Positions 1 to 32,000 of a stretch of DNA of 32,000 nt are shown here, in pieces. The notes beneath the pieces were generated by a model, which had not been told where the DNA came from, ran no database searches, and was given only the letters and a program-made list of their open reading frames with translations. The translations under genes and the position numbers were made by a program. How positions within the stretch are numbered: position 1 is the first letter of the stretch; every line of letters begins with the position of its first letter. Source of the stretch: an uncultured archaeon (GTDB lineage: Archaea; Asgardarchaeota; Thorarchaeia; Thorarchaeales; Thorarchaeaceae); contig CAYHAA010000003.1 in NCBI GenBank assembly GCA_964354495.1, positions 179,754 to 211,753 of the forward strand, given 5' to 3'.

Positions 1-514
1 TGGTCTTGTAGAGCACATCATTGGTCGCGGTCCAGCCGGTGTTCCCATCAAGGAATTTGACAAAACTCATGAATGAATGCGAATCGACGACAATGTGCTC
101 TTCCCAAGTCAGACCCCCATCAGCTGAATGATAGACAGAACGAAATCCAGTCACCCAGATTGAATCTTCAGCGACAATTTCTATCTGTTGATACATTTGT
201 TCGGACCCATTCTTCAGCTGTGTCTGCCAGGTCGCCCCAGCATCAGATGTGTGTATGATAATACCATTGCCTAAGCTTCCCTCTGTCCATTGACCAACGA
301 TCCACCCATGGCTGGCATTGAAGAATGCAACATCGCTAAATAATGCTTCAGTATAGTTCTGCTCCATTGCTATCCAAGTTGTGCTAGTTTGGTTGTCTTC
401 CTGACTGCCGGTTGCGAGTACAGTCGACGGGCACATTGAACATAGTAATCCAAAGATGAGTGTCATGAATGTCAAGTGCAGCTTCCTGAAGTGCAGGACT
501 GTACCTTGTTTCAT
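1..514 (-). CDS. Secreted BNR/Ycf48(HCF136)-like beta-propeller protein, 3' end runs off the window (not in ORF track)
   Basis: Manual translation from ATG at 514: MKQGTVLHFRKLHLTFMTLIFGLLCSMCPSTVLA (signal peptide-like), then FSDVAFFNASHGWIVG, IIHTSDAGATW, VYHSADGGLTW, VKFLDGNTGWTAT. S-x-D-x-G-x-T-W Asp-box repeats; frame open to position 1. Confidence 0.85.
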   Translation of the reverse strand, partial: MKQGTVLHFRKLHLTFMTLIFGLLCSMCPSTVLATGSQEDNQTSTTWIAMEQNYTEALFSDVAFFNASHGWIVGQWTEGSLGNGIIIHTSDAGATWQTQLKNGSEQMYQQIEIVAEDSIWVTGFRSVYHSADGGLTWEEHIVVDSHSFMSFVKFLDGNTGWTATNDVLYKT

Positions 515-893
515 ACTTCACATCTTCTACCTGAGGCTGAATGAACGAAGTCTACAATTAACATGTTCAACTATTCTGGTACCGGATCACCGCCGCCACC
601 ACTTGGAAGTGTCACATATTGTTGGTCGCTACCAAGGTAGTGATTTGCTGAGTCATATGCCTGAACGTTCACCTGCATTTGAACGTACCCTTGGAGAAGG
701 CTTCAGCAGTCGATGTTCACTCGACTCGGTGGAATAGGTCAGGGGTCAGTTCCTAGTTCGGTAGGAAAGCCACCACAGGACGAATGTCATCCTGACGAAA
801 CGGGTCAAATCCAAGCTTGGACGCGCATCGGAATATGAAGACTAGGTGATCAGAAAAAGCGATGAATCAATGCATAAGTCCCAGGAAAAGTAG

Positions 894-1038
894 TGGCGCT
901 GAGGACGAGACTTGAACTCGTGAGTCTTTCGACAATGGATGTTTGCGTACTTGCTAAATAGCAACTAATAGCAATCCATCTCCTTACTTCTCAATGCCCG
1001 TTTTAAAAACGGGCATTTCCAAGCTAGGAAACCTCAGC
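894..1038 (-). tRNA. tRNA-Ser(GCT) with two introns: D-loop 19/20 (987-1018, 32 nt) and canonical 37/38 (941-968, 28 nt); encoded CCA
   Basis: Acceptor GCTGAGG/CCTCAGC, discriminator G, CCA; T-arm ACGAG-TTCAAGT-CTCGT; long variable arm GTC-GAAA-GAC; anticodon stem ATGGA/TCCAT with TT-GCT-A. Removing both inserts gives an 85-nt class II tRNA. Confidence 0.92.
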
Positions 1039-1159
1039 ATGAGTGATTTGCTCGGAGATGATGATTCTCTCATAAACATTTTGACAGCCTGTAAAGATGG
1101 TTCTCCAAATTCATCTAAACAACTAGATGATGATGGAAGAATACAAAATGAGAAGACGA

Positions 1160-1177
1160 GAGGCAACCTTCTGCCTC
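1160..1177 (-). terminator. Hairpin GAGGCA/TGCCTC followed by a pyrimidine-rich tract downstream of the micropeptide pair
   Basis: Minus strand GAGGCA-GAAGGT-TGCCTC-TCGTCTTCTCATTTT, directly at the second sORF stop. Confidence 0.55.
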
Positions 1178-1265
1178 AGCGCCTGTAGATGTAAGCATGA
1201 ATCAGAGCGTCAGTCGAGATGATCGTGCCAGAGGACTTTCTCTGGGGTGTCTTAGCGAGTGCCAT
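1176..1265 (-). CDS. Micropeptide B, 29 aa MALAKTPQRKSSGTIISTDALIHAYIYRR (not in ORF track)
   Basis: ATG preceded by GGAGG SD (inside the RR codons of micropeptide A); paralogous to A, with synonymous changes at conserved residues. Confidence 0.75.
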   Translation of the reverse strand: MALAKTPQRKSSGTIISTDALIHAYIYRR

Positions 1266-1271
1266 GATGCT

Positions 1272-1376
1272 TTACCTCCGGTACTGGTAGGCGTAGGTGA
1301 TTGCCTCGGTCGAGTAGATTCGACCAGTCATGTTCTTGAGCGCAGATGTGTTCCGGTTGTTAGTTGTTAGAGCCAT
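1272..1376 (-). CDS. Micropeptide A, 34 aa MALTTNNRNTSALKNMTGRIYSTEAITYAYQYRR (not in ORF track)
   Basis: TATA box about 33 nt upstream; C-terminal 17 aa are 10/17 identical to micropeptide B. Confidence 0.75.
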   Translation of the reverse strand: MALTTNNRNTSALKNMTGRIYSTEAITYAYQYRR

Positions 1377-1408
1377 AATAGTTCACAGGAAATACTGTGT
1401 AGAGTCAG

Positions 1409-1422
1409 TATATATAGCGAAG
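1409..1422 (-). promoter_or_regulatory. TATA box (TATATATA) of the micropeptide operon
   Basis: Minus strand CTTCGCTATATATACTG, 33 nt upstream of ATG 1376. Confidence 0.6.
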
Positions 1423-1503
1423 CCACCTGCGAGGGACACAAGATGAAGTCACAAGATGTGACTAGTCAGAGGGGGTCGTGAGGTCAATCAGAATCATTCT
1501 TGG

Positions 1504-1923
1504 TCATTGAATGTGCAAGCGTGTCCTGCAATGTGGACAGAGATAGACATCTTTTTCGACTGGAACTGCATTTCCGATGTCGAAGTCCATTCCACAACTG
1601 CTGCAGTGTAACATACCACTTAGAGAGCCACTCTCCACAGGAAGTGCATGTTTCCTCATTGATGCTAGTATTCTATCGTCCTCTGAGATGTTGGTTGGGG
1701 CAATTGAACGACCCTGAGCCCATCTGAATGTGGCATAGAGCAAAAATACGACAATTGGAACATACATGAAGGTGTAGAGGAAGATCAGGTCAAGTGGTGT
1801 ACTGACAATGACACCATAGATTCCGAGGACACCAAGTACGAGAACAACTGCGAAGATGAGCCATCTTCCTGTGTGCTGAGATGTATCTCGCGGATAGGGG
1901 TCATATGAGTCGTCATTCATCAT
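1504..1923 (-). CDS. Membrane protein with two N-terminal TM helices and a C-terminal zinc ribbon
   Basis: Two hydrophobic segments, then CSSC...CPHC. Confidence 0.75.
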   Translation of the reverse strand: MMNDDSYDPYPRDTSQHTGRWLIFAVVLVLGVLGIYGVIVSTPLDLIFLYTFMYVPIVVFLLYATFRWAQGRSIAPTNISEDDRILASMRKHALPVESGSLSGMLHCSSCGMDFDIGNAVPVEKDVYLCPHCRTRLHIQ

Positions 1924-2008
1924 AGTAAAGAGACTCTACTGGTGAGTGATATGTAAAGCCTTCCATATTCTCTTATTTGACTAGTGTAGTACGTGACTCG
2001 ATACTTCA

Positions 2009-3526
2009 TCACATACTTCGTCTGCGATATGCTGTGGCAAGTGCCAGAACTACAAATCCAATCGTTCCACCAACTACTAGACTCGATTGTATCAGGGATA
2101 TTTCATTGCCAGAAACAGTCTGGACACATATGATGAAGGAACTATGGTAACCGGGATCACAAGGACATCCCTCTACGGAATATCCTGCGAGATATGCCTG
2201 CCCGCCTTCGCCTACTGCAATGGCATTAGTGGTTTCGCGGTACACACTTCCATAGAGATTGGAGAAGACCACAGCACCGGCTGTATTCATGCGAATAATA
2301 AAACAATCATCTAGTCCAGAGTATGGGTTAGTTGGGTTTTGGATGAAGTCGTTAGAAGTGGTTCTACCCGTGATGTATATGTAATCATGGGAATCAATTG
2401 AGAAGGCTCCAGCGCTATCAAAACCGGAGCCTCCCATCTCCTCTGTATACTCTAAACTATCGAGGTCGTCATTGAGTCTGTAAATCGCAAACGACCAAGC
2501 AGTATGTGAGTTGTCTAGAACATATATGTAGTATTCAGAGTCGACAACTATCGAAACACTCGGGAAGAAGCCGTTAGTTTTGAAAGCCCCAGAATCGAGG
2601 AGTGTACCATTGGCTGATATCTTCAGGACAAAACAGTGCCCACCATAGTCAATACCTGGATAGTAGTATTCGTCGGTAGGACAAATAGATGTAATTCCAG
2701 CGACATAGATAGTACCATTATCAGTGTAGAAGAGATCTGATCCCGAATCAGTATACTGAGCACCATAGAACGAGGCATAGACTATCTCCGTACCAGTTGG
2801 ATTCATCTTCAGAACATAACAATCAGTATCACCGTTATACGTATCATCGAATGCGTCTACAATCGGGACCTCAGAGGTTCTTGTGCTACCAGCCAGATAC
2901 GCATAGCCTTGTTCGTCAACTGCGAGTGCTTGAAAATCAGCACCGTTTGGTTTGTCTATGAATTCAGGCCCAAAGAAGGTCGAATAGACTAGTGTCTGCC
3001 CATCAGGAGCGAACTTAGTCAGAAAGTACTGTGATGACTCGTTGAAGTAGTCACTATATGGATTGACCAACGGAAAATCCTCTGAGTAAGTAGAACCCAG
3101 AATATAGATGCAGCCTAAGTCATCGACACAAATTGAACTGGGATAGTCAACATCATTTCCTCCCAAGAACGAAGAATACAGAATGGATCCATCAGTTGCA
3201 TTCATCTTCATCACGAAGCAGTCGTGAGTACCACCAAGAGTGTTGTCAATCCCATCTACGATAGGAAATGAGGTGGAACTTGTGGTTCCTGTCACATAGA
3301 GATAACCCTGCGAGTCAATAGAAATGTCCCTCAACGATCCGATAGTGGAACTATTGAGAATCGGAGTGCAATCATTGAATGATGCAAGTTGAGCAGCATC
3401 ACCCTCTATTTCCCGGGCGTTCTCTGGAGATATTGCGGGAGCTGTAGAGATTGTTAGAAATGACGCCAAAAGAAGCACTACTGAAAGAGAGAATCCGAGT
3501 CTGACTAAACCATTACGACCCGACAC
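2009..3526 (-). CDS. Cell-surface SBBP-repeat beta-propeller protein with signal peptide and C-terminal membrane anchor
   Basis: Repeated I-x-x-D-x-x-G-Y-x-Y-x-x-G-x-T-x-S-x-x-F-P units; N-terminal hydrophobic signal; C-terminal TM followed by YRRR. Confidence 0.85.
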   Translation of the reverse strand: MSGRNGLVRLGFSLSVVLLLASFLTISTAPAISPENAREIEGDAAQLASFNDCTPILNSSTIGSLRDISIDSQGYLYVTGTTSSTSFPIVDGIDNTLGGTHDCFVMKMNATDGSILYSSFLGGNDVDYPSSICVDDLGCIYILGSTYSEDFPLVNPYSDYFNESSQYFLTKFAPDGQTLVYSTFFGPEFIDKPNGADFQALAVDEQGYAYLAGSTRTSEVPIVDAFDDTYNGDTDCYVLKMNPTGTEIVYASFYGAQYTDSGSDLFYTDNGTIYVAGITSICPTDEYYYPGIDYGGHCFVLKISANGTLLDSGAFKTNGFFPSVSIVVDSEYYIYVLDNSHTAWSFAIYRLNDDLDSLEYTEEMGGSGFDSAGAFSIDSHDYIYITGRTTSNDFIQNPTNPYSGLDDCFIIRMNTAGAVVFSNLYGSVYRETTNAIAVGEGGQAYLAGYSVEGCPCDPGYHSSFIICVQTVSGNEISLIQSSLVVGGTIGFVVLALATAYRRRSM

Positions 3527-3601
3527 ACACCATCCCTAGAGAATATAGAGCAAAACATGTAATCTGTCTTTCGAAAACAGTAATGAAGAAAAGGAGAGAG
3601 G

Positions 3602-3627
3602 GAACTCGGGCCTTGCAGGCCCGGTTC
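3602..3627 (-). terminator. GC-rich hairpin plus pyrimidine tract after tuf
   Basis: Minus strand GAAC-CGGGCC-TGCAA-GGCCCG-A-GTTC followed by CCTCTCTCCTTTTCTTC. Confidence 0.6.
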
Positions 3628-3644
3628 TCAATGATACACACAAC

Positions 3645-4940
3645 CTACCTTGGAGTGACCTTGGTGACAATACCAACAGCTACAGTCAGACCCATGTCAC
3701 GGACAGCGAACCTACCGAGCTGCGGGAACTCCTTATAGGACTCGATGACCACCGGCTTCAAGGGCACCAACTTTGCAACCATGGACTCACCCTTCTTGAC
3801 AAAGTCTGGTTTCTCCTCGATGACCTGCCCAGAGCGTTGGTCAATCTTCTGCAGGATCTCGTCAAATCTGCAGGCCACCTGAGCAGTATGGGCATGAATA
3901 ACAGGGGTGTAGCCAACTGTGATAGCGGTTGGATGCTGAATGACCATCACTTGACCTGTGAAATCAATGGCAACTGTGGGTGGCTTTTCAGCAGGACCTG
4001 CAACGTCTCCACGAGCAAGGTCCTTTCTGTCTACGCCTCTGACATTAAACCCTATGTTATCACCAGGCACAGCCTGAGGAAGTTGCTCATGGTGCATCTC
4101 AATGGATTTTATCTCACCGGTCTTGTCCGCTGGCATGAAGGTAATCTTCATTCCTGGCTTCATGACTCCGGTTTCAACACGACCGACTGGTACAGTGCCA
4201 ACACCCTTGATTGAGTACACATCATTGATGGGTACGCGTAGGGGCTTGTCAGTAGGCTTTGGTGGGAGTGTCACCTGGTCTAAGGCCTCAAGTAGACATG
4301 GCCCTTTGTACCATGGTGTGAGTTTTGGTGTCCGTACCTTGAGGTTAGCTGCATCAAGTGCTGAGGTAGGAATGAACGGAATCTGATCGATCTTGTAACC
4401 GATGCTCTTCAGGAATGCTCCTACTTCATCCTTGACCTCTTTATACCTCTCTTCGCTGTACTTGACATCATCCATCTTATTGATACAGACGATTAGTGAT
4501 GGAACCCCAAGGGTCATGGCAAGGTATGCATGTTCCTTTGTTTGTCCTCCGGGACCAACTCCTGCCTCAAACTCGCCTTTCTTGGCGGAAACAACAAGCA
4601 TTCCTACGTCTGCCTGTGATGCACCAGTGATCATGTTCTTGATAAAGTCCTTGTGACCTGGAGCGTCAATAATTGTGTAATAGTACTTGTCAGTAAGGAA
4701 CTTGAAGAAGGCAATGTCAATTGTAAGGCCTCGTTCTCGCTCTTCCTTGAGTCTATCAAGTGCGAAAGCCCAAGCCCAGGATGGACGACCGAGTCGCTCG
4801 GCCTCAGCCTTGTTTGCTTGGAAAGTTCGCTCATCTACGGCACCGGTCTCGTAAAGCAGTCTGCCCGTCATAGTGCTTTTACCGTGGTCTACGTGCCCTA
4901 TGACGACGAGATTGAGGTGCGCTTTGTCTTTTTTGCTCAA
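3645..4940 (-). CDS. tuf: Translation elongation factor EF-1alpha (aEF1A)
   Basis: GHVDHGKST, ERERGLTID, DAPGH, NKMD, GRFAVRDMG motifs; 431 aa; TTG start. Confidence 0.98.
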   Translation of the reverse strand: MSKKDKAHLNLVVIGHVDHGKSTMTGRLLYETGAVDERTFQANKAEAERLGRPSWAWAFALDRLKEERERGLTIDIAFFKFLTDKYYYTIIDAPGHKDFIKNMITGASQADVGMLVVSAKKGEFEAGVGPGGQTKEHAYLAMTLGVPSLIVCINKMDDVKYSEERYKEVKDEVGAFLKSIGYKIDQIPFIPTSALDAANLKVRTPKLTPWYKGPCLLEALDQVTLPPKPTDKPLRVPINDVYSIKGVGTVPVGRVETGVMKPGMKITFMPADKTGEIKSIEMHHEQLPQAVPGDNIGFNVRGVDRKDLARGDVAGPAEKPPTVAIDFTGQVMVIQHPTAITVGYTPVIHAHTAQVACRFDEILQKIDQRSGQVIEEKPDFVKKGESMVAKLVPLKPVVIESYKEFPQLGRFAVRDMGLTVAVGIVTKVTPR

Positions 4941-5010
4941 TCTTATTCACCACGTTGTTTATGGCCTGTCCACTGATTCGGACAGACTTTTGATGCTCCT
5001 TCGCGGGATG

Positions 5011-5025
5011 CTTTTAACGCTTTCG
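5011..5025 (-). promoter_or_regulatory. BRE-TATA promoter of tuf
   Basis: Minus strand CGAAAGCG-TTAAAAG about 70 nt upstream of the start codon. Confidence 0.6.
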
Positions 5026-5130
5026 ACAGGTTCCCTTGACCACAGGGAAAAGGCGTCTTCTTGATGTGATAGAAAGTGATTATTGACATGAGGAGGAGGA
5101 CAATTGTTGCTCACTAGCATTCTCTAGAGG

Positions 5131-5616
5131 TCAGTAGTCGAACTCGTCATCTCCAACTTGTAGCTTAGTAGTTAATCTCTCGCCGGGCCAAGGTCTACGG
5201 AGTTCTATGAGGTTGAGTACGCCATAGCCACGCTTCTTTAGGAATGAGATACTGGCCTTGTTATTTGGATGGACCCAGTTGAAGACGGTGTCGCCTCCAA
5301 GTTCTTGGGATAAGCGCTCAGCCTCAGCAAATAGGGAGGATGCAATACCTTTGCGACGAAACTTGGGACGGACAAACAGCGATTCAGCCCATACCACATC
5401 GTCATCGATCCTGCATACAAGATAGCCAGCAAGTACTTCACGGGATTCATATACGAATATGGGAAATCCCTTGTCAAGGTACGATTGCAGTTCGCTCGCG
5501 GCAGCATCGAGATCAGGAACCTTCTTTGTGGATTTCAATCTCGAAAGAAAGACCCTTAGGTCAGCAATCATCTCAACGACCTGTTGCCTATCAGACTCCT
5601 CATAGAGGCGTATCAT
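5131..5616 (-). CDS. GNAT-family N-acetyltransferase
   Basis: LFVRPKFRRKGIASSL acetyl-CoA motif A; NKASISFLKKRGY motif B. Confidence 0.9.
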   Translation of the reverse strand: MIRLYEESDRQQVVEMIADLRVFLSRLKSTKKVPDLDAAASELQSYLDKGFPIFVYESREVLAGYLVCRIDDDVVWAESLFVRPKFRRKGIASSLFAEAERLSQELGGDTVFNWVHPNNKASISFLKKRGYGVLNLIELRRPWPGERLTTKLQVGDDEFDY

Positions 5617-5661
5617 CTGGGATTCCTTCCTTGACTATACAGCTCCATGGTCCAAGGCGTG

Positions 5662-6279
5662 TTATTGAAGTAATTGGCGTATCCAATCACGAATCTTGTC
5701 CCAGTCCCGGAAGTCTATCTTCTCAGGAACCTCCTCACCGGGCGGCAGTTGTGACTTCACAATCTTCTTCACTAACGCACGAACTGCAAAGTTGTACTTA
5801 CTGAAATCAAACATGCCGCCGATGAGCACTGTCGAGATGGGGGAAAGTCCAGGGTATTTCTCTACAATCTTATCTAGATAGGCAGACTGAGCTGCGCCAC
5901 ATCTCTCAGGACTACCCGCATCCCCACAGACCACGAAGAGCGCCACTCTGGTCTTGGATAGGATGTCGAGGTTATTCTTCATAAAGTCCAACGGTTGTTT
6001 TGTCCACCGGCCAGCTGCGATCCCACTTCCGATAATCACTAGATCATACTCGTGTAGGTTGGCTGGGGGCCTATCCTTCTTCAGAAACACAGCCTCAGCC
6101 TTCGTTCCCATTCCTTCGGCTGTCTTGACCATCTCTTGAACTACTTCGGTTGTCGTTCCATATCTGGACCCGTAACAGATGAGAGCTTTTTCTATCATAA
6201 GCATCAGGAGCGTGCTTGTATCTTCGCTCTCAAATAATTTCCTACTGGAAAGCAGACCTTGTATGTTCGCACGCTTCAT
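5662..6279 (-). CDS. Flavodoxin-domain protein (HemG/Flavodoxin_5-like); true start probably ATG 6198
   Basis: YGSRYGTT FMN loop, YDLVIIGSGI, final DFRDWDKIRDW. Confidence 0.85.
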   Translation of the reverse strand: MKRANIQGLLSSRKLFESEDTSTLLMLMIEKALICYGSRYGTTTEVVQEMVKTAEGMGTKAEAVFLKKDRPPANLHEYDLVIIGSGIAAGRWTKQPLDFMKNNLDILSKTRVALFVVCGDAGSPERCGAAQSAYLDKIVEKYPGLSPISTVLIGGMFDFSKYNFAVRALVKKIVKSQLPPGEEVPEKIDFRDWDKIRDWIRQLLQ

Positions 6280-6290
6280 GCATGCTACAA

Positions 6291-6938
6291 CTATCTGGCG
6301 GAACGAGCCACACGCTCACGCTCTTCTTTCCTAGCAATTGCAAAACTACCAGAATCGTTCTTGTAAGCCAGCAGCAACTCGTCTACTAGGCACTCTTCGA
6401 AAGACTTGGCATTCTTATGTGAAGACCGTACGGCACCCACCATGAGATATCTCAGGGCAAGATCGACTCTTCGTTGGGGAGCCACATCCACTGAACGTGG
6501 GTATGCCATTCCTCCGTACGAGATTCTTGTTGTTTCTTCAGCAGGCGCAGCATTCTCAATCGCTGTGACAAGCACTTGGATGGGGTTAAGACCGGTCCTG
6601 TAGTCAATCATCTCGAAGACTCTCCGGAGTTTATTTAGTACCTTCAATTTCTTGCCAGCATTCTTTCCGGTTCGAGTCTTCTTCTCTTGACGCTTGCCAG
6701 CATTGAGCATCTTGTTGGCAAATCGCTCGACAATGGGCACACCAGACTTGTGGAAACCCTTGTGTGCATGTCGGCCTGATGTATGAGGAATGAGACCGGG
6801 TTTCAGAGAGATGTATCTCACTAGACCAACATCGGTCACTTGGACTGCTGTAGCATCCCATTTGCCAAATAGAAGAAGGCCGGGAGGCGTTTGAGAACGA
6901 CCCTCAGCAGTAGTTGGTTGTGATGAATCGTCTGACAT
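6291..6938 (-). CDS. rps7: 30S ribosomal protein uS7
   Basis: GRHAHKGFHKSGVPIVER, NPIQVLVTAIENAAP, VDVAPQRRVDLALR, KEERERVARSAR. Confidence 0.97.
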   Translation of the reverse strand: MSDDSSQPTTAEGRSQTPPGLLLFGKWDATAVQVTDVGLVRYISLKPGLIPHTSGRHAHKGFHKSGVPIVERFANKMLNAGKRQEKKTRTGKNAGKKLKVLNKLRRVFEMIDYRTGLNPIQVLVTAIENAAPAEETTRISYGGMAYPRSVDVAPQRRVDLALRYLMVGAVRSSHKNAKSFEECLVDELLLAYKNDSGSFAIARKEERERVARSAR

Positions 6939-6947
6939 GATAGCCAC

Positions 6948-7427
6948 CTAACGTACCGGTTTCTCCTTTCTGCCATAGATCAGTGACTCTAGGCAAACAC
7001 CGTTCACTTTGGTTACTCTCCATCTCACTCCGGGCAAATCGCCAAAGGCGCCACCCATCGCACCACCAATCCCTTCCACCTCAACTGAGTCGTGCTCATC
7101 GATGTACTTCAGACCACCGTCCCCAGGAATGAATGCTGTGATCTGTTTTCCATTTCTTGATAGCTGTATTCGTATAGCTTTGCGAATAGACGAGTTGGGC
7201 TGTTTGCATTCGATTCCGACCTTCTCAAGAACGATGCCCCGAGCTTGAGGCGCACCCTCTAATGGGTCAGTCTTATCCTTGAGCTTCAAGGCTTTGTTCT
7301 TGTAGGATGACTTCTTCCAGCGAAACTTCTTCCTCTTTCGAAGAAGAGGTCGCGCTGCAAACTCGCCAACTGGGGACTTTGAACCTGTCAAATTGTCTAA
7401 CCTCTTGGTAGTAGATGCACCATTCAT
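6948..7427 (-). CDS. rps12: 30S ribosomal protein uS12
   Basis: [37 protein letters not shown]. Confidence 0.97.
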
Positions 7428-7469
7428 GGTGCACTCCGCTTGGTGGTCACGGCTTCGGGTTTGTGTTTC

Positions 7470-7484
7470 CTTAAAAGCCTTATC
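7470..7484 (-). promoter_or_regulatory. Probable internal TATA promoter for rps12-rps7
   Basis: Minus strand ATAAGGCTTTTAAG about 43 nt upstream of ATG 7427. Confidence 0.45.
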
Positions 7485-7520
7485 AAATGCATCTGATTAG
7501 AATGAGTATAGAACTGCTCT

Positions 7521-7955
7521 CTAAGCTATCACTACGTTGTTCAAATCAAAATGACGCCTGACTAGGATGCGTGCGCGGGCCACATTTCGACCATCGCGCC
7601 CGATGGCAATGCCACGATCGTCACTCTTCACGGTAACGGAGGCTACCTTTGTGCCATCCCTGTGCTCAATGATTTTCACAGACTCAACTCTGGCAGGGGC
7701 AAGAGCGCTCTTCACAAAGTCCTCTGGAGTTTCAGCCATTTCAACAACATCAATGGCTCTTCCAAAAGCGTCAGAGGCCGCTCTGACATTGATGCCACCC
7801 TTTCCTATTGCCTTTCCAAGTTGCTTGGCTCGGACAACAACAATGATTCGCTCTCCATCGTCGTCTCTAACGACATCTACTGCGGAAACTCCTGTAATCT
7901 GCTCGAACCGAGCAATTAAGCCCATGTCATCCATTGAGAGCTTCACACGGGTCAA
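7521..7955 (-). CDS. nusA: Archaeal NusA-like transcription factor (two KH domains)
   Basis: GKAIGKGG and GIAIGRDGRN KH GxxG loops; canonical position between rpl30e and rps12. Confidence 0.93.
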   Translation of the reverse strand: MTRVKLSMDDMGLIARFEQITGVSAVDVVRDDDGERIIVVVRAKQLGKAIGKGGINVRAASDAFGRAIDVVEMAETPEDFVKSALAPARVESVKIIEHRDGTKVASVTVKSDDRGIAIGRDGRNVARARILVRRHFDLNNVVIA

Positions 7956-7964
7956 AAAATCGCC

Positions 7965-8258
7965 TCAGACCATCTTTAGAATCTTGGAGTCACCGGGCTG
8001 GATAATCGCAATAGCAGAAACCATGAATGGTTTGCCTACAATCTCACCAAGGTCCCATGACGTCCCTTCGAATTCCTGCACTTTGATTTGTGCTAGCTGG
8101 GCATACCTTGTAATATCCTCGTATTCATCTTTAGGGCAATTGGCAGCAACAATTACAAGCTTAGCCTCGCCCTTCTTGATTGAGGAGATTGATGATTTGG
8201 CGCCTATCCTGCACTTCCCTGTGCTTACTGCACTTGCTATTGGTTGATTCAAGCTCAT
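7965..8258 (-). CDS. rpl30e: 50S ribosomal protein eL30
   Basis: GEAKLVIVAANCP, GTSWDLGEIVGKPFMVS, PGDSKIL; SD GAGGTG before ATG 8258. Confidence 0.95.
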   Translation of the reverse strand: MSLNQPIASAVSTGKCRIGAKSSISSIKKGEAKLVIVAANCPKDEYEDITRYAQLAQIKVQEFEGTSWDLGEIVGKPFMVSAIAIIQPGDSKILKMV

Positions 8259-8316
8259 TTTATGCACCTCATTTGATTGTCGGCAGACCAGAGTGGTTTG
8301 CGTCTAATGAATTCCT

Positions 8317-8331
8317 GTTTTAATGTTTCCG
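8317..8331 (-). promoter_or_regulatory. Probable BRE-TATA promoter for rpl30e-nusA
   Basis: Minus strand CGGAAAC-ATTAAAAC about 60 nt upstream of ATG 8258. Confidence 0.45.
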
Positions 8332-8355
8332 CAGTGGTCCCTCTGGTGCGTTTCC

Positions 8356-12410
<4,055 letters not shown>

Positions 12411-12537
12411 TTAAGCCATCTCCTATTGAACTACCTCTTTGTATTTATCATGATACAGCATATTATCTAAAGTGAAGAAGTGTCAATGAACAATTCAAAT
12501 TTCGAGAGAGAATGATTATAACAGTTATGGTATGTCT

Positions 12538-12667
12538 GGCTCTGTGTGAAAAGTCAATGATAGCGTAATGATCAGAACAATTCGCGTCATATCATGTACG
12601 GATCCTACACTCATTATTCCTTTTCTGACCGTACCATTTCATAGTTGGTGACTTTTCACACAAAGCC
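12538..12667. mobile_element. 130-bp MITE with 19-bp TIRs and a 9-bp target-site duplication (IS5 family, IS903-like ends)
   Basis: GGTATGTCT|GGCTCTGTGTGAAAAGTCA ... TGACTTTTCACACAAAGCC|GGTATGTCT; TIRs match 18/19; TSD at 12529-12537 and 12668-12676. Confidence 0.88.
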
Positions 12668-12730
12668 GGTATGTCTTGGATGGTAACATAGAACGATGCA
12701 TTTTCTATTCAAATTCGAGCTAATCGGATT

Positions 12731-15700
12731 CTAATTCTGAAGCAAAATCAAGGTAACTGCTTTGATTTTTTCAGGAGTTTTGGGTGTTTTTGTTAGCTCC
12801 AAAATCCGCTTAGCTATCTCTCGGAGTCCAGTTTGTATTACTGACCTCTCGGATTCTTGGAATAATCGTTCTGTATCATCTAAAATACAATCGATTTCCA
12901 CTGAAAGTTGCTTTGGTAACAGGGTTTGAATCATTCGTCTATTTGCGATCTTTGTTTCTCTAATATATGCTATGCTAGCTACTCCTTGAGTGCCCTTCTT
13001 GTGTCCAGATAAATTGAAGTTTTGAGAGGCGTATGCATATTCCTTTACTAGATGAGTAATGAGTTCAACACTAGAAACGGGAATGATGCTGTTGTAATTC
13101 GATGAGATGGTCCGTATTTGGTCTTCGAGATATGTGTTGTATGAGAAAGCGGTATTGACAAATGTATCCTTTGCACCTTTATGAGCCCAGTGTTCCTCAC
13201 CTGAAGCTTTTGCTCCATATTCTCTTGCTTTAGAGTGGATATCAGAAAGGAATGTCTGATTAATAACCTCACAGTCGCTGAATCGAATTACTTCTGCAAT
13301 GATTGAACGGCTGTCAAAAGCAAGACGGGGGTCAGAGAATGTTTGTCCAGCTGGACTATCTCCCGTCATGTCCACCCAAATCCCATTATTGATACTCCTC
13401 CATCCTTTGGAATCCGTTAAAGTTGCAGATGATGCTAGTAATCCTGCTCTTCTGAGTTGTGAAAATCGGATACGATCCAAACTTGCCAGGGTACTGAAAT
13501 ATCCTTGTGCTGTTGCACAATCCCACGAAGAGATTAATGGGTTAGTGCCATGTTTCCATTCGTGAATAGACTGATTTAACCAGATAGATGATGAGCGCAA
13601 ATGACGCTCAATCATTCGCCCAACTTGAAGGCTTATACCTCCTGTCAATCTGCCTATATATTTCATAAATGACCGAAGAGCGTTCCGTTGTGTCTTTGAG
13701 GATAGATCATTATCAAGTTCCATGAAATCATCCATTGCTTCCTTATATTTCTTGGAATACAGTGACACTTCATTGAGAATGTGTATGGAAGAGGGATTCT
13801 CTAAATCTCCTTTCTGAATGACCTCGATTCCCTCTTCTGCACAAGTCCTGTACTTCTCCATCATCTTGACTACTTGCTTAAGTCTGCGTACAACCTCATG
13901 TTCAAGATTCCAATCAGGTCGGATATCAACACTCCATTTGAAGGCTATCTTTCTCTTTTTTCCTCTATTATCAACCATTATAGATTGTCCATTCTGGATT
14001 CTTTCTATTATTTGGTCAATGTAACTTTCTAAATCCTCAGAGAGAATTAATGTGCGTCCAGACGATAGGTCATTCACATCTGCAAAAATCAAAGGTCGTC
14101 GCCCAGCGTATGCTGTATTATCTGTAACTGAGAGATATGCGAATTTTTGTTGAGTTCCTAACAAGTCTGAAAACGTGATATATCCAATATTTCCTTTCTG
14201 AGTATTGGACGCTGGACGTAACAGGGCATCCTGAAGGTTAGGAACCGGAGAAAGAAAATCAATGATTCGTCTTAAATCACTTGCAAGAATCATTGAACGA
14301 GATTGGAGAGGCAGTCTACTGATTCTTGATTCTTTAGTATACTGTGGGGATAGATAACCCAAATCTAGCTCTTGGTCGAACAAATAACAAATGGGGGATT
14401 CAGGAGATTTTGACCCCAGAAAAGATTCATGTATTTGTGACCATCTTTGTTTTCTTGACTCATCGTGTGATAATTCCCGATTAGTAGAACCAATATTGTA
14501 TGGGCACATTGCTTCAAAACGTTTCTCATCCAAATTTGGAGTCTGAAGGATATTTATCAAGAACGATTTCCCAGCTACATTATCCCGTAAATACTGTGCT
14601 CTTACGATCTGAACATTTTTCCTCTTAAAATATGAAATAACAGGATTATCATTGGTATGTGAAGACGTTCTCTCTTCACGGGACTCCTTAACCATCAGAT
14701 GTAAGAATTTCTCAACTATATCAGACTCTTTACTGAGCCGAGGACTGGCTAAGACACTGGCGCAGGACTCATTAGTAAAATCTAGTTCCTCCAACATGGA
14801 AACCCCTTTGTTGTTGGATTTCCATATTGAACATTGTTTATCACTTCGAGCACATTCTACGAATCTATCTGGATTCACTATGATAATACCAGCTCCAGAA
14901 CGATTGAATATTCCACATTCTTCGCCTTGGAGATATTCAGGTGAATTCTTGCATTTCTCATGTGGCTGCCCAACAATCGTTTGGAATTCAGGGGATAAAT
15001 AGACCGCTCGCGCATTTGGAGAAATTATTCCATTATTGACTGGATGAATAAGGATTGATATTGGAGGAAGGTCTGCAACATTTAGCAAATCCCACTTTCC
15101 TTTTTCCGACCAGCTAGCACTGGTCTTTCTTGCATCATTGCCATTGGGAGCCTTTAGAATTTCACTCCAACTACTTCCGATTCTTGTTATTCTAAACTCA
15201 ACTGTACTTTTATGGTAAACATCAGCTTCAGAAAAATAGTGAAGAATTCCTACTTCTTGTGCATCGGACATCTCAGATTCGAAATCAATTGTACTAAGAA
15301 ATTCTATCGCAGGTCGTGTGCTTCTAATATAGAAATCACTCCAGTTTGTATCAAGATACTTGGCATCAGCAACTTTTGAAAATAAGTTTTGAATAACATT
15401 AGGAGTTTCGGTTACTGTATCATCAAGAGAAATATAGGATAGTAAACCACCCTCATACACATCAATATCAATTGCATGACTAAATGCGTTCGCAAGGGAA
15501 AGGCATTGAATCTCTCTCTCTTTTAGTCCAGCCTGAACCAGCTGATTTTCGCTAACCCCTAAATCAGAATAAAAAAGTTCTCTACTTAGACGAGAGCACT
15601 CAACACCAGCAGTATGCATCGTTCTCGAAGTGCTTAGATTCCTCGTAAGAGTTGCAGCTCGATATCCAGAAAGTATTTTATGTGTCACCGGAAGATTGCT

Positions 15701-16312
15701 AATTTCAAGTGAGAGAAGGGAATTTAGTATTCGGTTATTATAGGTACTTGCATGAATAACTTCGTCCATTGTGATGGCAAATTCAAGAGACTGCTCTCTA
15801 TTCTCAGAACCAATTAGAAAAGGTCGGGAAAGTGATTTACTGCTAGCAGACAATATACTTTGTAGTCTTGACATAATCTCTCTATGAATATTTGAGTTTG
15901 AATTCATCAAAGGAGTGAGATGTTCATATTTGTCTTTGCAATCTATTACTAGATTGAGAAAGTCTCCACTATGTTTTTCGAGCTCACCTACAATCATTTT
16001 ATTCCTTAGAGAAATAGGTTCACTTGATAACCAACTAGATTCTATCAGAAAGTCGAGTCGTATCATTTTTTGTAAAGCAGTTTCCTTGCTAATGTCACTG
16101 GAATCTCCTGAGCTAACCGTACTCTTATCTGATTGTCCTGATTTATCAGGCACATCCGTGGTTATTGGAACAATGAAATGTTCAGCATTGTACTTGCGAA
16201 TGATCTCATCACGTTCTTCAACAGTTAGTGAATGTTCCTTGGAGTCTTTGATTCTTGTCCGTCTATCCTCAATTTGACATTCTTCATCTGAAAATTCTTC
16301 GATATCTCTCAT
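12731..16312 (-). CDS. Large hypothetical protein, about 1193 aa (start moved from 16417 to ATG 16312)
   Basis: 3.6-kb open frame in AT-rich DNA; AGGAGGAG SD about 10 nt before ATG AGA GAT; no family motif recognised. Confidence 0.8.
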   Translation of the reverse strand: MRDIEEFSDEECQIEDRRTRIKDSKEHSLTVEERDEIIRKYNAEHFIVPITTDVPDKSGQSDKSTVSSGDSSDISKETALQKMIRLDFLIESSWLSSEPISLRNKMIVGELEKHSGDFLNLVIDCKDKYEHLTPLMNSNSNIHREIMSRLQSILSASSKSLSRPFLIGSENREQSLEFAITMDEVIHASTYNNRILNSLLSLEISNLPVTHKILSGYRAATLTRNLSTSRTMHTAGVECSRLSRELFYSDLGVSENQLVQAGLKEREIQCLSLANAFSHAIDIDVYEGGLLSYISLDDTVTETPNVIQNLFSKVADAKYLDTNWSDFYIRSTRPAIEFLSTIDFESEMSDAQEVGILHYFSEADVYHKSTVEFRITRIGSSWSEILKAPNGNDARKTSASWSEKGKWDLLNVADLPPISILIHPVNNGIISPNARAVYLSPEFQTIVGQPHEKCKNSPEYLQGEECGIFNRSGAGIIIVNPDRFVECARSDKQCSIWKSNNKGVSMLEELDFTNESCASVLASPRLSKESDIVEKFLHLMVKESREERTSSHTNDNPVISYFKRKNVQIVRAQYLRDNVAGKSFLINILQTPNLDEKRFEAMCPYNIGSTNRELSHDESRKQRWSQIHESFLGSKSPESPICYLFDQELDLGYLSPQYTKESRISRLPLQSRSMILASDLRRIIDFLSPVPNLQDALLRPASNTQKGNIGYITFSDLLGTQQKFAYLSVTDNTAYAGRRPLIFADVNDLSSGRTLILSEDLESYIDQIIERIQNGQSIMVDNRGKKRKIAFKWSVDIRPDWNLEHEVVRRLKQVVKMMEKYRTCAEEGIEVIQKGDLENPSSIHILNEVSLYSKKYKEAMDDFMELDNDLSSKTQRNALRSFMKYIGRLTGGISLQVGRMIERHLRSSSIWLNQSIHEWKHGTNPLISSWDCATAQGYFSTLASLDRIRFSQLRRAGLLASSATLTDSKGWRSINNGIWVDMTGDSPAGQTFSDPRLAFDSRSIIAEVIRFSDCEVINQTFLSDIHSKAREYGAKASGEEHWAHKGAKDTFVNTAFSYNTYLEDQIRTISSNYNSIIPVSSVELITHLVKEYAYASQNFNLSGHKKGTQGVASIAYIRETKIANRRMIQTLLPKQLSVEIDCILDDTERLFQESERSVIQTGLREIAKRILELTKTPKTPEKIKAVTLILLQN

Positions 16313-16331
16313 GTTAAACAGCTCCTCCTTT

Positions 16332-16574
16332 TCACTCTTGTACTTCCAATTCATCATCAGAAAACATGGGATTTCGTATGAGAAGTTTGTCGAATCTCCC
16401 AATGGACTCAATATCAACTTGTATATCCTGTATAGTCATATCAAAAGAATCCAGTAACAAAGACAATGTGGACCCTCTAAAGTAGGATGATTTGCTTTCT
16501 CTTCTTTCTTCTTCTAGCCTTTGTATTCTTTTAATAGTTTCATCTGCATTATACAACGGATGAAGAGAACACAT
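16332..16574 (-). CDS. Small hypothetical protein directly upstream of the large island ORF
   Basis: 80-codon ORF with a charged helical segment; ends just before the SD of the large ORF. Confidence 0.4.
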   Translation of the reverse strand: MCSLHPLYNADETIKRIQRLEEERRESKSSYFRGSTLSLLLDSFDMTIQDIQVDIESIGRFDKLLIRNPMFSDDELEVQE

Positions 16575-16720
16575 AATATGATAATCACGAATAGTGTGAC
16601 TGACAAATCATCAATCTACAATCAGCATAACCCCCCTCAATATTCCATGTTGATTAGTGTGTACTGCGTTATTTAAACCAAACACTCAGAATTGATAGAG
16701 ATATTTCTTTTCCGAGTGAA

Positions 16721-16981
16721 TTGAAATCCAGTATCAAATCGATTGCAAAGGAAGAAAATGTCAAAGAGGTCGATGCATTACTATGTATCTTTTCACTCGG
16801 TACAGATTTTGGACATGCTGTAGATAGATATCCTGACAATCAACCTCTCCTAGATAAAAAATACTGGTTAATTCTAGCTCGAAACAGAAACGAAAAGAAT
16901 AGAATTGCTACAACCAAGGCTCTTTCAGAACATCTCCAGAATACTAAAAATACAGTTCAGTATTTACTAATCGTAGAGTGA
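16721..16981 (+). CDS. Hypothetical protein, 86 aa
   Basis: Open frame with TTG start in AT-rich island DNA; no motif. Confidence 0.35.
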   Translation: MKSSIKSIAKEENVKEVDALLCIFSLGTDFGHAVDRYPDNQPLLDKKYWLILARNRNEKNRIATTKALSEHLQNTKNTVQYLLIVE

Positions 16982-17200
16982 TCGACATTTCGGTGGAATC
17001 TATTAATATTTCCAGATGATAGCCATAATCACTCTTTTCAGTCGCTCTCATCTTCTTTGCGCTATCAACTCATGAAATAGTACAAGGCACAGATAGGAAT
17101 GAATTCCAATTATTGATATATGCAAATGATTTTTATATTAGATAAGGAATACAACAATAGCCCTTCGGGGCATAAAATGTATTTGAGGTGCTAAATAAAT

Positions 17201-17755
17201 ATGAAAAGAAAATCATTTGTAGTTTTTCTGTTATTCGCTATAGTATTGGGTATGCCGATGGTAGCAGTGGATAACTCACATAGTTCTCAACATGACACTA
17301 ATCTTTACAATGCATGTCAAGTAACTGTGACCATGGATAGTAATGGTAAAATAGTGGCTGAAACCGAATTTTCTGGATCCGATACTGCAAATATTGAAGT
17401 ATCTGTAGAATTCACTCCAAGTGTTTATATTGATAGTGACAATCAGTATGCACAGGGATTATTTGGAAAAATCACAACTTGGGTTTGGGGATACTATCAG
17501 CAGTATGATACAGCATACTACATAGAACGACATCGTGTAGATTATGAATCTCTCTTAGGTGGATACCTTAGAAATGTAGATGTCACGTGTATTGGTGATA
17601 ACGTGTATGAAGATGTGTATCATACTTATGGTAGTGTCATAACATACTACGAAGATATTGATACAACGTGCTCCACACGAATATATTGCGAAGTTTGGGC
17701 TGGTTGGTTCTATATCGGATATGTGAATATAATCGCAGTGATTAACGGTCCGTAG
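17201..17755 (+). CDS. Secreted hypothetical protein
   Basis: MKRKSFVVFLLFAIVLGMPMVA signal peptide; SD GAGGTG; Tyr-rich, three Cys. Confidence 0.8.
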   Translation: MKRKSFVVFLLFAIVLGMPMVAVDNSHSSQHDTNLYNACQVTVTMDSNGKIVAETEFSGSDTANIEVSVEFTPSVYIDSDNQYAQGLFGKITTWVWGYYQQYDTAYYIERHRVDYESLLGGYLRNVDVTCIGDNVYEDVYHTYGSVITYYEDIDTTCSTRIYCEVWAGWFYIGYVNIIAVINGP

Positions 17756-17767
17756 TAGTAGCTTTGT

Positions 17768-17797
17768 GGTCCTAGACTCTAGGACCTTTTCTTTTTT
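17768..17797 (+). terminator. Inverted repeat plus T tract after the secreted-protein gene
   Basis: GGTCCTAGA-C-TCTAGGACC followed by TTTTCTTTTTT. Confidence 0.7.
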
Positions 17798-18158
17798 ATG
17801 ACTGCTATGATTTTGCTTAACCCTCTAGAAAACTTGAGTTCCTTTCTTTGATCTGTAGATGCTGTTGATAGAAGAGAACTGCTCCTACGAGGTGTTTCCA
17901 TTCAGCAAATAACATCTTTATCTTAGTGGAATTCATGCATCACTTCCAGAGAATTGCACTATTTTCATTTTCAAATTTCATTCATTCTTCTAATAATTGA
18001 ATTTGGAAATACAGAGCATTAACTAACTTACTGAATCGATTCTTAAAATATCGCATTAGTATATAGGAAACAATAAATAAACAAGAATTAGATACTTCAT
18101 TGCTTATGCTAAGAAATGTCATTCGTCGTGGTGTATTTCAAGACTAGGAGGTGCATTT

Positions 18159-19067
18159 ATGACCAGTAGATTCGTCGTTGAGGTAGATAAGATATACAAG
18201 AATTTTGGACCAGTCCAAGCATTAGATGAACTTGAACTCATGATAGAACCTGGACTTTTTGGCATTATCGGACCTAATGGTGCAGGAAAAACAACCTTGC
18301 TTCGTATACTACTTGGATTGATACAACCCAGTTCAGGATTTGCAAGAGTGCTAGATACGGATATTAGTCAGTCAAAGAAAATCCGAGAACGGGTTGGTGT
18401 TCTTCTTGAGAATCCACCCCTTCCAAAGGCTATGGGTGCAAGAGAATATCTTTCTCAGGTTATCAAGATTTATGGAAGTAATAACGACCCTGATGATCTA
18501 CTGGAGCTTGTAGGTCTTCAGGATGCTACAAATAGGCAGATTGGACATCTATCTGCTGGAATGCGTCAACGACTGGGGGTTGCTCTTGCATTTGCAGGGA
18601 ATCCTGAATTGATAATTCTCGACGAACCAACTACGAATCTAGATGTATCCGGACGTGAACAGATGCTGGATCTTCTCTCACATCTGTATCACAAGTCCCG
18701 AGTGTCAATCATCATCGCTTCACACATTTTATCAGAACTTGAACGAGTCTGTACACATGTAGCATTTATGAATAGGGGGAAGAAATTGGTTCAAGGAACA
18801 ACTAATGATATCATCGAGAAGTATGCGTTGAATCGGTACAGAATTCGTTGTTCTGATGCTCACACCTTGGCACAACAACTGGATGGAAAATTTGGAATAG
18901 AGAATATACGAGTACTTGGTCCCAACATTTTCTCTCTTCGATATGAGGAGAGTATAGATTCGATTGAACTTACAGTTCGTCAGGAGGCTGAATCCTGCAA
19001 GGTGCAGATTCATCGACTTGAAAAAACTGCAACATTGGAGGATGCATTCAGGGAGGTCATTCAATGA
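18159..19067 (+). CDS. ABC-2 type exporter ATP-binding subunit
   Basis: Walker A GPNGAGKT, signature LSAGMRQRL, Walker B IILDEPT, H-loop SHIL; SD AGGAGGTG. Confidence 0.95.
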   Translation: MTSRFVVEVDKIYKNFGPVQALDELELMIEPGLFGIIGPNGAGKTTLLRILLGLIQPSSGFARVLDTDISQSKKIRERVGVLLENPPLPKAMGAREYLSQVIKIYGSNNDPDDLLELVGLQDATNRQIGHLSAGMRQRLGVALAFAGNPELIILDEPTTNLDVSGREQMLDLLSHLYHKSRVSIIIASHILSELERVCTHVAFMNRGKKLVQGTTNDIIEKYALNRYRIRCSDAHTLAQQLDGKFGIENIRVLGPNIFSLRYEESIDSIELTVRQEAESCKVQIHRLEKTATLEDAFREVIQ

Positions 19068-19870
19068 AACAGAAACTCGCAAAGTTGATGGCACAATTCC
19101 AGATTGAGATGAGAATGTCTTATCGATTTCCAGTCATAGAAGGTCTTGCTGTATTGATTTTTCTGTCTCCGCTGTGGCAAGCAGTAGCGATATGGAAGGC
19201 GGTTACTTTCAGGCCAGATGCACTTGATTCCTTTTTCTTAGCAGAATCTGGATTTTCAGGATTGCATCTTGGGACGTGCATGGCTGGATTGACACAATTG
19301 TTGCCAATTCTAGTAGCAGTACTAGTTTCTTTTACTGCTGCGAAATCCTTTGAAGATGGATACATTCAGACACTTCTAACCTATCCTATTGAACGAGTGA
19401 CTGTCCTCCTGGTGAAAATCATTTGTGTTATTATCATTCCTGCTGGTTTGCTGACATCTTCATATCTATTTGCTATTCTCTTTGTCATTCCACAATCACC
19501 ACTCCTTGGTCATGTGTCTATCATGCTGTTGGGGGTATGGATATCCATTCTCTTATTTGCAACCCTTTCAATGCTGGTTGCTGTTATTACACAGAAGGTG
19601 TCTGCAACAGCAATCTTTGGACTTGCATTTGGGTTTGTAACTCCGATTCTACTGAGTAACCCTGCTGTCCCCAATATTGTCAGAGTTGCATTGCACCCAT
19701 TTGATGCAGCTTACAGATACTTCACTAATCTCTCCACCAGCATGATGCTGGACACTGAAATAACCCAGCTACTTGACCTTCAGATTGGATTCGGTATCTC
19801 TCTGCTGATATCCTTAGTCTTACTGGCATTCACTCTGTGGTTATTTACTCGTTCGGAGATTGGAGGTTAA
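19064..19870 (+). CDS. ABC-2 type exporter permease
   Basis: About six TM segments; FEDGYIQTLLTYPIER..LVK motif; 4-nt overlap with the ATPase. Confidence 0.88.
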   Translation: MKQKLAKLMAQFQIEMRMSYRFPVIEGLAVLIFLSPLWQAVAIWKAVTFRPDALDSFFLAESGFSGLHLGTCMAGLTQLLPILVAVLVSFTAAKSFEDGYIQTLLTYPIERVTVLLVKIICVIIIPAGLLTSSYLFAILFVIPQSPLLGHVSIMLLGVWISILLFATLSMLVAVITQKVSATAIFGLAFGFVTPILLSNPAVPNIVRVALHPFDAAYRYFTNLSTSMMLDTEITQLLDLQIGFGISLLISLVLLAFTLWLFTRSEIGG

Positions 19871-19874
19871 TACA

Positions 19875-20393
19875 ATGAAGAGAGCTGGTAGGTTATTGAT
19901 ATTTCTTGGTATTGCTGCTATACTCCTTTCTAGTCTTGGAAGTTATGCATACCGCGGGATGGATTATCGAGTTATTACAGAGAATGATCCATTTGTCTAT
20001 CTTTTTGAGATTGGTCAGGATGTTCATGTAAATGTAACTTTGGATCCTCATAGCATCGGAACGTTCAATATCTATTTCATGAGCTGGCAGGATGCCAATA
20101 AAACCATGGTTGAAAATAAAACAGCAGCTCCGATTACACCTATTTCCAGCTTCGAGAACATATCCTCTCTGCAAGAGAACCTGTATATCCCCGCTCCTGG
20201 AATATATGCACTATTGTTCACAACTGAATCAACAGAGCTGCAGATAATATGGGTGGAACTCTCATCTAATGGGATACAAACAAGAGTAATCAGCGGAGGT
20301 GTACTACTGGCTGGATTTGGTGCTGTACTGCTTGTTCTCTCAGCCATAAGGGAATACCGAACCAAGAGTTCATTTCGTGAGAAAGCGAAGTGA
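19875..20393 (+). CDS. Membrane-anchored protein (N- and C-terminal TM), last gene of the ABC operon
   Basis: SD GGAGG before ATG 19875; hydrophobic termini around a soluble domain. Confidence 0.75.
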   Translation: MKRAGRLLIFLGIAAILLSSLGSYAYRGMDYRVITENDPFVYLFEIGQDVHVNVTLDPHSIGTFNIYFMSWQDANKTMVENKTAAPITPISSFENISSLQENLYIPAPGIYALLFTTESTELQIIWVELSSNGIQTRVISGGVLLAGFGAVLLVLSAIREYRTKSSFREKAK

Positions 20394-20693
20394 GTCGTAT
20401 ACAGTACTTTAGGAAATCCAATTATAATATAGTCAGATAAAACAAAAATGGGTTTAGGATTCGGACACAGCACGATGCGAATTTGTCAAATCATTATCCT
20501 TTCATCGACTTTTTACACAGAGTCGGTAGGAAGATGAGTTTCGTTAGATAATTGAGAGCGTGTAACGAAGAAACTAACTCACTCGCCTGCCTTTCAATCG
20601 TGCTTTGTTGCTCTGTCCTATTAAGCCCTCTATCTAAATGGATGAAGTTCCAGTGAGAACTTAGTCTTTCCTATTTCAAATATTACGAAAGAG

Positions 20694-20822
20694 CTAAATA
20701 TGATCTTCATCATAGGTATCAGCTACGACTATTTGTGCAACGGACATCTTACGGATGTCTTCAGGCGACAATAGTCCGAACTCGATTGAGTCAATCTTCT
20801 TAGTGGTAAGGCCAGTGATCAT
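20694..20822 (-). pseudogene. rpoA1: Orphaned native 5' end of rpoA1 (40 homologous codons plus HI-stop, 42 aa)
   Basis: MITGLTTKKIDSIEFGLLSPEDIRKMSVAQIVVADTYDEDHI*; ATG directly follows the rpoB TAG. Confidence 0.92.
20743..20756. repeat. att-like core, right copy, within dyad GACATC-TTACG-GATGTC
   Basis: Identical to 12331-12344; perfect 6-bp inverted repeat at 20743-20759. Confidence 0.75.
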
Positions 20823-23800
20823 CTAGATCATCTCCTTGAGTCTGAGCCGGGTAGCAAGACCCAATGACATCATCTCTTGTATCAGTAGTTTGAACGCATA
20901 CGAAACCACAACACTACTGATCTTGGCGTTCGAGCCACAGATTGGACAATAGTATTGGTCTTTGTTTCGGTCATAGACACCGATGAGTCCGCACTCCTCA
21001 CAGACGAGCATGTTGCTCTTGTCCGACTCATCCAGAAGACGACCTTTGAGGAGGATAGCAGCACCATGCCCGATGAGTACATCACGTTCCATCTCTCCAA
21101 ACCGAAGGCCACCCTCGCGAGCGCGACCTTCAGTTGGCTGACGTGTCAGAATCTGGACAGGGCCTCGTGCTCTGGCGTGTATCTTGTCGGCCACCATGTG
21201 ATGCAACTTCTGATAGAAGATGACACCCATGAACACGTCGACCTTGAGTCTCTCTCCTGTGATACCAGAGTACATGGTTTCGCGGCCATTGTGTTTGAGA
21301 CCATGCTTTCGGAGTATATCGAACAGCTGCTCCTCAGTGACACCGCAGAACGGTGTTGCATCCTGCTGTTTGCCATCCATACATGCAGCCTTACCAGCAA
21401 CCATCTCCAGAATCTGGCCGATGGTCATTCGGCTTGGGATAGCATGAGGGTTGATGAGCAAATCTGGTACTACACCATCCTCAGTGAATGGTAAGTCCTG
21501 TTGTGGCACAACATAGCCAATGACTCCCTTCTGCCCATGACGCGATGCATACTTGTCACCGAGCTCTGGAATTCGCAGGTCACGTACTTTCACTTTGACC
21601 AGACGATTGCCATCAATGGTCTCCGTGAGAATTACGCTGTCCACAACGCCAGCCTCTCCGTGACGCACAGCCACAGAGGTTTCGCGGCGGTTGGGGGATG
21701 ATATCTCGAATTCCGAGTATTCTTCAAGGAATCGTGGAGGAGAGGTTCTCCCAATGAGCACATCGCCTCCCTGTACTTCTACTTCGGTTTCAATGATTCC
21801 GTCTTCACCAAGATTCCTGTACGACTCTGAAGCTCTGTACCCTCTGACGCTGCGATCTGGAATCTCGAACCTGTCTTCCTGACCACCGGGGTACTTACGT
21901 TCTTCACTCTCATAGACTCGAGCGAAGGTGCTTCTTCCTAGACCTCTCTCAATGGAGGCCTTGTTCATAATGAGGGCATCTTCAATATTGTATCCCTCGA
22001 AAGACAAGATTGCTACAACAAAGTTCTGTCCTGCAGGTCGCTCCTCGTAGCCAATAGAGTCCATGGCGCGCGTCTTCACAAGAGGCACCTGAGGATAATG
22101 GAAGAAATGGGACCGGGTGTCTGCACGGTATCTGAAATTCGCTGCTGGTACCCCGACAGACTGCTTTGCCATTCCGGCCATGTACACATTACGTGGGGAC
22201 TGATTCCTCTCGGGGAACGGTATTAGTGCTGCAGAGATGCCAAGGATCGTAGATGGCACAATCTCAAGATGAGTCGTGTTTGGACCTATGTCCGGAGGAT
22301 ACATAGCAATGAGGGTGTTTTCTTCCTCCTCAGCATCGATGAACTCTACAATGCCATTTCGCATTAGGTCTAGAAAGCCCCACTCTCCGTCTACAACCAT
22401 ACGCAAGTGCTCATCAGTAAGACGGCTCTTTCCATTCTCGACAACAATCACGGGTCTTCTTACTCGTCCAGGATCACAGTTGACCTGAACCTCATGGGTG
22501 TCCTCGTAGTAGGCAACATTGGTCTGGTTATCAATCTCGCCAGCACGGCGTTTCTGCCGGAGTGTCTTCACCAACACTTGTGGTGCAGGATGAATTCCAA
22601 CAAGCCGTCCATTGAGAAAGACATCTGATCCCTTCCGGCCACGTTTGCCGTGGAGCTTCTCGATAGGTTCAACTTCTGCATTAATCATAGCACGCTCGAT
22701 TATCTCTTCTTCAGTTCCAACTGAGATGTATGCCATCATTGCGAGGTTCTTTACAAGACCACAGTTTGGACCCTCGGGTGTTTCATTTGGACATATTTTG
22801 CCCCAGTGAGTGGAATGCAGGTCTCGAGCCTCGAAATGAGGCTGTGATCGTGATAGAGGCGAAACCACCCTTCGTAGATGTGAGAGCGATGAGATGTAGT
22901 TAGTACGATCAAGAAGCTGGGATACTCCTGCCTTGCCTCCAACCCAGTTGCCTGTGGCAAGAGCGTGTTTCAATCTCTGCGTAATCACGTCTGCTCTGAC
23001 TGCCGTGCGAATGTTCGGTTTGCGACCTCGAACTGCTGTACGCTCAAGCTGATACTTGATATCACGGGTCAAAGAATAGAGTGCGACCCTGAATAGTGAC
23101 ATGAGTAGGTCACCAGAAAGTTTCAATCTCTTGTTAGCATAATGGTCTTTATCATCTTGTTCTCGTTTTCCCAGAACTAGCTCAAGCAGTCGTTCAACCA
23201 TCTGACCGAGATAGTACGCCTTTTGAAGTCGGCTGTCATCTTCAGTTCCGATGTGAGGGAGCAGGTAACGGTCAAGCACCTTTTCAGCACGTGCAAGTCT
23301 GTACTCCTTTGTCTGACCGACTGCAACACGTTTTCCGATGAAGTCAAGAGCGTTGACACGAGTAGATTCCTCCTCTTCATCCCCAGTGGCGTTGATCGGT
23401 GCAGACTGCTCAATTGTGACAATCAGTTCGTTTCGGATCTCATCGTCATCAGAGATTACATCTACAATCTCCCTATCAGATTCAAGGCCCAGGGACTTCA
23501 TTAAAATGGCAAGGGGAATCTTTCCTGGAACCGAGGGAAAAGAAACTCTCAGTTCACCGGTCCGCTTTCTCTCAATAGTGACAGGAGCTCTGAAACCACG
23601 GGATGTTGAGAAGACCTTGGCAACGTGGGTAAAGCTTGAGCTCTTGCTGGCCTCCTCGATGAGAATTCGATTTGGCGCCAAATCTTCCTGTGTCACTAGA
23701 ACACGCTCAGATCCGTTGATTATGAAATAGCCACCGGGGTCCTTTGGATCCTCACCAAGGGCAATCAATTCAACATCAGTCTTGCCGTGAAGGTGGCACT

Positions 23801-24194
23801 GTTCGCATCGAAGCATGATTGGCATGTTACCAATGTAAATCTTCAGGGTCTCAAGTCGGGTTGATACGGACCCCTCCTTTCGAACCGGGGTCATGTTCAG
23901 GAAGAGCTTGCTGGCGTACGTGAGGTTTCTAATCCTTGCCTCGTTGGGAGTCAGGTTGTGCTCGCTCCCATCAGCCTCTCTGATTGTGGGTCTTCCTATC
24001 TCGATATCGCCCAATTCTACAACATAACCCTCGATCTTAGGAGTCAGCTTTCCAACACTGTCGACTACTTGCTGAAGCTCCTCTCGTATGAACCGATTAA
24101 ACGAGTCAAGATGTTGGCCGACTAGTCCGTAATGGTCGAAGAACGCCTCAATGACTGGCCAATACTTTTCTCGATCTTTAGTACCCGACGCCAT
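20823..24194 (-). CDS. rpoB: RNA polymerase subunit Rpo2 (B), unsplit
   Basis: GGYFIINGSER, CPNETPEG, GDKYASRHGQKG, REGGLRFGEMERD, C-terminal CEEC..CPIC zinc finger. Confidence 0.98.
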   Translation of the reverse strand: MASGTKDREKYWPVIEAFFDHYGLVGQHLDSFNRFIREELQQVVDSVGKLTPKIEGYVVELGDIEIGRPTIREADGSEHNLTPNEARIRNLTYASKLFLNMTPVRKEGSVSTRLETLKIYIGNMPIMLRCEQCHLHGKTDVELIALGEDPKDPGGYFIINGSERVLVTQEDLAPNRILIEEASKSSSFTHVAKVFSTSRGFRAPVTIERKRTGELRVSFPSVPGKIPLAILMKSLGLESDREIVDVISDDDEIRNELIVTIEQSAPINATGDEEEESTRVNALDFIGKRVAVGQTKEYRLARAEKVLDRYLLPHIGTEDDSRLQKAYYLGQMVERLLELVLGKREQDDKDHYANKRLKLSGDLLMSLFRVALYSLTRDIKYQLERTAVRGRKPNIRTAVRADVITQRLKHALATGNWVGGKAGVSQLLDRTNYISSLSHLRRVVSPLSRSQPHFEARDLHSTHWGKICPNETPEGPNCGLVKNLAMMAYISVGTEEEIIERAMINAEVEPIEKLHGKRGRKGSDVFLNGRLVGIHPAPQVLVKTLRQKRRAGEIDNQTNVAYYEDTHEVQVNCDPGRVRRPVIVVENGKSRLTDEHLRMVVDGEWGFLDLMRNGIVEFIDAEEEENTLIAMYPPDIGPNTTHLEIVPSTILGISAALIPFPERNQSPRNVYMAGMAKQSVGVPAANFRYRADTRSHFFHYPQVPLVKTRAMDSIGYEERPAGQNFVVAILSFEGYNIEDALIMNKASIERGLGRSTFARVYESEERKYPGGQEDRFEIPDRSVRGYRASESYRNLGEDGIIETEVEVQGGDVLIGRTSPPRFLEEYSEFEISSPNRRETSVAVRHGEAGVVDSVILTETIDGNRLVKVKVRDLRIPELGDKYASRHGQKGVIGYVVPQQDLPFTEDGVVPDLLINPHAIPSRMTIGQILEMVAGKAACMDGKQQDATPFCGVTEEQLFDILRKHGLKHNGRETMYSGITGERLKVDVFMGVIFYQKLHHMVADKIHARARGPVQILTRQPTEGRAREGGLRFGEMERDVLIGHGAAILLKGRLLDESDKSNMLVCEECGLIGVYDRNKDQYYCPICGSNAKISSVVVSYAFKLLIQEMMSLGLATRLRLKEMI

Positions 24195-24221
24195 AGAGTA
24201 ATCACACCGTGAATGTGTAGG

Positions 24222-24309
24222 ACGGGGGAACTATCGCTAGCACACACGCTTCCCAACGCATGGAACCCAGAAATCCGAGCTCGTACATCTGCCGCAATAG
24301 CCGCCCCGT
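24222..24309 (-). ncRNA. Predicted Y-shaped structured RNA in the rpoB leader
   Basis: Closing stem ACGGGGCGGCTAT/ATAGTTCCCCCGT (12 of 13 pairs) extended by TGCGGCA/TGCT-A-GCG; hairpins GAGCTCGG/CTGGGTTC and CATGC/GCGTG. Manual folding only. Confidence 0.45.
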
Positions 24310-24362
24310 TTGTTGTTTACTCTGACAGACTCTGCTTTGGTCCCCACCCATATCGAGGCCGA

Positions 24363-24471
24363 TGGCGGGCTCGGCGGGATTTGAACCCGCGGCCCTTTCC
24401 CGAGTCAAGAGAAGAACCTCTTGCTCATCAGGTTAAAAGCCTGCTGCGCTACCTATCTGCGCCACGAGCCC
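24363..24471 (-). tRNA. tRNA-Lys(TTT) with a 30-32 nt intron at a non-canonical site near 43/44-44/45 (within 24396-24427); encoded CCA
   Basis: Acceptor GGGCTCG/CGAGCCC, D-stem GCGC/GCGC, loop CT-TTT-AA, T-arm GCGGG-TTCAAAT-CCCGC; the insert forms a hairpin after the anticodon stem. Confidence 0.9.
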
Positions 24472-24806
24472 CTGATGTCTAGGCGGTTCCCAGCTGTTCA
24501 CCTTCGGTGCTCTATGCATGACAACGAGTACCATGAAATGTGACTTATGGCCATGCATGAATGGGAAGCAGTTCTGCCTGAGCAGCGGACGGAAAATTCA
24601 GTAGCCATAAAAGGATTCCGATAAAACACATGAATGGCGTGACAGCTAAGGGCGGTCTGGCGATGTACGCCACCGATACTATACGCTATGGACTGTAATA
24701 AACTTACGCTGTCATCTAGCTTCAGTGATCGACTCACAAAGAAGATGCATGATGCAGATTCTTTTTTGATTCTTGATGTGAAAACGATGTATTCTCGACC
24801 GATGCC

Positions 24807-24814
24807 TTTAATAG
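24807..24814 (+). promoter_or_regulatory. TATA box of tRNA-Asp
   Basis: TTTAATAG about 30 nt upstream of the tRNA 5' end. Confidence 0.55.
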
Positions 24815-24842
24815 AATTTCACGCTTGCAGCAGTCGAAACTC

Positions 24843-24949
24843 GCCCCTGTAGTGTAGTCCGGCCTAGCATTTAAGACTGTCAATCCGAGCGGATTGACGC
24901 TTGAAGCAGACCTCTTGAGACCCGGGTTCGAATCCCGGCGGGGGCGCCA
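24843..24949 (+). tRNA. tRNA-Asp(GTC) with a canonical 37/38 intron (24883-24911, 29 nt); encoded CCA
   Basis: Acceptor GCCCCTG/CGGGGGC, anticodon stem TAAGA/TCTTG, BHB helix CTGT/GCAG with bulges CA|A and AC|C, T-arm CCGGG-TTCGAAT-CCCGG. Confidence 0.95.
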
Positions 24950-25031
24950 CTTCTTCTACTTGTTCTCCCTGCAAGATTCTCATGACCCACATCGTGACTG
25001 ACATAAGGAATGATGAACACAGCACAGTACT

Positions 25032-25496
25032 ATGATGTCCTGCATCGAGATGCTAGTCAATCACAATCTTACTGTCAGAAGCTCGATACTAGAAACGTTA
25101 GAGGGATTAAGTAACGAGGACGTCGTGCGTGATCTGGGAAGTGAGATTGGATCCATTCGAAACATCCTCGTACATCTGATTGACACTGAGAGATATTGGA
25201 TCTCGGTCTTGAGAGAGAAGAAGAGCGTGCGTCTTAATCCTGCAGACTCCGAAACCATAGGGGACATCAAGGCGGCCTGGTGCGAAACAGAAGAACTTAC
25301 AAAGGGATTTCTAAAGGACTTGAATCAAGAGCAGCTTAGTCATGTCAGGTCTGTGAGGCGCGCTGGAAAGACCGTCTATTTCACGGTAGCAAAAGCCCTC
25401 ATCCATTTGGCTGCCCATGAGATCCATCGCCAAGGACTGATTGTTGGGCTTATCAGGCAGCTTGGACTTAATGCACCCGATACAGACATGTTATAG
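25032..25496 (+). CDS. DinB/YfiT-family protein
   Basis: SIRNILVHLIDTERYW and IHLAAHEIHRQG His motifs in a four-helix fold context. Confidence 0.88.
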   Translation: MMSCIEMLVNHNLTVRSSILETLEGLSNEDVVRDLGSEIGSIRNILVHLIDTERYWISVLREKKSVRLNPADSETIGDIKAAWCETEELTKGFLKDLNQEQLSHVRSVRRAGKTVYFTVAKALIHLAAHEIHRQGLIVGLIRQLGLNAPDTDML

Positions 25497-25508
25497 GAGT
25501 TGCGTACA

Positions 25509-26507
25509 ATGACTGAGTTTCTGGACTCATGTTTGGCAGCCATCAAGGCACAGGAGAAGTCAATTGCTGACACCCTGAAGAATGTAGATGTCGAAAGAGC
25601 GTCCTGGATTGCTGCTAAGCGACAGGTCATTCTCGTGGGTGCTGGTGACTCCTATGGAGTCGCGGATTTTGGAAGGTGGGCATTACTCAGTGCGGGTATG
25701 AATGCGTGCTCGGTTTCACCAACAGAGATTGCGTACCTTCCCTTGGACTCTGAGTGTGTCGTAATCTGCGTGACTGCCTCCGGCAGGAGCCTCTCAACAC
25801 TAGCTGCAATACGCATCGCTAAGACACATGGAGCTACTATCATTGTACTCACAGATGACCCAAATGGAAGAGCTGCAAAGGAGGCTTCAGACGTATGGAT
25901 CACAAGAGCCGGCGTACAATCGTACAATGTGAGTCCGGCCTCTCCAACTACCACAGCTATGGCATATCTCCTCAAGGTTGCCTCTGGACTGAGTAGCCCA
26001 ATCAAGAGGGATTTGCAGCATGATGTCAATCGTCTATCGGGATTTGGTAGAGAGATGTTGGCATGGGCCGAACAAGAAGGTACTGCAATCTCGACCATGA
26101 TATCGCCAGAAACCCCCTTGTATATGATCTCTGATGGCCCCAACTATGCAGCAGCTCAGATTGGGATGATGAAGTTCAACGAGTTCTCAATTCTGAAGGG
26201 AATCGCCGCTCTTCGGGAAGAGTTCTGTCACCATCATGCCCTGTCAATCGGGGAGAGAGAGCAAGGCATTCTCATATCAACCAGTCCTCCATCAGCCGGC
26301 GACAAGTTGTATCTGGGGATTCTATCCGACACTCTGAAGATGAGAACGCATCATCTTCACAGTGATCTGGGCTTGAGAACAGCTCTTGCTCAGGCAATTC
26401 CAAATACAATTGCGCTGCAGATGGCCGCGCACTATACTGTGCGTCGCTTCAAACCAGATATGGAAGGTTTCAAGATGCCTCATGCAAAGGCATTCCAGAT
26501 CTATTGA
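25509..26507 (+). CDS. Two-SIS-domain sugar-phosphate isomerase (GlmS C-terminal/FrlB-like)
   Basis: VGAGDS, CVTASGRS, A-x-x-E-EFCHH, tandem SIS domains; SD AGGAG before ATG 25509. Confidence 0.85.
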   Translation: MTEFLDSCLAAIKAQEKSIADTLKNVDVERASWIAAKRQVILVGAGDSYGVADFGRWALLSAGMNACSVSPTEIAYLPLDSECVVICVTASGRSLSTLAAIRIAKTHGATIIVLTDDPNGRAAKEASDVWITRAGVQSYNVSPASPTTTAMAYLLKVASGLSSPIKRDLQHDVNRLSGFGREMLAWAEQEGTAISTMISPETPLYMISDGPNYAAAQIGMMKFNEFSILKGIAALREEFCHHHALSIGEREQGILISTSPPSAGDKLYLGILSDTLKMRTHHLHSDLGLRTALAQAIPNTIALQMAAHYTVRRFKPDMEGFKMPHAKAFQIY

Positions 26508-26559
26508 ATTTCTACCTTCAAGGGAAGACCTATCAATATCCAACAAATCGTGAGGGACT

Positions 26560-27519
26560 GTGACAGATCTATCAAGACTCCTCCAAGAGAGTGGAACTCC
26601 AGAGAGACGCAGATTCATTGCCGACTACATCTATGACCATTCGCATGAGTTCGAGTCATTACTTGGTAGTACGTTCGAGAACGATGATGATTTGAAAGGG
26701 CATATACTTGACATTGTGGACCTCCTGAATAGTACTCTGATGGTCCGTGTCATAGAGAAAGCCGTCATGGACGATGATGTGCAGACCCGAATAAGAGGGC
26801 TACAGGCAGCATATAGAAGCAGAGTCGACTCGGTCAACGTACATGTCGCACAGATCCTGATGGCCGAAGAGGAGGAGTTTGAAGCACGAAAATGGGCTCT
26901 GCATATCTTGGGAAGCACGGATCCCGACTACTACAGCCAGATGATAAGAAAGATGGCACGTGATCGCTCTGAAGACCTCAGACTACGAAAGGAGGCAGTC
27001 TTCGCCCTCACTAAGATTGTGAATGATAAGACACTGGGGACTCTCTGCACACTCTTGGGTGACTCTAATGTTGAGATACGACGGTCCGGGGCATGGGCCC
27101 TCAGCAATGTTGGAGCCCCAGAGTCCGTTAGCTGTCTTTTGGCTGCCTTAGATGATGAAGACGAAGATGTCCGGGACTGGGCAATACGCGCACTTCGTGA
27201 TATGGATGATGCTCATGCATTGCAGGGACTTGCTGATGCAATTCATTCAAGCTCTCCAGCGGAACAGGTGAGAATGATTCGATTAGCAGTAGAGCGGCGG
27301 TCAGAGGTCATTCTGAGAGTTATTGCAGAGCTTCTGGGTTCGCAAGAGCTTGATGTCAGACGTACTGCTGCATGGGCATTGAGCGTGTCGCCATACCCGC
27401 CGGCCGTGCCAAGTCTCAAGACGCTTCTTGATGATCAGGATGAGCAGACCAGAGATTATGCAAGAGTAGCTCTGATTAGGAGCGGTGGTCTTGACCCCAC
27501 TGAGCTGACCTTAGAATAG
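26560..27519 (+). CDS. HEAT-repeat (PBS lyase-like) protein
   Basis: Repeated L-x-D-x-x-x-x-VR-x-x-A-x-x-AL units. Confidence 0.88.
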   Translation: MTDLSRLLQESGTPERRRFIADYIYDHSHEFESLLGSTFENDDDLKGHILDIVDLLNSTLMVRVIEKAVMDDDVQTRIRGLQAAYRSRVDSVNVHVAQILMAEEEEFEARKWALHILGSTDPDYYSQMIRKMARDRSEDLRLRKEAVFALTKIVNDKTLGTLCTLLGDSNVEIRRSGAWALSNVGAPESVSCLLAALDDEDEDVRDWAIRALRDMDDAHALQGLADAIHSSSPAEQVRMIRLAVERRSEVILRVIAELLGSQELDVRRTAAWALSVSPYPPAVPSLKTLLDDQDEQTRDYARVALIRSGGLDPTELTLE

Positions 27520-27520
27520 A

Positions 27521-28288
27521 CTACATCATTCCTTTGAACAAGCCACCATCAACAAGCAAGAGTGCACCATGGACATAGCTTGCAAGAGGACTCAGTAGAA
27601 AGGCACAGACTCTGCCAAATTCATCAGGTGTTCCCATTCGTCCAAGAGGAATTCTGGCTACAGTCGCTTCTTCTGCAGCATCACCCTTGGATTTCGCGGC
27701 TGACATCAATTGCCTGACACGTTCAGTGTGTATGTATCCAGGACATACGGCGTTGGTTCGAATGCCATCTGGTCCAAGCTCCTCAGAGAGTGTACGCATC
27801 ATCCCTATTACTGCGGGACGGAGTGAATTGGATAGTAGCAGGTTTGGAATAGGTTGTTTGACAGAGATTGATGTGCTATAGAGAATGGACGGGGCATCAG
27901 ACTTCTTCAGAAGAGGAATTGCCTCCCTGGTCAGGCGAATTGCACTCATCAGAGTGAGGTCGATTGCCTTCGACCAGTCATCATCTGAAATCTCAGTGAA
28001 TGTCCCTGGAACCGGCCCTCCTGCATTCACGAAGAGACCATCCAGCTTGGATGTCTGCTCCCTTGTGAAGTTCAGCAAGGCAGTCACATCCGCAGGCGTT
28101 GCAACATCTGCAGCAAAGTACTGACATCTAGTTCCAAGGGAGGAGGCTGCGTCCTTCAAGGGCTTCTTACTTCTCCCGCAGATTATGACATTAGCCTTCT
28201 CTCCTACAAGAGCCTTGGCTACACCAAAACCTAGTCCTCGAGATGCAGCTGTCACCAGGATTGTTCTGTCCTCTAGTTGCAGATTCAT
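27521..28288 (-). CDS. Short-chain dehydrogenase/reductase (FabG-like)
   Basis: TAASRGLG, VNAGGP, NAVCPGYI, PLGRMGTPDE, LLVDGG. Confidence 0.92.
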   Translation of the reverse strand: MNLQLEDRTILVTAASRGLGFGVAKALVGEKANVIICGRSKKPLKDAASSLGTRCQYFAADVATPADVTALLNFTREQTSKLDGLFVNAGGPVPGTFTEISDDDWSKAIDLTLMSAIRLTREAIPLLKKSDAPSILYSTSISVKQPIPNLLLSNSLRPAVIGMMRTLSEELGPDGIRTNAVCPGYIHTERVRQLMSAAKSKGDAAEEATVARIPLGRMGTPDEFGRVCAFLLSPLASYVHGALLLVDGGLFKGMM

Positions 28289-28338
28289 AGTTCTGTATTA
28301 TGTAACAAGAACCTGATAAAAACCACGAATACGTCAAT

Positions 28339-28641
28339 CTATGCTGCTTCAGGTGTTGCAGAACGCTCAGTTCGTGCCCCGAACGTGACCTCTAGATGCA
28401 GAAAGGTTGAGCTCAGACGCTGGAAATCGTTCGGAACTTTGAATTCACCAATCCCTGTTGTATTGAGTGCCCTATCGACCTTAGCCGTTGTCAGACGTCC
28501 GTTATCTTTTGAGTTGAATGCAAGAAGGATTCTCGTTTCTTCTTGGTCTGGTATCTTATACACAGAAGAACACTTGATACCACTGCTGGATAGGGCTTGT
28601 CTGATTTTCGTCTCTAGTTCGTTCATCACTATCTGCACCAA
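28339..28641 (-). CDS. Hypothetical protein, about 95-100 aa (start possibly ATG 28626)
   Basis: Fills the intergenic gap co-oriented with the SDR; protein-like composition. Confidence 0.65.
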   Translation of the reverse strand: MVQIVMNELETKIRQALSSSGIKCSSVYKIPDQEETRILLAFNSKDNGRLTTAKVDRALNTTGIGEFKVPNDFQRLSSTFLHLEVTFGARTERSATPEAA

Positions 28642-28825
28642 ATACTCGTCACGTCAAGGATACTAAAGCACCTGTATTAATGGGGTATTACTCACTAAGA
28701 GCGCCAATCACATGTCAGTAGTTATGGACTTCACTCACTCGTTCCTAGTAGGACTCTCAATTGCGTTCATGCCCCCTTTGATAAGACTCCTATAGGGGCA
28801 CTGAATACAAGCAGAGCGTGAAAGA

Positions 28826-29809
28826 ATGGACAAGGAAGGATATCGCAGATACTTGATAGATCGGGAACAGCCGATTCCGGAGGATGAGATTATTGAAACA
28901 ACAAAGATGGTTGAGAAGTTCGAAGACTATCTGAGGCAGTCTGGAAAGAACCTTGAGACGGCATCTGCAAAGGAAGTAAACAAGTTCTCAAAATTGCTGA
29001 TCGATGAGGAATTGAACACCTACACCAGCTATGTAGCGATGTCAAGGTATGGGCATTTCATCAAGAATATGGATTTGTTCCTTGCTGTTGTTGAGCTTCT
29101 AGATGGAGCAGAAGTGATGAATGTCCTCAATGAGCGACTTGGAGAGCATGTCGGTGAAGCAAAACGCGACAAGATTCTACCAAAGGCAGAATTACCTCCG
29201 CTAGGACTTCCATCAATGGAGAAGATTGGCATCACTCATAGAGTGTTGAGGAAGATGGATAGGGTCTTGACTCCTGATGAGTGCAAGAAGGTGCTCACTG
29301 ACGTCGCTCATGGACTACCTCGTGATTTCAGGAAGGGAGAACAAGAGAAATTCCTGAAAGCAGGTGGTATTGATGAGTATCTGCGTGAAGAGAGAGAGAA
29401 TGGTATTGCAGAGCTACAGAGACACAGGGATAATGGAACTCTCTTCTTCAACCAATATATCACTGATGATGTCATCGGTTTTGTAAGAAGCCGTCCTGAT
29501 GTCCTGGTTGGTGAGAGAAGAGGGAATACCATCTACCATACAAAGATTCCATACATGGCTAAGGAGTATCTTGAGGCAACTGATGAGAGGATGAAGAGAT
29601 ACTATGCTTGTCACTGTGCGTGGGCAAGAGAGTCGATTTTGAAAGGTGGCGAAGTATCAGCTGAGTTCTGTCACTGCAGCGGCGGCTTCACAAAGCAATC
29701 GTGGGAAGCAGCACTCGATCGACCTCTTGAAGTCGATATGGTGAAATCAGTGCTCCAAGGAGATAATGAATGCAGCTTCATTATCCATCTTCCCGATGAT
29801 ATCAAGTGA
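28826..29809 (+). CDS. Hypothetical protein with a C-terminal Cys-ligand V4R/DUF6144-like domain
   Basis: YYACHCAWAR, EFCHCSGGF, SVLQGDNECSFII. Confidence 0.75.
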   Translation: MDKEGYRRYLIDREQPIPEDEIIETTKMVEKFEDYLRQSGKNLETASAKEVNKFSKLLIDEELNTYTSYVAMSRYGHFIKNMDLFLAVVELLDGAEVMNVLNERLGEHVGEAKRDKILPKAELPPLGLPSMEKIGITHRVLRKMDRVLTPDECKKVLTDVAHGLPRDFRKGEQEKFLKAGGIDEYLREERENGIAELQRHRDNGTLFFNQYITDDVIGFVRSRPDVLVGERRGNTIYHTKIPYMAKEYLEATDERMKRYYACHCAWARESILKGGEVSAEFCHCSGGFTKQSWEAALDRPLEVDMVKSVLQGDNECSFIIHLPDDIK

Positions 29810-29835
29810 TGTGAGGAAATCGGAGTCAGGTCTTG

Positions 29836-31026
29836 CTACTTGACTCTCCTTGCGAATTCTCTTCCAAATTCATACGCATTCTTGAGCTCCTCGTCAGTGG
29901 GAACCCACTTGACTGTGAACGGTTCCATCACAACCTCCATCTTTCCGCGTACCATTGCTTCTTGAATCTTCTTGACTGCTCCGCCGCCCCAACCATAGGA
30001 CCCAAATGCTGCAGCCTTCTTTCCCTTTGGTTTCAGAACCTCAAAGTCAGAGAGAATCGGTGCCACAGTGGGCAAGATATCATTATGGAGCGTTGCACTT
30101 CCGACAAGCACCCCCTTTGCCTCTAGCAGCTCAGCCATGATGTCGCTCCTATCGCTGTGAGGTATGAGCCGCAGGAGGGGTATCATACCCTCGCTGTCTA
30201 TTCCCTCAGCAATAGCACGAGCCAGTTTTGTCGTGCTCTGCCACATCGTATCCCACGTGATCACTATCTTGTCAGATGTTCTCTCGCCTTTTGCCCATGC
30301 GAGGTATCGTGTCACAATCTCAAGGGGATTCTTTCTCCAGATCAGGCCATGAGAGGGAGCAATCACCTTGATGGGGAGTCCAAGCTTGATTACCTCCTCA
30401 ATCTTCCTCTGTACCATGGAACTCAGTGGCCATAGGATGTTCGCATAGTACTTCTCAGTCTCTTTCCAGAGAGTGGTCTGGTCCACTTCGTCAGCGAATC
30501 GCTTCTCAGTGGCATAGTGCTGCCCGAACGCATCATTGGGCATGAGTAGCTGTTCCTCTACATAGTATGTGAACATGGACTCAGGCCAGTGCAACATGGG
30601 AGCCTCATAGAACCTCAGGGTCTTCCCTCCCAAGTCAATCTCATCACCAGTCTTGACTGTCTGAATGTCCCATCCGTCGGGGTAGTGTTTCTTGAGCTCA
30701 TCAACAGCCTTTGCAGTACAGACAAGCTTGGCATTCTTCATGACCTTCAGCACATCAGGAACAGCACCGGAGTGGTCCATCTCTGTGTGGTTCGAGATCA
30801 TGTAGTCAATCTTCTCAGGCCCTACTATCTCAGAGATCCTTGAAAACATCTCTTCTGAGAACGAACCAAGGACTCCGTCAATGAGAGCTATCTTCTTTCC
30901 TATCACTAGGTATGCATTGTATGTAGTGCCATGATGTGTGGTGTAGCTGTATCCGTGAAAGTTACGAACATTATAGTCAATTGCACCGACCCAGTAGACA
31001 CCTTTTACGACTTCAATTGCCTTCAT
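29836..31026 (-). CDS. fprA: FprA-type flavodiiron protein (O2/NO reductase)
   Basis: GTTYNAYL, SNHTEMDHSG, APMLHWPESM, NDAFGQH, PSHG, flavodoxin domain ending AFGSYGWGGGA. Confidence 0.93.
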   Translation of the reverse strand: MKAIEVVKGVYWVGAIDYNVRNFHGYSYTTHHGTTYNAYLVIGKKIALIDGVLGSFSEEMFSRISEIVGPEKIDYMISNHTEMDHSGAVPDVLKVMKNAKLVCTAKAVDELKKHYPDGWDIQTVKTGDEIDLGGKTLRFYEAPMLHWPESMFTYYVEEQLLMPNDAFGQHYATEKRFADEVDQTTLWKETEKYYANILWPLSSMVQRKIEEVIKLGLPIKVIAPSHGLIWRKNPLEIVTRYLAWAKGERTSDKIVITWDTMWQSTTKLARAIAEGIDSEGMIPLLRLIPHSDRSDIMAELLEAKGVLVGSATLHNDILPTVAPILSDFEVLKPKGKKAAAFGSYGWGGGAVKKIQEAMVRGKMEVVMEPFTVKWVPTDEELKNAYEFGREFARRVK

Positions 31027-31242
31027 GGTTTTAATCCTCTATTTGTTAACAATAGTGCATTTGTATTTAAGTTGAATGGTTTCCAAATGGTAAGTGACAG
31101 AGACGCCCACTCAGATGACTCAAGAGAATCGCTAGGCAGGAATCGATTGGAGCGGCTACGATTGCTTTCATTCTTCCGGGGCTACTAGAGTCTTTAGGGC
31201 CAACTTCAAGCGTGAGTTTTACAGGTCACTGATGGTCAATTG

Positions 31243-32000
31243 CTACATGCTGGTAAATACACCGAAGACAATCAGGCAGTCGCCTGCAGCATGAAATAGG
31301 ACCGCACCCCAGATGCTGCTGGTCTTTTGCGTCAGATAACCCCAAGTGAGTGAGAGAGGAAAAGCTATCAGGAGAAGAAATGGAATCAGATCCGTTGTAT
31401 AGGTGACCTGTGCGTGAATGAGAGTGAATACTATTGCAGTCAGAAGATTGGATAGATTCGCACCTAGAAAGGATTCGAACCGTCTCAGAAGCAGACCTCT
31501 AAAGAGCAATTCCTCCATGAATCCGTTCGAGAGCACGAATAGCAGAATCCATGGGGATAACGAAAGTAGTCTGTCCACTATGCCTACCTGATTTGCTAAG
31601 GGAATGTATGCAATCATCGGAAAGACGATGAAGGCAATGGCACCAATTGCAAGGCCGATGCCAATCCGACCTCGATTGAGGTACATGGACCCTCGGTCCG
31701 CTCCAATGAGCACCATCAGTATCAGAAGAGGAATGACTCGTAGGGTTGCTTCAGAGAACTTGGCGACGGCTATTCCAGATGGAGTTGCAAGAGAGAAACC
31801 AAGAAGATCTACTAAGAATCCACTGAAAAGGGCACTCAGAAGAACTACAGTCCCAGCCGCAAAGAAGGCATAGAACACCTGAAAGTACTCTCTGCCTCTC
31901 TTACTTATTCGTAACAAGACGCCAGCGGCCAAGAGCGCTGCTACGATGCAGACATGAACGATTAGCAGTATTGTGATTGAAACAATCGACGATAGTGGGA
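31243..32000 (-). CDS. CPBP (Abi/CAAX-like) intramembrane glutamic endopeptidase; 5' end beyond the window
   Basis: EELLFRG, FTLIH, HAAGD motifs; the frame stays open from the track start at 31932 to the window edge. Confidence 0.9.
   Translation of the reverse strand, partial: PLSSIVSITILLIVHVCIVAALLAAGVLLRISKRGREYFQVFYAFFAAGTVVLLSALFSGFLVDLLGFSLATPSGIAVAKFSEATLRVIPLLILMVLIGADRGSMYLNRGRIGIGLAIGAIAFIVFPMIAYIPLANQVGIVDRLLSLSPWILLFVLSNGFMEELLFRGLLLRRFESFLGANLSNLLTAIVFTLIHAQVTYTTDLIPFLLLIAFPLSLTWGYLTQKTSSIWGAVLFHAAGDCLIVFGVFTSM

Follow-up and report, generated by a model that had tools for sequence, protein, structure and literature searches.

Two very short genes, A and B, lie in tandem on the minus strand of the window, by which we mean the whole 32,000-nucleotide stretch of Thorarchaeaceae DNA that was analysed (Table 1). 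The initial annotation had described a pair of paralogous open reading frames (ORFs) at this place, and such a pair was indeed found. The 10 identities between A and B within their final 17 residues were reproduced from the sequence, and direct reading of the codons confirmed that six of these ten identical residues are encoded differently in the two genes (GGT/GGC, ACC/ACT, GCA/GCT, GCC/GCT, CGG/AGG and AGG/CGC). Both peptides end in Y-R-R and lack Trp, and their GRAVY values are −0.79 (A) and −0.20 (B). Note that an in-frame stop codon, TGA in the case of A, stands two codons upstream of each ATG, so that both start codons are unambiguous. When compared with the 46-member family profile described below, A and B matched with E-values of 4e-14 and 1e-11, respectively. 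B was 93% identical to its orthologue in a congeneric genome (G012), and the changes within the motif were synonymous only. The neighbours of A-B in the window are genes for a Zn-ribbon membrane protein, an SBBP beta-propeller protein, EF-1alpha and tRNA-Ser; neither a maturase nor a dedicated exporter is encoded beside this copy, which is a stand-alone unit.

Table 1. Features of the A-B locus, in window coordinates.
Feature	Position	Strand	Description
tRNA-Ser(GCT)	894-1038	minus	two introns; 137 nt downstream of B, same strand
Terminator-like element	1135..1177	minus	hairpin GAGGCA/TGCCTC (1177-1160), then T-rich run to ~1135
Gene B	1176..1265	minus	29 aa, net charge +4, pI 10.4; paralogue of A; ends Y-I-Y-R-R
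Ribosome-binding site GGAGGT for B	1274..1279	minus	across the final two Arg codons and the stop codon of A
Gene A	1272..1376	minus	34 aa, net charge +4, pI 10.2; ends ST-E-A-I-T-Y-A-Y-Q-Y-R-R
TATA box TATATATA	1409..1416	minus	32 nt upstream of the ATG of A; invariant in four aligned promoters
Second CATCTTGTG copy	~1434-1448	minus	adjoins the palindrome
Palindrome GTCACA-N3-TGTGAC	1448..1462	minus	perfect; ~32 nt upstream of the TATA box; candidate transcription-factor site

Expression signals and neighbours of the micro-operon

The TATA box, the ribosome-binding (SD) site for B and the terminator that had been annotated are all present at the micro-operon. Given the usual archaeal spacing between TATA box and transcription start, the 5′ untranslated region should be about 10 nt or less. 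The GGAGGT element lies 8 nt before the ATG of B, and the gap between the stop codon of A and that ATG is 6 nt (CGG AGG TAA, 6 nt, ATG). Because the ribosome-binding core sits in the last codons of the upstream gene, the arrangement as read from the DNA points to coupled, roughly equimolar synthesis of A and B. On the other side of B, the hairpin begins inside the TGA of B and has a predicted energy of −15.7 kcal/mol; across seven loci of the A-B operon type, two of its seven stem pairs stay paired through changes on both sides. A and B would be made from one short transcript with its own TATA box and upstream palindrome. A scan for sigma-70 promoters and intrinsic terminators was set aside, since these bacterial models are not applicable to an archaeon.

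The hairpin is followed by the tRNA-Ser gene. Its first intron (32 nt, 987-1018) lies in the D-loop and carries a perfect inverted repeat, and its second intron (28 nt) is at the canonical position 38/39. In the raw sequence, this gene was missed by ARAGORN and by Rfam at the gathering score; when intron 1 was removed, ARAGORN called tRNA-Ser(gct) with a 28-nt intron. Furthermore, the contig of a relative is without 28 letters at window position 941, within intron 2. The inverted repeat at ~995-1020 was also considered as a terminator, and was rejected because it lies inside the tRNA-Ser intron and is the hairpin of that intron. As a separate observation, the tRNA-Ser segment (~894-1124) is inverted relative to the orthologous locus, being convergent with the micro-operon in G012 (L007) and in a public contig (run X1; joint 894/1124), and this may be a real inversion or an assembly difference. 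Elsewhere in the window, two further tRNA genes of ~105 nt (24366-24471, minus strand; 24843-24946, plus strand) were detected by Rfam and missed by ARAGORN at default settings, which fits intron-containing genes. Its intron-containing tRNAs and an EF-1alpha of archaeal type mark the window as archaeal DNA.

The A and B peptides of the window were absent from a collection of 15 billion proteins. In an oligo-dT RNA library from a soil sample, one 151-nt contig of depth 2 and 88% identity covers gene A (1263-1373), and pieces of EF-1alpha are also present among the contigs of the same library. This contig could be taken as at most a weak hint of transcription of gene A in a relative; note that the word shares between the compared sequencing runs and this organism were 0.20 or lower in all cases.

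A micro-protein family of the Thorarchaeaceae

The relatives of this archaeon conserve the motif shared by A and B, as profile searches across the Asgard archaea demonstrated (cut-off for genome presence, E 0.01). All 24 genomes of the genus contained 4-13 matching open frames of 28-42 aa each, and matches were found in 79 of the 85 genomes of the same GTDB family, Thorarchaeaceae, in all 16 genera. In an even draw of the phylum, the family profile matched 59/65 genomes of that GTDB family and 0/185 genomes from 26 other Asgard families. In the genome from which the window derives, relaxed patterns and profiles detected eight family members, which are distributed over five loci (contigs C1, C3 with the window, C9, C16 and C17). 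Beside the orthologous regulator gene in another genome (G075; L078 1183-1293), we observed a divergent peptide that starts with MALAK and ends in EVYRTSF[LV]R instead of AYxYR, and the same branch occurs as the second ORF after A in L008. Since the profile misses this branch, the absences counted by profile are partly due to divergence, and at least one apparent absence (G075) is a more divergent member.

We also searched for the family in protein and structure collections. Among 1.84 billion representative proteins, the profile retrieved only 52 sequences, nearly all of them stand-alone proteins of 29-36 aa, and those that were looked up are unnamed. Scans of A, B, C (the third gene of the usual operon, see below) and B-C read-through forms against Pfam, NCBIfam, PHROGs and PADLOC returned no family. 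Profiles of PDB sequences gave only non-significant matches, to the basic tails of ribosomal uS11, eS1 and eL8 (E 0.14-4.6), and the top score in the ESM Atlas (0.80) was within the range reached by shuffled sequences. When a 14-residue motif profile was run against all six-frame ORFs of the genome in search of larger proteins with a mimicked tail, only the eight family members were recovered. Two repeat proteins that matched the profile (P0003 and P0036) are encoded on contigs that are very large and have few genes (70 Mb and 355 kb); they were judged probably eukaryotic and unrelated. A and B belong to a new micro-protein family, found neither in family libraries nor in literature searches.

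The conserved element differs from the one first proposed. The initial annotation had stressed a conserved terminal YRR, and this was not borne out, as the endings vary within the family (YR, YRR, YNR, YSR, YKEV and FRR); what is conserved is the core ST-x-A-[ILV]-x-x-[AS]-[YF]-x-[YF]-R, which is found in ORFs of 28-37 aa with a basic N-terminal half. Within this core, Ala never varies, and conservation is ~95% for each of Thr, the last Tyr and Arg. The N-terminus is often MALAK or MALxT. The variable, basic N-terminus that had been proposed was, on the other hand, confirmed; the N-terminal half is rich in Lys and Arg and is the least conserved part, with dN/dS of 0.3-0.8 as compared with 0.05-0.2 in the last 13-14 codons, which make up the motif.

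The selection on protein that had been suggested from the codon differences between A and B is supported by this dN/dS pattern and by the variability of codon positions across the family. Specifically, in 45 distinct family sequences, the mean pairwise difference over the 13 motif codons was 0.33, 0.17 and 0.53 at codon positions 1, 2 and 3, respectively, and even the codon of the invariant Ala differs in its third base in about two thirds of the pairs. Because third codon positions vary most, selection acts on the protein of the sense frame. When all six frames of the 3.3 Mb genome were scanned for AYxYRR followed by a stop, five matches were obtained, every one of them a small ORF with the extended motif; the similarity between A and B lies well beyond chance. 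On these sequence comparisons, A and B are real protein-coding genes under purifying selection, and the real microprotein family envisaged at the outset is upheld. That the true feature would instead be a long antisense ORF or a non-coding RNA has practically no probability: an antisense frame is open across A and B (window 1197..1370, plus strand, 57 aa) and across the three-gene operon A-B-C at the C17 locus (111 aa), but it is excluded because its first codon positions would be the most variable ones, namely the third positions of the sense frame, while the start and stop codons, the promoter, the terminator and the ribosome-binding sites are all consistent with genes on the minus strand and Rfam has no match at A-B.

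A conserved C-terminal helix, as had been proposed, is supported by modelling and by the placement of the conserved residues on one face of the predicted helix. In a helical-wheel plot, a single 160-degree arc contains the conserved positions (A, I/L, A/S, Y, Y and R), and the variable positions, namely the acidic one, the one following Ile, Y/H and the x that separates the two tyrosines, are on the other side. The conservation moment was 0.26 at 100 degrees, as compared with 0.04-0.07 at the strand periodicities of 160-180 degrees. AlphaFold2, run with 46 sequences, predicted helices at residues 3-20 and 23-31, with pLDDT of ~80 in the C-terminal third and 70 overall. The family peptides are hydrophilic (GRAVY ~−0.7 overall; means of −0.72 for A and −0.78 for B). 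When A and B were joined via the in-frame TAA, AlphaFold2 predicted no confident packing between them (pLDDT 67, pTM 0.31). Note that this tether is artificial; the TAA was translated with NCBI table 6, and no claim of read-through is made.

Operon types and candidate operators

The two-gene operon that had been proposed holds for the window, where A and B form such a unit, but it is not the basic form, as the usual operon of the family has three cistrons, A-B-C. In this usual unit, A is 33-37 aa long and basic (mean net charge +4.9), B is 27-30 aa long, very basic (+5.9) and typically starts with MALAK, and C is 35-43 aa long and acidic (−2.1). C always ends in [ED]-[VI]-L-x-[WLM]-[ED]-A-T and bears in this way its own conserved C-terminal helix motif. 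The A-to-B junction reads xGG AGG TAA, 6 nt, ATG in 19 of 34 cases, the remaining gaps being mostly 5-8 nt, and the B-to-C junction reads TAC AGG TAG, 6 nt, ATG in 18 of 27. Both junctions have a ribosome-binding core at the end of the preceding gene, which again speaks for coupled, nearly equimolar synthesis. No ORF corresponding to C was found anywhere in the window. The window belongs instead to an A-B(-B′) subtype that is present in several genomes and in which the final gene ends Y-R-R-TGA and runs straight into the hairpin; it is a derived, younger A-B copy without C. The terminal genes of this subtype encode their Arg-Arg by AGG CGC. Since no further gene follows for which these codons could be needed, selection for the two terminal Arg residues acts on the protein itself.

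Programmed read-through of the TAG between B and C was considered and rejected, since the distance that a ribosome-binding site needs from its start codon accounts for the fixed 6-nt gap and other junctions are out of frame. Several public gene calls print B and C as one protein with Q at the TAG; a search for recoding at this junction yielded no positive evidence, and we regard the fusion as a gene-calling artefact, B and C often being in frame.

The loci of the family within one genome have differing neighbours. At the most widespread locus (C16 type), a winged-helix regulator gene is divergent from A-B-C, a convergent SAM methyltransferase gene follows, and profilin-like genes are nearby; this arrangement is syntenic across at least five genera. 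Specifically, tandem ORFs of 155 and 124 aa (L002 6032-6948) adjoin the regulator gene that is divergent from the ancestral A-B-C operon of C16. From their sequences, both may be read as profilin-like, and this profilin-like/regulator neighbourhood is kept across several genera. A second locus lies between a superoxide reductase gene and a gene for a Zn-ribbon membrane protein. It has ~150 nt of near-identical promoter and gene A in common with the window, whereas B differs. In addition, a fifth, more divergent family locus was observed on C9 (82166-82273, minus strand; L055 3164-3268) behind the same palindrome and TATA promoter. It encodes a 34-aa A-like peptide ending in AYAFLSSLR, followed by unrelated micro-ORFs of 44 and 39 aa, and a divergent gene encodes a 167-aa protein with no Pfam match at E ≤0.001.

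The palindrome upstream of A is nearly invariant in the four aligned promoters, which come from the window, its G012 orthologue and C17-type loci. Only four GTCACA-N3-TGTGAC sites are present in the genome, all of them in promoter position: at the window, at the C17 locus, at the fifth family locus on C9 and before a gene on C4 that encodes a repeat-rich protein of 413 aa. At the C16 and C1 loci, another palindrome, GGTTTGT-N3-ACAAACC, adjoins the TATA box. Because the operator palindromes differ, the paralogous modules seem to answer to different factors, and the operons would probably be switched on under different conditions. As for the site on C4 (C4:55832; L054 ~1833-3163), the palindrome and a TATA box stand 5′ of the 413-aa gene, whose product reads as bactofilin-like by its sequence and which is directly downstream of a 137-aa winged-helix (HTH_45) gene. 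Judging from the shared site, the C4 gene and the three micro-operons may form a small regulon.

Possible functions and known systems

We tentatively favour the reading that A and B are co-translated cytoplasmic micro-proteins which act as binding subunits and dock via the face of their C-terminal helix. The working surface would be one face of this amphipathic helix, formed by Ala, Ile/Leu, Ala/Ser, Tyr, Tyr and Arg, in which a small-xxx-small packing pattern is flanked by aromatic residues and Arg and which would dock against a helix or groove of the partner. Electrostatic affinity might be added by the N-terminal half, which is variable and rich in Lys and Arg. The likeliest partners would be the peptides themselves, A with B, the acidic C peptide in operons that include it, and a further cellular macromolecule. 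A model that requires a complex of A, B and C would be incomplete, because the window copy is without C.

We consider it unlikely that the peptides bind RNA, DNA or the ribosome, with the Lys/Arg-rich N-terminal half and the Tyr/Arg helix contacting nucleic acid in the way of peptides with an arginine-rich motif or of ribosomal proteins with basic tails. Contacts to RNA are typically made by Tyr and Arg, the family has pI values of ~10.3-10.5 and net charges of +3 to +10, and ribosomal basic tails were the only sequence matches in the PDB. Those matches, however, were non-significant and reflect composition, the basic half is the least conserved part of the peptides, and 4-13 divergent copies per genome would be unusual for a component of the ribosome.

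Quite improbable in our view is a Thorarchaeota-specific peptide regulatory circuit in which A, B and C, being complementary in charge, would assemble through their conserved C-terminal helices and would be sensed by, or act on, dedicated winged-helix regulators. The regulators concerned would be the one encoded divergently from the ancestral operon and whichever factor recognises the GTCACA-N3-TGTGAC palindromes. If this were true, Asgard archaea would possess small-protein switches without counterpart in bacteria or eukaryotes.

We give little credence to export of the peptides as leaderless, bacteriocin-like multi-peptide toxins or as cell-to-cell signals. Tandem paralogous cationic peptides of 28-36 aa without leader, in several diversified copies per genome, would suit such a role, and an ABC-2 type transporter gene lies 2.5 kb from the C16-type operon with its divergent winged-helix regulator gene. 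On the other hand, transporter and immunity genes are absent from the window, C1 and C17 loci, the loci of the family are chromosomal and keep their synteny from one genus to another, in contrast to accessory islands, and the hydrophilic peptides do not have the hydrophobic, Trp-rich amphipathic character of leaderless bacteriocins. Nor does the acidic C peptide make a toxin-antidote set at all probable. In such a set, free basic A and B would be harmful and C would neutralise them, as the opposite charges, the strictly coupled co-expression of A, B and C and the many copies per genome might suggest; however, in the window-type operon, which has no C, A and B are still under purifying selection, the loci are stable and syntenic instead of mobile, and PADLOC gave no match.

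The peptides could also be precursors of a modified peptide or cofactor, with the Tyr-x-Tyr-Arg end as the modified core and a maturase encoded elsewhere, in the manner of prochlorosins, PQQ or mycofactocin. The conserved aromatic C-terminal core, the variable remainder and the many scattered copies are what such precursors would display, yet this reading looks unlikely and ranks lower again. The absence of modifying enzymes nearby, remarked on in the initial annotation, extended to all four loci of this genome that were examined, around which no radical-SAM/SPASM, YcaO, lanthionine (LanM), P450 or RRE/PqqD gene was found. Across the family, the acidic position may be D, E, Q, K, R or N and the i+4 position Y, H, F or R; since the acidic and the first aromatic positions vary in this way, a PQQ-type Glu-Tyr cross-link is excluded. 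Furthermore, the distance from the motif to the C-terminus varies, and the pattern of conservation fits a helix face and not a few reactive residues. Least probable among the roles considered for the peptides, and hardly credible, is cis-acting ribosome arrest that controls downstream translation: in length, the peptides correspond to the exit tunnel of the ribosome, most of the conservation falls within the final 13 codons, and the stop codon of each gene overlaps with the ribosome-binding site of the next one, but arrays of such peptides alone would have no output, and nothing downstream would be regulated at the window, because the terminator hairpin directly follows B.

Among the known prokaryotes, Asgard archaea are the nearest relatives of eukaryotes, and to our knowledge their small proteome is essentially uncharted. 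Almost all Thorarchaeota genomes that were searched retain the present family, yet it has no match to a known family, so that conserved and probably abundant components of these cells escape standard gene calling. Peptides of ~30 residues are open to chemical synthesis, which suits organisms not yet grown. For now, the finding is a well-characterised lead and not a new mechanism.

Four known systems bear comparison with A and B. PqqA has a Glu-x-x-x-Tyr motif and MftA a C-terminal Val-Tyr; both resemble the present peptides in that the ORF is very short and the C-terminal end of its product is aromatic and conserved, and the motif of the genus reads E/D-A-I-T-Y. However, the Glu and Tyr positions are not conserved in the A/B family, and no radical-SAM or PqqD-like gene is adjacent. 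Proteasome activators carry the HbYX motif, and PAN ends in Leu-Tyr-Arg; similarly, hydrophobic-Tyr-Arg forms the very C-terminus of those B-type members that precede a C gene. In contrast, A-type members and the B of the window end in Tyr-Arg-Arg, where Tyr is not penultimate, other genera have YNR, YSR, YKEV or FRR, and the conserved unit is a longer helix face and not the last three residues. An HbYX-type docking tail for the proteasome was rejected, as the penultimate Tyr is missing in both window peptides.

Leaderless peptide operons such as aureocin A70 (aurABCD) and enterocin L50A/B, as well as class IIb two-peptide bacteriocins, in which helices pack through small-xxx-small patterns, share with A and B the tandem, translationally coupled arrangement of cationic leaderless paralogues of ~30 aa and the A-x-x-x-A/S in the helix. 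They differ in that A and B are hydrophilic, have an archaeal host and are syntenic, core-like genes with no transporter or immunity gene at the window. Lastly, small ORFs encode binding subunits in other archaea, namely sP26 of Methanosarcina mazei, which acts with glutamine synthetase, and the haloarchaeal zinc-finger micro-proteins. Compared with these, the A/B family is multi-copy, forms coupled sets of two or three cistrons, has no Cys/zinc site and has no sequence relationship to them; it resembles them in being made up of cytoplasmic proteins of <50 aa that are missed by annotation, belong to one lineage, have their own promoter and carry a short conserved interaction segment.
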